Below, piece after piece: positions 1-32,000 of a DNA stretch of 32,000 bases (positions within the stretch are counted from its first letter, which is position 1; each line of letters opens with the position of its first letter). Below the pieces are notes generated by a model. It was given only the letters and a program-made list of their open reading frames with translations, made no database searches and was not told the DNA's origin. Both the position numbers and the translations under genes were made by a program. The DNA is taken from the NCBI GenBank assembly GCA_028713935.1, contig JAQTNI010000001.1, forward strand, positions 30,001 to 62,000. Reading direction: 5' to 3'. This DNA is from Candidatus Iainarchaeum sp. GTDB lineage: Archaea > Iainarchaeota > Iainarchaeia > Iainarchaeales > GCA-2688035.

Positions 1-120
1 CAGATAAAAAGCATTTCAGAAGTTTTTTTGCCAAGATATGAGGCAATTATCAGGAAACAGGACAATTCAATAAGGGCAATTTCAGTTGACGCCTACTCAG
101 GAAAAGAAATTGCGGACTAA
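1..120 (+). CDS. C-terminal 39 codons of an unidentified CDS entering from the left edge
   Basis: Frame 1 is open from base 1 to TAA at 118-120 (...AISVDAYSGKEIAD*). Too short to assign a family. Confidence 0.3.
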   Translation, partial: QIKSISEVFLPRYEAIIRKQDNSIRAISVDAYSGKEIAD

Positions 121-130
121 AAAATTTTTT

Positions 131-1006
131 TTACCAAACTTTGTAATCCCAATATTTTCCTTTTTTTGGAGACCTGACAGTTGCAATGTTTTTTTTGTCC
201 AACAAGTCTATGCTGATTATTTTTGGTGCTTTTGCCATTAACGGCCTGCCCAACACAAGATTCACTGTTTCATGTGCCTGAAGAGTTGCCGTAATATATG
301 CCCTTTCAGGAGTTATTGCCCAGGTTTGCCTTTCTCCAGACAAATAAAATTTTCCCCACTCTTTATCGGCACCATGGGTTATTGCATATTTTACTCTTTT
401 GCCCCTTAATTTGTGGTGCAATTTGCCTAATTCTTCGCTTGGAATATCCAAATCAAGGCTTTTTGTAGGAAGATTGAACATTGTTTCATAATCAATGCCT
501 TTTGGCAGCACAGTTGAAACAAAAGCCCTGTAAGGCGGCCCTCCGGACATTGTAACCACAGGAATTCCTAATTTTCTTGCAACCCTGTGGATTATAACCC
601 TTGAATACATGTTGTCTATTCCCTGGACTATAACATTGATTCCTTTGAAAGCACTTTCTGCATTTTTTGTGTTTACCATTTCATTCATTACCTCTATTTT
701 TACAGTCTTTGCAGTTGCATCATTCAAAAACTCGAGCATATTTTTTGTTTTCGGCCTGCCTAATTTTGAATATACTGCAAAAGAATTTCTGTTGAGATTA
801 GAAAGCTCTAAGTTATCCTGGTCAATTATTCTGATTAGGCCAAAACCAATTCTTGCAAGAACTGCTGCAGCAAGTTCCCCAACGCATCCTTGTCCTGCAA
901 CACAAATTTTTGCTTTCCTGATTTTTTCCTGTTCTGTTTTTTTGTAGATTCCAAAGTTTCTGTCTCTAATGAGGTAATAAAGCTCTAATTTGTCTTGGCC
1001 AGACAA
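131..1006 (-). CDS. ThiF/MoeB/HesA-family E1-like adenylyltransferase
   Basis: 291-aa ORF. Rossmann motif ICVAGQGCVGELAA is followed by IRIIDQDNLELSNLNRN, typical of ThiF-type E1-like enzymes. No catalytic-Cys or CxxC tail seen. Confidence 0.8.
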   Translation of the reverse strand: MSGQDKLELYYLIRDRNFGIYKKTEQEKIRKAKICVAGQGCVGELAAAVLARIGFGLIRIIDQDNLELSNLNRNSFAVYSKLGRPKTKNMLEFLNDATAKTVKIEVMNEMVNTKNAESAFKGINVIVQGIDNMYSRVIIHRVARKLGIPVVTMSGGPPYRAFVSTVLPKGIDYETMFNLPTKSLDLDIPSEELGKLHHKLRGKRVKYAITHGADKEWGKFYLSGERQTWAITPERAYITATLQAHETVNLVLGRPLMAKAPKIISIDLLDKKNIATVRSPKKGKYWDYKVW

Positions 1007-1104
1007 ATTTTCTAATTGCTCACAAGAAAGATTACTGAAAGCGTTTTCTCTTTCTTTTAGCGTTTTCGGATTATTAAATGCCGGAATTTTCTCACCCTAT
1101 CAGG

Positions 1105-2808
1105 TTAGCAGCCCCTATTTTCGCAAATCGCTTTCAAAACTTTTTCAATTTTTTTTGGGTCATGCCTTAACAATTCCTGTTTTGAAGATTTTGTTTTTTT
1201 CTGCGCAGAAGCAATAAGGTCTGTGCCAATTAATTTTGCCTTTATTCCCTGCAGGCAAGGCAAATCGTTTTCCATGAAAAAAGACTGTTCCAAGGCATAC
1301 CTGCGCAGAGTTTCCTTGTTAGGCTTTTTTGTGTTATACACTATAAAATCAAGGCAATTTTTTCCCAGATACTTTTCTATTTCCCTAACCTGCCTTGAAA
1401 GGCAATAGCCATGGGTCTGGTTTACCTGTGTCATTACATTTGCAATGAAAACTTTTTTTGCCTTGCTTTTTTTTATGGCGGAAGCCATTCCTTTTACAAG
1501 CAAATTTGTTATCACGCTTGTAAACAGGCTTCCTGGCCCAATAATAATCAAATCAGCATCCAGAATTTCTTTTTTTGCTTCCGGAAGAATTGTTGCCTTG
1601 TTTGGCTTTAAAAAAACTTTTTTTATTGGGGCTCTTTTTGCAACCTGTTCCGGCTTTAAGTTTCTCTGGATAATGCTGTCTTCGCCGCAAAGCACTGTTC
1701 CATTTGCAAGCAGTGCATGGACATGCACATCCTGCAATGTTGAAGGCAAAACCTTGCCTCTTATTGCAAGAATCTGGGATGCCTGCTTTATTGCCTGTTC
1801 AAAAGAACCGGTTGTTTTTGCAAGCGCTGCAATGAACAAATTTCCAAAAGAATGGTCAGCCAGGACTCCTTTTTCAAACCTGTACCTGAACAAATCCTTC
1901 AAAAGTTTTTCCGAACTGCTTAGCGCAACAAGGCAATTTCTTATGTCCCCTGGAGGCAGGATATTCAAATCTTTTCTTAACACTCCTGAGCTTCTTCCAC
2001 AGTCAGTCACTGTCACAATTGCAGTTACATGCGGAGTGAATTCTTTTACTGCAGTCAAAACCATTGGAAGGCCTGTTCCGCCTCCAATTGCAACAATTTT
2101 TGGCTTGTGATTTTTTCCCTCTTCGACTTTTTTGATTATTGCGGGAATTTCTGACAATTTTTTTATTTTAAAATCAGGCTCTTCCATGAGGTTTTTTGGC
2201 AAAATTTTTTGGTATCTGCCGTGAAGAAACTGTATTGTTGTCATTCCAAGCTTGTTTCCAACCCTTATTTCGCTGTGAATCCTGTCCCCAATTGAAATTG
2301 CCTCTTCCGGCTTCAATGAAAATTGTTTTAGCACCTGTTCAAACAAGGCGTCTTTGGAGCCTTCTTTTTCAATGTCATGAATCAGGATTAAATCCATGTA
2401 TTTTTCAAGCCCAAGCAATTGTATTTTTTTCATCTGCCTGCTGTAAAGCCCGCTTGAAACAATTACAAGCCGTATTTTCTGGGCTTTGAGCTTTTCAAAC
2501 AAGGGCACTGCTTCCCTGAAAAGCGAAATTTGTTCCACTTCATCGGAATTGTATGCATGCAAAGCAGAATTCACACAGTCCTGCTGGCTCTGCAATGAAA
2601 ATGCATTGCACACATTTCCAAAAACATCTGCTTTCGGCCCCAACCTGCCTTCTGTTTCAACTATTTGCCCGTAAATTTCCTCTTTGGGTTTTTCAATGAA
2701 TTTTGCCATTGCGGCTGCAGCCCTCTGCCTTGCAGCCTCAACCAGCTGGCCAGTGCAGTCAAAAAGAGTATCATCCAAATCAAAAATAATTGCCTTTATC
2801 TTTGCCAA
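1105..2808 (-). CDS. Fusion protein: N-terminal HAD-superfamily phosphatase plus C-terminal YvcK/CofD-like (UPF0052) domain
   Basis: 567-aa ORF. HAD motif I is IIFDLDDTLFD and motif IV is GDRIHSEI. The C-terminal half has IVAIGGGTGLPMVL and VTDCGRSSGVLR, resembling the YvcK GGGTGL and DDGGSSG motifs. Confidence 0.8.
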   Translation of the reverse strand: MAKIKAIIFDLDDTLFDCTGQLVEAARQRAAAAMAKFIEKPKEEIYGQIVETEGRLGPKADVFGNVCNAFSLQSQQDCVNSALHAYNSDEVEQISLFREAVPLFEKLKAQKIRLVIVSSGLYSRQMKKIQLLGLEKYMDLILIHDIEKEGSKDALFEQVLKQFSLKPEEAISIGDRIHSEIRVGNKLGMTTIQFLHGRYQKILPKNLMEEPDFKIKKLSEIPAIIKKVEEGKNHKPKIVAIGGGTGLPMVLTAVKEFTPHVTAIVTVTDCGRSSGVLRKDLNILPPGDIRNCLVALSSSEKLLKDLFRYRFEKGVLADHSFGNLFIAALAKTTGSFEQAIKQASQILAIRGKVLPSTLQDVHVHALLANGTVLCGEDSIIQRNLKPEQVAKRAPIKKVFLKPNKATILPEAKKEILDADLIIIGPGSLFTSVITNLLVKGMASAIKKSKAKKVFIANVMTQVNQTHGYCLSRQVREIEKYLGKNCLDFIVYNTKKPNKETLRRYALEQSFFMENDLPCLQGIKAKLIGTDLIASAQKKTKSSKQELLRHDPKKIEKVLKAICENRGC

Positions 2809-2894
2809 TGCTGTTCACCAATAGAAATTTTCACTTTGAAACAATTGAATAGGGTATTTATTAAACGGTTTTTGGTTCAAAGCTGAAATTGCAG

Positions 2895-3917
2895 TTATTG
2901 CTTTTTTTTATAAATTTTCCAGGCTTCAGGAAGCCAGTGAGTTGTTTTTTTTGTTTTTATAATCCTGTCAGCTTCTTCCAAAGAAAAAAATTTGCCGCTT
3001 GTTGCCTCGCTTTTGTCCAAAACAATTTTTCCATCATGAAAAATTTTAAAAACAGCAACAACCAAGTGTTCGGGATTTTTGTCCATGACAAATTTTCCCA
3101 AGTATTTTGGCTTGCCTTTGATTTTTGTTTCTTCAAACAGCTCTGCTTTTGCGGCTTCCGCATAAGTCTGCCCGTATTTAACGTGAAAACTGCATGCACA
3201 GTCAACACAACCCGGAAAAATCTTTTTTTCAGGGCTTCTTTTAGTGAGAAACACTTCTTTTTTGGAATTGAGAACAAAAACAACTCCTGCCCTGTGAAGC
3301 AAGCCTTTTTGATGCGCTTCCTCACGGGGGATTTTTCCCAGAACCTTATCCTTTTTGTCCACAAAATATGAATATTCAATTGGATTTTGTTTTTCTAAAA
3401 GTTTTTTGTAAATTCTTTTTGCTTTTTCAGCTGCTTCGGGAAGCATGAATTTTGATTTTAAATCCAGTTCCAGTTTTGCAAGAGCATTTTCCCTGCCAAC
3501 CAGTTTGCATATGAATTCAAAGCCAGTAAAATGAGCCAGTTTGTCCGCAGAAGCAACTATTTTTGCTTCAATTGTTTTCGGCTCCGGCGGCTTGCTTGTC
3601 CTGTGCGCTTCAATGCAATGCAAAACCCTTGCAATTTTGCCTTTTGTAAAACCTATTGACGGCAAAAATTCTTCTGCAATTTTTTTTCCAACAAGGTGAT
3701 GGTCTTCATTTGCTTTTTTTGCTTTTTCAGCTCCTTTCCAATCTGCCTTCTGGCCAACATCATGCAGCCAAGCAGCAGCTTCAACAATCTGCCTGTCGGC
3801 TTTTGGATAAAAACTGCAGAGCCATTTTGCTTCTTTCACAACAAGCATTGTATGCCCGTCAACAGCACTCTCTTCCAGCTTTGACCTTGCAAAAGATTCG
3901 ATTTTATCTTTCAACAT
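2895..3917 (-). CDS. Fusion protein: N-terminal HD-domain phosphohydrolase plus C-terminal Nudix hydrolase
   Basis: 340-aa ORF. HD signature is H...AAWLHDVGQ. The C-terminal Nudix box is GCVDCACSFHVKYGQTYAEAAKAELFEETKI (Gx5Ex7REx2EExG-like). Confidence 0.8.
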   Translation of the reverse strand: MLKDKIESFARSKLEESAVDGHTMLVVKEAKWLCSFYPKADRQIVEAAAWLHDVGQKADWKGAEKAKKANEDHHLVGKKIAEEFLPSIGFTKGKIARVLHCIEAHRTSKPPEPKTIEAKIVASADKLAHFTGFEFICKLVGRENALAKLELDLKSKFMLPEAAEKAKRIYKKLLEKQNPIEYSYFVDKKDKVLGKIPREEAHQKGLLHRAGVVFVLNSKKEVFLTKRSPEKKIFPGCVDCACSFHVKYGQTYAEAAKAELFEETKIKGKPKYLGKFVMDKNPEHLVVAVFKIFHDGKIVLDKSEATSGKFFSLEEADRIIKTKKTTHWLPEAWKIYKKKQ

Positions 3918-3938
3918 ACAATCAATTCTTTTCTTATT

Positions 3939-4973
3939 TTATTCCATGCTTTGCAAAAGCCCCACTCTTCCCAGTTCCAAAAAATATTCGTTTTCAGGGT
4001 TATTGATTCCTTTTTTGCATTTTGTGTAGGTCGCAAGAATAACATAGATTGCGTGCCCGAGTTTTATGTAAGTTGGCAATGCTTCAAGTTCTTTCTGTGT
4101 TAGCGGAATAATTTTTTGGTATTCTTCCAAAACGATTTCAATGTTTTTTTCAGTTTTGCTTTTGCTTTCCTGCTCAAAAAGCACAGTGCAAGCCATTACC
4201 GCAAGCTCCTGTATTCTTGGATAATAATTTGCACATGCAAAATCAATAAGCCACAATTTTCCGTTTTTATCCTTCATTATGTTTGTTTTTGTCAAATCGC
4301 CATGAACAAAACAATGGGGCAATTTGTTTATTTCAAGTGCTTTTAAATCTTTCACCAATGGAAGAATTTTTTTCAGGTCTTCAGAATCCAGAAATTTTTT
4401 TGCTATTCGGAATTCCTTCAAAAAACTTGTTATTGCCCAATGGTCATAAACAAACTTTGGCTTTATTTTCATGCTGTTTATTATTGCGGCCTGCTTTGCC
4501 AAAAACCTTATTTCCAAATCGGCCAGTTTTTCTTTTGATTCAAACAAAGTTTTGCCTTCAATAAAATCCATTGCAACAAGCCGCAATTTTTTTCCCCTGA
4601 CATTTAAAATCTGCAAATGCCTGTTTTTTGCCTCCAATAATTTTGGAGTGACCACATTGCTTTCCAAGGCCTTTTCCATGATTTTGACATATCTCTTGCA
4701 TTCTTGGAGCGTTCTAAAATCAGCAAAGACTTTGACAAAAAAATTCCCTTTTTTTGTTTGCAGGGCAAAATTAAAATCTTCATAGCCAATTGCAACAAGC
4801 CTGTTTGAAACAAAAGCGCCAAGCCCAAAGCATTTGCAAACAGCTTCAGAAATATCTTCCAATCTGCCTTTGAAGCCAATCCTTTTTTTGAATAAATCCC
4901 CCTCAGCCAAGCCAATCACTTTTTTTATTAGCAATCTGTTTACCAAAGATTCAAGTTCTTTTTCTTTGGGCAA
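3939..4973 (-). CDS. Aminoglycoside/choline-kinase-like (APH family) small-molecule kinase
   Basis: 344-aa ORF. Catalytic loop CFVHGDLTKTNIM followed by LIDFACANY (HxDxxxxN ... D). The TTG start at 4973 lies inside the tRNA-Gly trailer repeat, so the true start is uncertain. Confidence 0.75.
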   Translation of the reverse strand: MPKEKELESLVNRLLIKKVIGLAEGDLFKKRIGFKGRLEDISEAVCKCFGLGAFVSNRLVAIGYEDFNFALQTKKGNFFVKVFADFRTLQECKRYVKIMEKALESNVVTPKLLEAKNRHLQILNVRGKKLRLVAMDFIEGKTLFESKEKLADLEIRFLAKQAAIINSMKIKPKFVYDHWAITSFLKEFRIAKKFLDSEDLKKILPLVKDLKALEINKLPHCFVHGDLTKTNIMKDKNGKLWLIDFACANYYPRIQELAVMACTVLFEQESKSKTEKNIEIVLEEYQKIIPLTQKELEALPTYIKLGHAIYVILATYTKCKKGINNPENEYFLELGRVGLLQSME

Positions 4974-5015
4974 CTTACACTTTCTTTTTCTTTCAAAGAA
5001 AAAGGAAGGGCAGTG
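4953..5015 (-). repeat. Copy A of a ~60-nt direct repeat: tRNA-Gly 3' trailer, ending on the last 2 nt of the tRNA
   Basis: Plus strand aagttctttttctttgggcaacttacactttctttttctttcaaagaaaaaggaagggcagtg aligns with 5082-5140, with only a few indels and mismatches. As RNA it contains a CTTTTTCT/AGAAAAAG hairpin. Confidence 0.8.
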
Positions 5016-5174
5016 CGTCCGCCGGGATTCGAACCCGGGTTACGAGCTCTTTCCTGCTTCAATTTTGTTTATTATTTGTTGAAGTTCTTTCTTTTGGGCA
5101 ACTTACACTTTTCTTTCTTTCAAGAAAGAAAAGGGCAGTGGGAAGCTCGAATCCTACCGCTAGATTACAGACGC
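5014..5174 (-). tRNA. tRNA-Gly(CCC) with a ~90-nt intron at the canonical 37/38 position (exons ~5139-5174 and ~5014-5048)
   Basis: Hand fold. Acceptor GCGTCTG/CGGACGC. D arm ATCT-AGCGGTA-GGAT. Anticodon stem CGAGC/GCTCG with loop TT-CCC-AA. T arm CCGGG-TTCGAAT-CCCGG. Discriminator A. CCA is not encoded. Confidence 0.8.
5082..5140 (-). repeat. Copy B of the ~60-nt direct repeat: first ~57 nt of the tRNA-Gly intron plus the last 2 nt of exon 1
   Basis: Plus strand aagttctttcttttgggcaacttacacttttctttctttcaagaaagaaaagggcagtg. As RNA it contains a CTTTTCTTTC/GAAAGAAAAG hairpin. Confidence 0.8.
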
Positions 5175-6014
5175 GTTTTCTTTTTTTTCTGTTGTGCCTG
5201 TTTCTGTTTGCTGTAATTGTGCTGATGGCGCTATTAAGTATGCCTGTTGGTTTTCTATTTTTATTTGCATTCCTGGCAGGTAGATTTTTACTAGGTTTTT
5301 TTCTGTGGGAGGAAATTTTTCCGCCAGTGCGAGCAATTGCAGTGTTTGTTTTTTTTCTATTACAAGGTTGTTTTGCTCTGTTTTTGCCTGCAGAGATTCT
5401 TTTATTTGGTTTGCAAAGTTTGGGTTTGTGCATTCAATGCGGATTTGTTGCAGTTCTTGTTTTTCAATTATTGCAAAAATTGTGGGAATTGTTTCCTGTG
5501 AAAGAGAAATTTTTTTGAAGTCATTAAAATTCAGTTCTTTTAGTGCTGTTATCTGGTGCAAGAGCACGTCTGAAAGGTATTTTAGTTGTTGTGCCCGTTT
5601 GTCTGTTTTTTCCTTTAGTTCAAGCAAATCGGAAATGTAAAAATTGCTGCTTGTTTTTGCTGCTTTCAGCAAATCGTTGTCTGCTTTGCTTCTTTCAATG
5701 AGGGTTTGCAGCATTTTTACTATTGTTTCAACCTCTTCAACAGGGTTTTTTGATGCCATGCTTTCATTTAGCCTTGTCAATAGCTTGTTTTTCATTTCAG
5801 AATTGATTTCAACAAGGCCCTTGTCTGTTACAAAAATCTTGTTTGCCTGCCTCTGCACAACGCCAATTGCAGCCAAATCTTTCAAAGTCCTACTTAAAGC
5901 AGCGCGAGCAGAATTAATGCTGCCATATTCAGAAGTGATTCTGTTAAGCAGCTCGTTGTAATCAATTCCGGGATTCTGCTTAAGAATTAACAAAAAATTG
6001 TTTCTCTGGGTCAC
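5160..6014 (-). CDS. Winged-helix-like DNA-binding protein with a long C-terminal coiled coil (hypothetical regulator)
   Basis: 284-aa ORF. The N-terminus (GIDYNELLNRITSEYGSINSARAALSRTLKDLAAIGVVQR) looks like a wHTH, and the rest is heptad-rich. The last ~14 nt overlap the tRNA-Gly 5' end. Confidence 0.55.
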   Translation of the reverse strand: MTQRNNFLLILKQNPGIDYNELLNRITSEYGSINSARAALSRTLKDLAAIGVVQRQANKIFVTDKGLVEINSEMKNKLLTRLNESMASKNPVEEVETIVKMLQTLIERSKADNDLLKAAKTSSNFYISDLLELKEKTDKRAQQLKYLSDVLLHQITALKELNFNDFKKISLSQETIPTIFAIIEKQELQQIRIECTNPNFANQIKESLQAKTEQNNLVIEKKQTLQLLALAEKFPPTEKNLVKIYLPGMQIKIENQQAYLIAPSAQLQQTETGTTEKKENASVI

Positions 6015-6064
6015 GTTAAAAACAATTAGTCGAATCCTTTAAAATCGTTTCTAATTTTTGTTTT

Positions 6065-6147
6065 TTGTTAATTTTTTCCACAATCTTGTTAATGGTTTTT
6101 TTAATTTGTTAATTAATTTGTTTTTTCAGGCTTTAATTTGTTAATTA
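6065..6147. promoter_or_regulatory. Array of TTGTTAAT boxes upstream of the wHTH gene
   Basis: TTGTTAAT occurs at 6065, 6086, 6106 and 6138. The 15-mer TTAATTTGTTAATTA is exact at 6101-6115 and 6133-6147. The first three boxes are spaced ~20-21 bp apart. The array lies 50-130 nt upstream of the start at 6014. Confidence 0.4.
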
Positions 6148-6211
6148 GCATGTTGCATTTTCAAGAAAAAGTGTTATTATTCGCTTTGAAACTAACAAAC
6201 AGGTTTGCATT

Positions 6212-6505
6212 TTATGCTGCAGTTGTGCCTTTTCCGACTTCTATTTTTTTCATTCTTTTTGGGATTACAAAATAGTGTTTTGCAGAGCAGACACTGCATT
6301 CTGCAATGAAACAGGGTTTTTTGTTTTGTTTTTTTACTGTTGCAGTAAACTGGTGTTTTCCCTTGTAACCGCGTTTTTTTCTTTCATTGGACCTGTTTCC
6401 TTTTGCCATTGTCCTTGGCGAACCTGCCCTGAACAATTTGAGCTTATGGTCTGTATGGGTATTGCATTTTTTGCAATAATCCTTGATTACCTTTGGCATA
6501 TTCAT
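6212..6505 (-). CDS. rpl44e: Ribosomal protein eL42 (L44e)
   Basis: 97-aa ORF. N-terminus MPKVIKDYCKKCNTHTDH and second zinc knuckle CSVCSAKH, with a basic core KGNRSNERKKRGYKGK. Classic archaeal/eukaryotic L44e layout. Confidence 0.9.
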   Translation of the reverse strand: MNMPKVIKDYCKKCNTHTDHKLKLFRAGSPRTMAKGNRSNERKKRGYKGKHQFTATVKKQNKKPCFIAECSVCSAKHYFVIPKRMKKIEVGKGTTAA

Positions 6506-6644
6506 AAAGCATCACAAAAAATCGGATTTATTCTACAAATTACTAAAAATTATAGGCATGGAAAGCTTTTAAAAGCACTCTGAAAACACAAAAACACACT
6601 ATTTCCAAGTAACTCTTTAATTCTGATTTGTCTTTTATTATGCC

Positions 6645-7103
6645 ATGGTTCGGAATGTTAAAAAATGGGTAAATTATGTTGATAAGTCCCTTGCAAGGCA
6701 GCCTAAGCGTGCACTGAGAAGGCAGAGGCAAATAGAAAGGCAAGTTTTTGCCCAAGAAATTTCTCCAAAGGACTTGAAAAAGGCGCGTGCAGAGTTATCT
6801 GCTTCTGTTGCAGAGCAAAGAGTCCTGAGAAAGGATCACAAGCTTTTTAACAAAATAGTTATTGACACAGCAATAAAAGAGCTTGGTTTTAATCAGACTT
6901 TGTCTTCTTCTGCATTAAGAAACCTGCATTTGCTTTCAAACAGGGCCTTGATGATTCCCCTGGGTTCAACAATAGAAATCCGACCTGAAGTTTTTGGCCA
7001 AACATTAACTCAAATAATCAGGTTAATTGGCGACAAACCCCTTGCAATAAAATTTTTGTCTACTCTGATTCACTTGCGCGAAGCTTACAATAAAAATCTT
7101 TAA
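6645..7103 (+). CDS. Hypothetical protein with a basic N-terminus
   Basis: 152-aa ORF with no overlapping better ORF. No family recognised. Confidence 0.45.
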   Translation: MVRNVKKWVNYVDKSLARQPKRALRRQRQIERQVFAQEISPKDLKKARAELSASVAEQRVLRKDHKLFNKIVIDTAIKELGFNQTLSSSALRNLHLLSNRALMIPLGSTIEIRPEVFGQTLTQIIRLIGDKPLAIKFLSTLIHLREAYNKNL

Positions 7104-7134
7104 TGCAAAAGCAATTGAGAAAACCATTTGCAAT

Positions 7135-7551
7135 TCAGTTTTGCCCTATTCCACAAAGTTTTTTCCATTGCTCTTCCACTGTCCTTTCGTTCACATATGG
7201 CTTGTGGTGCCTGAATCCGCCTCCAAATCCTGCTGGGATGTGCAGTAATTCGTGAATCAGGGTTTTTGTTTTGTCATCCTCGCTTAGCCTGTCAAATTTT
7301 TCCGAAAGCAGTTCAATCACATAAAAAGGCTCTGTTTTCATTCCAAGCTGCATTGCTTTTCCTAACCCATGTATGCGTGCAATTGTCCTTCTTGTTTTTG
7401 TCCCTGCACTTTTAAGACAGGCAATTCTTTCAGGCGCAATATGGTGAAAACCGAGCTTTTCAACAAGTTCCCTTGCCTTCAAAGTCCATTCTTCTGAAAA
7501 AGCGTATTTCACAAAAAAAACCTTATAACATTTCAGAAATTTTTTTTCCAA
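7135..7551 (-). CDS. Putative small zinc metallopeptidase (HExxH)
   Basis: 138-aa ORF with LIHELLHIPAGFGGGFRHH. Resembles small archaeal predicted metallopeptidases. The start may be internal because it overlaps the DJ-1 gene end. Confidence 0.6.
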   Translation of the reverse strand: MEKKFLKCYKVFFVKYAFSEEWTLKARELVEKLGFHHIAPERIACLKSAGTKTRRTIARIHGLGKAMQLGMKTEPFYVIELLSEKFDRLSEDDKTKTLIHELLHIPAGFGGGFRHHKPYVNERTVEEQWKKLCGIGQN

Positions 7552-8023
7552 ATTCCCTTGCTGCCTGCGGGCCTTTTCCTGTAATTATTTTGCCATCGGT
7601 TTCAACAAGCGCTTCAGTTAATTTTGCGCCTTTTGCCTCAATTTTCTCTGCAAGCCCTGTGCAGGTCGCTTTTTTTCCTTTCAAGAGGCCTGCATTTGCA
7701 AGAATCATTGGTGCAATGCAGATTGCTGCAACAATTTTTCCTTCTTTTGAAAATTCTTTTGCCAATTTCAATGCAGCCGCATCTTTGAAATAAGTTTCTG
7801 AGCCTGAGCCTCCGACAAAAATAATTGCATCAAAATCGCCTGTTTTCACCTGCTTTAATTCCAATGAAATTTCCGCTTTTCCCCCAAGCATTCCAATTGC
7901 AGTGCCTTTTTGCTTTCCTGCAATAACTGTTTCATGCCCTGCCTTTTCCAGCTCTTCTTTTGTAAAAAACAATTCTTCATCACGGAAATTTTTTTGTGCA
8001 ATTACCAAAACAATCTTTGCCAT
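7523..8023 (-). CDS. DJ-1/PfpI family protein
   Basis: The ORF track starts at 8167, but the domain begins at MAKIVLVIAQ (ATG 8023). Nucleophile elbow AAICIAP. Has a GGSG stretch and a C-terminal ITGKGP. Confidence 0.85.
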   Translation of the reverse strand: MAKIVLVIAQKNFRDEELFFTKEELEKAGHETVIAGKQKGTAIGMLGGKAEISLELKQVKTGDFDAIIFVGGSGSETYFKDAAALKLAKEFSKEGKIVAAICIAPMILANAGLLKGKKATCTGLAEKIEAKGAKLTEALVETDGKIITGKGPQAAREFGKKISEML

Positions 8024-8089
8024 AAGCAGTGCCTTTATCCAATTATTTGCAGGGAAAGGTTTTTTATTCTGAAAGGGCATAATGTTTGC

Positions 8090-8437
8090 ATGAAAACAGG
8101 GCTTTTGCTGATTTGCTTTGTTGTTTTTGCTGTTTTGTTCAGCGGCTGCACACAGCAGCCCGCACAAGCCCCTCTAGGCGGAAACAATTCCAATACAATT
8201 GAAATTTCAAATTTTTCTTTTTCTCCAAGCGAAATTACAATTAAAAAAGGAGAAACTGTTGCCTGGATAAACAAGGATTCAGCAAAGCACAGCATTGTTT
8301 CAGACTCAGGAAGCGAATTGAATTCAACGCTTTTGGCAACCAACGAAACTTTTTCACACACATTTAATTCTTCGGGAACATTCGGTTATCATTGCACTGT
8401 GCACGCTTCAATGAAAGGAAAAGTAATCGTAGAGTGA
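8090..8437 (+). CDS. Secreted or lipid-anchored type-1 copper protein (cupredoxin, plastocyanin/amicyanin-like)
   Basis: Start taken at MKTGLLL (8090). Signal peptide with LFSGC lipobox-like site. Copper ligands H (AKHS) and YHCTVHASM (C-x2-H-x2-M). Confidence 0.85.
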   Translation: MKTGLLLICFVVFAVLFSGCTQQPAQAPLGGNNSNTIEISNFSFSPSEITIKKGETVAWINKDSAKHSIVSDSGSELNSTLLATNETFSHTFNSSGTFGYHCTVHASMKGKVIVE

Positions 8438-8441
8438 TTGC

Positions 8442-8660
8442 TTGCTCGAAAACATTGTTTATTTCATGATTCTTGGAAAGCCGCTCATATTCTATTTGGG
8501 GATTATTACCCTGGTTTCTTTTTTGTGCACTGCAACAATCGGCTTTTTGAATTTTAAAGGCTATAAAAAAATTCCTTTCAAATGGCATCCGCGCTTTGCT
8601 GCAATTTCAATAATTCTGGGAATAATCCACGGCACACTCGGAATACTGCTTTACCTTTGA
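8442..8660 (+). CDS. Small two-TM membrane protein
   Basis: 72-aa hydrophobic ORF, 4 nt after the cupredoxin stop. Confidence 0.5.
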   Translation: MLENIVYFMILGKPLIFYLGIITLVSFLCTATIGFLNFKGYKKIPFKWHPRFAAISIILGIIHGTLGILLYL

Positions 8661-8698
8661 AAACAAAGCTTTTTATTTTGCTTTTTTCTAATTAGAAC

Positions 8699-9520
8699 AT
8701 GCAGCCAAAAATCTTCTGGATTGCCTCTCTCGCGCTTCTTTTGATAATGCTCATTGTGAATGCCTTTTTTGTCCTCGACCTGCTCACTTCCGACCTTCCA
8801 GTTGAATTGTTCATAGTGAATTTCATACTTTTTTTCCCATTGGCTGCCTCACTTGGCTTTGTTTGGGCCAAAAAAAATTTTGGCTATTATTTAAGCCTTG
8901 TTCTTGGGGCGATTTTTTTAGTGCTTTATGCGGGTGAATTTATTTTTACGCTCCTGGCTTTGCAGGAAGCGCTTTCCCTGATGGATTTTTTTTCCTTTAT
9001 TTTCCCGCTTATAATTCCGCCTGCCCTGCTCCTGCTCTGCACATGGAAAAGCAGGCCTGTTTTTCAGGAAACAAATCCGGGAACACATTGGAATGCAGCG
9101 CTGATTACACTAGTCCTGGTTTTTTTGTTTTACCTTGCTTCGGCAATAACACTTGCCTTTTATTATTCCGCAATGGTTGCAGCCGAATATTTCACTGAAA
9201 ACCTTGTTTATATTTTCAATTCCCTCTTAATCCAGGGAGCAATCTTTATTGTTGCGCTTATTGCAACTGCATTTTTCTTTTTTAAAAAAAGAGCGGGTTT
9301 TTACCTGGGGCTTGCTGTTCCAATCCTGCTTGCAATTGTTTCCCTTGCAGACCTGAGCATGCAATTAATTTCTGTTTGGCAAATTGCAACTCCAGATGAA
9401 ATGTTGTCATTGTCACTTGCAATTTTAGGTTCCATCCAGCCAGGCCTTTTAATAATCCTTTTTTACTGTATCTGGAAAGCAAAGCCTGTTTTTGAGGAAA
9501 AAAAACATGCACAACCTTGA
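8699..9520 (+). CDS. Polytopic membrane protein (about 8 predicted TM segments), unknown function
   Basis: 273-aa ORF, strongly hydrophobic throughout. Its end overlaps the radical SAM start. Confidence 0.6.
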   Translation: MQPKIFWIASLALLLIMLIVNAFFVLDLLTSDLPVELFIVNFILFFPLAASLGFVWAKKNFGYYLSLVLGAIFLVLYAGEFIFTLLALQEALSLMDFFSFIFPLIIPPALLLLCTWKSRPVFQETNPGTHWNAALITLVLVFLFYLASAITLAFYYSAMVAAEYFTENLVYIFNSLLIQGAIFIVALIATAFFFFKKRAGFYLGLAVPILLAIVSLADLSMQLISVWQIATPDEMLSLSLAILGSIQPGLLIILFYCIWKAKPVFEEKKHAQP

Positions 9521-10550
9521 TTTGAAACTGGATTCCTCGCAGCTGAAAGATATCTGGGTTATGCTTAGCCAGTCCTGTGACCATAAATGCAGGAATTGCT
9601 TTGAAGCAACTGAAAAAGGAATTGATTCATCAAAAGACAACCTTTCTGCAAAAGAAATACTGAAATTAATCAATGAGGCAATTGAATTGGGAATCAATGA
9701 AGTCGGGATTCCAGGAGCATGAGAACCATTTCACCCAAAAAATATCAAAATACTGTTCAAGATTCTTAATAACAATTTCAAAAAGGGAATTCATACAACT
9801 GTTTTTACACACCTCGGCTTTTTTGACAAGAAGATAGTAAAAAAGCTTGCAAAATTCGGTGACAAAATTACGCTGCTTGTAAAATTCAATTCCTTTAAGC
9901 CAGAGCTTCAGGATTGGTTTGACAATGCAAAAGGCTATGCAAAAAAACGCGATAAAATTCTTCAGCTCCTGTTCAAGCAGGGCTTTAACGATGGCAAACG
10001 CCTTGGTTTTGTAACCTCAATAATGACTTTTAATTTCAAGGAGATTCCTGAAATTTTCCGTTACTGCAGGAGAAATAACATTGTGGTTGATATTGACAAT
10101 ATTTTGCCGAGGGGGAGAGGCTATAAAAACAAGTTCAATCCCTCGGATAAAAAACTGAAGGGAATGTATGAAACACTTGCAAAAATTGACAAAGAAGAAT
10201 TTGGCAATGGCTGGGAACCAACCGGGAGTTATGCCGGCCCTGAAGCCTGCAATCGTTATTGCCATCACCTGTTCATTGCAAAAAACGGTGAAGCACATCC
10301 CTGCATTGGCTCTGTTAATATTTTTCTTGGCAATGTAAAAAAGCTCGGCTTGAAGCAAATTTGGAATTCTTCGGAAATGAAAATTATCAGGGAACGTTCT
10401 TATGACGGGAAATGTCTTGACTGCAAATTGTTCATTGAAAACAAATGCCATTCCTGCCTTGGCAGATATACTGAAAATCTTGACAAAAGGAATCTTCTTG
10501 AAACAGGAAAGGGTCATACAACTGGCTGTTTTTGCTTCAAAGAAAAATAA
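9507..10550 (+). pseudogene. Radical SAM/SPASM-domain enzyme interrupted by one in-frame TGA (9720-9722)
   Basis: CDHKCRNC is the CxxxCxxC cluster motif. The frame reads VGIPGA-TGA-EPFHP, where radical SAM proteins have GGEP. The same frame stays open to 10550. The C-terminus CNRYCHH...HPC...CLDCKLFIENKCHSCLG is SPASM-like. Confidence 0.75.
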
Positions 10551-10563
10551 TAGGGGCAAATTT

Positions 10564-11277
10564 TTAATCAGCCAGTTCCCAGTAAATTCTCCTGTTGCTT
10601 GCTCCCTTGTTGTTGAGTTTTGTAATCTTCACTTTTCCGATTTCTTTTGTGTTTTTCACATGGGTTCCGCCGTCAGCGCTCACATCAATGTTTCCAATGC
10701 TGACAAGCCTGAATTCTTCAAGCGCTTTTGGCAATTTGTCCTTTAACCTGAACAAATCAGGATTTTTCAATGCCTCTTCTCTTTTCACAAAAGAAACAGT
10801 AATGCCAAGGTTTCCTGAAATAATCTCATTTGTGTCTTTTTCAATTGCAGCAAGTTTTTCCCTGTCAAATTCTTTTAAGTCAAAATCCATTCTGCTGTGC
10901 TCTATGCCGAGCTGGTTTCCTGAAACAAGAACCCCAAATTTTTTCCAAATTGAATTGTGAATAATGTGCGCGGAAGAATGCATTCTCATTAATTTGTATC
11001 TGCGTTCCCAGTCAACAATGCAATGCACTTCATCTCCCTGTTTCAAGCCTTCCCTGTCAACTTCATGGCTCACATTTTTGCCAAAAGCCTTTGAAAAAAC
11101 AACTTTGAATTCAGCTCCATCGCTTTTCCTTTTAATTGTTCCATTGTCACAAGGCTGCCCGCCCTGCTCCGGATAAAGAGCTGTCCTGTCAAGAACAACA
11201 AATTTTTCCTGCATGCTTTCCACTTTGGCATCAAATTCTTTAAGGTAAGAATCATGCAGCCACAAAAACTCTGTCAT
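10564..11277 (-). CDS. alaX: Alanyl-tRNA editing protein AlaX (AlaX-M type)
   Basis: Start taken at MTEFLWLHD (11277). Has LYPEQGGQPCD and HSSAHII (HxxxH). The C-terminal motif is DGGTH, where CGGTH is usual. Confidence 0.8.
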   Translation of the reverse strand: MTEFLWLHDSYLKEFDAKVESMQEKFVVLDRTALYPEQGGQPCDNGTIKRKSDGAEFKVVFSKAFGKNVSHEVDREGLKQGDEVHCIVDWERRYKLMRMHSSAHIIHNSIWKKFGVLVSGNQLGIEHSRMDFDLKEFDREKLAAIEKDTNEIISGNLGITVSFVKREEALKNPDLFRLKDKLPKALEEFRLVSIGNIDVSADGGTHVKNTKEIGKVKITKLNNKGASNRRIYWELAD

Positions 11278-11364
11278 AAAAAGCCTGACAAAATTAACAA
11301 TAAAAAGAATTAAAAAATTAGTTTTTTTGCTAAACTTGGTTTTAAGCTTTTTTCTGTTTATTGC

Positions 11365-11922
11365 TTGTTTATGGGAAATTTTTATTTTGACATTGAAACA
11401 ACTGGCCTTGATGCAAAGAAAAACAAGATTATTACTATCCAGTACCAGGAATTGGACAGGCACACAGGCAATGCAATTGGCGAGCTTGTGATTTTAAAAG
11501 AATGGGAGCTTTCTGAACGCGGAATTCTCGAAAAGTTTATTGCCGATTCAAAGATTGCAAGCAATTATGATTTTGATTTTATTCCAACTGGCTATAACTT
11601 GGGTTTTGAACACAATTTTTTGAAGGAAAGAACAGCGCTTCACAGCCTGAATCCTCTTGATATTCTCAGCAAGCCGTTTCTCGACCTGAGGGCTTTTGGC
11701 ATAATAATGAACAAAGGGGAATTCAAAGGCTCAGGCCTTGACAAAATAACAGGAAAAGCAACTGACGGAAGGCAGGTTCCAATCTGGTATCAAAACAAGG
11801 AATATGCCACAATAATCAAATACATAGAAAACGAGGCAAAATCATTCATAGAACTCAATGCCTGGCTATACAAAGAAATGCCGGGCTGCATGGAAAGATT
11901 CAAAAAAGAAAACAAAATATGA
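11365..11922 (+). CDS. RNase H-like DEDD 3'-5' exonuclease domain protein
   Basis: 185-aa ORF. The Exo I motif is FDIETTGLD. The fold call rests on this motif and on size only. ATG at 11371 is an alternative start. Confidence 0.65.
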   Translation: MFMGNFYFDIETTGLDAKKNKIITIQYQELDRHTGNAIGELVILKEWELSERGILEKFIADSKIASNYDFDFIPTGYNLGFEHNFLKERTALHSLNPLDILSKPFLDLRAFGIIMNKGEFKGSGLDKITGKATDGRQVPIWYQNKEYATIIKYIENEAKSFIELNAWLYKEMPGCMERFKKENKI

Positions 11923-11926
11923 ACAA

Positions 11927-12121
11927 TTATTCTTCCCAGATAAACAGCTTGTCAATTGTTGTTTTCAGCTCTTTTGCCAGTGCATGGGCAAGCAAAATTG
12001 AGCAGTTGTAATCTCCTTTTTCAATGAAAACAATTGTTTCCCTTCTTACCCCGACTTTTTTTGCAAGCTCTTCCTGGGTAAGGCTGAATTTTGCCCTGAG
12101 TTCTTTGATTCTTGTTTTCAA
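11927..12121 (-). CDS. XRE/Cro-type helix-turn-helix transcriptional regulator
   Basis: 64-aa [26 protein letters not shown] is a canonical HTH_3 core. Confidence 0.85.
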
Positions 12122-12133
12122 GGAATCACTTTG

Positions 12134-12553
12134 TCAATCAATTTTTCCATTTTTTTTAAACCATAGTGCCAGCACAATGAAAGTGATTGCAGGCACAACA
12201 ATTAATGCCTCAAAAGCGTATCTAAATTCAATTTCGGGAAGCCTGAAAAACTCAATTGCAAACATATTGGCAACCATTATTACGATTGCAAGCCACAATC
12301 CGACAAGAAAAGCATAATAACCAGCTTTCCAGGTTGCTTTTTTGGACAATTCATCCTCCAGAGGCAGGCCTGTTTTGATTGAAGTGACTTTTTCAGAAGC
12401 GGCAACAATTGCAATAAGTCCTACTGCAACTGCAATTGCAACAGTGGCAACAAGCCAAAAAGAACTGCCAGGCAGAGAAAAAAACAGGGAAAAACCCGCA
12501 ATCAGCAAAGCCGCAAGAAAAACCCGGATAAAAAGATTCAACCGTTTGCCCAT
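12134..12553 (-). CDS. Four-TM membrane protein co-transcribed with the XRE regulator (DUF2178-like arrangement)
   Basis: 139-aa hydrophobic ORF, 12 nt upstream of the XRE gene on the same strand. Confidence 0.55.
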   Translation of the reverse strand: MGKRLNLFIRVFLAALLIAGFSLFFSLPGSSFWLVATVAIAVAVGLIAIVAASEKVTSIKTGLPLEDELSKKATWKAGYYAFLVGLWLAIVIMVANMFAIEFFRLPEIEFRYAFEALIVVPAITFIVLALWFKKNGKID

Positions 12554-12582
12554 AAAAACACCTCTTGTTAGATTAAACTAAC

Positions 12583-12602
12583 ATGTTATATTTATATAAC
12601 AT
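12583..12602. promoter_or_regulatory. Perfect 9-bp inverted repeat ATGTTATAT-TT-ATATAACAT in the promoter region of the membrane-protein/XRE operon
   Basis: Read directly. It lies 30-50 nt upstream of the start at 12553 and overlaps TATA-like sequence. Confidence 0.45.
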
Positions 12603-12624
12603 TAGGTTTTTAAAGGTTTCCAAA

Positions 12625-13080
12625 TCAGTAGTTTCCTGTCCTTCTTTCTTTTGGCAGGAAATTGAAGAGCTTTCCGTTTAATGCTTTTCCCGTTCCCATA
12701 AAATCTTCTTTGTTTTTCACAATAAAAATTCCTTTCAGGCTTTTTTCTATTTCAATGCTTTCGCAGTTCATCCATCTTTCTTTCTGCACAGAAGAAATTT
12801 CCAGAATGTTTTTTTTGATTTTTTTTGAAAGCAGATGCGTTGCATCAAGGCTTAATCGCAGCTCCCCGCCTTCTCTTCTTGCAAAAAACAGGCCCATTGT
12901 CTGTATTTGCAGGTTTTTTACCAGGATTCCAAGGTCTTCTTTTGAAACGCTTCCGGTAAAAATCCTTATGTCCCTGATTGTTTCAAAAAATAAAAAATCC
13001 GGCTTTTCAATGCCAAAATTTTTTTCAAGATTCCTCAATAATTCCTTTTTTTTGCCTTTTGTCAAAAACCTGATCTTCAT
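12625..13080 (-). CDS. PUA/NIP7-like RNA-binding protein (probable partner of the upstream NSUN methyltransferase)
   Basis: 151-aa ORF, 4 nt downstream of the NSUN gene. Its size and position match the pre-PUA/PUA module that is fused to NSUN proteins in other archaea. The motif evidence is weak. Confidence 0.45.
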   Translation of the reverse strand: MKIRFLTKGKKKELLRNLEKNFGIEKPDFLFFETIRDIRIFTGSVSKEDLGILVKNLQIQTMGLFFARREGGELRLSLDATHLLSKKIKKNILEISSVQKERWMNCESIEIEKSLKGIFIVKNKEDFMGTGKALNGKLFNFLPKERRTGNY

Positions 13081-13084
13081 AAAA

Positions 13085-14032
13085 TCACTCTTTTTTTAAT
13101 TTTGCAACAAAAAAACCTTCACAGTCATTGTCCTGCGGATAAATCCTGCAGGCATTTTCAATTCCTTCCACAAAACTGCTTTTCCCCCATTCCTTAATGC
13201 CATGCCTTGATTTCAAAGGCAGGCTTGCTTTTTCAATCACCAAGCCTTTTTTTTGCGCCAGGTAAGAAACAACTTCCTCATTTTCTTCAGGGGCATGAGT
13301 GCAGGTTGAATAAACCATTGTTCCGCCTTTTTTTAAAAGCGCGGAAGCCGAAATTGCAATTTTTTTCTGCAAATCGCTTAATTGCCTTATTGCACCAATG
13401 CTCCAGGTAATTAAAGTTTTTGGATTGCTGCGGATATTTCCCTCTCCAGAGCAGGGAACATCAACGAGAATTTTGTCAAACTCAAGGTTAATGCTGCCCA
13501 TTTCCTGGCATAAAAAAATTGCGTCTTCTTTTGTCACAATTGTGTTTCCAACAGCGCATCTTTCAAGGTTTGAGCAAAGCGAAATTATCCTGTCAACTGC
13601 CCTGTCATTTGCAATTATTGCGCCTGAATTTTCCATTAAGGCTGCAATCTGAGTTGTTTTTGAGCCTGGAGAAGCGCATAAGTCAAGCACAAATTCCCCT
13701 GGTTTTGGCTCAAGTGCGAATGCAGGCATCATGCTGGAAACTTCCTGGACATAATAATAGCCAAGCAGATGCTCAATTGCTTTTCCGATTTCTCCAGGCA
13801 GCAGCTTGCTTTCAATAAGCATTATTTCCTGCCTGCCGGAAAAAGGCTGGCTTATTTTCCAGTTTTTTTCCTCCAATTTTTGCCTTAATTCATCGGGAGA
13901 AATTTTCAGTGTATTGCAGCGGATAAAATTCAATGGGTATTCATGGATTTTTTTTGAAAAATCCGCAAAATCACTTTCTTCAGGCAGAAGCCTGCGCATT
14001 CTTTCCTCAAACAAGGGCTTCGGGTTTATCAT
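13085..14032 (-). CDS. NOL1/NOP2/Sun-family RNA cytosine-C5 methyltransferase
   Basis: 315-aa ORF. SAM motif DLCASPGSKT, motif IV DVPCSGEG and motif VI YSTCT. Confidence 0.9.
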   Translation of the reverse strand: MINPKPLFEERMRRLLPEESDFADFSKKIHEYPLNFIRCNTLKISPDELRQKLEEKNWKISQPFSGRQEIMLIESKLLPGEIGKAIEHLLGYYYVQEVSSMMPAFALEPKPGEFVLDLCASPGSKTTQIAALMENSGAIIANDRAVDRIISLCSNLERCAVGNTIVTKEDAIFLCQEMGSINLEFDKILVDVPCSGEGNIRSNPKTLITWSIGAIRQLSDLQKKIAISASALLKKGGTMVYSTCTHAPEENEEVVSYLAQKKGLVIEKASLPLKSRHGIKEWGKSSFVEGIENACRIYPQDNDCEGFFVAKLKKE

Positions 14033-14068
14033 AAGGAAATTAACAATCGAGAAGCTTTTATACTTAAA

Positions 14069-14713
14069 GTGCTTATTGTTTTCATGGAATCTTTTTTTGC
14101 AATCAGGGCAATAATGGCAATTGTTTTGATAATTTTTTTTGCTGCTTTGTTTGATTCTTATCCATACCTTAAGGCTTTTTTTATTGCATTGTTTTTTTTA
14201 GTGGTGATTTATTACCGCAGGTCACAACTGGCAAACATTTCCGCCTTTACAAAAAAAGCAAACGGCTTTGATGACAGAAAAATTTTGATTCCCTTTTACA
14301 CAATTTTTTTGGTGTTTTGCGCATATGACTTTTTATCACAGCCAATGAATCTTCCGATAACAATTTTTGGCGGAATTGTTTTTACAATCGGAATTTATAT
14401 TTATTCCAACAGCGTAAAAAAGCTTGGCAAGTTTTTTTCCACCGCAGTTGAAATAAAGGAAAAACACAGGCTGATTCAAAACGGGCCATACAAACACGTA
14501 AGGCACCCGGCTTATTTTGGCTCCCTGCTTTTTTTGGGAGGCTTGGCAATTGCAGCAAACAGCCTTATTGCAGGCATAATTTACCTAATCCTTCTCCTGC
14601 CATGGTTTGCTTGGCGCATTTCAAGCGAAGAAAAAATGCTTGAAAAAGAATTTGGAAAAACCTTTTTAGAATACAAAAAGAAAACAAAAATTCTTATTCC
14701 AAAGCTTCTTTGA
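14069..14713 (+). CDS. Isoprenylcysteine carboxyl methyltransferase (ICMT/PEMT) family membrane methyltransferase
   Basis: 214-aa ORF. GPYKHVRHPAYFGSLLFLGG and the C-terminal EEKMLEKEFG are family hallmarks. The start is uncertain. Confidence 0.8.
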   Translation: MLIVFMESFFAIRAIMAIVLIIFFAALFDSYPYLKAFFIALFFLVVIYYRRSQLANISAFTKKANGFDDRKILIPFYTIFLVFCAYDFLSQPMNLPITIFGGIVFTIGIYIYSNSVKKLGKFFSTAVEIKEKHRLIQNGPYKHVRHPAYFGSLLFLGGLAIAANSLIAGIIYLILLLPWFAWRISSEEKMLEKEFGKTFLEYKKKTKILIPKLL

Positions 14714-14729
14714 AAATTGCATTTTTTCC

Positions 14730-14966
14730 TTAACCGCAATTGACAGTTATCTTATTTACAGATGCGGCATCAGGACAGTTGCCTGTTATGCCAATCGCGC
14801 TTGCTTCACAAGTGCTAGTGCCATAAAAGTTTGCTGGCTTGTTCAGTTCTCTGCATAATTTTAGCGCTGTTGGCTCTTGCATTGAATAGAAATTTCCTGC
14901 CAAAAAACCGACAATCAACCCGATTATCAGGATTCCTATAATCAAAATATTTTTATTTTCAACCAA
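14730..14966 (-). CDS. Small membrane-anchored Cys-rich protein
   Basis: 78-aa ORF with an N-terminal TM segment and four Cys in the exposed part. No family recognised. Confidence 0.4.
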   Translation of the reverse strand: MVENKNILIIGILIIGLIVGFLAGNFYSMQEPTALKLCRELNKPANFYGTSTCEASAIGITGNCPDAASVNKITVNCG

Positions 14967-15009
14967 TTTATCACCTCTTGAATATTAAATGGCTAATCTT
15001 TTTTAAGTG

Positions 15010-16119
15010 TTAGCCTTTTGATTTTCCGATTTCTTTCACTGCTTTGACAAACATTCCAGCTGCCCATGCGGAGTTTGGCTCTGATTTCAGGAACAGGCTA
15101 TTAACCGGCTTTCCTTCAAACAAAAAATCATGCACACACTTGTTTTCAATTATTATTTCAGAAATTTTTCTTATTTCCTGCCTTGCCTCTTTTTTCCAGC
15201 CAATTTTGTCCAGGACAATTGCATTCAGGCAGCCAAGCCAGAGCCATGAAAAGCCATTGTGAATGTGATATTCCTGCAGGGGCATTAGCACCAGTGGCAG
15301 CCTCCAGAAAGGATAGGCAGGGTAGTTTGTCTGCAAAGGCCACTTGTTCAATTGGTGCTGTTTTATCTTGTTTGCAATCATCTGGCCCTGCTCTTCATCT
15401 GCAATTTCCCACCAGGCAGCCAATAGGTTTCCGTCTGCTGCAAAATAATCGTGTTTCTGGATAAAAATCCAGTCAGCATAAAAAGCCCCTGTCCAGAATT
15501 CCTCGTTGATTTTTCTTTTGATGCTAATTGCTGTTTTTGAGGCTGTTTCCGCAAGCTCTTTTTGTTTCAGCAAAATGCATAGCCTTTCAAAAGAATCAAT
15601 TGCCTTGAAAAAACAGGCATTGGAATACAAAACAGTCCCATATTTCAATACTGATTCTGCCCAATTGCCAAGCACTGTTTCTTCTACCAAAAAATCCTTG
15701 TCTTTGTCGCGGGAAACAAGCCAGTCAACTGCTTTTTTTAAACTGCCAAAATTCTGCCTTGCAAAATCCAGGTCCTTTGTTTTGTCAACATATTCTGTAA
15801 AAGCAATTATCCCAAGAGCAGTGGCATCAATCGGCTTTCCAACAATCATCTTGTAAGAAGGCTTTAATTTTTTGTCAAAAAACAACGGCAAAATTCCTTT
15901 CGGGCCTTGTTGCCCAAAAAAAAGTTCAAGGTTTTTTTTTGCTATTTCAAAATCCCCGAGTTCCATTGCGCCAAAACAGGCAAAAAAAGAGTCCCTTGCC
16001 CTGTATTCCTTCAAAAAAACGCTTCCTGCAAGAATTCCTTTTTCAGAATAGCATTTTTGCAGGCATTTTGCTGCAATTGAAAAAGCCTCTTCAACCTCGG
16101 GATGCATCCATAAAAACAT
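15010..16119 (-). CDS. Amylo-alpha-1,6-glucosidase / glycogen-debranching-enzyme-like (alpha/alpha)6 glycoside hydrolase
   Basis: 369-aa ORF. N-terminal YRARDSFFACFGAMELGDFEIAKKNLELF and later GNWAES resemble the GDE_C family. By-eye call. Confidence 0.65.
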   Translation of the reverse strand: MFLWMHPEVEEAFSIAAKCLQKCYSEKGILAGSVFLKEYRARDSFFACFGAMELGDFEIAKKNLELFFGQQGPKGILPLFFDKKLKPSYKMIVGKPIDATALGIIAFTEYVDKTKDLDFARQNFGSLKKAVDWLVSRDKDKDFLVEETVLGNWAESVLKYGTVLYSNACFFKAIDSFERLCILLKQKELAETASKTAISIKRKINEEFWTGAFYADWIFIQKHDYFAADGNLLAAWWEIADEEQGQMIANKIKQHQLNKWPLQTNYPAYPFWRLPLVLMPLQEYHIHNGFSWLWLGCLNAIVLDKIGWKKEARQEIRKISEIIIENKCVHDFLFEGKPVNSLFLKSEPNSAWAAGMFVKAVKEIGKSKG

Positions 16120-16162
16120 GTAAAGAGCAATTTTTTAATATTAGAGTCACCTAAATATACTC

Positions 16163-16492
16163 ATGCCAAAAACACCGAGAATAGGTCTTGTAAGGCGGGC
16201 TTTGGGGTCAGTGCAGGCCTACCGTGCTCGCAGGCGGCGCATTAACAAATTGGGAAAATGCCTAAAAAAAGTAAAATCCGCACTCAGGTTACAAGTAAAC
16301 AATGCCAGAGAGGCAATTATTTTGAAAAGAGAGGCGGCTTCCCCTCCAAAGTCTGGTGACAGAGTTCTAACTGTGATAGACAAATGGGCAGAGTCGGACT
16401 TGAAATTAGGCATTCCAAAAATACGCAAATTGAAACGCAGACGCGATTTGATTAATGCAAAACTTGCAAGTTTACAAACAAAACCCAAATAA
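16163..16492 (+). CDS. Arg/Lys-rich hypothetical protein, compositional outlier
   Basis: 109-aa ORF. I counted 54 G+C in its first 100 nt, well above the visibly AT-rich surroundings. No family recognised. Confidence 0.45.
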   Translation: MPKTPRIGLVRRALGSVQAYRARRRRINKLGKCLKKVKSALRLQVNNAREAIILKREAASPPKSGDRVLTVIDKWAESDLKLGIPKIRKLKRRRDLINAKLASLQTKPK

Positions 16493-16505
16493 GCAAATTT
16501 CAATT

Positions 16506-17300
16506 ATGAATTGTTCAAAAATAACAAAAAGCATTTTTAAGAAACTGAAAAAGCGCTCTCCAAAAAGCCACAAATGCCAAAATGGCCTTGTTTTAATAAT
16601 TGCAGGCAGCAAACAATACCAGGGCAGCCTTGTTTTCAGCGCAAAAACAGCAAGCAGGCTTGCAGACCTTATTTTTGCATGCACAGCAAAAGAAAACATT
16701 CCAATAATAAAAAAAATTTCTCCCGAATTAATTGTACATCCAATGAAAGACTCATTAAAACTTGCGGAAAAAGCAGATTCAATCCTGATTGGGCCTGGGC
16801 TTGAAAAAAACCAAAAAAACAAATTACTAATAAAAAAAATCCTAAAAAAATTCTGGAACAAAAAAACAATTCTGGACGCAACAGCTCTCCGCTTAATTTC
16901 CCCTGAAAACCTGCACTCAAATTGCTGCGTAACCCCCCATGCAAAAGAATTTCTCGCATTGTTCCATGAAAAACCCTCAAAAAAAACAGTTTTCAGAAAC
17001 GCGCAAAAAAACAATTGCATAATTGTTGCAAAAAGCCCAATTGATTTCATCAGCAATGGAAAAAAAATTTTTTGCAATTCAACTGGAAATCCAGGAATGA
17101 CAACCGGCGGAACAGGAGACACTCTCGCAGGGCTGATTGCAGGATTTGCAGCAAAAAACTCTTTGCTTGAATCTGCCCTTGCAGCCTGCTACTTGAATGG
17201 CTTTGCAGGAGACCTGCTCTTCAAAGAACGCGGCTTTATGTTCAATGCGGAAGACCTAATGGAAAAGCTTCCAATCGCATACAAAAAATTGTCAGCCTGA
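16506..17300 (+). CDS. nnrD: ADP-dependent NAD(P)H-hydrate dehydratase (YjeF C-terminal / carbohydrate-kinase type)
   Basis: Start taken at MNCSKI (16506). Has HKCQNGLVLIIAGS, IGPGL and the GGTGDTLAG signature. Confidence 0.85.
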   Translation: MNCSKITKSIFKKLKKRSPKSHKCQNGLVLIIAGSKQYQGSLVFSAKTASRLADLIFACTAKENIPIIKKISPELIVHPMKDSLKLAEKADSILIGPGLEKNQKNKLLIKKILKKFWNKKTILDATALRLISPENLHSNCCVTPHAKEFLALFHEKPSKKTVFRNAQKNNCIIVAKSPIDFISNGKKIFCNSTGNPGMTTGGTGDTLAGLIAGFAAKNSLLESALAACYLNGFAGDLLFKERGFMFNAEDLMEKLPIAYKKLSA

Positions 17301-17358
17301 TTTCACCAAGATTTTAAAAAACCATATCAATAATACTTTTTGAGTTGGGAGCAAGGTG

Positions 17359-17379
17359 GGCATGAACAAGGTTCATGCC
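17359..17379 (+). other. Perfect 9-bp hairpin GGCATGAAC-AAG-GTTCATGCC followed by a T-rich run
   Basis: Read directly. It lies 59 nt after the nnrD stop and upstream of the tRNA-Ser(UGA) region. It could be a terminator or processing signal. Confidence 0.4.
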
Positions 17380-17442
17380 TGCCAAATTTTTACTTCTCCA
17401 AAAGAAGCAATTAAAAACCACTTGATTCCTAATTTTAACACT

Positions 17443-17571
17443 GCAGAGGTGGCAAGGCCTTTCTTTGCCTTGCAAAGAAAGCCCTGGGAAAGAAATACTT
17501 TTTGCCAATGCAAAAAGTGCTTCGCAAAGGAAACCCCTGGGAAAAAATTGCCGCCAATAAAAGAAAATCAT
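17443..17571 (+). repeat. 12-nt copy of the tRNA-Ser(UGA) 5' end (GCAGAGGTGGCA) fused to a 117-nt intron-type hairpin module
   Basis: GCAGAGGTGGCA at 17443-17454 is identical to 17572-17583. The following AGGCCTTTCTTTGCCTTGCAAAGAAAGCCCTGGGAAAGAAAT plus hairpin ACTTTTTGC/GCAAAAAGT matches the modules in both Ser introns. Confidence 0.7.
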
Positions 17572-17765
17572 GCAGAGGTGGCAGAACTTGGTAAATGCGC
17601 CGGCCTTGAGAAGCCTTTCTTTCTAAAGAAAGAAAGCCTTGGGAAAGAAACAGTTTGGCTCTGCCAAACTGTAGTTCGCTTCGCTTACATTAGAAAAAAA
17701 GATTATTATTTTTCAGGCGAGCCGGTGTCCGAAAGGGCGCGTGGGTTCAAATCCCATCCTCTGCG
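17572..17765 (+). tRNA. tRNA-Ser(UGA), class II, with a ~109-nt intron (~17611-17719)
   Basis: Hand fold. Acceptor GCAGAGG/CCTCTGC with discriminator G. Anticodon stem CCGGC/GCCGG with loop CT-TGA-G(A). Long variable arm GTCC-GAAA-GGGC. T arm GTGGG-TTCAAAT-CCCAT. Confidence 0.8.
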
Positions 17766-17777
17766 CAATCTTTTTTT

Positions 17778-18143
17778 TTATTTTGCTGTTTTTACCCATG
17801 TTTCTGCAGAGTTTTTTTTGGGGTTGAAATAAAACCCGATTTCAAGAAGAGCCCGGCTTGTTTCATCGCCTTTTTTGTTTTTGATTGTGATAACAAGTTC
17901 ATGCTCAAGGCTGCCTGGCTTTAAGAGCGATTCAATCTGCCTTTTTATAAAACTTGTTGCCTCTTTTTCAGGGGCATTCTCTAAAATCCGTGAGTGAGTT
18001 GCTTCCAAAAAATATGGCGCAGGGTTTGTGCTGAAAAAAGTTTTCAGCTTCGCCTCTAATTCATTGAAAGAGGAAAAATCCCCTGTCCAGGTTAATTTTG
18101 TTTTCAATTGACCACAAAAAGCATTTTTGCAGAAGCAATTCAT
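17778..18143 (-). CDS. Hypothetical protein
   Basis: 121-aa ORF with no better competing ORF. No family recognised. Confidence 0.4.
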   Translation of the reverse strand: MNCFCKNAFCGQLKTKLTWTGDFSSFNELEAKLKTFFSTNPAPYFLEATHSRILENAPEKEATSFIKRQIESLLKPGSLEHELVITIKNKKGDETSRALLEIGFYFNPKKNSAETWVKTAK

Positions 18144-18149
18144 TCAGGA

Positions 18150-18425
18150 TTATTTTCTGCCTTTTTTTGCATGTTCCAAATATTTCTGATGGCAGTCTTC
18201 AGAGCAAAATCCCCGCAGGAACATTACTGTTCCGTCATCAGTGATGTCCTTGTCGCAATGCATGCATCTTTTGTTTTTTTTAAGGCCAAATTTGTCGTAA
18301 TATGGCTTGTCAGTAATTATTGGCAAATTCCCACCTCGTATAGAACCAGCTGCAATAATCTTAAAAATCTGAATCTTTTGGGGATTTCTGCTCTTGTTGC
18401 ATTTATTTGTATCCACCATCAACAA
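18150..18425 (-). CDS. Small protein with a C-terminal TRASH/FCS-like zinc finger
   Basis: 91-aa ORF. Cys pattern CMHCDKDI...FCSEDCHQKY (CxxC-x19-C-x3-C). The start overlaps the SDR gene end, so it may be internal. Confidence 0.45.
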   Translation of the reverse strand: MLMVDTNKCNKSRNPQKIQIFKIIAAGSIRGGNLPIITDKPYYDKFGLKKNKRCMHCDKDITDDGTVMFLRGFCSEDCHQKYLEHAKKGRK

Positions 18426-19134
18426 TCAGGGTTGTTCCTGTGATATAGCTTGCATCATCGGATGCCAAAAAGAGAACTGCCCTTGCCACTTCTTCAGGTT
18501 TTGCCCATCTTTTGAGCCAAATTTTTTCAGTTTCTTTTTCAATGTATTTTTTTGGCAAGTTTTTGTTCATTGCGGTATCAATCCATCCCGGAGCAACTGA
18601 ATTTACAAGAATATTGGGGGCAAGGGCTTCAGCCAATGTTTTTGTTAAACTGATTACTCCTGCTTTCGCAGCAGCATAATCCATGGAATCAGGGTTTTGA
18701 GAATTTATCCCGCTTGTGGAAGAGATATTCACAATTTTGCCTTTTTTCATGAAAGGAAGAACCGCTTTTGCCACCAAAAAAGGCCCAATAAGGTTGACAG
18801 CAAGGGTTTTTTGCCATTGCTCAATAGTCTTTTCCTTAAAGGGAATGTCAAAAACAATTCCTGCATTGTTTACTAAAATGTCAATTTTTCCAAATTTTTT
18901 TCCAACTTCGCTTGCCATTCTTTTTACATCGCTTTCATTTGAAATGTCGGCTTTGACAAAAATTGCATCGCTGCCCAGTGCCTTCAATTCTTCCAAAACC
19001 TTTTTTGCTTCAAGTTCAGAATTGTCACAATTAATTGCAATTTTTGCGCCTTCTTTTGCAAATAGCACAGCACAAGCCTTGCCGATTCCCCTGCTTGCGC
19101 CAGTAATCAGAACTGTTTTATCCTTAAATCGCAT
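18403..19134 (-). CDS. Short-chain dehydrogenase/reductase, FabG-like
   Basis: Start taken at MRFKDKTVLITGASRGIGKA (19134). Has NNAG and the catalytic YAAAKAG (YxxxK). Confidence 0.85.
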   Translation of the reverse strand: MRFKDKTVLITGASRGIGKACAVLFAKEGAKIAINCDNSELEAKKVLEELKALGSDAIFVKADISNESDVKRMASEVGKKFGKIDILVNNAGIVFDIPFKEKTIEQWQKTLAVNLIGPFLVAKAVLPFMKKGKIVNISSTSGINSQNPDSMDYAAAKAGVISLTKTLAEALAPNILVNSVAPGWIDTAMNKNLPKKYIEKETEKIWLKRWAKPEEVARAVLFLASDDASYITGTTLIVDGGYK

Positions 19135-19189
19135 ATATAGTTTTATGAGGTTGTTAGCCCTTAAAAAAGTTTCTGCAATTGATAGAATC

Positions 19190-19912
19190 ATGGAACGCTT
19201 CTGGGAAATTGATTTTCTGCGCGGAATAGCAATAATAATGATGATACTGTTTCATTTGCTGTTTGACATTGCTTTTTTCACTAGCATCAAAGTTCCTGTT
19301 GATTCCGGCTTCTGGTTCTGGTTTGCAAGGGCAACAGCAGCAATTTTCATTCTCCTTGTGGGAATTTCCCTCACAATAAGCCATCAGCGCACAATTGAAT
19401 CAGGTGGCAAGGCGGGAAAAAAATTTTTTAAAAGAGGCACAAAAATATTTTGTTATGGCTTGTTGATAACAATTATTACCTGGATTTTCTTTCCAGGCGA
19501 ATTCATTATTTTTGGAATACTGCATTTTATTGGAATTTCAATAATAATTTCCCAGTTGTTTTTCAATTGGAAATGGAAAAACCTATTGCTTGGAATGGCC
19601 CTTTTTCTTTCAGGGCTTTTTCTGCAGAATTTTTCCTTTAATTTTCCCTGGCTATTATGGCTTGGATTTAAGCCGGAACAATTTGCAACTTTTGATTATT
19701 TTCCCTTATTGCCCTGGTTTGGCCTTGTTTTAATTGGCCTGTTTGCAGGCAACCTTCTTTATCCAAAAGCAAAAAGGGCTTTCAGAATTCCGGAACTTGG
19801 AAAAAAGCTTTTTGCAAGAGAACTATGCTGGCTTGGCAAGCATTCCCTTGCAATCTATTTGCTGCACCAGCCGATTCTTGTTGCAATAATGCTAATTTTG
19901 AAAACAGCCTAA
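19190..19912 (+). CDS. DUF1624 / heparan-alpha-glucosaminide N-acetyltransferase-like membrane acyltransferase
   Basis: The real start is MERFWEIDFLRGIAIIMMILFH (ATG 19190). The part of the track ORF upstream of this is the antisense shadow of the SDR gene. Multi-TM. Confidence 0.75.
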   Translation: MERFWEIDFLRGIAIIMMILFHLLFDIAFFTSIKVPVDSGFWFWFARATAAIFILLVGISLTISHQRTIESGGKAGKKFFKRGTKIFCYGLLITIITWIFFPGEFIIFGILHFIGISIIISQLFFNWKWKNLLLGMALFLSGLFLQNFSFNFPWLLWLGFKPEQFATFDYFPLLPWFGLVLIGLFAGNLLYPKAKRAFRIPELGKKLFARELCWLGKHSLAIYLLHQPILVAIMLILKTA

Positions 19913-21721
19913 TCATTCCCATTCAATTGTTCCCGGCGGCTTATGCGTAATGTCATAAAAAACACCTGAAACAGGGAATTTTTGCATTATTTCCAGAGCC
20001 ATTTTTTCCAAAAACTTTTTTTCAATTCTTGCAAATTTAGCTGTCATTGCTTCCCTGCTGAAAACAGGCCTTAAAACAACAGAATCAAGGTTTTTTCCAT
20101 TAACAGAAACAGGAATCAAAACAATTGGGAACTGCCAGATTTTATTGTACAATTTTTTCTTTTCAATTGCTTTCAATGCAAAATCATCAATTTCCTGCAA
20201 AAGAAAAATTCTTTCTTTTTCCAAAAAACCTTTTTTCAATGCAACAGAAACAATTTTTTTTGGCTGCAAGGCAAAAACAACCCTGCTTATTCCTCCAATA
20301 GAATTAGTGATTCCAGTTGAAGTTTTTTCAAGCAAATCCCAGTCAAGCTTCCCCTCAATAACAGCTGCATTCCTATAACTCCTTGAATCCCCCTGAACAC
20401 CAACAGATTTTATTGGCAAAACTTTTCCCTTATAACCCTTCTTTGAAGCGATTTCATCAAGGCTTTTTTGCAGTTCAATATTCTCCTCTGCTTCTTCTTT
20501 TTCAGAGCAAAGAATCCTGATTGCAAGCCCAGGCCCCGGAAAAGGATGCCTAGAAATCATTTTAGCAGGCAAGCCAAGCTTTTTTCCAAGCTCTCTCACT
20601 TCATCCTTATACAATTCCCTAATCGGTTCAATTACTTTTCCATCCTCAATCATCTGCTTTATTGATTCAACCCTGTTATGATGAGTCTTGATATGGGAAG
20701 CAAGCTTTGTTCCTGCGCTTTCAATTGTATCAGGATAAATAGTTCCCTGCCCCAAAAGCCACTGCCCCGCATTCAAATCAAGCCTTTCCAAATTTTCATT
20801 CACAATTTTTACAAAAAGATTTCCAATTATTTTTCTCTTTTCTTCCGGTTCAACCACGCCTTTCAATGAACCAATAAACTCATTGCTTGCATCCAAAAGC
20901 TTCACATTCAATCCCTGTTTTGCAAAAACACTCATTATTTCCCTGCTCTCGTTTTTTCTCATAAAACCAGTGTCAACATGCAAAGCAAGAATCCTTTTGC
21001 TTCCAAGAGCCTTTTTCAAAAGCACAAGAGCAACAGTGCTGTCTACTCCTCCAGAAGCAAGCAAAAAAACATTTTTTCCCTTTGCAAAAGCCCTTATTTC
21101 CAGAACTTTCTGTTCCACAAAATTCCTGATTGTCCAGGAACCAGAACAATTGCATTCCTTCAAAACAAAATTTTTCAGAATTTTCATTCCAAACCTTGTA
21201 TGAGTAACCTCAGGATGAAACTGCAAACCAAAAATCTTTTTTTCAAAATCAGCCATTGCAGCAATGTCACAATCAGAAGTAGAGCCAATAACCTCAAAGC
21301 CTTCAGGCAAGGCACTTACAAAGTCTCCATGGCTCATCCAGACATTTGTTGCAGCAGGCAAAGAAGAAAAAATTCCCTTGTTGCCTTTTTTATGCAAAGA
21401 AGCAACCCCATACTCCCTTACACCTGCTCTTTCAACTTTTCCGCCCAACTCTTTTGCAAGCAACTGATGCCCATAACAAATTCCCAGAATCGGAATTCCC
21501 AAAGAAAAAACTTTTTTATCCAAAACAGGGGCTTTTTCATCATAAACGCTTGCAGGCCCGCCGCTTAAAATAATTCCCCTAAACCTCTTGAATTCTTCTA
21601 TTGCAGAATCAGGAGCAATTATCTCTGAAAAAACATTCAGTTGCCTTACTCTTCTTGCAATCAAATGGGCATATTGCCCGCCAAAATCAACAACAGCAAT
21701 TGTTTCCTTTGAAGAAACCAT
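19913..21721 (-). CDS. guaA: GMP synthase (glutamine-hydrolysing), single-chain long form
   Basis: 602-aa ORF. GATase motifs GICYGHQ and FHPE. ATP-PPase P-loop SGGVDSTV. C-terminus KPPGTIEWE. The extra segment with VGVQGDSRSY resembles eukaryote-type GMPS. Confidence 0.95.
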   Translation of the reverse strand: MVSSKETIAVVDFGGQYAHLIARRVRQLNVFSEIIAPDSAIEEFKRFRGIILSGGPASVYDEKAPVLDKKVFSLGIPILGICYGHQLLAKELGGKVERAGVREYGVASLHKKGNKGIFSSLPAATNVWMSHGDFVSALPEGFEVIGSTSDCDIAAMADFEKKIFGLQFHPEVTHTRFGMKILKNFVLKECNCSGSWTIRNFVEQKVLEIRAFAKGKNVFLLASGGVDSTVALVLLKKALGSKRILALHVDTGFMRKNESREIMSVFAKQGLNVKLLDASNEFIGSLKGVVEPEEKRKIIGNLFVKIVNENLERLDLNAGQWLLGQGTIYPDTIESAGTKLASHIKTHHNRVESIKQMIEDGKVIEPIRELYKDEVRELGKKLGLPAKMISRHPFPGPGLAIRILCSEKEEAEENIELQKSLDEIASKKGYKGKVLPIKSVGVQGDSRSYRNAAVIEGKLDWDLLEKTSTGITNSIGGISRVVFALQPKKIVSVALKKGFLEKERIFLLQEIDDFALKAIEKKKLYNKIWQFPIVLIPVSVNGKNLDSVVLRPVFSREAMTAKFARIEKKFLEKMALEIMQKFPVSGVFYDITHKPPGTIEWE

Positions 21722-21774
21722 GAAAAAGTCAGGGCAAGAATCTTTTTAAATAAGATTCCTAAAAATAAACTATT

Positions 21775-22011
21775 ATGTTATCAATAAAATTGCCTAAACA
21801 AAAAGGCAAAACAAGCAAAATTCTTGATTCACAAGGCAAAGAAGTCATTTTTAATTGCCCAAAATGCAACATTCCAATGCAACGGGGAAAAGAAAAATTT
21901 GACAAAGACAATTTTGGAGTAGCAAAGCTTACCTGCAAAAAATGTGGCAATGTACTTTATGATTTTATGATTCCAAAAGAATCTTTTTTTGAACAAGGAG
22001 AAGCAGAATAA
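21775..22011 (+). CDS. Small zinc-ribbon protein
   Basis: 78-aa ORF with CPKC...CKKC. Confidence 0.45.
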   Translation: MLSIKLPKQKGKTSKILDSQGKEVIFNCPKCNIPMQRGKEKFDKDNFGVAKLTCKKCGNVLYDFMIPKESFFEQGEAE

Positions 22012-22085
22012 TCGCCTTTTAATTTTTCCAAAGCCCCAAGCACCTTTTTATTTAAATATTTGCACAACTTATTATTTCAAGCAAT

Positions 22086-22331
22086 GCGGGGGTGGCAGAG
22101 CGGTCTAATGCGCACGCCTGGAAAGGCCTTTTCTTGCAAGCAAGAAAAGCCCTGGGAAAAGAACAATTTGCTTTGCAAATTGGTTGATTCCCCGGTTCTC
22201 CCCAAAGGATAATTTCAGTTAGAAATTTTTTTCTTTGGGGTGGACTGCAGACCTTTCTTTTTATTAAAAAGAAAGGGATATAGAGAGCGTGTTCTCGAAA
22301 GGGAGCGCGAGTTCAAATCTCGTCCCCCGCG
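22086..22331 (+). tRNA. tRNA-Ser(GGA), class II, with a ~162-nt intron (~22124-22285)
   Basis: Hand fold. Acceptor GCGGGGG/CCCCCGC with discriminator G. Anticodon stem CACGC/GCGTG with loop CT-GGA-AA. Variable arm TTCTCGAAAGGGAGC. T arm GCGAG-TTCAAAT-CTCGT. Confidence 0.8.
22311..22331 (+). repeat. att copy 1: the functional 3' end of tRNA-Ser(GGA), GTTCAAATCTCGTCCCCCGCG
   Basis: Exact 21-mer (22 nt counting the following T), shared with 23668-23688 and 25187-25207. Confidence 0.9.
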
Positions 22332-22421
22332 TTAAACGAAAAGTTCAAATCCAATTGAACGGAAAATTCAAAAAAGAAGCTTTTTTATTTTGCTTGGAGC
22401 ATAATTGTTATTGGTGGTATA

Positions 22422-22643
22422 ATGGATCAAACTTTTAAGGTTGTGATTGAGAACGGCATGGACGGTTATTTAATTGCAGAAGTTCCAGAATTGCCAGGTT
22501 GCTATTCTCAAGGAAAAACCATGGAAGAGCTTTTAGGCAATATTAAAGAGGCAATTGAACTCTATTTGGAATCGCTGCAAGAACTGGATAAAAAACCAGA
22601 AAAACGGTTTGTTGAAATAAAAGAAGTTGTCGTAAATGCCTAA
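22422..22643 (+). CDS. hicB: HicB-family antitoxin, N-terminal (UPF0150) domain only
   Basis: 73-aa ORF. GYLIAEVPELPGCYSQGKTMEELLGNIKEAIELYLE is a typical HicB_N core. No C-terminal DNA-binding domain. Confidence 0.85.
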   Translation: MDQTFKVVIENGMDGYLIAEVPELPGCYSQGKTMEELLGNIKEAIELYLESLQELDKKPEKRFVEIKEVVVNA

Positions 22644-22863
22644 GCTCAAGCTGCTTGCGCCAAAAGAACTAATAAAAATCATTGAAAAACTCGGCTTCAA
22701 GTTTTTACGGCAAAAAGGAAGCCACGCAACCTTTGTCCATCCAGACGGAAGAATGACAGTAATACCAATACACAGCAACTCAAAAATAGATAGAGGATTG
22801 CTCTTGAAAATAATAAAAAAAGAACTGCAAATGGAAAGGCAAGAATTCGAAATATTATTGTAA
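22636..22863 (+). CDS. hicA: HicA-family mRNA interferase toxin
   Basis: 75-aa ORF. KELIKIIEKLGFKFLRQKGSHATFVHPDGRMTVIPIH is a canonical HicA core. Overlaps hicB by 8 nt. Confidence 0.85.
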   Translation: MPKLKLLAPKELIKIIEKLGFKFLRQKGSHATFVHPDGRMTVIPIHSNSKIDRGLLLKIIKKELQMERQEFEILL

Positions 22864-22904
22864 AAAAGGGCTGTGTTATAAATTGTCCGAAATGCAAGAA
22901 GAAA

Positions 22905-23173
22905 ATGGTTGAGGAAAAAGGCGAAACTCCCGAAGGCGCTACATACCATTATCACAAGTGTCCTAACTGCTGCGAGGAAATAGTTGACATGAAACAGTTG
23001 CACGCTGTTGCACAGCAATACAGGGAAATGAAAAAATACACTGCAAAAATCAGCAAATGGGGAGAAGCCTCGGCATAAGAATTCCAAAAGAACTCGCAGA
23101 ACAACACTCCCTGAAACAAAACGGCGAAGTAACCTTGGTTCCGGAAAAAAAAGCAATAAAAATAGTTGCATAA
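22905..23173 (+). pseudogene. Zn-ribbon (YgiT-like) plus AbrB/SpoVT-type domain gene, apparently split by a 1-nt frameshift in a GGGG run near 23059-23062
   Basis: Frame A (22905-23078) reads ...HKCPNCCEE...KISKWGEASA*. Frame C (23057-23173) reads MGRSLGIRIPKELAEQHSLKQNGEVTLVP. Joining them gives KWG-RSLGIRIPKE, the usual AbrB/MazE start. The upstream CPKC (22884-22895) has no canonical start codon. Confidence 0.5.
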
Positions 23174-23238
23174 AACGAAGCCAGAAAGTGCTTGGGCTGA
23201 TTCAAAAGATAAATATAAAAATACGGGAAGTGCAATAT

Positions 23239-23631
23239 ATGGCCATGGCACGAACACTCAAACAAAGAAAAAACCGAAGAAAAACAGGTGGCGTACTTGC
23301 TGTCAGCCCCAATCCACGTGAGGTATATCGTGAAGCTGATGGTTGGAGTGTTTTTCCAGATGTTCGGTACTATGTGCCTGGTAAGCGCATGACTAATTTT
23401 CAAGTGGCTCTCCGATTTTCCAATAAAAAAGGTTCCGATCGTTGGCGCTATAACCAATTTTTGAAACAACATGGTTTTATGGTAACAATGGGCGGTGATA
23501 TTGTAAAGTCGCTTCCCGGCAAGAAATTTAGAATGCTAACAAAAACAGAGAAAGACAAAGTGTTACGCTTGTTAAAGTCGGGCTGGGCAGTATCTTATGG
23601 CCCAAGGCCAAAAAATACACGACAAAAATAA
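23239..23631 (+). CDS. att-proximal small basic protein, family copy 1 (unknown function)
   Basis: 130 aa from ATG 23239 (the track ORF starts at GTG 23188). Roughly half its positions are identical by eye to the ORF at 24773-25150 (KNRRKTGGVL, FPDVRY, RFSNKxGSDRWxYNQFLK, GDIVKxLPGxKFR, SGWAxxYGPxPK). A TATA-like ATAAATATAAAA lies ~25 nt upstream. Confidence 0.65.
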   Translation: MAMARTLKQRKNRRKTGGVLAVSPNPREVYREADGWSVFPDVRYYVPGKRMTNFQVALRFSNKKGSDRWRYNQFLKQHGFMVTMGGDIVKSLPGKKFRMLTKTEKDKVLRLLKSGWAVSYGPRPKNTRQK

Positions 23632-23667
23632 CCTGATGCTTGTCACGCGCATCATTAACGGCATAGT

Positions 23668-23688
23668 GTTCAAATCTCGTCCCCCGCG
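23668..23688 (+). repeat. att copy 2 (junction between E1 and E2)
   Basis: Exact GTTCAAATCTCGTCCCCCGCG. The preceding bases differ from the tRNA T-stem (TAGTG against GCGAG). Confidence 0.9.
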
Positions 23689-23742
23689 TGTTTTTATTTC
23701 ATAAACAATATGTTTTTAAATTGAAAACAGAATGTTTTTATT

Positions 23743-24285
23743 ATGCTTGCGAGTGAATTGTTTTCTTCAAAGGAGAGAATTGGGCTTATCAAGATTCTTT
23801 TTTATACGCCCAATTTGGAATTAAAAGTTAGGTCTCTTGCTCGGTTTGCAAAAGTAAGCCCTGCTCTTGTTTCCGGCACGATTGCGATTCTTAAGAAACA
23901 AGGAGCTATAAACAAAGGCAAAATTGATTTGTTGCATCCTTCTGCAAGGGCCTTGAAAATACTATTGAATATTGAAAGCCTCACCTCTGCCAAATTTGTT
24001 CCTGAAATAAGAAGCATTTTCAAGGATTGCAATGGCATTGGTTTGTATGGTAGTTGGGCAAACGGAACCAATTCAAAAGACAGTGATTTGGATTTTTGGG
24101 TAAAATCAGAATCTGAAAGCGAGGAAAAGTCGGCTAAAATAAGTCGTTTTGTTAAGCAGAAGCTTGGCTTGGAAGCCAGCATAATTATTCTTACACAAAA
24201 AAGGCTGAAAGAATTGAAAGAAAAGGATTTTGTTTTTTATTCAATGCTGTACAATTGTTTTTTGTTGTGGGGCGAAGGAATATGA
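23743..24285 (+). CDS. Nucleotidyltransferase (MNT-type antitoxin-like) with an N-terminal winged-helix domain
   Basis: 180-aa ORF. NTase motif GLYGSWANGTNSKDSDLDFWV (GSx..SDxD). The stop overlaps the next start in ATGA (24282-24285). Confidence 0.8.
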   Translation: MLASELFSSKERIGLIKILFYTPNLELKVRSLARFAKVSPALVSGTIAILKKQGAINKGKIDLLHPSARALKILLNIESLTSAKFVPEIRSIFKDCNGIGLYGSWANGTNSKDSDLDFWVKSESESEEKSAKISRFVKQKLGLEASIIILTQKRLKELKEKDFVFYSMLYNCFLLWGEGI

Positions 24286-24698
24286 TTGATTTTAATGAGT
24301 GCCTTGCAAAAGGCCTTTTGGCAAGAATTCCCGCTTCAAGGGAAAAAGCTTTGCAGAGTATTGAGAAAGCAAAAGAACTATTGGAAGAAGCAAAAGCAAG
24401 CCTTGAAGAGGAAAGAATCAATTCCACAGTAATAGTTGCCTATCTTGCAATTTTTCATGCTGCAAGGGCACTGCTTTTCAAAGATGGTTACAGGGAAAAA
24501 AGCCACGAATGCGTAATCCGCTATCTGGAAGAAAAATATCCTGAAATAAAACCAGGGCAGATTGAAGCCTTGGAAAAATACAAAAGTGAAAGAACCCACA
24601 CACAATACGATGTGAGTTATAATCCAAGCGAAGAACAAGCAGAAAAAATGATAAAATTCACGGAAAAATTCATCCAAACAATAGAAGAAATGATTTAA
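24282..24698 (+). CDS. HEPN-domain protein (toxin-like partner of the nucleotidyltransferase)
   Basis: 138 aa from ATG 24282. AYLAIFHAARALLFKDGYREKSHECVIRYLEE is a typical HEPN helix pair. Translationally coupled to the NTase gene. Confidence 0.75.
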   Translation: MIDFNECLAKGLLARIPASREKALQSIEKAKELLEEAKASLEEERINSTVIVAYLAIFHAARALLFKDGYREKSHECVIRYLEEKYPEIKPGQIEALEKYKSERTHTQYDVSYNPSEEQAEKMIKFTEKFIQTIEEMI

Positions 24699-24772
24699 GC
24701 TGGTTCGCTTCTATGCCTTGTTTTTTGGAAAATTATAAATATGGGCATGTGCTTAATACTATTGGTAGTTTA

Positions 24773-25150
24773 ATGCGCGGTGTAAACAAAAATAGGAGAA
24801 AAACTGGTGGCGTACTCCGTGTTGGGAAACGACCACTTGAAGTTGGGATTTCGTTGGAAGATAGCGGTTTTCATGTTTTTCCCGATGTTCGATACCGCAG
24901 TGACCGAATGAGTAGATTTAAAACTTCTCGCAGGTTTTCTAACAAAATAGGTTCAGATCGCTGGCACTATAACCAGTTTTTAAAACCTCGCGGCTTTTGG
25001 ATTACCCAAGCGGGCGATATTGTAAAACCCCTTCCGGGCAATAAATTTAGGTTTTTAAAGCTATCCGAATTTCGGAAAGTTAGGGATTTGTTATGGTCGG
25101 GTTGGGCAAAGAGATACGGCCCAAAACCAAAAACAACTAAGCGAAAATAG
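24773..25150 (+). CDS. att-proximal small basic protein, family copy 2 (unknown function)
   Basis: 125 aa from ATG 24773. Paralog of 23239-23631. Followed by an equally long (36 nt) homologous spacer and the att copy. Confidence 0.65.
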   Translation: MRGVNKNRRKTGGVLRVGKRPLEVGISLEDSGFHVFPDVRYRSDRMSRFKTSRRFSNKIGSDRWHYNQFLKPRGFWITQAGDIVKPLPGNKFRFLKLSEFRKVRDLLWSGWAKRYGPKPKTTKRK

Positions 25151-25186
25151 CATCATTCTTGCCACGCGCATCTTTAACAGTAAGGT

Positions 25187-25207
25187 GTTCAAATCTCGTC
25201 CCCCGCG
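25187..25207 (+). repeat. att copy 3 (distal junction, probably the displaced original tRNA 3' end)
   Basis: Exact GTTCAAATCTCGTCCCCCGCG. Confidence 0.9.
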
Positions 25208-25330
25208 TAATTTCAATTAATAGTCCAGAGTGTTGGCATATTAGTTGTAAGATAAAATCTTGGTTTGCTCATATTTGCCCTGTGTGCTTTTGCGAGAGCA
25301 AAATATTGGATTAGAGGCCGCAGAGGCTGT

Positions 25331-25594
25331 TTATTGGTGATGTTTTTGCGTTCTTGCTTTTCTAATTCTTTTTGGAGCCCACCTGTAACTTACAGATTTT
25401 CTGTTGTGATGATTTTTTTTGCTTAATAACTTTAAGAACAGGGTTCCAATTCTTCGGGCATTTTCCTGCGGATTTGAAGAACAATCAACAATATACAACG
25501 GTTTCTTATGTTGTATTGCAAGAGCCTTTGCTTCAAGTGCGCAGGCATAACATTCACGTTCGATATCTTTGATACTTACAGAATGCCGTGTTTT
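25331..25594 (-). other. 87-codon open continuation in the same frame directly after the TAA stop of the P-loop kinase gene
   Basis: After ...LEMRRR-TAA the frame reads KTRHSVSIKDIERECYACALEAKALAIQHKKPLYIVDCSSNPQENARRIGTLFLKLL... up to TAA at 25331-25333. It has no ATG or GTG, and its only TTG is late. Confidence 0.5.
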
Positions 25595-26008
25595 TTATCT
25601 TCTGCGCATTTCCAGCCTGTTTTGCCTTCTTTCTTGGATTACCAGCGGGTTTCCTTTTATTAAAACAATTCCGTCAAAATACTTTGCGCATTCAGGAATC
25701 AACTGTGTAAAAATACTGGCATCATGCCTGATCCTGTTGATAACAAAGTGCCCATCAACTACAATAAGTTTTTCGGGATATTTTCTGGCTAGGTCCCTGA
25801 TTTCAAGTGCAGCTTCTTCAATAAACTTCTGCATCTCGCGATTCGTTTGTTCTCCAAATTTTTTTCCGGAAAAACTTTTTCTAAACTTTTTTTTTAAAAA
25901 TTCTGCGCCACGAATATAATAGAACAGCGGCCCTAGTTTTTCACTTGCAAGCTTAATTGCAGTTGTTTTTCCCAGAGTATGTGGCCCCCCGACATAAATT
26001 AAAACCAT
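25595..26008 (-). CDS. P-loop NTPase, adenylate/nucleoside-kinase-like (possibly truncated)
   Basis: 137-aa ORF. Walker A is VGGPHTLGKTT and Walker-B-like is LIVVDGH. Confidence 0.7.
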   Translation of the reverse strand: MVLIYVGGPHTLGKTTAIKLASEKLGPLFYYIRGAEFLKKKFRKSFSGKKFGEQTNREMQKFIEEAALEIRDLARKYPEKLIVVDGHFVINRIRHDASIFTQLIPECAKYFDGIVLIKGNPLVIQERRQNRLEMRRR

Positions 26009-26107
26009 ACTTAACTTACCCCTCTTTTGTATATATTTTTTTGGTTATAAGAAAAAAATGAATAAGCTTTTTATTTCCAAGTGCCCATTATTTACAAGGT
26101 AATTTGT

Positions 26108-26800
26108 ATGGCAAAAAGCAAAAAAGAATTTTCTGGAAAAAAGGATTGCGGAATTGTTGTTTCAAAGGATGGGCCTTATCTTGTTTCTGGCGGCTTGCCT
26201 CTGGTAAGGGAAATTGCTGTGCCTGACAGTGAAGGCCATCCTGTAAAATGGGTGAAAGGCAAGGTTTTTCCTGCCAAGGGAGATTATGCTCTTTGCCGTT
26301 GTGGACAGACTGAAAAAAAGCCGTTTTGTGATGGAACACACACTAAAATAGGCTTTGATGGCACTGAAACAGCAAGCAGGAAAGAATTCCTGAAACAAGC
26401 GGAAAAAATCAGTGGGTCAGGCCTTGTTTTGTTTGATGCGCCAGAACTGTGCGCAGGAGCAGGGTTTTGCCATAGCAAGGAAGGGGATACATGGAACCTT
26501 ACAAAAGAGTCTGATAATTTCAAATCAAAAAAAATTGCAATCCAGCAGGCATGCGATTGCCCTGCGGGAAGGCTGGTGGCTTGTGAAAAAAAAACAGGCA
26601 AGCCAATTGAACCTGATTTTAAGCCAGGAATCAGCATTACAAAATGGCAAGGCGAAAAATTTCCCGGTCCCTTTTGGATAAAAGGCGGAGTGCCAATAGA
26701 ATCGCATGATGGAAAAAAATATGAAACAAGGAATCGCGTTACTTTGTGCCATTGCGGCAAATCAAGAAACAAGCCGTTTTGTGATGGCAGCCATATGTAA
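26108..26800 (+). CDS. CDGSH iron-sulfur domain protein (two CDGSH motifs flanking a Cys-rich middle domain)
   Basis: Start taken at MAKSKKEF (26108). Has CRCGQTEKKPFCDGTH and CHCGKSRNKPFCDGSH. The middle domain has CAGAGFCHS...CDCPAGRL. Confidence 0.85.
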   Translation: MAKSKKEFSGKKDCGIVVSKDGPYLVSGGLPLVREIAVPDSEGHPVKWVKGKVFPAKGDYALCRCGQTEKKPFCDGTHTKIGFDGTETASRKEFLKQAEKISGSGLVLFDAPELCAGAGFCHSKEGDTWNLTKESDNFKSKKIAIQQACDCPAGRLVACEKKTGKPIEPDFKPGISITKWQGEKFPGPFWIKGGVPIESHDGKKYETRNRVTLCHCGKSRNKPFCDGSHM

Positions 26801-26846
26801 GCAAATATTTTTCCAAGTTTTTTTGTTGGAAAGGTTATAAACTACT

Positions 26847-27350
26847 TTGTTAAATGCTTTTTTTATGCAGGAAGAATTCAGGCTTGTTTCAAATACGGAA
26901 TTGGCAGGCCCTTTAAGGCATTTTGTTGAAGCTATTTTTGCCAAACATATTTCTAATCCGGGTTCTTTGAAGGTTTTTATTTCAAACGGCGGCCAAATGA
27001 AAGGGATTGCAAGGGGCAATGTTTTGATTGGATTTTGCGCCTTTATGCCGCTTGGCAATGATTCTGTTTTAATAAGCCAAATCTGGACAAATACGAAGTC
27101 AGTGGCTGCAAGAGAATTCAAAAGAGATTTTGGCAGGACTCCAACAGAATATCTTTTTGGAGATTTTTTGAGGAAAGGAATTTCCCATTTTCATCATCTA
27201 GGGGTAACAGCTTTAGGTGCAAGATTTTTGGCAAGGCTTGAGAAAAACGCCCTGGTTGCTAAAAAACAAAGCGGGTTTGAAATAACAAATAGGGCAATTG
27301 AAAAAGCAAAAAAAACAAGGCAATTAAGGCCTCTCAGGGTTATTCATTGA
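26847..27350 (+). CDS. Hypothetical protein
   Basis: 167-aa ORF (ATG 26865 is an alternative start). No family recognised. Confidence 0.4.
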   Translation: MLNAFFMQEEFRLVSNTELAGPLRHFVEAIFAKHISNPGSLKVFISNGGQMKGIARGNVLIGFCAFMPLGNDSVLISQIWTNTKSVAAREFKRDFGRTPTEYLFGDFLRKGISHFHHLGVTALGARFLARLEKNALVAKKQSGFEITNRAIEKAKKTRQLRPLRVIH

Positions 27351-27355
27351 ATTTT

Positions 27356-27583
27356 TTATTCGTCCTGTTTTTGCTTGGGTTTGACTGGTGTTTTTACCTG
27401 GCCTCTGGCCTGGTTGCTTTCTGAAAGGTCCTGGATTCTTCTAGCCAAAGCGGAATATTTTTTTTGTTTCAGCATTAATTGCATTTCCAACAGCCTTAAT
27501 TGCCAGTAGTCCTGGGGTTTTGCGCAGTCCAGTTCGTCCAGCACTTCGGATAACTTTCGTTTCACCATAAAAATTGCCTCCAA
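27356..27583 (-). CDS. Small hypothetical coiled-coil protein
   Basis: 75-aa ORF, convergent with the previous gene. No family recognised. Confidence 0.35.
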   Translation of the reverse strand: MEAIFMVKRKLSEVLDELDCAKPQDYWQLRLLEMQLMLKQKKYSALARRIQDLSESNQARGQVKTPVKPKQKQDE

Positions 27584-27837
27584 AAAAATCAGTCAAATTT
27601 TTGAATAAAAAGCCAATAAAAAATCAATTCCAAATTGTTATATAATCAGTGTATGGTTAGTATTAAAATGCAATAATAAGGCAGCAATAAACGCTTTTTT
27701 TGGCTCAGTTCCCTTTATAACCTGTTTTTGGCACTTATTATGTATATCAGATTCTGTTTCTCTAATCTGTTAGTGCTTTGGCACCATAGTAAATTTTTTG
27801 AGAATTAAAAAATTCAATTGATTGTGGAGGGATAAAA

Positions 27838-28332
27838 ATGACTTTAGAACCTATTTGGACAAAAGACCTGGATATTGTTTTTGTTGGAATAAACCCGAGG
27901 TCAGAATCAGTGGAAAATGGAATGTATTTTCACGAGAACAATTCTTTTTGGTCGCAATTAAACGAATCTGAAATTACTTCGGAAATTACTGATTCAAAAA
28001 ACATGCTGAAATACAATATTGGAATTGATAACCTGGTTCACAGGCCTACGAAAAGCAGCAAAGAGCTTTCAAAAAAAGAATATTATGATGGCAGGAAAGA
28101 ACTGGAACAAAAAATTCTGGAGCAAAAGCCAAAGACTGTCTGCTTTTTGGGAAAAAAGGCATTCAGGAAATATTTTAAGGAAAAGCCTGAAAACCATGGC
28201 TGGCAAAAAGAAAAAATTTTGGAATCAAAAGTTTTCATAGCGTATGTTCCGAAAAAAAACAAGTATGATTCAAAAATGAACATTACTGAAAAAGACAAGA
28301 TAAACAAGTTAAAAGAATTAAAATCACAATAA
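27838..28332 (+). CDS. Mug/TDG-type (family 2) uracil/mismatch DNA glycosylase
   Basis: 164-aa ORF. LDIVFVGINP...NGMYFHENNSFWSQL parallels the Mug pattern GINPG...F.....N.FW. Preceded by the strong SD-like GGAGGG 7 nt upstream. Confidence 0.7.
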   Translation: MTLEPIWTKDLDIVFVGINPRSESVENGMYFHENNSFWSQLNESEITSEITDSKNMLKYNIGIDNLVHRPTKSSKELSKKEYYDGRKELEQKILEQKPKTVCFLGKKAFRKYFKEKPENHGWQKEKILESKVFIAYVPKKNKYDSKMNITEKDKINKLKELKSQ

Positions 28333-28460
28333 GCAATTCACTGCAAATGCTTTGTGCAGGGCAGGCAAGCTTTGCACAAACAATGAATTGCAGAGCAATT
28401 AATTCAAATAAGCTTTTTATTCCTAAGCGCACTGATTAGTTAAATAGGGGCTGTTTTTCA

Positions 28461-29615
28461 ATGGGCAAAACTTTTGGCATCAGCATAGGGCTTGGCATTG
28501 TAAAGCCAAATTTTGAAAAGCCGTTTGAAGAGAATTTTGAGAAGGCTTTTTCTGCTTTCAAGGAATACAAAAAGGCAAAAATTTCTGAAAGGAAAGCGTT
28601 TTTTGGAGTGCTTTCAAGGAAGGACTGGGAAAGCCTTGTAGGAATAAAGCTGATTGAAAATTCTTCCATAGAAGGAAAAAAATTTCTTGAAGGGGAATAC
28701 AAAAAAATTCTTTTTTTTGATGAAGAAAGGCTTTTTCTTGAAACAGTTGAACTGAACAGGGAAATGGAAAACAATCTTTTTCTTCTGAAGAAAAAAAGAA
28801 GTTTTGCAAAAAGCATTGCAAAGGGAATTTTCAGGGTAAAAAATGCTTTTTCTGGCTTTGAAAGGCTTTTCAAGAAAAAAATTCTTTTGGAAATGGGTTT
28901 TTTCAGGCTGCTGCCTTTTTGTTATTCCCTGATTGAAGAACTGCCTGAATCAAAAAAACAATTTGTGAAATACAATGAAAGCGATGCAATTGAGTTTGTT
29001 TCAAAGCCGGGCCAGAGCCTTAATAAAATTGAAAAAGAATTATTGCGGAACATTCTGCTTGCAGAAAAAATTCTTGCAAAAAAAGGCCTGAAACTTTTTT
29101 TTGGCAGTGTTTATCCAAAAACAAAAAGAATGGGCTTGCTGAAAAAGATTGGAATTGGCGAGGACCAGAATTTTTTGGAATTGCATTTGCACATGGGAAA
29201 TTTTGATTCCGCTGCTGAAATGGCAGAACTGTACAACAAAATAATTGGCTTTTTTGAAGCAAATCCCCTGTTAATTGAAGAGGAGCGCAGGCTTTTTTAT
29301 GGCCTTAAAAACCCAAGAAGGTTAAGCCTGAAAGGCATTGAAGAGCAAATTCGGGCAAGGTTTGGAAAAAACAGCAGGCTTGAAAAACCAGGCAGGCCTG
29401 ATATTGATGCAATTATTTCGGCTTTGAACAATAGAAAACAGAAATTTTTGGCGAGAGATTATGCGACTGTTTTTATCAGGCCTGAGCTTGGCACAATTGA
29501 AATCAGGGCTTTTGGAACAAAAGGAAACGGAACAAAAAGCATAAGGAAAAACCTTCATGAAAACATTGTTTTTTTTGAACAGTTCATGAAAAAACTTGAA
29601 TTGGCTTCAGCGTGA
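28461..29615 (+). CDS. Hypothetical protein, possibly a very divergent carboxylate-amine ligase (GCS2/amidoligase-like)
   Basis: 384-aa ORF. The only recognisable cue is the C-terminal VFIRPELGTIEIRAFG, which resembles the R-P...G-T-x-E-x-R strand of glutamate-cysteine-ligase-2-type enzymes. Confidence 0.4.
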   Translation: MGKTFGISIGLGIVKPNFEKPFEENFEKAFSAFKEYKKAKISERKAFFGVLSRKDWESLVGIKLIENSSIEGKKFLEGEYKKILFFDEERLFLETVELNREMENNLFLLKKKRSFAKSIAKGIFRVKNAFSGFERLFKKKILLEMGFFRLLPFCYSLIEELPESKKQFVKYNESDAIEFVSKPGQSLNKIEKELLRNILLAEKILAKKGLKLFFGSVYPKTKRMGLLKKIGIGEDQNFLELHLHMGNFDSAAEMAELYNKIIGFFEANPLLIEEERRLFYGLKNPRRLSLKGIEEQIRARFGKNSRLEKPGRPDIDAIISALNNRKQKFLARDYATVFIRPELGTIEIRAFGTKGNGTKSIRKNLHENIVFFEQFMKKLELASA

Positions 29616-30500
29616 CTTTGGAATTTTGTGGCCTCCAAATTTGTTTCTTATGGCTGCTATAAACTTGTTTGAAAAAGTGTTTTCCTGCCTTGACCTTAGG
29701 CGGGATTCAAAAGCTGCTGTTATTGAAGAAAACGGGATTTCTTTTTTCCAGGCTTCTTCAATTGCCCATTTGCCTGTTTCCCCGCCTTCAACAATTCCCG
29801 GAAGATTATCAAAATTTTCTTCTTTAAGCGCTTTTTCCGCGAGTTCAAGGATATATGACCTGATTATGGCCCCGTTGTTCCAGGTGCCGGCAATTTCACA
29901 AAGATTAAAGCCAAATTCAGATTTTGACAATAATTCAAATCCCTCTGCATAGCTTTGAAGAATTCCGTATTCAATTGCATTGTGCGCCATTTTTATAAAA
30001 TGCCCTGAACCATTTCCGCCTGCAAACAATAATCCGTTTTTGCTTGCCAAAGCCTCAAAAACAGGCTTGAACTTTTCAAAGGCCTTTTTTTCCCCGCCAA
30101 CAGTGAAACAAAGCCCGTTTTCAGCGCCCCGCAGGCCCCCGCTTGTTCCTGCATCAAGAAAAAAAATGCCTTTTTCTCCAAGGCTTTTGGCTCTTCTGAT
30201 GGAATCAAGGTAATGGGAATTGCCTGCATCTGCAATAATGTCGCCTTTTTTCAAATAGGGAAGAATTTCCAAAATTGCTTTTTCCACTGCTTCCCCCGCT
30301 GGAACCAAAAGGACAATTTTTCTTTCCGGCTTTAAATACTCCACAAACTCCTTAATGCTTGAAGCGATATTAATTTTTTTTCCAAGCTCTTTTCTTAAAT
30401 CCGGATTTTTATCAAACCCAATGGCATCAATTTTTTTTGAAGCCAGATTTGCCAATGCCCTCTGGCCAATTTTTCCCAGGCCAATGATTCCAACCTGCAT
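29607..30500 (-). CDS. gnd: 6-phosphogluconate dehydrogenase, short (~300 aa) decarboxylating form
   Basis: 297-aa ORF. N-terminal MQVGIIGLGKIG Rossmann motif. The 6PGDH signature is GNGSGHFIKMAHNAIEYG. Confidence 0.85.
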   Translation of the reverse strand: MQVGIIGLGKIGQRALANLASKKIDAIGFDKNPDLRKELGKKINIASSIKEFVEYLKPERKIVLLVPAGEAVEKAILEILPYLKKGDIIADAGNSHYLDSIRRAKSLGEKGIFFLDAGTSGGLRGAENGLCFTVGGEKKAFEKFKPVFEALASKNGLLFAGGNGSGHFIKMAHNAIEYGILQSYAEGFELLSKSEFGFNLCEIAGTWNNGAIIRSYILELAEKALKEENFDNLPGIVEGGETGKWAIEEAWKKEIPFSSITAAFESRLRSRQENTFSNKFIAAIRNKFGGHKIPKSR

Positions 30501-30503
30501 GAA

Positions 30504-31406
30504 TTATTGCCTCCCTAGTTTTTCGTCAGCAAAAACAAAAGCCCCAAGCAGCCCAATTTTGCTGCCAAGCTTTGACGGAACAATTTTTGGCACCTTGCCG
30601 ATTGTATACTTTTTTATTTCGCGTGGCTTTGGAATAATTTTGTCAAACTGGTTCAAAGCAATTGAGCCCATCAAAACAATTGCATCAACAGAAAAAGCAT
30701 TAAGCATATTGCCAATGCCCTGCGCATTGTAATCCCTTATTTGCCAAACAATTTTTTTTATTTTTTTGTCTGACTCGCTCAGCCTGAAAAAGTCTTCAAC
30801 TGTTATCCTTGTTTTTAATTCTTTTTCAATTATGGATTCTATTCCAAAACCAGAGGACATTGCGGCCCAGCAGCCAAGCCTGTTGCAGCTGCATTTTTTG
30901 GCCTTTTTCAAATCCCGCTCCAAGGTTGTGTGGCCGAATTCGCCAAAAAAACAGTCCATTGCCTTGCCGTTCATGACAAGCCCGGAACCAATTCCAGTGC
31001 TAATTGCCAGAAGAAAAAATTTTTTCACTGTTTTTCCCAGGCCAAAATTCAGTTCGGCTTTTGCGGCAGCTTTCAGGTCGTTTGCAATAAAAACAGGCTC
31101 TTTAAAGTGCCTGCCTAATTCTCTGGCAACATTGAATTTGGAATTAATTTTCATTGGTGCAGATTCCAGCAAAAACCCGTTTTCAACAGGGCCTGGCAAG
31201 CCAAGTGAAACTCCCGCAATTTTGAATTCAGAAGAAACGCTTTCCCTAAGCGCCTTTGACAAATCCCTGATTTGCATTATTAGCGCTTTTGGGCTTCCCT
31301 TGATAGTTTTACACTCAATTGCCCTGGTTATTTTTCCGTTTTTTTGCATTAACGCGCCAAGAATTTTTGTTCCGCCAACATCATAGCATTCTATCAGGCC
31401 AGGCAT
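30504..31406 (-). CDS. ROK-family sugar kinase (glucokinase-like)
   Basis: Start taken at MPGLIECYDVGGTK (31406). The ROK zinc motif is CSCNRLGCWAAMSSG. Confidence 0.8.
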   Translation of the reverse strand: MPGLIECYDVGGTKILGALMQKNGKITRAIECKTIKGSPKALIMQIRDLSKALRESVSSEFKIAGVSLGLPGPVENGFLLESAPMKINSKFNVARELGRHFKEPVFIANDLKAAAKAELNFGLGKTVKKFFLLAISTGIGSGLVMNGKAMDCFFGEFGHTTLERDLKKAKKCSCNRLGCWAAMSSGFGIESIIEKELKTRITVEDFFRLSESDKKIKKIVWQIRDYNAQGIGNMLNAFSVDAIVLMGSIALNQFDKIIPKPREIKKYTIGKVPKIVPSKLGSKIGLLGAFVFADEKLGRQ

Positions 31407-31463
31407 AATTATGTATTGTTTGCAATAACAAATAAATAACTGTCTGTGCATAAATGCAGGTTA

Positions 31464-32000
31464 ATGAAAATAATTGCAGATAAAAATATGGAAAAATTGA
31501 ATAAGCTTGCAGCCAAGATTTTGGCGAGAAGCATAAAACAGATATTGAAAAAAAAGGAGTATCTTATTCTGGGCCTTGCAGGCGGCAGGAGCCTTTTTGG
31601 CTTTTTAAAAGTTCTAAGCCGGGAAACAGAAATCCCCTGGAAAAAAATCCATTTCTTTCTGGCTGACGAAAGAATAGTGCCTGTTTCAAGCAAAGAAAGC
31701 AATTTCAGGATGATCAAGGGCGCCCTGTTTGACAGGCTTGCCAGTAAAAAATTATTGCCAAAAAAGAATATCCACAAATTTGCCATGAATAAAAAACCAT
31801 GTTTTGGGCTTTTTGATTATGAAAAAGAGCTGAAAAAATACGGGAATTTTTATGATATCCTGGTTTTAAGTTCCGGAGAAGACGGGCACATAGCCTCTTT
31901 GTTTCCAAAACATGATTCAATAAAAAACAATTCAGAATGTTATCTGATAGTAAAAAATTCGCCCAAACCGCCTGAAAAAAGAATGAGTGTTTCGAGAAAA
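31464..32000 (+). CDS. pgl: 6-phosphogluconolactonase (partial, runs off the right edge)
   Basis: My own translation from ATG 31464: MKIIADKNMEKLNKLAAKILARSIKQILKKKEYLILGLAGGRS...IHFFLADERIVP...ILVLSSGEDGHIASLFP, the Pgl/DevB hallmarks. Absent from the ORF track because there is no stop within the window. Confidence 0.85.
   Translation, partial: MKIIADKNMEKLNKLAAKILARSIKQILKKKEYLILGLAGGRSLFGFLKVLSRETEIPWKKIHFFLADERIVPVSSKESNFRMIKGALFDRLASKKLLPKKNIHKFAMNKKPCFGLFDYEKELKKYGNFYDILVLSSGEDGHIASLFPKHDSIKNNSECYLIVKNSPKPPEKRMSVSRK

What the first reader, a model, noticed from the sequence alone, without database searches (positions are those of the whole stretch)
17443..17583. 117-nt intron-like insert flanked by a perfect 12-nt duplication of the tRNA-Ser(UGA) 5' end
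GCAGAGGTGGCA (tRNA positions 1-12) is present at 17443-17454 and again at 17572-17583, where the intact tRNA begins. The 117 nt in between start with the intron-type module (copy a) and contain a second CCCTGGGAAAAAA motif (17534-17546). I see three readings. (i) A mobile, intron-related element inserted with a 12-bp target duplication that regenerated the tRNA 5' end. (ii) The gene really starts at 17443 and carries an additional non-canonical intron after position 12, so either copy of the 12-mer yields the same mature tRNA. (iii) It is a recombination scar between intron copies. Any of these would be informative about how archaeal tRNA introns spread.
Basis: seen in the sequence. Interest (0 to 1): 0.6.

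Follow-up and report, generated by a model that had tools for sequence, protein, structure and literature searches.

The report
Mobile hairpin repeat inserted into tRNA-Ser start
A 116-base copy of a short repeat that is common in this tiny archaeon (and fills many of its tRNA introns) was inserted into the start of a serine tRNA gene, duplicating the gene's first 12 bases. A sister genome still has the uninterrupted site, so these intron-type modules move as DNA, and this copy is not an extra intron.

Summary
GCAGAGGTGGCA occurs at 17443-17454 and 17572-17583. With the preceding T, the direct repeat is 13 nt, spaced 129 nt.

A same-genus genome (G001) has the same upstream gene, hairpin and promoter block running straight into one copy of the 12-mer and the tRNA. 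A second genus (G004) also lacks the insert. So this is a lineage-specific 129-bp insertion: a 116-nt element plus a 13-nt duplication.

The element belongs to the hairpin/mirror-repeat ("triplex-type") module family that this scan has already described on other DNA. G000 holds about 60 type-A and 50 type-B copies, in tRNA introns, flush against tRNA ends and after stop codons.

Two other G000 copies also have empty sites in relatives, with 37-38-nt duplications. tRNA-Leu(UAG) of another genus shows the same layout, duplicating positions 1-12.

The canonical intron (17611-17719) has a perfect bulge-helix-bulge motif. The leader insert has none.

The TTAAAA promoter box lies upstream of the orphan copy, and an RNase P RNA gene is present. 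The insert is therefore most likely transcribed as a long 5' leader.

The enzymology is unknown: no terminal inverted repeats, variable duplication length, strict polarity, and a segment complementary to the orphan.

The parts
17411..17416 (+). TTAAAA promoter (TATA-like) box, 32 nt upstream of the orphan 12-mer
   Evidence: TTWAAA starts at -40..-30 (mode -33/-32) in 16 of 37 tRNA genes of this genome. The orphan copy has it at -32. The intact copy has none within 80 nt. The block is conserved in G001.
17442..17454 (+). Orphan copy of the duplicated target (T + tRNA positions 1-12)
   Evidence: Exact repeat. It is contiguous with the native promoter block, as in the empty site of G001.
17455..17570 (+). 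Inserted 116-nt element: one full type-A module, a partial second module and a tail
   Evidence: Absent from G001 and G004. nhmmer places 17457-17514 in the type-A family, E = 2e-10.
17459..17495 (+). Module core: hairpin CTTTCTTTGC / GCAAAGAAAG (17459-17468 / 17472-17481), linker CCCTGG, mirror purine tract GAAAGAAA (17488-17495)
   Evidence: Read from the sequence. The same three-tract layout co-varies across the copies listed.
17497..17518 (+). Second small hairpin of the module (ACTTTTTGC / GCAAAAAGT)
   Evidence: MFE fold of the leader. An equivalent hairpin is present in most type-A copies.
17527..17547 (+). Partial second module (AAGGAAACCCCTGGGAAAAAA). Its A-run ends 25 nt before tRNA +1
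   Evidence: Pattern hit with 2 mismatches. The same A-run-to-+1 spacing (25 nt) is seen in the tRNA-Leu(UAG) leader of G017.
17548..17555 (+). TTGCCGCC, complementary to GGTGGCAA at the orphan's end (7 Watson-Crick pairs + 1 G-U)
   Evidence: The leader-alone MFE pairs it with 17448-17455, enclosing the module. Equivalent segments occur in 5 of 6 other tRNA-end insertions.
17571..17583 (+). Second copy of the duplicated target; start of the intact tRNA
17572..17765 (+). Intact tRNA-Ser(UGA): exon 1 17572-17610, intron 17611-17719, exon 2 17720-17765
   Evidence: Rfam RF00005, 40.5 bits. The BHB scan gives central helix 4/4, outer helix 8 bp and inner helix 2 bp at 17610/17719. The spliced sequence carries the acceptor, anticodon, variable-arm and T-arm helices of a class II tRNA by reading; the ViennaRNA MFE of it shows the acceptor and anticodon helices but not a clean cloverleaf.

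Best explanation
The 116-117-nt stretch is a DNA insertion, not part of the tRNA. A copy of the genome's abundant non-coding type-A hairpin/mirror-repeat module, with a partial second module and a short tail, was inserted between positions 12 and 13 of tRNA-Ser(UGA). This happened after the G000 lineage split from its congener G001. The event duplicated 13 bp of target (-1 to +12), so a complete tRNA gene was regenerated downstream. An orphan 12-mer stayed attached to the old promoter.

Inferred, not shown: transcription still starts at the old promoter, so the orphan and the element form a 5' leader of about 129 nt. RNase P, whose RNA gene is present, would remove that leader at 17571/17572. 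The canonical intron is spliced as usual.

Also inferred: the insertion was made by a polar copying process that starts exactly at the module's hairpin end and re-enters the target upstream of the exit point (template switching or a similar replicative route). A fixed-stagger cut-and-paste transposase is unlikely. The segment complementary to the orphan may be a footprint of that process, or a clamp that keeps the orphan from competing with the real acceptor stem.
For: Empty site:
- G001 (same genus) has the same upstream gene end, conserved hairpin and promoter block, followed directly by one GCAGAGGTGGCA and the rest of the tRNA. The alignment shows one clean 129-column gap.
- G004 (another genus) also lacks the insert.

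Family:
- nhmmer finds 60 type-A and 83 type-B hits in G000 (about 50 type-B loci after merging both-strand hits). They lie in tRNA introns, flush against tRNA ends and after stop codons.
- Copies are also found in 24 of 40 relatives.

Other insertions with duplications and empty sites:
- C52, type B: 37-nt duplication, present once in G001.
- C30, type B: about 38 nt, present once in G002.
- Further direct repeats of 11-18 nt.

Same architecture elsewhere:
- tRNA-Leu(UAG) of G017: promoter, positions 1-12, AAGCC modules, complement of positions 5-11, spacer, intact tRNA.
- Mirror-image cases at tRNA 3' ends in G017 and G057.

Promoter and processing:
- The TTAAAA box sits at the modal -32 before the orphan copy only.
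- RNase P RNA is at C23:18151-18419, 80 bits, full length.

No BHB motif exists for the insert, while the canonical intron scores perfectly.
Against: - No enzyme for the insertion was identified. The genome has one IS5-family transposase with unrelated ends, no reverse transcriptase, no TnpB, and three tyrosine recombinases.
- No near-identical donor copy exists in G000; the best is about 80-85% identical over 50-65 nt.
- In all tRNA cases the duplication stops 0-5 nt outside the mature tRNA end. Neither a random staggered cut nor a random template switch predicts this.
- In the C30 case the two repeat copies differ mostly at third codon positions (5 of 6, p about 0.02). This hints that one copy could have arrived with the element rather than by local duplication.
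- Transcription start, leader removal and the template-switch route are inferences. No RNA data were available.
- G001 and G004 could in principle have lost the insert by precise deletion between the repeats, but that needs two independent losses.
Confidence: 0.8

Rival explanations
1. Miniature integrative element. The module travelled with its own copy of the tRNA 5' end (an attP-like block) and was integrated by a tyrosine recombinase supplied in trans. On this reading the repeat is an att duplication, not a locally generated target duplication.
For: - The repeat block runs from the crossover point to the tRNA terminus (0-5 nt beyond it) in all eight tRNA cases. This is the classic pattern of tRNA-targeting integrative elements (my own knowledge of Williams 2002).
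- The genome has three tyrosine recombinases.
- According to earlier scan notes, the same window holds integrase-less islets bounded by 22-bp copies of the tRNA-Ser(GGA) 3' end.
- In C30 the two repeat copies differ mainly at synonymous sites.
- In Caldiarchaeum a 1.87-kb element left a tRNA-Thr 5' fragment in the same way (PMC3293823).
Against: - Each insertion has a repeat that exactly matches its own target: five different tRNAs, an ORF 5' end and an ORF 3' end. A site-specific element cannot carry all of these.
- The tail-12-mer-module junction was not found in any genome or metagenome collection searched.
- The element is only 116 nt and has no recognisable arm sites.
- Repeat lengths range from 9 to 38 nt.
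Confidence: 0.1
2. Second, non-canonical intron. The gene starts at 17443, and the segment up to the second 12-mer is removed by the splicing endonuclease at equivalent positions in the two repeats.
For: - Any splice register inside the repeat restores the tRNA.
- The promoter lies upstream of the first copy.
- In the MFE of the whole precursor, the first GCAGAGG pairs with the acceptor 3' strand.
- One relaxed candidate exists at cleavage after 17447 and 17576: a TGCA/TGCA central helix and a 3-bp outer helix.
- DPANN endonucleases of broad specificity are known (PMC3239211, abstract seen).
Against: - The candidate has no inner helix and rests on a palindrome expected by chance in about 1 of 5 such repeats.
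- All 15 other registers scanned score at most 2 of 4 in the central helix.
- The parallel tRNA-Leu(UAG) repeat contains no usable self-pairing 4-mer (checked by hand).
- The insert is absent in G001 and G004.
- The mirror-image cases sit antisense to their tRNAs, so they cannot be introns.
Confidence: 0.06
3. Recombination scar: unequal crossing-over or gene conversion between the intron module and another module copy produced a partial duplication of the gene.
For: The insert and the intron share the module, and repeated modules are natural substrates for ectopic recombination.
Against: - Crossing-over between an upstream module and the intron module would duplicate the promoter and all of exon 1, not 13 nt.
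- The empty site in G001 has no upstream module.
- The insert and intron modules are only about 75-80% alike, and their hairpin loops and second hairpins differ.
Confidence: 0.03

Closest known systems
tRNA gene disruption by a mobile element in Caldiarchaeum subterraneum (Sugahara et al. 2012, PMC3293823)
   Same: A mobile insertion sits in the 5' part of a tRNA gene. It leaves an orphan 5' fragment (positions 1-27 there, 1-12 here) next to the old upstream region and a complete tRNA gene downstream. Filled and empty versions coexist among close relatives.
   Different: That element is 1,868 bp, encodes a putative recombinase and brought a new intron at 24/25. Here the insert is 116 nt and non-coding, belongs to a family of about 110 copies, and brought no new intron.
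Intron 'transposition' between tRNA genes in Thermoproteales (Sugahara 2008, Fujishima 2010; cited in the preprint read)
   Same: Related intervening sequences are shared by different tRNA genes of one genome, which implies that intron sequences spread.
   Different: Those papers infer spread from intron similarity alone. Here the same module family is also seen outside introns, with target duplications and empty sites, which shows movement at the DNA level. This particular copy is not an intron.
MITEs and other small non-autonomous prokaryotic repeats (REP/BIME, RPE)
   Same: Short, non-coding, structured and multi-copy, flanked by a direct repeat of the target, with a filled-versus-empty polymorphism.
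   Different: There are no terminal inverted repeats and no fixed duplication length (9-38 nt). One end is exact and the other ragged, orientation is strictly polar, and no matching transposase was found.
Intrastrand-triplex repeats of bacteria (PIT / BoxC / TM-ECO; Holder et al. 2015, PMC4666352)
   Same: Dispersed repeats built from a hairpin plus a third tract that mirrors one arm. In E. coli they are linked to genome rearrangement (abstract).
   Different: Those are G/C-rich and bacterial, and are not tied to tRNA genes. These are A/T-rich and archaeal (DPANN), and sit in tRNA introns and at gene ends. Triplex formation is untested here.
Integrative elements at tRNA genes (tyrosine-recombinase att duplication)
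   Same: A direct repeat of a tRNA gene segment reaches the gene terminus, and the tRNA is regenerated.
   Different: There is no integrase on board and the element is 116 nt. Repeats match many unrelated targets, including ORF ends. The 5' end is targeted instead of the usual 3' half.

Membership tests
Archaeal BHB (endonuclease-spliced) tRNA intron | A bulge-helix-bulge motif (strict hBHBh' or relaxed) spanning the two splice sites | tested here: not met
   Scan of all 16 registers around the repeat, including those that restore the tRNA. The best is 17447/17576 with central helix 4, outer helix 3 and inner helix 0; all others score at most 2 of 4. Positive control: the canonical intron at 17610/17719 gives 4/8/2.
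Archaeal BHB (endonuclease-spliced) tRNA intron | Removal yields a complete, foldable tRNA | tested here: met
   This follows trivially from the repeat. The joined sequence equals the intact gene.
Archaeal BHB (endonuclease-spliced) tRNA intron | Spliced or circular RNA products | not testable with these tools
   No transcript data were available.
Transposable element / MITE | Direct repeat of the target flanking the element, present once at an empty orthologous site | tested here: met
   13-nt repeat with an empty site in G001. Two further family members have empty sites.
Transposable element / MITE | Dispersed multi-copy family | tested here: met
   60 type-A and about 50 type-B loci in G000. 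Copies are present in 24 of 40 relatives.
Transposable element / MITE | Terminal inverted repeats | tested here: not met
   The insert starts AGGCCTTTC and ends GAAAATCA. Type-B inserts start CTGCCC and end GGTAAACA plus a variable tail.
Transposable element / MITE | Characteristic, fixed duplication length | tested here: not met
   Lengths of 9, 11-18, 12, 13, 19-25, 37 and about 38 nt.
Transposable element / MITE | A cognate transposase in the genome | tested here: inconclusive
   Only one IS5-family gene, with unrelated ends. No RVT_1 and no TnpB. The genome is 94% complete.
tRNA-targeting integrative element (att duplication) | The repeat is a tRNA gene block that reaches the gene terminus | tested here: met
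   -1 to +12 here; 0-5 nt beyond the terminus in the other tRNA cases.
tRNA-targeting integrative element (att duplication) | A recombinase on the element, or the same att junction recurring elsewhere | tested here: not met
   The 116 nt hold no gene. The junction pattern gave only chance hits in genome and metagenome collections.
Intrastrand-triplex (PIT/BoxC-type) repeat | A pyrimidine arm, a purine arm and a third purine tract that mirrors the purine arm and co-varies with it | tested here: met
   This copy reads CTTTCTTT / AAAGAAAG / GAAAGAAA. Asymmetric copies keep the mirror order (run lengths 2,4,3 versus 3,4,2 in the Trp intron; 3,5,4 versus 4,5,3 in the Cys intron).
Intrastrand-triplex (PIT/BoxC-type) repeat | Demonstrated triplex formation | not testable with these tools
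   Needs CD or NMR spectroscopy, or footprinting.

The most novel reading that the evidence does not exclude
The module family spreads by a so far undescribed, polar, transposase-independent copying process. It starts at the hairpin end, deposits a short segment complementary to the sequence just 5' of the insertion point, and re-enters the target upstream. When the same process hits an anticodon loop, it delivers the exon-intron pairing from which a splice-competent bulge-helix-bulge intron can arise. On this reading, leader inserts such as this one are failed or side products of the route by which DPANN tRNA introns are born.
Probability: 0.15. Interest if true: 0.85.

Novelty: new variant of a known kind. 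Interest (0 to 1): 0.6.

Why it matters
How archaeal tRNA introns arrive is still an open question; a 2026 survey of Asgard tRNA genes tested several routes and concluded that it "remains open".

In this genome, the sequence module that fills most long tRNA introns is caught moving as DNA. There is a dated insertion with an intact empty site in a sister genome, further filled/empty pairs, and the same architecture at several other tRNA genes in two other genera. Within the genus, module-bearing introns are also gained or lost: tRNA-Asp(GUC) has one in G001 but not in G000.

This gives a concrete system of many recent events in small genomes in which insertion polarity, duplication length and donor choice can be measured. 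It also allows a test of whether intron gain is a special case of repeat insertion.

There is a practical point as well. Intron-aware tRNA finders misread such loci: ARAGORN calls this one a tRNA-Glu with a 236-nt intron.

Tried and rejected
- **Default ARAGORN** finds no tRNA in the window. With introns allowed it miscalls 17443-17766 as tRNA-Glu(UUC).
- **Junction searches.** I searched for the filled junction (12-mer plus module start) in 185,579 species genomes and in JGI metagenomes. Only chance hits in unrelated coding DNA came back.
- **Empty site for tRNA-Leu(UAG) of G017.** A search of five congeners returned only tRNA-Leu(GAG) genes, so that case has no empty-site proof.
- **Loose pattern search.** The pattern for tRNA positions 1-12 followed by a module start, run over 195 genomes, was too unspecific. 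It mostly hit coding DNA and tandem modules, and the list was cut at 150 of 333 matches. It did lead to the T-loop cases.
- **De novo promoter motif.** An 8-mer EM search did not converge on a positioned box in this A/T-rich DNA. I replaced it with a simple TTWAAA position count.
- **Longer repeat considered and dropped.** I asked whether the tail is a decayed copy of the promoter, which would mean a longer original duplication. Only 12 of 36 positions match, which is chance level (hand alignment).
- **IS5 transposase considered and dropped.** Its inverted repeats are unrelated to the module ends.
- **tRNA-Ala(UGC) comparison.** The G000-versus-G001 pair is not orthologous.

Full report
**1. 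The observation**

The 12-mer GCAGAGGTGGCA occurs at 17443-17454 and 17572-17583 and nowhere else in the window. The preceding T is shared, so the direct repeat is 13 nt with a spacing of 129 nt.

Rfam places an intact tRNA at 17572-17765. By hand and by a bulge-helix-bulge (BHB) scan, it is tRNA-Ser(UGA) with exon 1 at 17572-17610, a 109-nt intron at 17611-17719 and exon 2 at 17720-17765.

The stretch between the repeats opens with the same module as the intron.

**2. The organism and the repeat family**

The window is part of a 1.23-Mb, 72-contig genome, G000. Earlier notes of this scan assign it to the DPANN class Iainarchaeia.

With introns allowed, ARAGORN finds about 39 tRNA genes. About 20 of them have long introns of 35-207 nt.

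Two related repeat modules fill these introns.
- Type A reads A(A/G)GCC, a pyrimidine arm, a loop, a purine arm, GCC(C/T)TGGG, a purine tract and a small hairpin.
- Type B reads CTGCCC, a pyrimidine arm, a loop, a purine arm, GTGTAAGTTGCCC, a purine tract and a ...TTTGGTAAACA tail.

In both types the third tract mirrors the purine arm and co-varies with it. For example, A-run lengths are 2,4,3 versus 3,4,2 in the Trp intron. I reached this independently. The scan had already described it as a triplex-type repeat family of DPANN archaea.

Iterated nhmmer finds 60 type-A hits and about 50 type-B loci in G000. Most are not in tRNA genes. Many type-A copies follow a stop codon directly. Others abut tRNA 3' ends in forward orientation, or tRNA 5' ends in reverse orientation. 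The family is present in 24 of the 40 relatives searched.

**3. The decisive comparison**

The same-genus genome G001 contains the orthologous locus. It has the same upstream gene end, the same conserved hairpin and the same promoter block (AAGCAATTAAAAACCACTTGATTCC...). That block is followed directly by a single GCAGAGGTGGCA, which continues into the tRNA and its module-bearing intron.

The three-way alignment shows one clean gap of 129 columns in G001, with well-aligned flanks. G004, from another genus of the family, also goes from its upstream region straight into the tRNA.

The simplest history is one insertion in the G000 lineage of 116 nt of element plus 13 nt of duplicated target.

**4. 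The same thing happens elsewhere**

A search for exact repeats flanking all module copies in G000 found several cases.

Two type-B copies could be checked against empty sites.
- **C52.** The element sits between two copies of a 37-nt block: the start codon and first 12 codons of a 1293-codon ORF. G001 has that block once.
- **C30.** The element sits between two copies of about 38 nt: the last 11 codons and stop of a gene. G002 has it once.

Other copies carry repeats of 11-18 nt.

At tRNA genes I found the same layout repeatedly.
- **tRNA-Leu(UAG) of G017, another genus.** The order is promoter, positions 1-12 (GCGGGAGTCGGA), two type-A modules, a spacer and the intact tRNA.
- **Mirror-image cases at the 3' end.** An orphan copy of positions 54-73 (19-25 nt) lies beyond a module placed antisense to the tRNA. 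These are tRNA-Ala(GGC) and tRNA-Arg(CCU) of G017, and tRNA-Lys, tRNA-Ser(GGA) and tRNA-Thr (two tandem units) of G057.
- **tRNA-Ala(GGC) of G000.** A 9-nt case.

**5. Regularities that a simple transposon does not explain**

- **Polarity.** In all 10 informative cases the module's hairpin end abuts the orphan fragment exactly. The variable tail faces the intact gene. A symmetric staggered cut predicts either orientation.
- **Repeat length.** It varies from 9 to about 38 nt.
- **No terminal inverted repeats.** The inserted segment also varies at the tail end: one and a half modules here, two modules in Leu(UAG), and a module plus a GC hairpin in G057.
- **Outer edge of the repeat.** In the tRNA cases it lies 0-5 nt outside the mature tRNA end.
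- **A complementary segment after the module's A-run.** Here 7-10 nt are the reverse complement of the orphan's module-proximal end.
  - Exact matches: 9 nt in Arg (0 of 2000 shuffles), 7 nt in Leu (7 of 2000), 7 nt in Ser(GGA) (30 of 2000), 6 nt in Thr and Lys.
  - Ser(UGA) has 8 bp with one G-U pair (TTGCCGCC, 17548-17555). Ala has none.
  - Folding each leader or trailer alone pairs the orphan with this segment, enclosing the module.

The genome offers no obvious enzyme. It has one IS5-family transposase with unrelated ends, no reverse transcriptase, no TnpB and three tyrosine recombinases.

My inference is a polar replicative route, that is, serial template switching. It would enter a donor at the module's hairpin end and return to the target upstream of the exit point. 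Such a route naturally gives variable duplications, one exact and one ragged junction, and short inverted templated pieces. This is not shown.

The complementary segment could instead be a selected clamp. It is transcribed before the real tRNA, so it could sequester the orphan and stop it from competing for the acceptor 3' strand. In the MFE of the whole precursor, the orphan does take that strand.

**6. Is it an extra intron?**

I scanned every splice register that would restore the tRNA for the BHB geometry: outer helix, 3-nt bulge, 4-bp helix, 3-nt bulge, inner helix.

The canonical intron is a perfect positive control at 17610/17719. The leader has one weak candidate, 17447/17576. It is built on the palindrome TGCA, has a 3-bp outer helix and no inner helix. 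All other registers fail.

A palindromic 4-mer somewhere in a 13-nt repeat, plus a 2-3-bp outer helix, is expected by chance roughly one time in five. The Leu(UAG) repeat has no usable palindrome. Also, the 3'-end cases are antisense to their tRNAs and cannot be introns. Together with the absence of the insert in relatives, this makes the intron reading unlikely, at about 6%.

**7. How the gene is probably expressed**

TTWAAA starts at -40 to -30 (mode -33/-32) in 16 of 37 tRNA genes of this genome. The orphan copy has TTAAAA at -32. The intact copy has no such box within 80 nt, only GGGAAAAAATT at -33 to -23.

The promoter block upstream of the orphan is conserved in G001. An archaeal RNase P RNA gene is present (C23:18151-18419, 80 bits over the full model, just under Rfam's cut-off of 84).

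So the orphan and the element are most likely transcribed as a leader of about 129 nt that RNase P removes.

One curiosity remains. The A-run of the tail ends 25 nt before +1 here and 25 nt before +1 in Leu(UAG) of G017, which is where native boxes end. A weak internal promoter cannot be excluded.

**8. Rivals on mechanism**

An att-type integration, in which the element carries its own copy of the tRNA end, would explain why the repeats stop at tRNA termini. It has a published large-scale analogue in Caldiarchaeum. In C30 the two repeat copies differ mainly at third codon positions (5 of 6, p about 0.02), which fits a copy that evolved as coding DNA elsewhere.

Three points count against it. 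Every insertion matches its own local target, including two ORF ends. The tail-12-mer-module junction occurs nowhere else in the collections searched. And split by copy against G002, the third-position excess is not significant for the orphan alone.

Unequal crossing-over between modules does not fit the anatomy of the site.

**9. Comparison with what is known, and verdict**

The closest published case is the Caldiarchaeum tRNA-Thr disruption (PMC3293823). The closest concept is intron transposition in Thermoproteales. The closest structural class is the bacterial intrastrand-triplex repeats (PMC4666352).

None of these describes a 100-nt, non-coding, triplex-type module that is found both in tRNA introns and as dated DNA insertions with target duplications.

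I file the finding as a new variant of a known kind: a small non-autonomous mobile repeat inserted into a tRNA gene whose end was regenerated. The insertion reading is solid. Expression and mobility mechanism are inferred.

The scan has already reported the repeat family itself on other DNA. This report adds the empty-site proof of DNA-level mobility, the variable long duplications, the polarity and the orphan-complementary segment.

Noticed in passing
window 4960-5174 (-): tRNA-Gly(CCC) (5014-5174) has a type-B module that opens its 90-nt intron. A second type-B copy starts exactly after the discriminator base (4960-5013).
   Followed up: partly
window 22085-22332 (+): tRNA-Ser(GGA) has an intron of about 162 nt that opens with a type-A module and contains a further hairpin module. 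Rfam at gathering threshold does not report this gene.
   Followed up: partly
G000 C11:18815-18887 versus L123:1500-1664 (G001): tRNA-Asp(GUC) is intronless in G000 but carries an intron of about 90 nt at 37/38 in G001, with a type-B-like three-tract module behind the same promoter block. There is no flanking repeat, and nucleotides 37/38 differ (AC versus GA). tRNA-Pro(GGG) likewise has an intron of about 62 nt only in G001 (L110).
   Followed up: partly
G000 C52:6000-6160 (L022): The orphan start (GTG plus 12 codons) reads in frame through the type-B element. It stops at a TGA that overlaps the real ATG (ATGA), making a 42-codon upstream ORF that could couple translation to the displaced gene.
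   Followed up: no
window 17341-17385: A hairpin (GGGCATGAAC...GTTCATGCC) between the upstream gene and the tRNA promoter is conserved in G001. It may be a terminator or a small RNA.
   Followed up: no
L026-L041 (G017): G017 carries dozens of near-identical type-A modules, often in tandem arrays of 2-4 modules with different arm sequences. They commonly start right after a TAA stop codon, which looks like a recent burst.
   Followed up: partly
L096:1-300 (G057): Behind tRNA-Thr(CGU) there are two identical 91-nt tandem units. Each consists of a module, a T-arm-like hairpin, a GC hairpin and a 19-nt copy of the tRNA 3' end.
   Followed up: no
G000 C27:9143-9619: A tyrosine-recombinase gene lies about 500 nt from tRNA-Cys(GCA), whose 5' flank carries a third module type (TTTCCCAAGGCTTTCGAAAGCG...).
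   Followed up: no

Follow-up and report, generated by a model that had tools for sequence, protein, structure and literature searches.

The window analysed here, a 32-kb stretch of DNA (32,000 nt) from an Iainarchaeota (DPANN) host, carries a plus-strand tRNA-Ser(GGA) gene at positions 22086–22331 whose 3′ end is followed by two short units in tandem, E1 (about 1.36 kb) and E2 (about 1.52 kb). The tRNA gene contains an intron of approximately 162 nt (about 22125–22286). Its unspliced sequence is missed by both ARAGORN and Rfam, and ARAGORN calls Ser(gga) once the intron is removed; intron-bearing orthologues are found in L008, L009 and L005. The last 21 nt of the gene, which extend from G53 of the T-stem to the discriminator, form together with the next T a 22-mer, GTTCAAATCTCGTCCCCCGCGT, that occurs in three exact copies on the plus strand, starting at 22311, 23668 and 25187 (periods of 1357 and 1519 nt). 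The first copy (attL, 22311–22332) lies within the functional tRNA and its following T, the second (23668–23689) forms the junction of E1 and E2, and the third (attR, 25187–25208) corresponds to a displaced tRNA 3′ end. A 386-nt flank without genes follows the third copy, and a CDGSH gene is located downstream of the array. No further copies of the 21-mer with up to three mismatches exist in the window, and none are expected from shuffled sequences. The three exact copies that a sequence-only reading had placed at the 3′ end of this tRNA gene are thus real, and the footprint of site-specific integration, with tandem double occupancy of the site, is borne out.

All genes of the two units are on the plus strand. 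E1 opens with a left arm (22333–22421) that holds the 10-mer GTTCAAATCC (22343–22352), beginning 11 nt past the tRNA end. The 10-mer is also the first half of an inverted repeat, GTTCAA-N6-TTGAAC (22343–22360), which is present as first described and of which relatives keep the first half only; the one other copy of GTTCAAATCC in the window is the T-loop of a tRNA at 17745. The arm is followed by genes for a HicB antitoxin (22422–22643; PF15919, 7.1e-11) and a HicA toxin (22636–22863; PF07927, 2.2e-18). Next comes a pseudogene (22872–23174), recognized by three-frame translation, for a fusion of a Zn-ribbon with a MazE/AbrB (SpoVT) antitoxin-type domain. A 1-nt frameshift lies near 23062, and the first CxxC is not preceded by a canonical start codon; mending the single frameshift yields a PF04014 match of 4.8e-10, which confirms the decayed Zn-ribbon/AbrB gene proposed earlier and indicates some decay within E1. 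The unit ends with a TATA-like box, ATAAATAT (23209–23216), the gene for a 130-aa protein, sp1 (23239–23631; pI 11.2), which is an orphan in database searches, and a 36-nt spacer (23632–23667) that constitutes the right-arm DNA adjoining att.

E2 has a different left arm (23690–23722), which lacks GTTCAAATCC and is homologous to the native downstream flank of tRNA-Ser in L008, the closest relative (87.7% identity, E 5e-11, in a blastn comparison of 23668–23722). Its cargo consists of a wHTH-nucleotidyltransferase resembling MNT-type antitoxins (23743–24285; PF01909, 2.5e-8; the MarR-type wHTH is matched weakly, at 0.0024) and a HEPN toxin (24282–24698; PF05168, 1.9e-19). The nucleotidyltransferase also matches NCBIfam MntA at 1.4e-5, a value under the family cutoff. 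The Pfam matches agree with the toxin–antitoxin (TA) pairs originally assigned to both units. E2 closes in the same manner as E1, with ATAAATAT at 24735–24742, the gene for the 125-aa orphan protein sp2 (24773–25150; pI 11.6; annotated as 145 aa from an ATG at 24713) and a spacer at 25151–25186.

These right ends bear out the prediction of a conserved module, comprising a homologous basic protein gene of 125–130 codons, a spacer and att, that closes two units whose TA cargo differs. The two sp proteins are 60% identical (E 1e-44), and their genes, with a dS of about 1–1.6 and dN/dS of 0.23–0.38, are under purifying selection. Each gene stops exactly 36 nt before att. Because the adjoining sp genes have diverged to this dS, with only 48% identity at fourfold-degenerate sites, the 27 of 36 positions identical between the spacers have a probability of about 0.001 under neutrality, and the att identity of 22/22 one of about 1e-7. 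The spacer is therefore under constraint. The TATA-like box, kept in both units, occurs four times in the window, compared with 0.96 expected. The suggestion that sp is foreign in composition holds for arginine codons, as CGN triplets account for 11/15 and 11/18 in the two sp genes and 0/27 in guaA, but the higher GC content is only marginal (0.42 for sp, 0.38 for the window mean and 0.32–0.43 for host genes).

An array of repeats recovered from a metagenome-assembled genome might be an assembly artefact, to which repeats are prone, or might have arisen by a simple local tandem duplication. We find either hardly credible. The units are only about 72–75% identical at the nucleotide level, and in one gene, with unrelated cargo, and the 22-nt repeat is shorter than assembler k-mers. 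Furthermore, independent Logan assemblies of different runs reproduce two of the three junctions: the sp1-att2-MNT junction appears in contig L042, and the junction of E2, att3 and the flank in contigs L001 and L002, which derive from two sequencing runs. The tRNA–E1 junction is the one outside this confirmed set.

The prediction that neither E1 nor E2 encodes a recombinase has withstood a Pfam search of the annotated cargo and about 25 further ORFs, which revealed no integrase or recombinase in the window. A tblastn search of the entire 32-kb window with 19 integrases gave only matches with E > 0.4 and no integrase remnant, and about 0.8 kb of additional Logan sequence was likewise free of integrase genes. 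One way to account for mobility would be to assign catalysis to sp, a protein of 125–130 aa that could be a site-specific recombinase of a new, small type that acts on the adjoining att and makes the units autonomous. This gene is the only one common to both units, has its own promoter and foreign codon usage, is maintained by purifying selection, encodes a very basic product and, in a circular form, would adjoin attP in the usual place of an integrase. Nevertheless, sp has no likeness to tyrosine, serine, HUH or DDE enzymes in Pfam, PHROGs, NCBIfam or PDB. No recombinase motif is recognizable. The two copies have no His in common, as Arg in sp2 replaces the single His of sp1; a HUH motif is thereby excluded. 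Neither a DNA-binding nor a recombinase fold was detected (the AF2 model has a pLDDT of 51 and Foldseek returned no match), and the sole sequence similarity is a weak resemblance to NHL repeats, the blades of beta-propellers. Among approximately 15 billion proteins, sp is known from this population only. To judge from its position, charge and conservation alone, sp is probably a nucleic-acid-binding accessory protein, and we infer its tie to an integrase from position only.

The same att in related archaea is already served by conventional enzymes, a further reason to regard catalysis by sp as most improbable. Tyrosine integrases of 406–435 aa lie directly 3′ of the same 21-mer in relatives (PF00589 matches of 1.3e-15 in L026 and 1.7e-24 in the L019 family). 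The order of tRNA end, 11–12 nt and GTTCAAATCC is common to the E1 left arm and the integrase-bearing L026, L047 and L048, at three different tRNAs, and E1 matches the integrase-element family of L026, P0005 and P0010. Across the tRNA, L026 and L031 share 85% identity, and homology ends exactly at the end of att; read from this alignment, the site is occupied in L026 and empty in L031. In L009 and L031, tRNA-Ser(GGA) is followed directly by host genes, including an orthologue of the CDGSH gene (79% nucleotide identity), so that the site is empty in a sister lineage. Look-ups for guaA, HicA, HicB and zn78 gave no matches, and no empty site or single-unit variant came to light for this species. 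An unprecedented class of tiny self-contained elements, which the sequence-only reading had implied, is not supported, given the integrases found directly after the same 21-mer and the arm motif of their family at the same offset in E1. E1 and E2 are accordingly consistent with an established type, att-flanked elements that have no integrase, can be mobilized in trans or cis and accrete in tandem, as cis-mobilizable elements (CIMEs) do (PMC5704250). To judge from these sequences, E1 and E2 are probably not autonomous and resemble passengers of larger elements that carry an integrase and have the same target site in relatives. Our preferred reading, to which we assign a probability of roughly 0.6, is that they are non-autonomous CIME-like mini-elements that accreted in tandem at the tRNA-Ser(GGA) attB through an integrase supplied in trans and are retained by their TA genes. 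Points against it are the lack of an integrase in the 32-kb window and in the extra Logan sequence, the pseudogene in E1, the missing GTTCAAATCC in the left arm of E2, the restriction of sp to one population, with no sign of this family spreading, and the lack of a detectable DNA-binding or recombinase fold in sp.

Integrase-less cassettes of about 1.0–1.5 kb with toxin or TA cargo occupy the same att in other Iainarchaeota, including AR10 (1527 nt, Gp49-type toxin), L005/L036 (1534 nt, Fic) and L030 (1058 nt, DUF2283 pair). Four AR10-family cassettes (the AR10 element, L030 Y, the unit upstream of L030 Y and the L025 unit) differ in cargo and have a common right arm of 83–148 nt. In metagenome Ga0209211 the left end of the AR10 element joins either the tRNA (L021) or another cassette (L030). 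AR10-type cassettes have no sp, which also argues against its being the recombinase.

These cassettes bear on the possibility that E1 and E2 are inert, independent deletion remnants of two full-size integrase-encoding elements, in which sp is a surviving cargo gene and persistence reflects the resistance of TA modules to deletion. The absence of an integrase from the window, the pseudogene in E1 and the restriction of sp to one population are all compatible with such an origin; archaeal mobile genetic elements (MGEs) are known to lose their integrase after integration (PMC8371274), and decay is the standard route to CIMEs (PMC5704250). However, integrase and all else would have to be lost twice independently, whereas each unit has kept exact att sites and a TA pair, the right arm that they share is under purifying selection, and their sizes are nearly equal; moreover, tblastn found no integrase pseudogene fragments in the window. 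Several unrelated cassettes of 1.0–1.5 kb with a common right arm at the same att, and one array with two different junctions in a single metagenome, are also difficult to reconcile with immobility. We consider this origin doubtful, with perhaps the most serious claim among the alternatives.

Arrays in which short cassettes have conserved right ends while their TA or toxin cargo varies (in the window and in L030, L025 and AR10) are reminiscent of integrons, whose chromosomal arrays are typically stabilized by TA cassettes. In an arrangement of this kind the tRNA-Ser 3′ end would be a fixed site comparable to attI. A chromosomal integrase encoded elsewhere in the genome would take up TA cassettes that bring their own promoters and would reorder them, and the recombination module at the right end of each cassette would be specific to its family. 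However, neither an IntI-type integrase nor an imperfect palindrome resembling attC was found, and the repeat is a plain tRNA 3′ end, just as when ordinary islands integrate. The integrases that were found lie within mobile elements rather than beside the array, and arrays comprise only two or three units. Such a platform is improbable.

Under the preferred reading of trans-mobilized mini-elements, we infer the trans action of an integrase, the order of arrival, present-day mobility and the role of sp. Each unit would have arrived as a small circle whose attP, the 22-nt tRNA 3′ end, had the sp gene and 36-nt spacer to one side and a left arm specific to the element to the other. A tyrosine integrase provided in trans by a larger element, from the family occupying the same att in relatives, would recombine attP with the segment of the tRNA from T-loop to 3′ end, regenerating the tRNA and displacing the old 3′ end rightward. 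A second arrival would insert at the tRNA-proximal att and push the resident unit outward. The type II TA pairs (HicAB and MNT/HEPN) would then penalize loss and hold the units in place. The very basic sp and the constrained spacer would serve as a conserved att-proximal arm, where sp would most likely bind nucleic acid as an architectural or accessory factor for the helper integrase.

Small accessory proteins have precedents in Orf2 and Orf3 of SNJ2 (111 and 141 aa), which assist an archaeal integrase (PMC5861418), and in bacterial RDFs (Xis/Cox). These are encoded near att or int, and modulate recombination rather than catalyse it. RDF sequences are typically not conserved. No homology to sp was detected, and sp lies outside any integrase operon. 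Integrated archaeal MGEs likewise enter tRNA 3′ ends, integrate in tandem and later lose integrases (PMC8371274), but the archaeal elements described are larger, at several kb or more, and contain genes for replication or structural proteins. E1 and E2 are not SSV-type elements with ‘suicidal’ integrases (PMC7253208), as 36 nt separate the sp ORF from att and the window yielded no Int(N)/Int(C) fragments. Integron TA cassettes are similarly short, head-to-tail mobile units of one or two genes with a conserved recombination module at the 3′ end and array-stabilizing cargo; E1 and E2 differ in having their own promoters and a tRNA 3′ end as the repeat, without attC hairpin, IntI, attI or Pc promoter.

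Further parallels are the tandem islands at tRNA and tmRNA genes (Islander, PMC4383910; Prochlorococcus tycheposon islands, bioRxiv 10.1101/2020.12.28.424599), which share the tyrosine-integrase-type footprint, the regenerated tRNA and a displaced 3′ fragment at each boundary. There, successive integrations push older elements outward, and degenerate integrase-less remnants with partial tRNAs occur. In those genomes, integrase-bearing elements anchor the arrays, whereas the 32-kb window with E1 and E2 holds no integrase, and its att copies are all perfect. Another precedent is provided by CIMEs and their accretion, as described for ICESt1-related elements of Streptococcus thermophilus (PMC5704250 and its references 79–80). 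These too are tandem units at the 3′ end of a target gene, with attL and attR as their boundaries and with integration genes lost or missing, and they rely for mobilization on the integrase of a related element, as we propose for E1 and E2. The present units reside in a DPANN archaeon rather than a Firmicute, have no conjugation context and are far smaller (1.4–1.5 kb), with TA genes and one orphan gene only. They also have a common protein-coding right arm under selection, which suggests that they belong to a non-autonomous lineage that propagates and are not one-off products of decay.

Two small units, termed E1 (22333-23667) and E2 (23690-25186), lie in tandem at the 3' part of a tRNA-Ser(GGA) gene and are bounded by direct repeats of the 3' segment of that gene, which is itself left intact. 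The 21-mer GTTCAAATCTCGTCCCCCGCG occurs in three exact copies on the + strand, starting at 22311, 23668 and 25187, as the sequence-only reading had stated; the repeat is in fact 22 nt once the next T is counted, and the copies (att1, att2 and att3) are spaced 1357 and 1519 nt apart. A fourth copy with three or fewer mismatches was not found in the window, and none is expected by chance. When applied to the raw sequence, ARAGORN and Rfam called no tRNA at 22086-22331, and the tRNA-Ser was missed by Rfam even at E <= 1. This segment of the + strand has the form of a class II tRNA with a break after the anticodon loop, and after removal of approximately 162 nt (about 22125-22286) ARAGORN identified it as tRNA-Ser(GGA). 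Because the spliced gene is tRNA-Ser(GGA), att1 corresponds to G53 through the T-loop to the discriminator, the span that had been assigned to it. All three tRNA genes of the window carry unusually long introns, the other two being located at 5014-5174 on the - strand (93 nt intron) and at 17572-17765 on the + strand (112 nt intron). As ARAGORN and Rfam are blind to the intron-bearing tRNA-Ser, features linked to tRNA genes are easily overlooked in such genomes.

E1 carries hicB, hicA, a pseudogene and a gene for a small basic protein (sp1), and E2 encodes a wHTH-nucleotidyltransferase, a HEPN protein and a homologue of the basic protein (sp2). The TA cargo proposed for both units is borne out by Pfam matches above the family cutoffs, namely HicB (PF15919, 7e-11, 42.8 bits, cutoff 27), HicA (PF07927, 2e-18, 66.5 bits, cutoff 27), the nucleotidyltransferase (PF01909, 2.5e-8, 34.6 bits, cutoff 21) and HEPN (PF05168, 1.9e-19, 70.4 bits, cutoff 22). 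The hicB and hicA genes are adjacent with an 8 nt overlap and form a type II HicAB pair. The nucleotidyltransferase (MNT) and HEPN genes, adjacent with a 4 nt overlap, form an MNT/HEPN (type VII-like) pair, in which the nucleotidyltransferase scores under the cutoff of the NCBIfam MntA equivalog family. Both pairs are plausibly addiction modules. The pseudogene of E1 has lost its start codon and carries a 1 nt frameshift near 23062; after repair it encodes a Zn-ribbon fused to MazE/AbrB (PF04014, 4.8e-10), which agrees with its earlier description as a decayed Zn-ribbon/AbrB gene. An Rfam SAM-V match inside hicB was dismissed as chance (E 0.78).

The possibility that the repeats are an assembly artefact, which had been named as a way for the array to be refuted, was addressed with independent contigs covering the att2 and att3 junctions, the tRNA-E1 junction lying outside that support. 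A Logan contig from run SRR22315509 (L042) covers the junction of sp1, att2 and the MNT gene, and two others (L001 and L002, from runs SRR22315509 and SRR22315508) cover the junction of E2, att3 and the flank with 100% identity. The array is therefore not the product of one assembly. Logan contigs from two runs start exactly at 24516 and another stops near 24345, so that the assembly graph breaks within the HEPN gene and not at att. This break may be due to a paralogue or to variation between strains. In a contig from run SRR22315506 (L044, corresponding to about 25425-27200 and ending 218 nt short of att3) the neighbouring AAA_17 gene is identical and the CDGSH gene is called at 230 rather than 239 aa, a difference that suggests a co-occurring strain variant. 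The 386 nt between att3 and the AAA_17 gene (25209-25594) hold no genes, a long interval for such a compact genome, and neither an integrase remnant nor an att-like sequence was found there. On the other side of the array, a 78 aa double Zn-ribbon protein is encoded between guaA and the tRNA-Ser gene (21775-22011), and in L008, the closest relative, tblastn detected no equivalent in this place.

The sp1 and sp2 genes (23239-23631 and 24773-25150; 130 and 125 aa) are represented in NCBI by MDD5162641.1 (PHD95_00350) and MDD5162644.1 (PHD95_00365), whose source organism is an Iainarchaeota (DPANN) archaeon. The proteins are 60% identical (E 1e-44), an identical TATA-like octamer precedes the ATG of the two genes by 22 and 30 nt, and both stop codons lie exactly 36 nt before att, as had been noticed previously. 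With a dN/dS of 0.23-0.38 and a dS of approximately 1-1.6, the two copies are old and under purifying selection, and a dS above 1 excludes a recent tandem duplication as the origin of the array. Their fourfold degenerate sites are 48% identical; measured against this background, the 36 nt spacer (27 of 36 positions identical between E1 and E2, P ~0.001) and att (22 of 22, P ~1e-7) are better conserved than expected, and thus the att-proximal non-coding DNA is constrained. The shared gene had been described as richer in GC than the host genes and as using CGN Arg codons. Its arginine codons uphold the second point, being CGN in 11 of 15 and 11 of 18 cases compared with 0 of 27 in guaA and almost exclusive use of AGR in host genes, but its G+C content of 0.42 falls inside the host range.

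Both sp proteins are extremely basic (pI 11.2 and 11.6, K+R 25%), and no relative was found beyond this population, the set consisting of the two copies and a Logan copy of sp1. The searches covered a word index of 5.8 billion clusters, an exhaustive HMM search of 1.84 billion representatives, Pfam, PHROGs, NCBIfam, a PDB sequence profile, IMG/VR, GenBank phages, PLSDB plasmids, and tblastn against all fetched loci, and apart from self-matches they gave just a weak NHL-repeat-like signal. The best library match is to a protein with NHL repeats (E 1.8e-4 for five repeats taken together), the best PDB matches are to the TRIM71 NHL domain (E 0.1), and Pfam returned no match to its NHL repeat models. 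An NHL HMM gave 10.5 bits for sp2 (equalled by 0 of 500 shuffles) and 5.3 bits for sp1 (4 of 500), scores that carry a bias, as the repeats of the best library match had served to build the HMM. At most, the resemblance would extend over some 1.5 NHL blades. An AF2 model of low quality (pLDDT 51) yielded no Foldseek match at E < 1. We consider it very improbable that sp is itself the recombinase; no recombinase motif is recognisable, and an HUH motif is ruled out since the one histidine in sp1 is replaced by Arg in sp2, which leaves none conserved. An SSV-type split integrase was also rejected, as the sp ORFs end 36 nt before att and show no integrase similarity. Our best guess, from position, charge and conservation, is that sp may be a nucleic-acid-binding accessory protein of the att-proximal arm.

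No recombinase had been noticed in or near the array, and directed searches bear this out. Pfam analysis of the ORFs of E1 and E2 and of approximately 25 other ORFs of the window revealed no integrase, the other ORFs belonging to housekeeping families only; the best tblastn match of 19 tyrosine integrases of relatives over the whole window was at E 0.45; and no integrase remnants were detected in E1 or E2. A viral origin gained no support, as IMG/VR has no match to the 21-mer, to sp or to the integrase of a related locus (L026). Neither unit has terminal inverted repeats and the direct repeat is a tRNA end, which dismisses a transposon, IS element or MITE. An integron-like platform is very improbable: the units do resemble cassettes in an array, but the repeat that would serve an integron cassette is a tRNA 3' end with no integrase near, and the spacer has no conserved hairpin of the attC kind, the GATGC/GCATC stem of E1 being missing in E2.

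The same att was found at 15 loci in a scan of one genome per GTDB species, all in archaeal MAGs, several of them named Iainarchaeum, and at 24 further loci in JGI metagenomes. These loci form four groups: empty sites, integrase-bearing sites, sites with integrase-less mini-elements, and sites with Fic genes downstream. An empty site in related genomes, proposed as a check on integration, is present in two loci (L009 and L031) in which the intron-bearing tRNA-Ser(GGA) is followed directly by an aldolase-like gene and a CDGSH gene with 79% nucleotide identity to 26097-26800 of the window. In the closest relative, L008 (guaA 81% identical at the nucleotide level), the genes of E1 and E2 are all absent; the comparison of absence is thus with related lineages (L008, L009 and L031). 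For this species itself, Logan/ENA look-ups of exact proteins, made in the hunt for empty sites and variants, returned nothing for sp1, HicA, HicB, the 78 aa Zn-ribbon protein, guaA and an antisense ORF, and those of MNT, sp2 and AAA_17 returned only contigs that agree with the array.

At the integrase-bearing sites, a protein of 406 aa (L026) or 434-435 aa (L019, L029 and L038) starts 78-92 nt after the identical 21-mer, and incomplete copies of this gene occur in two further loci (L014 and L037). Pfam identified the proteins of L026 and L019 as PF00589 tyrosine recombinases (1.3e-15 and 1.7e-24). The occupied L026 and the empty L031 are 85% identical across the upstream gene and the tRNA, and this homology stops exactly at the last base of att. 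The array fits ordinary integration by a tyrosine integrase at the T-loop and 3' end of a tRNA gene, a site that serves as a hot spot in the phylum.

Integrase-less units occur at this att in other genomes as well. The complete genome of GW2011_AR10 has a 1527 nt unit that encodes a membrane protein plus a TA pair of the Gp49/HigB type; L005 and L036 hold a 1534 nt unit with a wHTH-Fic protein and a decayed right att (17 of 21 positions); L030 has at least two tandem units, one of which (L030 Y, 1058 nt) encodes a DUF2283 pair and has att and then the left end of the AR10 unit after it; and a HEPN-bearing unit in L025 ends at att. A non-coding right arm of 125-148 nt beside att is common to the AR10 unit, L030 Y and the L025 unit, and the unit upstream of L030 Y has the last 83 nt of it, so that units of this AR10 family carry different cargo behind a shared arm. 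A search of other MAGs for the 21-mer together with the small protein had been suggested; the expected att with varied cargo and a constant right arm was found in the AR10 family, but sp was not. Two contigs of metagenome Ga0209211 show different neighbours at the left end of the AR10 unit, namely the tRNA in L021 and the right arm of another cassette in L030. Either the array is polymorphic in that population, or the unit is present twice. For CIME-like excision or transfer, these alternative junctions of an analogous array are the only hint, and an indirect one.

The AR10-family right arm (about 7204-7347 of the oriented AR10 locus L003; also L030 and L025) resembles a class II tRNA that lacks its 5' third. 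A GTGGG...CCCAC hairpin, whose loop contains CT-CGA-G like a Ser(CGA) anticodon loop, is followed by a long AAGCGGA/TCCGCTT hairpin at the position of the variable arm, and then by a full T arm and the 3' strand of the acceptor. A short ORF runs through att in two copies of this arm. Fic genes lie a few hundred nucleotides downstream of att in L017 and L028, with the Fic domain confirmed by Pfam in L017. Together with L005/L036, Fic/DOC-domain proteins, some with an N-terminal wHTH, are thus found just downstream of att in three lineages, and toxin-like cargo is a recurrent theme at the tRNA-Ser att. In L027 (oriented positions 630-745) a second copy of only the 3' half of att (CTCGTCCCCCGCG) lies 86 nt after att and is a micro-remnant left by an earlier insertion or deletion there.

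The left ends of the units bear on which integrase might act on them. The L026 integrase has 17 homologues, none assignable to PHD95 locus tags, and one cluster of these includes an annotated site-specific integrase from a Diapherotrites/Iainarchaeum MAG. Three family members have contigs that show the upstream tRNA. L026 lies at tRNA-Ser(GGA), L047 and L048 lie at two different tRNA genes whose ends Rfam places at 3157 and 3020, and in each of the three GTTCAAATC(C/T) comes 11-12 nt past the tRNA; no second att copy was seen in the L047 and L048 contigs. E1 matches this arrangement exactly, with att, 11 nt and then GTTCAAATCC at 22343-22352, a 10-mer whose one other copy in the window is in the T-loop of another tRNA. 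The motif coincides with the first half of an inverted repeat that had been described inside the left junction, the second half of which is not conserved. E2 has no such motif in its left arm. The first ~34 nt of E2 (23690-23722) are 88% identical to the native tRNA flank of L008, and the first 12 nt of E1 (22332-22343) match the native flank of L009 at 10 positions. We read both left ends as putative attP arms that would mimic the attB flanks of particular host lineages. Alternatively, the similarity of E2 to L008 may reflect an older insertion of the E2 type common to that lineage, E2 then predating the split from L008. That E2 is simply host DNA is argued against by sp2, the spacer and att3 at its right end.

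In the mechanism we favour, E1 and E2 are probably non-autonomous, att-bounded units depending on an integrase supplied in trans. They could instead be fossils of past integration, an explanation that we think unlikely and that keeps substantial weight because no integrase occurs in the sequence covered (32 kb plus ~0.8 kb), no empty site or circular junction for this species came from the Logan/ENA look-ups, and the sp-bearing arm was seen only with the cargo of this array. Against it, att is perfect in both units, a selected right arm is common to units whose left arms and cargo differ, the units are alike in their minimal size, and other Iainarchaeota repeatedly have cassettes with TA or toxin genes and no integrase at this att. 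The same observations favour a satellite lineage that propagates over two elements that decayed independently. In its fullest form, to which we assign a probability of about one in five, the satellite reading would place these units in a class not described before, that of TA mini-cassettes of 1.0-1.5 kb which lack an integrase, propagate as parasites of the tyrosine integrases of larger elements and accumulate in arrays at the 3' end of tRNA-Ser. Lineages within this class would be defined by a conserved right arm beside att, made of the sp gene and its spacer in this genome and of non-coding hairpins in the AR10 family, and sp would be a new kind of accessory or directionality factor for recombination, encoded by the cassette itself. 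The observation that began this work is confirmed, and its interpretation is partly supported.

The genomes of DPANN archaea are tiny, and knowledge of their mobile DNA is very limited. If E1 and E2 belong to a propagating lineage, they are among the smallest site-specific integrative elements described, satellite (CIME-like) strategies and TA-stabilised cassette arrays exist in archaea, and the tRNA-Ser 3' end is a hot spot of gene flux in Iainarchaeota. With a 22 nt att, a 36 nt arm, one 15 kDa protein and a candidate integrase family, such a lineage would also provide a compact test system for asking how the integrases of archaea receive help or are hijacked. If the mini-cassette reading is true, the locus would be the functional counterpart of an integron array, with att provided by a tRNA gene; should the units be no more than fossils, it is an ordinary decayed integration hot spot.

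Among known systems, E1 and E2 fall outside tRNA-targeting elements that encode their own integrase. With perfect att on both sides and no integration or transfer genes, they have the structure that defines cis-mobilizable elements (CIMEs), with which they also share tandem accretion (PMC5704250). Tandem integration and loss of the integrase are likewise found among archaeal mobile elements (PMC8371274), and the array is akin to those of tRNA islands (PMC4383910; bioRxiv 10.1101/2020.12.28.424599). The only archaeal precedent for integrase helpers is Orf2/Orf3 of SNJ2 (PMC5861418), and archaeal integrases have so far been thought to need no directionality factors (PMC8371274). What is new here is that the CIME-like satellites are miniature, carry TA cargo only, stand in tandem in a DPANN archaeon, and hold an orphan basic protein in a conserved arm.

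Follow-up and report, generated by a model that had tools for sequence, protein, structure and literature searches.

Two tandem insertions behind an archaeal tRNA-Ser gene share an orphan att-proximal gene and a conserved 36-nt spacer

The DNA analysed here, a 32-kb stretch of a 'Candidatus Iainarchaeum' contig (hereafter the window), contains a tRNA-Ser(GGA) gene with a 162-nt intron in its anticodon loop, behind which two insertions, E1 and E2, lie in tandem and are bounded by exact 22-nt repeats. The tRNA is recovered by ARAGORN with the intron option, while neither default ARAGORN nor Rfam at the gathering threshold calls a tRNA at 22085-22332. The repeat, GTTCAAATCTCGTCCCCCGCGT, is referred to as att and occurs in three exact copies on the + strand of the 32-kb window, starting at 22311, 23668 and 25187, where zero copies would be expected in shuffled sequence. 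The first of these spans the 3' end of the tRNA, from the T-loop to the discriminator, and can be taken as the genuine tRNA terminus because the intron-mode ARAGORN prediction ends there; copies 2 and 3 are displaced partial copies of the tRNA. The layout is as follows.

22085-22332, + strand: tRNA-Ser(GGA), ARAGORN intron option; ends in the 22 nt of att copy 1
22311-22332, + strand: att copy 1, exact repeat, tRNA 3' end
22333-23689, + strand: E1, 1357 bp including the distal att copy, bounded by the exact 22-nt repeats
22343-22360, no strand: palindrome GTTCAA-N6-TTGAAC at the left end of E1, from the sequence
23668-23689, + strand: att copy 2, exact
23690-25208, + strand: E2, 1519 bp including the distal att copy
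25187-25208, + strand: att copy 3, exact, with chromosomal flank beyond

Housekeeping genes lie on both sides of the locus, a GMP synthase gene upstream and genes for an AAA_17 kinase-like protein, a CDGSH protein, UDG, 6PGD and ROK downstream, and the base composition at the locus shows no anomaly. The first 9 nt of the palindrome at the left end of E1 are the same as the start of att, making it a possible candidate for an extra core-type site. A run of oligo-T is found directly 3' of att copy 2.

In each insertion, the gene next to the right-hand att encodes a small basic protein, designated P1 in E1 and P2 in E2, or jointly P. Two independent Logan assemblies match 22711-24345 and 24516-32000 of the window at 100% identity, and as they reproduce the junction running from P1 through att copy 2 into E2, this arrangement is not an artefact of assembly. 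The components of the two right-hand ends are listed below.

23209-23216, + strand: TATA-like box ATAAATAT of P1; 4 in the 32-kb window, 0.96 expected
23239-23631, + strand: P1, 130 aa, pI 11.2, MDD5162641.1, in E1
23632-23667, + strand: E1 spacer, 36 nt, with the conserved block CTTGYCACGCGCATCWTTAAC at 23639-23659
24735-24742, + strand: TATA-like box ATAAATAT of P2; octamer count as for the P1 box
24773-25150, + strand: P2, 125 aa, pI 11.6, MDD5162644.1, in E2
25151-25186, + strand: E2 spacer, 36 nt, with CACGCGCATC at 25163-25172

The original prediction held that P1 and P2 are homologues sharing a series of conserved blocks, which is borne out by their 60% identity (BLASTP E = 7e-45) and by the invariance of these blocks in the alignment. 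The best conserved is GSDRWxYNQFLK, and the invariant residues include S66-D67-R68, Y71 and Y120; the N-terminal conserved block, KNRRKTGGVL, is without a conserved Ser. There is no Cys in P and no His is invariant between P1 and P2. Each protein has 31-33 Lys and Arg residues, enriched in both tails, and the pI is correspondingly high (11.2-11.6). The GenBank start of P2 is the ATG at 24713, giving a product of 145 aa, as against the 125 aa encoded from 24773. The ATAAATAT box, earlier proposed as a TATA box upstream of both starts, is indeed found in both positions, ending 22 nt before the ATG of P1 and 30 nt before that of P2, and fits the TATA boxes of leaderless or short-leader archaeal mRNAs.

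At the nucleotide level, the two coding sequences are 64% identical, with 73%, 68% and 51% identity at the first, second and third codon positions respectively, and the NG86 method estimates dN at 0.35, dS at 1.40 and dN/dS at 0.25. A dN/dS ratio of approximately 0.25 implies that P is a real gene under purifying selection, and that both copies are old. Synonymous identity between P1 and P2 is flat along the gene, which rules out any extra constraint on the DNA of the 3' coding end and places the start of DNA-level constraint past the stop codon.

Both ORFs end exactly 36 nt before att, and the two spacers can be aligned without gaps to give 27 identities in 36 positions (75%), as had been counted previously. 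Both spacers contain the CACGCGCATC core, at 23644-23653 in E1 and 25163-25172 in E2, and on the + strand of the window CACGCGC is present only within these two sites. The probability of at least 27 matches in 36 is 0.003 if the spacers are as similar as third codon positions (0.51), and 2.5 × 10-4 at p = 0.45. Hence the proposal that selection acts on the spacer as well as on the gene is sustained, given the dN/dS of 0.25 for the latter and the excess of 75% identity over the 51% seen at third positions. The two copies of att outside the tRNA are identical at all 22 positions, for which the expectation at the spacer rate would be 0.75^22 = 0.002, which argues that att has been kept to match the tRNA. 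There is consequently a gradient of conservation between E1 and E2, from att (100%) through the spacer (75%) to the P gene (64% of nucleotides), with none in the remainder; as originally suggested, no similarity between the insertions is found beyond P, its promoter box, the spacer and att, and their left ends share nothing.

The combination of a perfect att with a diverged spacer argues that E1 and E2 diverged elsewhere, each keeping a site matching the tRNA, and that each integrated. An alternative history, in which unequal crossing-over between att copies doubled one old insertion in situ and the two units subsequently diverged and came to carry different toxin-antitoxin cassettes, would account for their tandem arrangement, common orientation and identical 36-nt spacing, and toxin-antitoxin cassettes do insert independently in related genomes. 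It is nevertheless improbable, as it must reconcile 22/22 identity in att with a spacer that is 25% diverged and synonymous sites that are near saturation, for which the probability under drift is no greater than 0.002, and it does not explain why the left ends have nothing in common. A recent duplication, named in the original prediction as another potential source of the spacer similarity, is rejected, since dS is approximately 1.4 and synonymous sites are less similar than the spacer. What has been conserved between these two elements, which diverged independently, is therefore a core of P, the spacer and att.

Several other identities for the spacer were considered. It does not represent a degenerate tRNA body, having 6/36 identity at the same offset by hand count. 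A structured RNA or attC-like hairpin is ruled out by the predicted folding of the spacer with att, which is no better than that of shuffled sequences (z-scores of -0.4 to +1.1), and the spacer has no match in Rfam. The gene cassettes of integrons carry an imperfectly palindromic attC site that folds as a hairpin, and have an integron integrase nearby; the elements described here do not fit this description, as the hairpin is lacking, the repeat is a tRNA 3' end and no integrase is encoded in the window. By estimate, there is no repeated P-binding motif with statistical support in this arm, and the occurrence of AACGG/AACAG and AATTGAA in both the spacer and the left ends is within chance expectation.

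The remaining genes of the two insertions are as follows.

22422-22643, + strand: HicB (Pfam HicB_lk_antitox, E = 7e-11), in E1
22636-22863, + strand: HicA (Pfam HicA_toxin, E = 2e-18), in E1
22905-23078, + strand: Zn-ribbon ORF, in E1, overlapping the MazE/AbrB-like ORF
23057-23173, + strand: MazE/AbrB-like ORF, 38 aa (Pfam MazE_antitoxin, E = 1.3e-8), in E1
23743-24285, + strand: HTH-nucleotidyltransferase, MNT (Pfam NTP_transf_2, E = 2.5e-8), in E2
24282-24698, + strand: HEPN (Pfam HEPN, E = 1.9e-19), in E2
23743-24698, + strand: the MNT-HEPN toxin-antitoxin cargo as a whole, in E2

The Zn-ribbon and MazE/AbrB-like ORFs are probably a single gene broken by a 1-nt frameshift in the run of G at 23059-23062; read through the shift, KISKWG is followed by RSLGIRIP. 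The HicBA cassette, together with its promoter AAAAAAGAAGCTTTTTTATTTTGCTTG, recurs on other DPANN contigs in unrelated chromosomal settings, with HicA retaining 72-85% amino acid identity. At one such locus (L013) it sits between radical-SAM and PspC genes, at a second (L023) between uvrB and uvrA, and at a third (L024) at yet another site; direct repeats surround it at L013 (31 nt, 81% identical) and at L024 (15 nt, exact). No P-like ORF or tRNA lies beside the cassette at any of these three loci, so P is dispensable for the presence of this cargo there. Taken with the lack of relationship between the cargoes of E1 and E2, this indicates that the toxin-antitoxin genes are exchangeable, while P, the spacer and att form the conserved core.

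Relatives of P were sought using both a word index and exhaustive HMMER searches, the underlying collection holding approximately 15 billion proteins. Against 5.8 billion protein clusters, the word index retrieved P1 and P2 only, both with a single sequence and with a profile at E ≤ 10. No relative of P turned up when GTDB genomes, IMG/VR and JGI metagenomes were scanned with protein patterns, nor did tblastn find a match in GenBank phages or PLSDB plasmids. No family is assigned to P by Pfam, PHROGs, NCBIfam or PADLOC, and a search of PDB sequences gave nothing below E = 0.1. At the DNA level, the pattern CACGCGCATC-N16-GTTCAAATC has no match in genomes, eight in metagenomes and one in viral sequences, all of which are attributed to chance because none runs on into a tRNA end; an att 21-mer and a 17-mer are both absent from IMG/VR. 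Judged by sequence, P is an orphan, a family of two members from one locus in one MAG, and the positional association between P and att accordingly rests on two cases.

Exhaustive HMMER searching of 1.84 billion representatives yielded, besides P itself, one further match, to five weak stretches of a 1208-aa NHL-repeat protein (E = 1.8e-4), and the top PDB sequence matches are likewise NHL domains, those of TRIM71, at E = 0.11. It is conceivable on these grounds that the core of P descends from NHL-type beta-propeller repeats, as a remnant or derivative amounting to around 1.5 blades, which would act as an oligomer binding protein or RNA. This is distinctly improbable, however: the score is a sum of weak matches to individual repeats, hhalign against the repeat unit gives a probability of 20%, P has no significant internal repeat, and AlphaFold places helices where NHL has strands. 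The lead is thus a weak one, its score probably being inflated by the repeats.

Structural modelling was similarly uninformative as to family. The full-length AlphaFold model of P has a pLDDT of 51, with the first 57 residues and the tail at the C-terminus unstructured, and the matches it gives in Foldseek carry no meaning. Disordered basic tails account for about half of the modelled protein, leaving an ordered domain of approximately 60 aa. Modelled separately, residues 55-125 reach a pLDDT of 76 and a pTM of 0.60, with an alpha-beta-beta-beta-alpha(-alpha) topology in which GSDRWxYNQFLK is predicted to form a helix rich in Arg, Trp, Asn, Gln, Tyr and Lys. Foldseek detects no relative of this C-terminal domain, the best E values being 0.37 in the PDB and 0.26 in BFVD, and nucleic-acid enzymes, Xis and winged-helix proteins are all missing from its matches. 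This topology prompted a comparison with HicA and the dsRBD. HicA toxins belong to PF07927 and have a catalytic GSH motif; a HicA/dsRBD-like identity for P is ruled out by a probability of 0.2% in hhalign against a 40-sequence HicA alignment and by the lack of a Pfam match. The statement in the original prediction that P belongs to no familiar family thus extends to profile libraries, PDB sequences and Foldseek, and profile and structure searches of the kind it recommended (here HMMER, AlphaFold and Foldseek) place P in no family with an unrelated role either.

The known classes of recombinase provide no home for P. Tyrosine recombinases have a C-terminal catalytic domain of at least approximately 170 aa bearing R-K-H-R-H/W-Y residues. 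P is too short and lacks an invariant His, and matches no tyrosine recombinase family in Pfam or NCBIfam at E ≤ 1-10, which discounts relationship to Phage_integrase, XerA or the SSV, pNOB8 and SNJ2 enzymes. Serine recombinases have an N-terminal catalytic domain with the nucleophilic Ser in a YxRVSxxxQ-like motif; identification with these proteins (resolvase/invertase or IS607 TnpA) fails for want of a Pfam match and of a conserved Ser in the N-terminal block. HUH/Y1 transposases combine an HUH metal-binding motif and a catalytic Tyr with subterminal hairpins, and a protein of this type (IS200/IS605 TnpA) is discounted by the lack of an invariant His and by folding no better than shuffles. 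None of the YxRVSxxxQ, HUH, RKHRH/WY or DDE-type patterns is found in P, and no recombinase domain is found in the 29 larger ORFs of the 32-kb window. Nor does P represent the int(N) fragment of an SSV-type integrase, as both ORFs terminate 36 nt upstream of att, with a second in-frame stop thereafter.

It had been suggested that P might itself be a mini-recombinase. In its fullest form, this would make P a self-sufficient recombinase of approximately 15 kDa, or else a new class of nuclease-ligase, that recognises the arm and cuts and rejoins DNA at the T-loop of tRNA-Ser, with E1 and E2 (approximately 1.4 kb) being autonomous. P is the only conserved gene, adjoins and reads towards att across a conserved, arm-like spacer, retains invariant Ser, Asp, Arg and Tyr residues, and is found where 32 kb of sequence encode no integrase. 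Yet the idea is very improbable, and the mini-recombinase part of the original prediction is made unlikely by the absence of any recombinase signature or family match from proteins of just 125-130 aa, which have neither a Cys nor an invariant His and no Pfam match. Known site-specific recombinases are larger than this, which itself speaks against the proposal. Furthermore, about half of P would consist of disordered tails, its ordered domain has no relative among nucleic-acid enzymes, and homologous HicBA cassettes are established at other sites, in some cases between direct repeats, without P. The broader suggestion, that P functions in integration or excision, fares differently: it is partly supported by the pattern of a conserved core, though not by membership of a recombinase or RDF family or by any motif.

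The preferred reading, to which a probability of roughly 40% is tentatively assigned, is that E1 and E2 are miniature integrative elements which lack an integrase and are mobilised in trans, and that P is an accessory factor binding nucleic acid at the att arm, in the manner of an RDF or XafT. The two would be distantly related members of one lineage of such elements, inserted successively into the 3' end of tRNA-Ser(GGA), between T-loop and discriminator, in a 'Candidatus Iainarchaeum'-type DPANN archaeon. The core conserved in both would be a right-hand att module composed of the promoter, the P gene, the 36-nt arm and the 22-nt core that rebuilds the tRNA end, with the toxin-antitoxin genes as interchangeable cargo stabilising the insertions. 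Strand exchange would take place in the tRNA T-arm and be supplied in trans by an enzyme encoded elsewhere, whether a helper element's tyrosine-type integrase or an Xer-type recombinase of the host. P would bind nucleic acid at the arm beside the core, where it may play an architectural part, confer directionality or activate the recombinase that the element borrows; its basic tails and conserved helix would suit it to such a role. We infer in particular that P binds DNA, that the spacer is its target and that movement depends on a helper; because position is the sole basis for it, the functional role of P is offered as a hypothesis. Counted against an accessory factor are that the characterised archaeal integrases operate without an RDF, that a search of the 32-kb window revealed no helper integrase, that the domain model has no Foldseek relative among Xis or winged-helix proteins and that the family has two members, both in one genome. 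A helper element with the same core (GTTCAAATCTCGTCCCCCGCG) would support mobilisation in trans.

Somewhat unlikely, in comparison, is that P is conserved for reasons that have nothing to do with recombination. As a cargo or selfish gene, it could be toxin-like, anti-defence or encode a regulatory RNA- or DNA-binding protein, with the spacer serving as the attP arm for a trans-acting integrase or as the 3' UTR or terminator of the P mRNA. No family placement constrains the function of P, the remainder of both insertions consists of toxin-antitoxin modules, P1 follows a MazE/AbrB-type antitoxin-like gene, and an oligo-T run lies directly behind att copy 2. Set against this, no antitoxin-like partner adjoins P2, and P1 and P2 each have a promoter box of their own; neither PADLOC nor Pfam detects a toxin, and the comparison with the HicA family was negative; and the RNA of the spacer and att folds no better than shuffles. 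Moreover, P is the sole gene common to elements whose cargo has been fully exchanged, as is typical of a function in the life cycle of an element rather than of cargo.

Were P to allow an insertion of 1.4 kb to borrow a recombinase, it would count as one of the earliest accessory factors for recombination reported from the archaea. The accessory-factor reading, if true, would also offer an uncommon view of mobile DNA in the DPANN archaea, and would define a very small programmable integration module composed of an arm and a tRNA end. If P were instead a self-sufficient recombinase, no autonomous site-specific integrative elements smaller than E1 and E2 would be known, their core being approximately 0.5 kb; if it were only cargo, the locus would still represent a clean case in which toxin-antitoxin mini-elements have accreted in tandem at a tRNA with an intron.

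Comparison with previously described systems reveals partial similarities to several. SSV-type integrases carry att inside the int ORF (PMC8371274), and P resembles these suicidal integrases in being encoded at the end of an element in an archaeal genome and reading towards a tRNA-derived att. Whereas they are split into int(N) and int(C) on integration, P ends 36 nt short of att and its C-terminus is conserved; no int(C) is present at the left ends of E1 and E2. RDFs are small and highly basic (PMC2603039), as is P at 125-130 aa and pI 11.2-11.6, and in common with Xis, Cox, Apl and RdfS it is encoded by the element near att, where binding to the att arm would be expected. By contrast, Pfam, PHROG and Foldseek searches reveal no winged-helix or HTH fold in P, nor any similarity in sequence or structure to Xis, Cox or other RDFs, and there is no partner integrase within E1 or E2. 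Although the characterised archaeal integrases work without an RDF, Orf2 and Orf3 of SNJ2 do modulate an archaeal integrase (PMC8371274).

The satellite phage TLC-phi, an IMEX that uses the host XerCD, is likewise integrase-less, requiring for its integration a 1-kbp region flanking attP and its own protein XafT, which activates Xer, and it forms tandem arrays at its target, just as E1 and E2 are arranged in tandem (PMC6744903). The parallel does not extend to the components: XafT has a DUF3653 domain and acts at dif, whereas P has no DUF3653 match and the target here is a tRNA T-arm, which is not a dif-like 11-6-11 site, in an archaeal host. Also comparable are the CIMEs (cis-mobilizable elements) of bacteria, found in tandem accretions at tRNA genes, which have kept their att sites and are missing their integration genes (PMC5704250). 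E1 and E2 are similarly flanked by att on both sides at a tRNA 3' end, accreted in tandem and, within the 32-kb window, devoid of integration genes. They differ in that CIMEs derive by decay from ICEs or IMEs and lack a conserved gene of their own, while E1 and E2 keep an intact gene under selection together with an att arm, are only 1.36-1.52 kb in length and belong to an archaeon of the DPANN. The locus is best filed as a variant of tRNA-integrated, presumably trans-mobilised elements that carries an orphan att-proximal gene.

The window contains three tRNA genes, each with a long intron.
5014-5174, minus strand: intron-bearing tRNA gene, total length 161 nt
17572-17765, plus strand: intron-bearing tRNA gene, total length 194 nt
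22085-22332, plus strand: intron-bearing tRNA gene, tRNA-Ser(GGA), total length 248 nt
None of the three was detected in the window by ARAGORN with default settings, and tRNA-Ser(GGA) was not detected by Rfam at the gathering threshold. The left end of E1, the first of the two tandem insertions behind this gene, carries one further feature, which lies 10 nt past the end of the tRNA.
22343-22360: perfect palindrome, GTTCAA-ATCCAA-TTGAAC
The beginning of att (GTTCAAATC), the 22-nt copy of the tRNA 3' end that terminates each insertion, recurs in the first 9 nt of this palindrome. The palindrome may represent a second core-type recombinase site.

Within the cargo of E1, two ORFs can be read jointly as a single gene (22905-23173), in which …KISKWG is followed by RSLGIRIPKEL…
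22905-23078: Zn-ribbon ORF
23057-23173: MazE/AbrB-like ORF
The reading frame shifts by 1 nt within the G run at 23059-23062, splitting the gene in two; possible explanations are decay to a pseudogene, an error in sequencing or programmed frameshifting. Single-run Logan contigs over the locus end at 22711, 24345 and 24516, positions that fall within HicA and HEPN rather than the att copies; coverage and strain variants are candidate causes.

Residues 30-96, approximately, of the homologous orphan basic proteins of E1 (23239-23631) and E2, the second insertion (24773-25150), exhibit a weak, repeated likeness to NHL beta-propeller repeats (E = 1.8e-4 against a 1208-aa NHL protein; E = 0.11 against TRIM71 NHL domains), confirmed by neither hhalign (20%) nor an internal-repeat test. 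A direct repeat lies within the CDGSH iron-sulfur protein gene (26081-26800).
26289-26334 and 26742-26787: 46-nt direct repeat, 74% identical
This reflects the two CDGSH domains that the gene encodes.

Homologues of the HicBA pair of E1 are found at unrelated chromosomal sites in other DPANN contigs. One cassette, lying between uvrB and uvrA (L023), has no clear flanking repeat; in two others, the homologues are flanked by direct repeats.
L013, 4695-4725 and 5286-5316: 31 nt, 81% identity
L024, 4696-4710 and 5248-5262: 15 nt, exact
These flanking repeats suggest that the HicBA toxin-antitoxin pairs concerned travel as small repeat-flanked cassettes.
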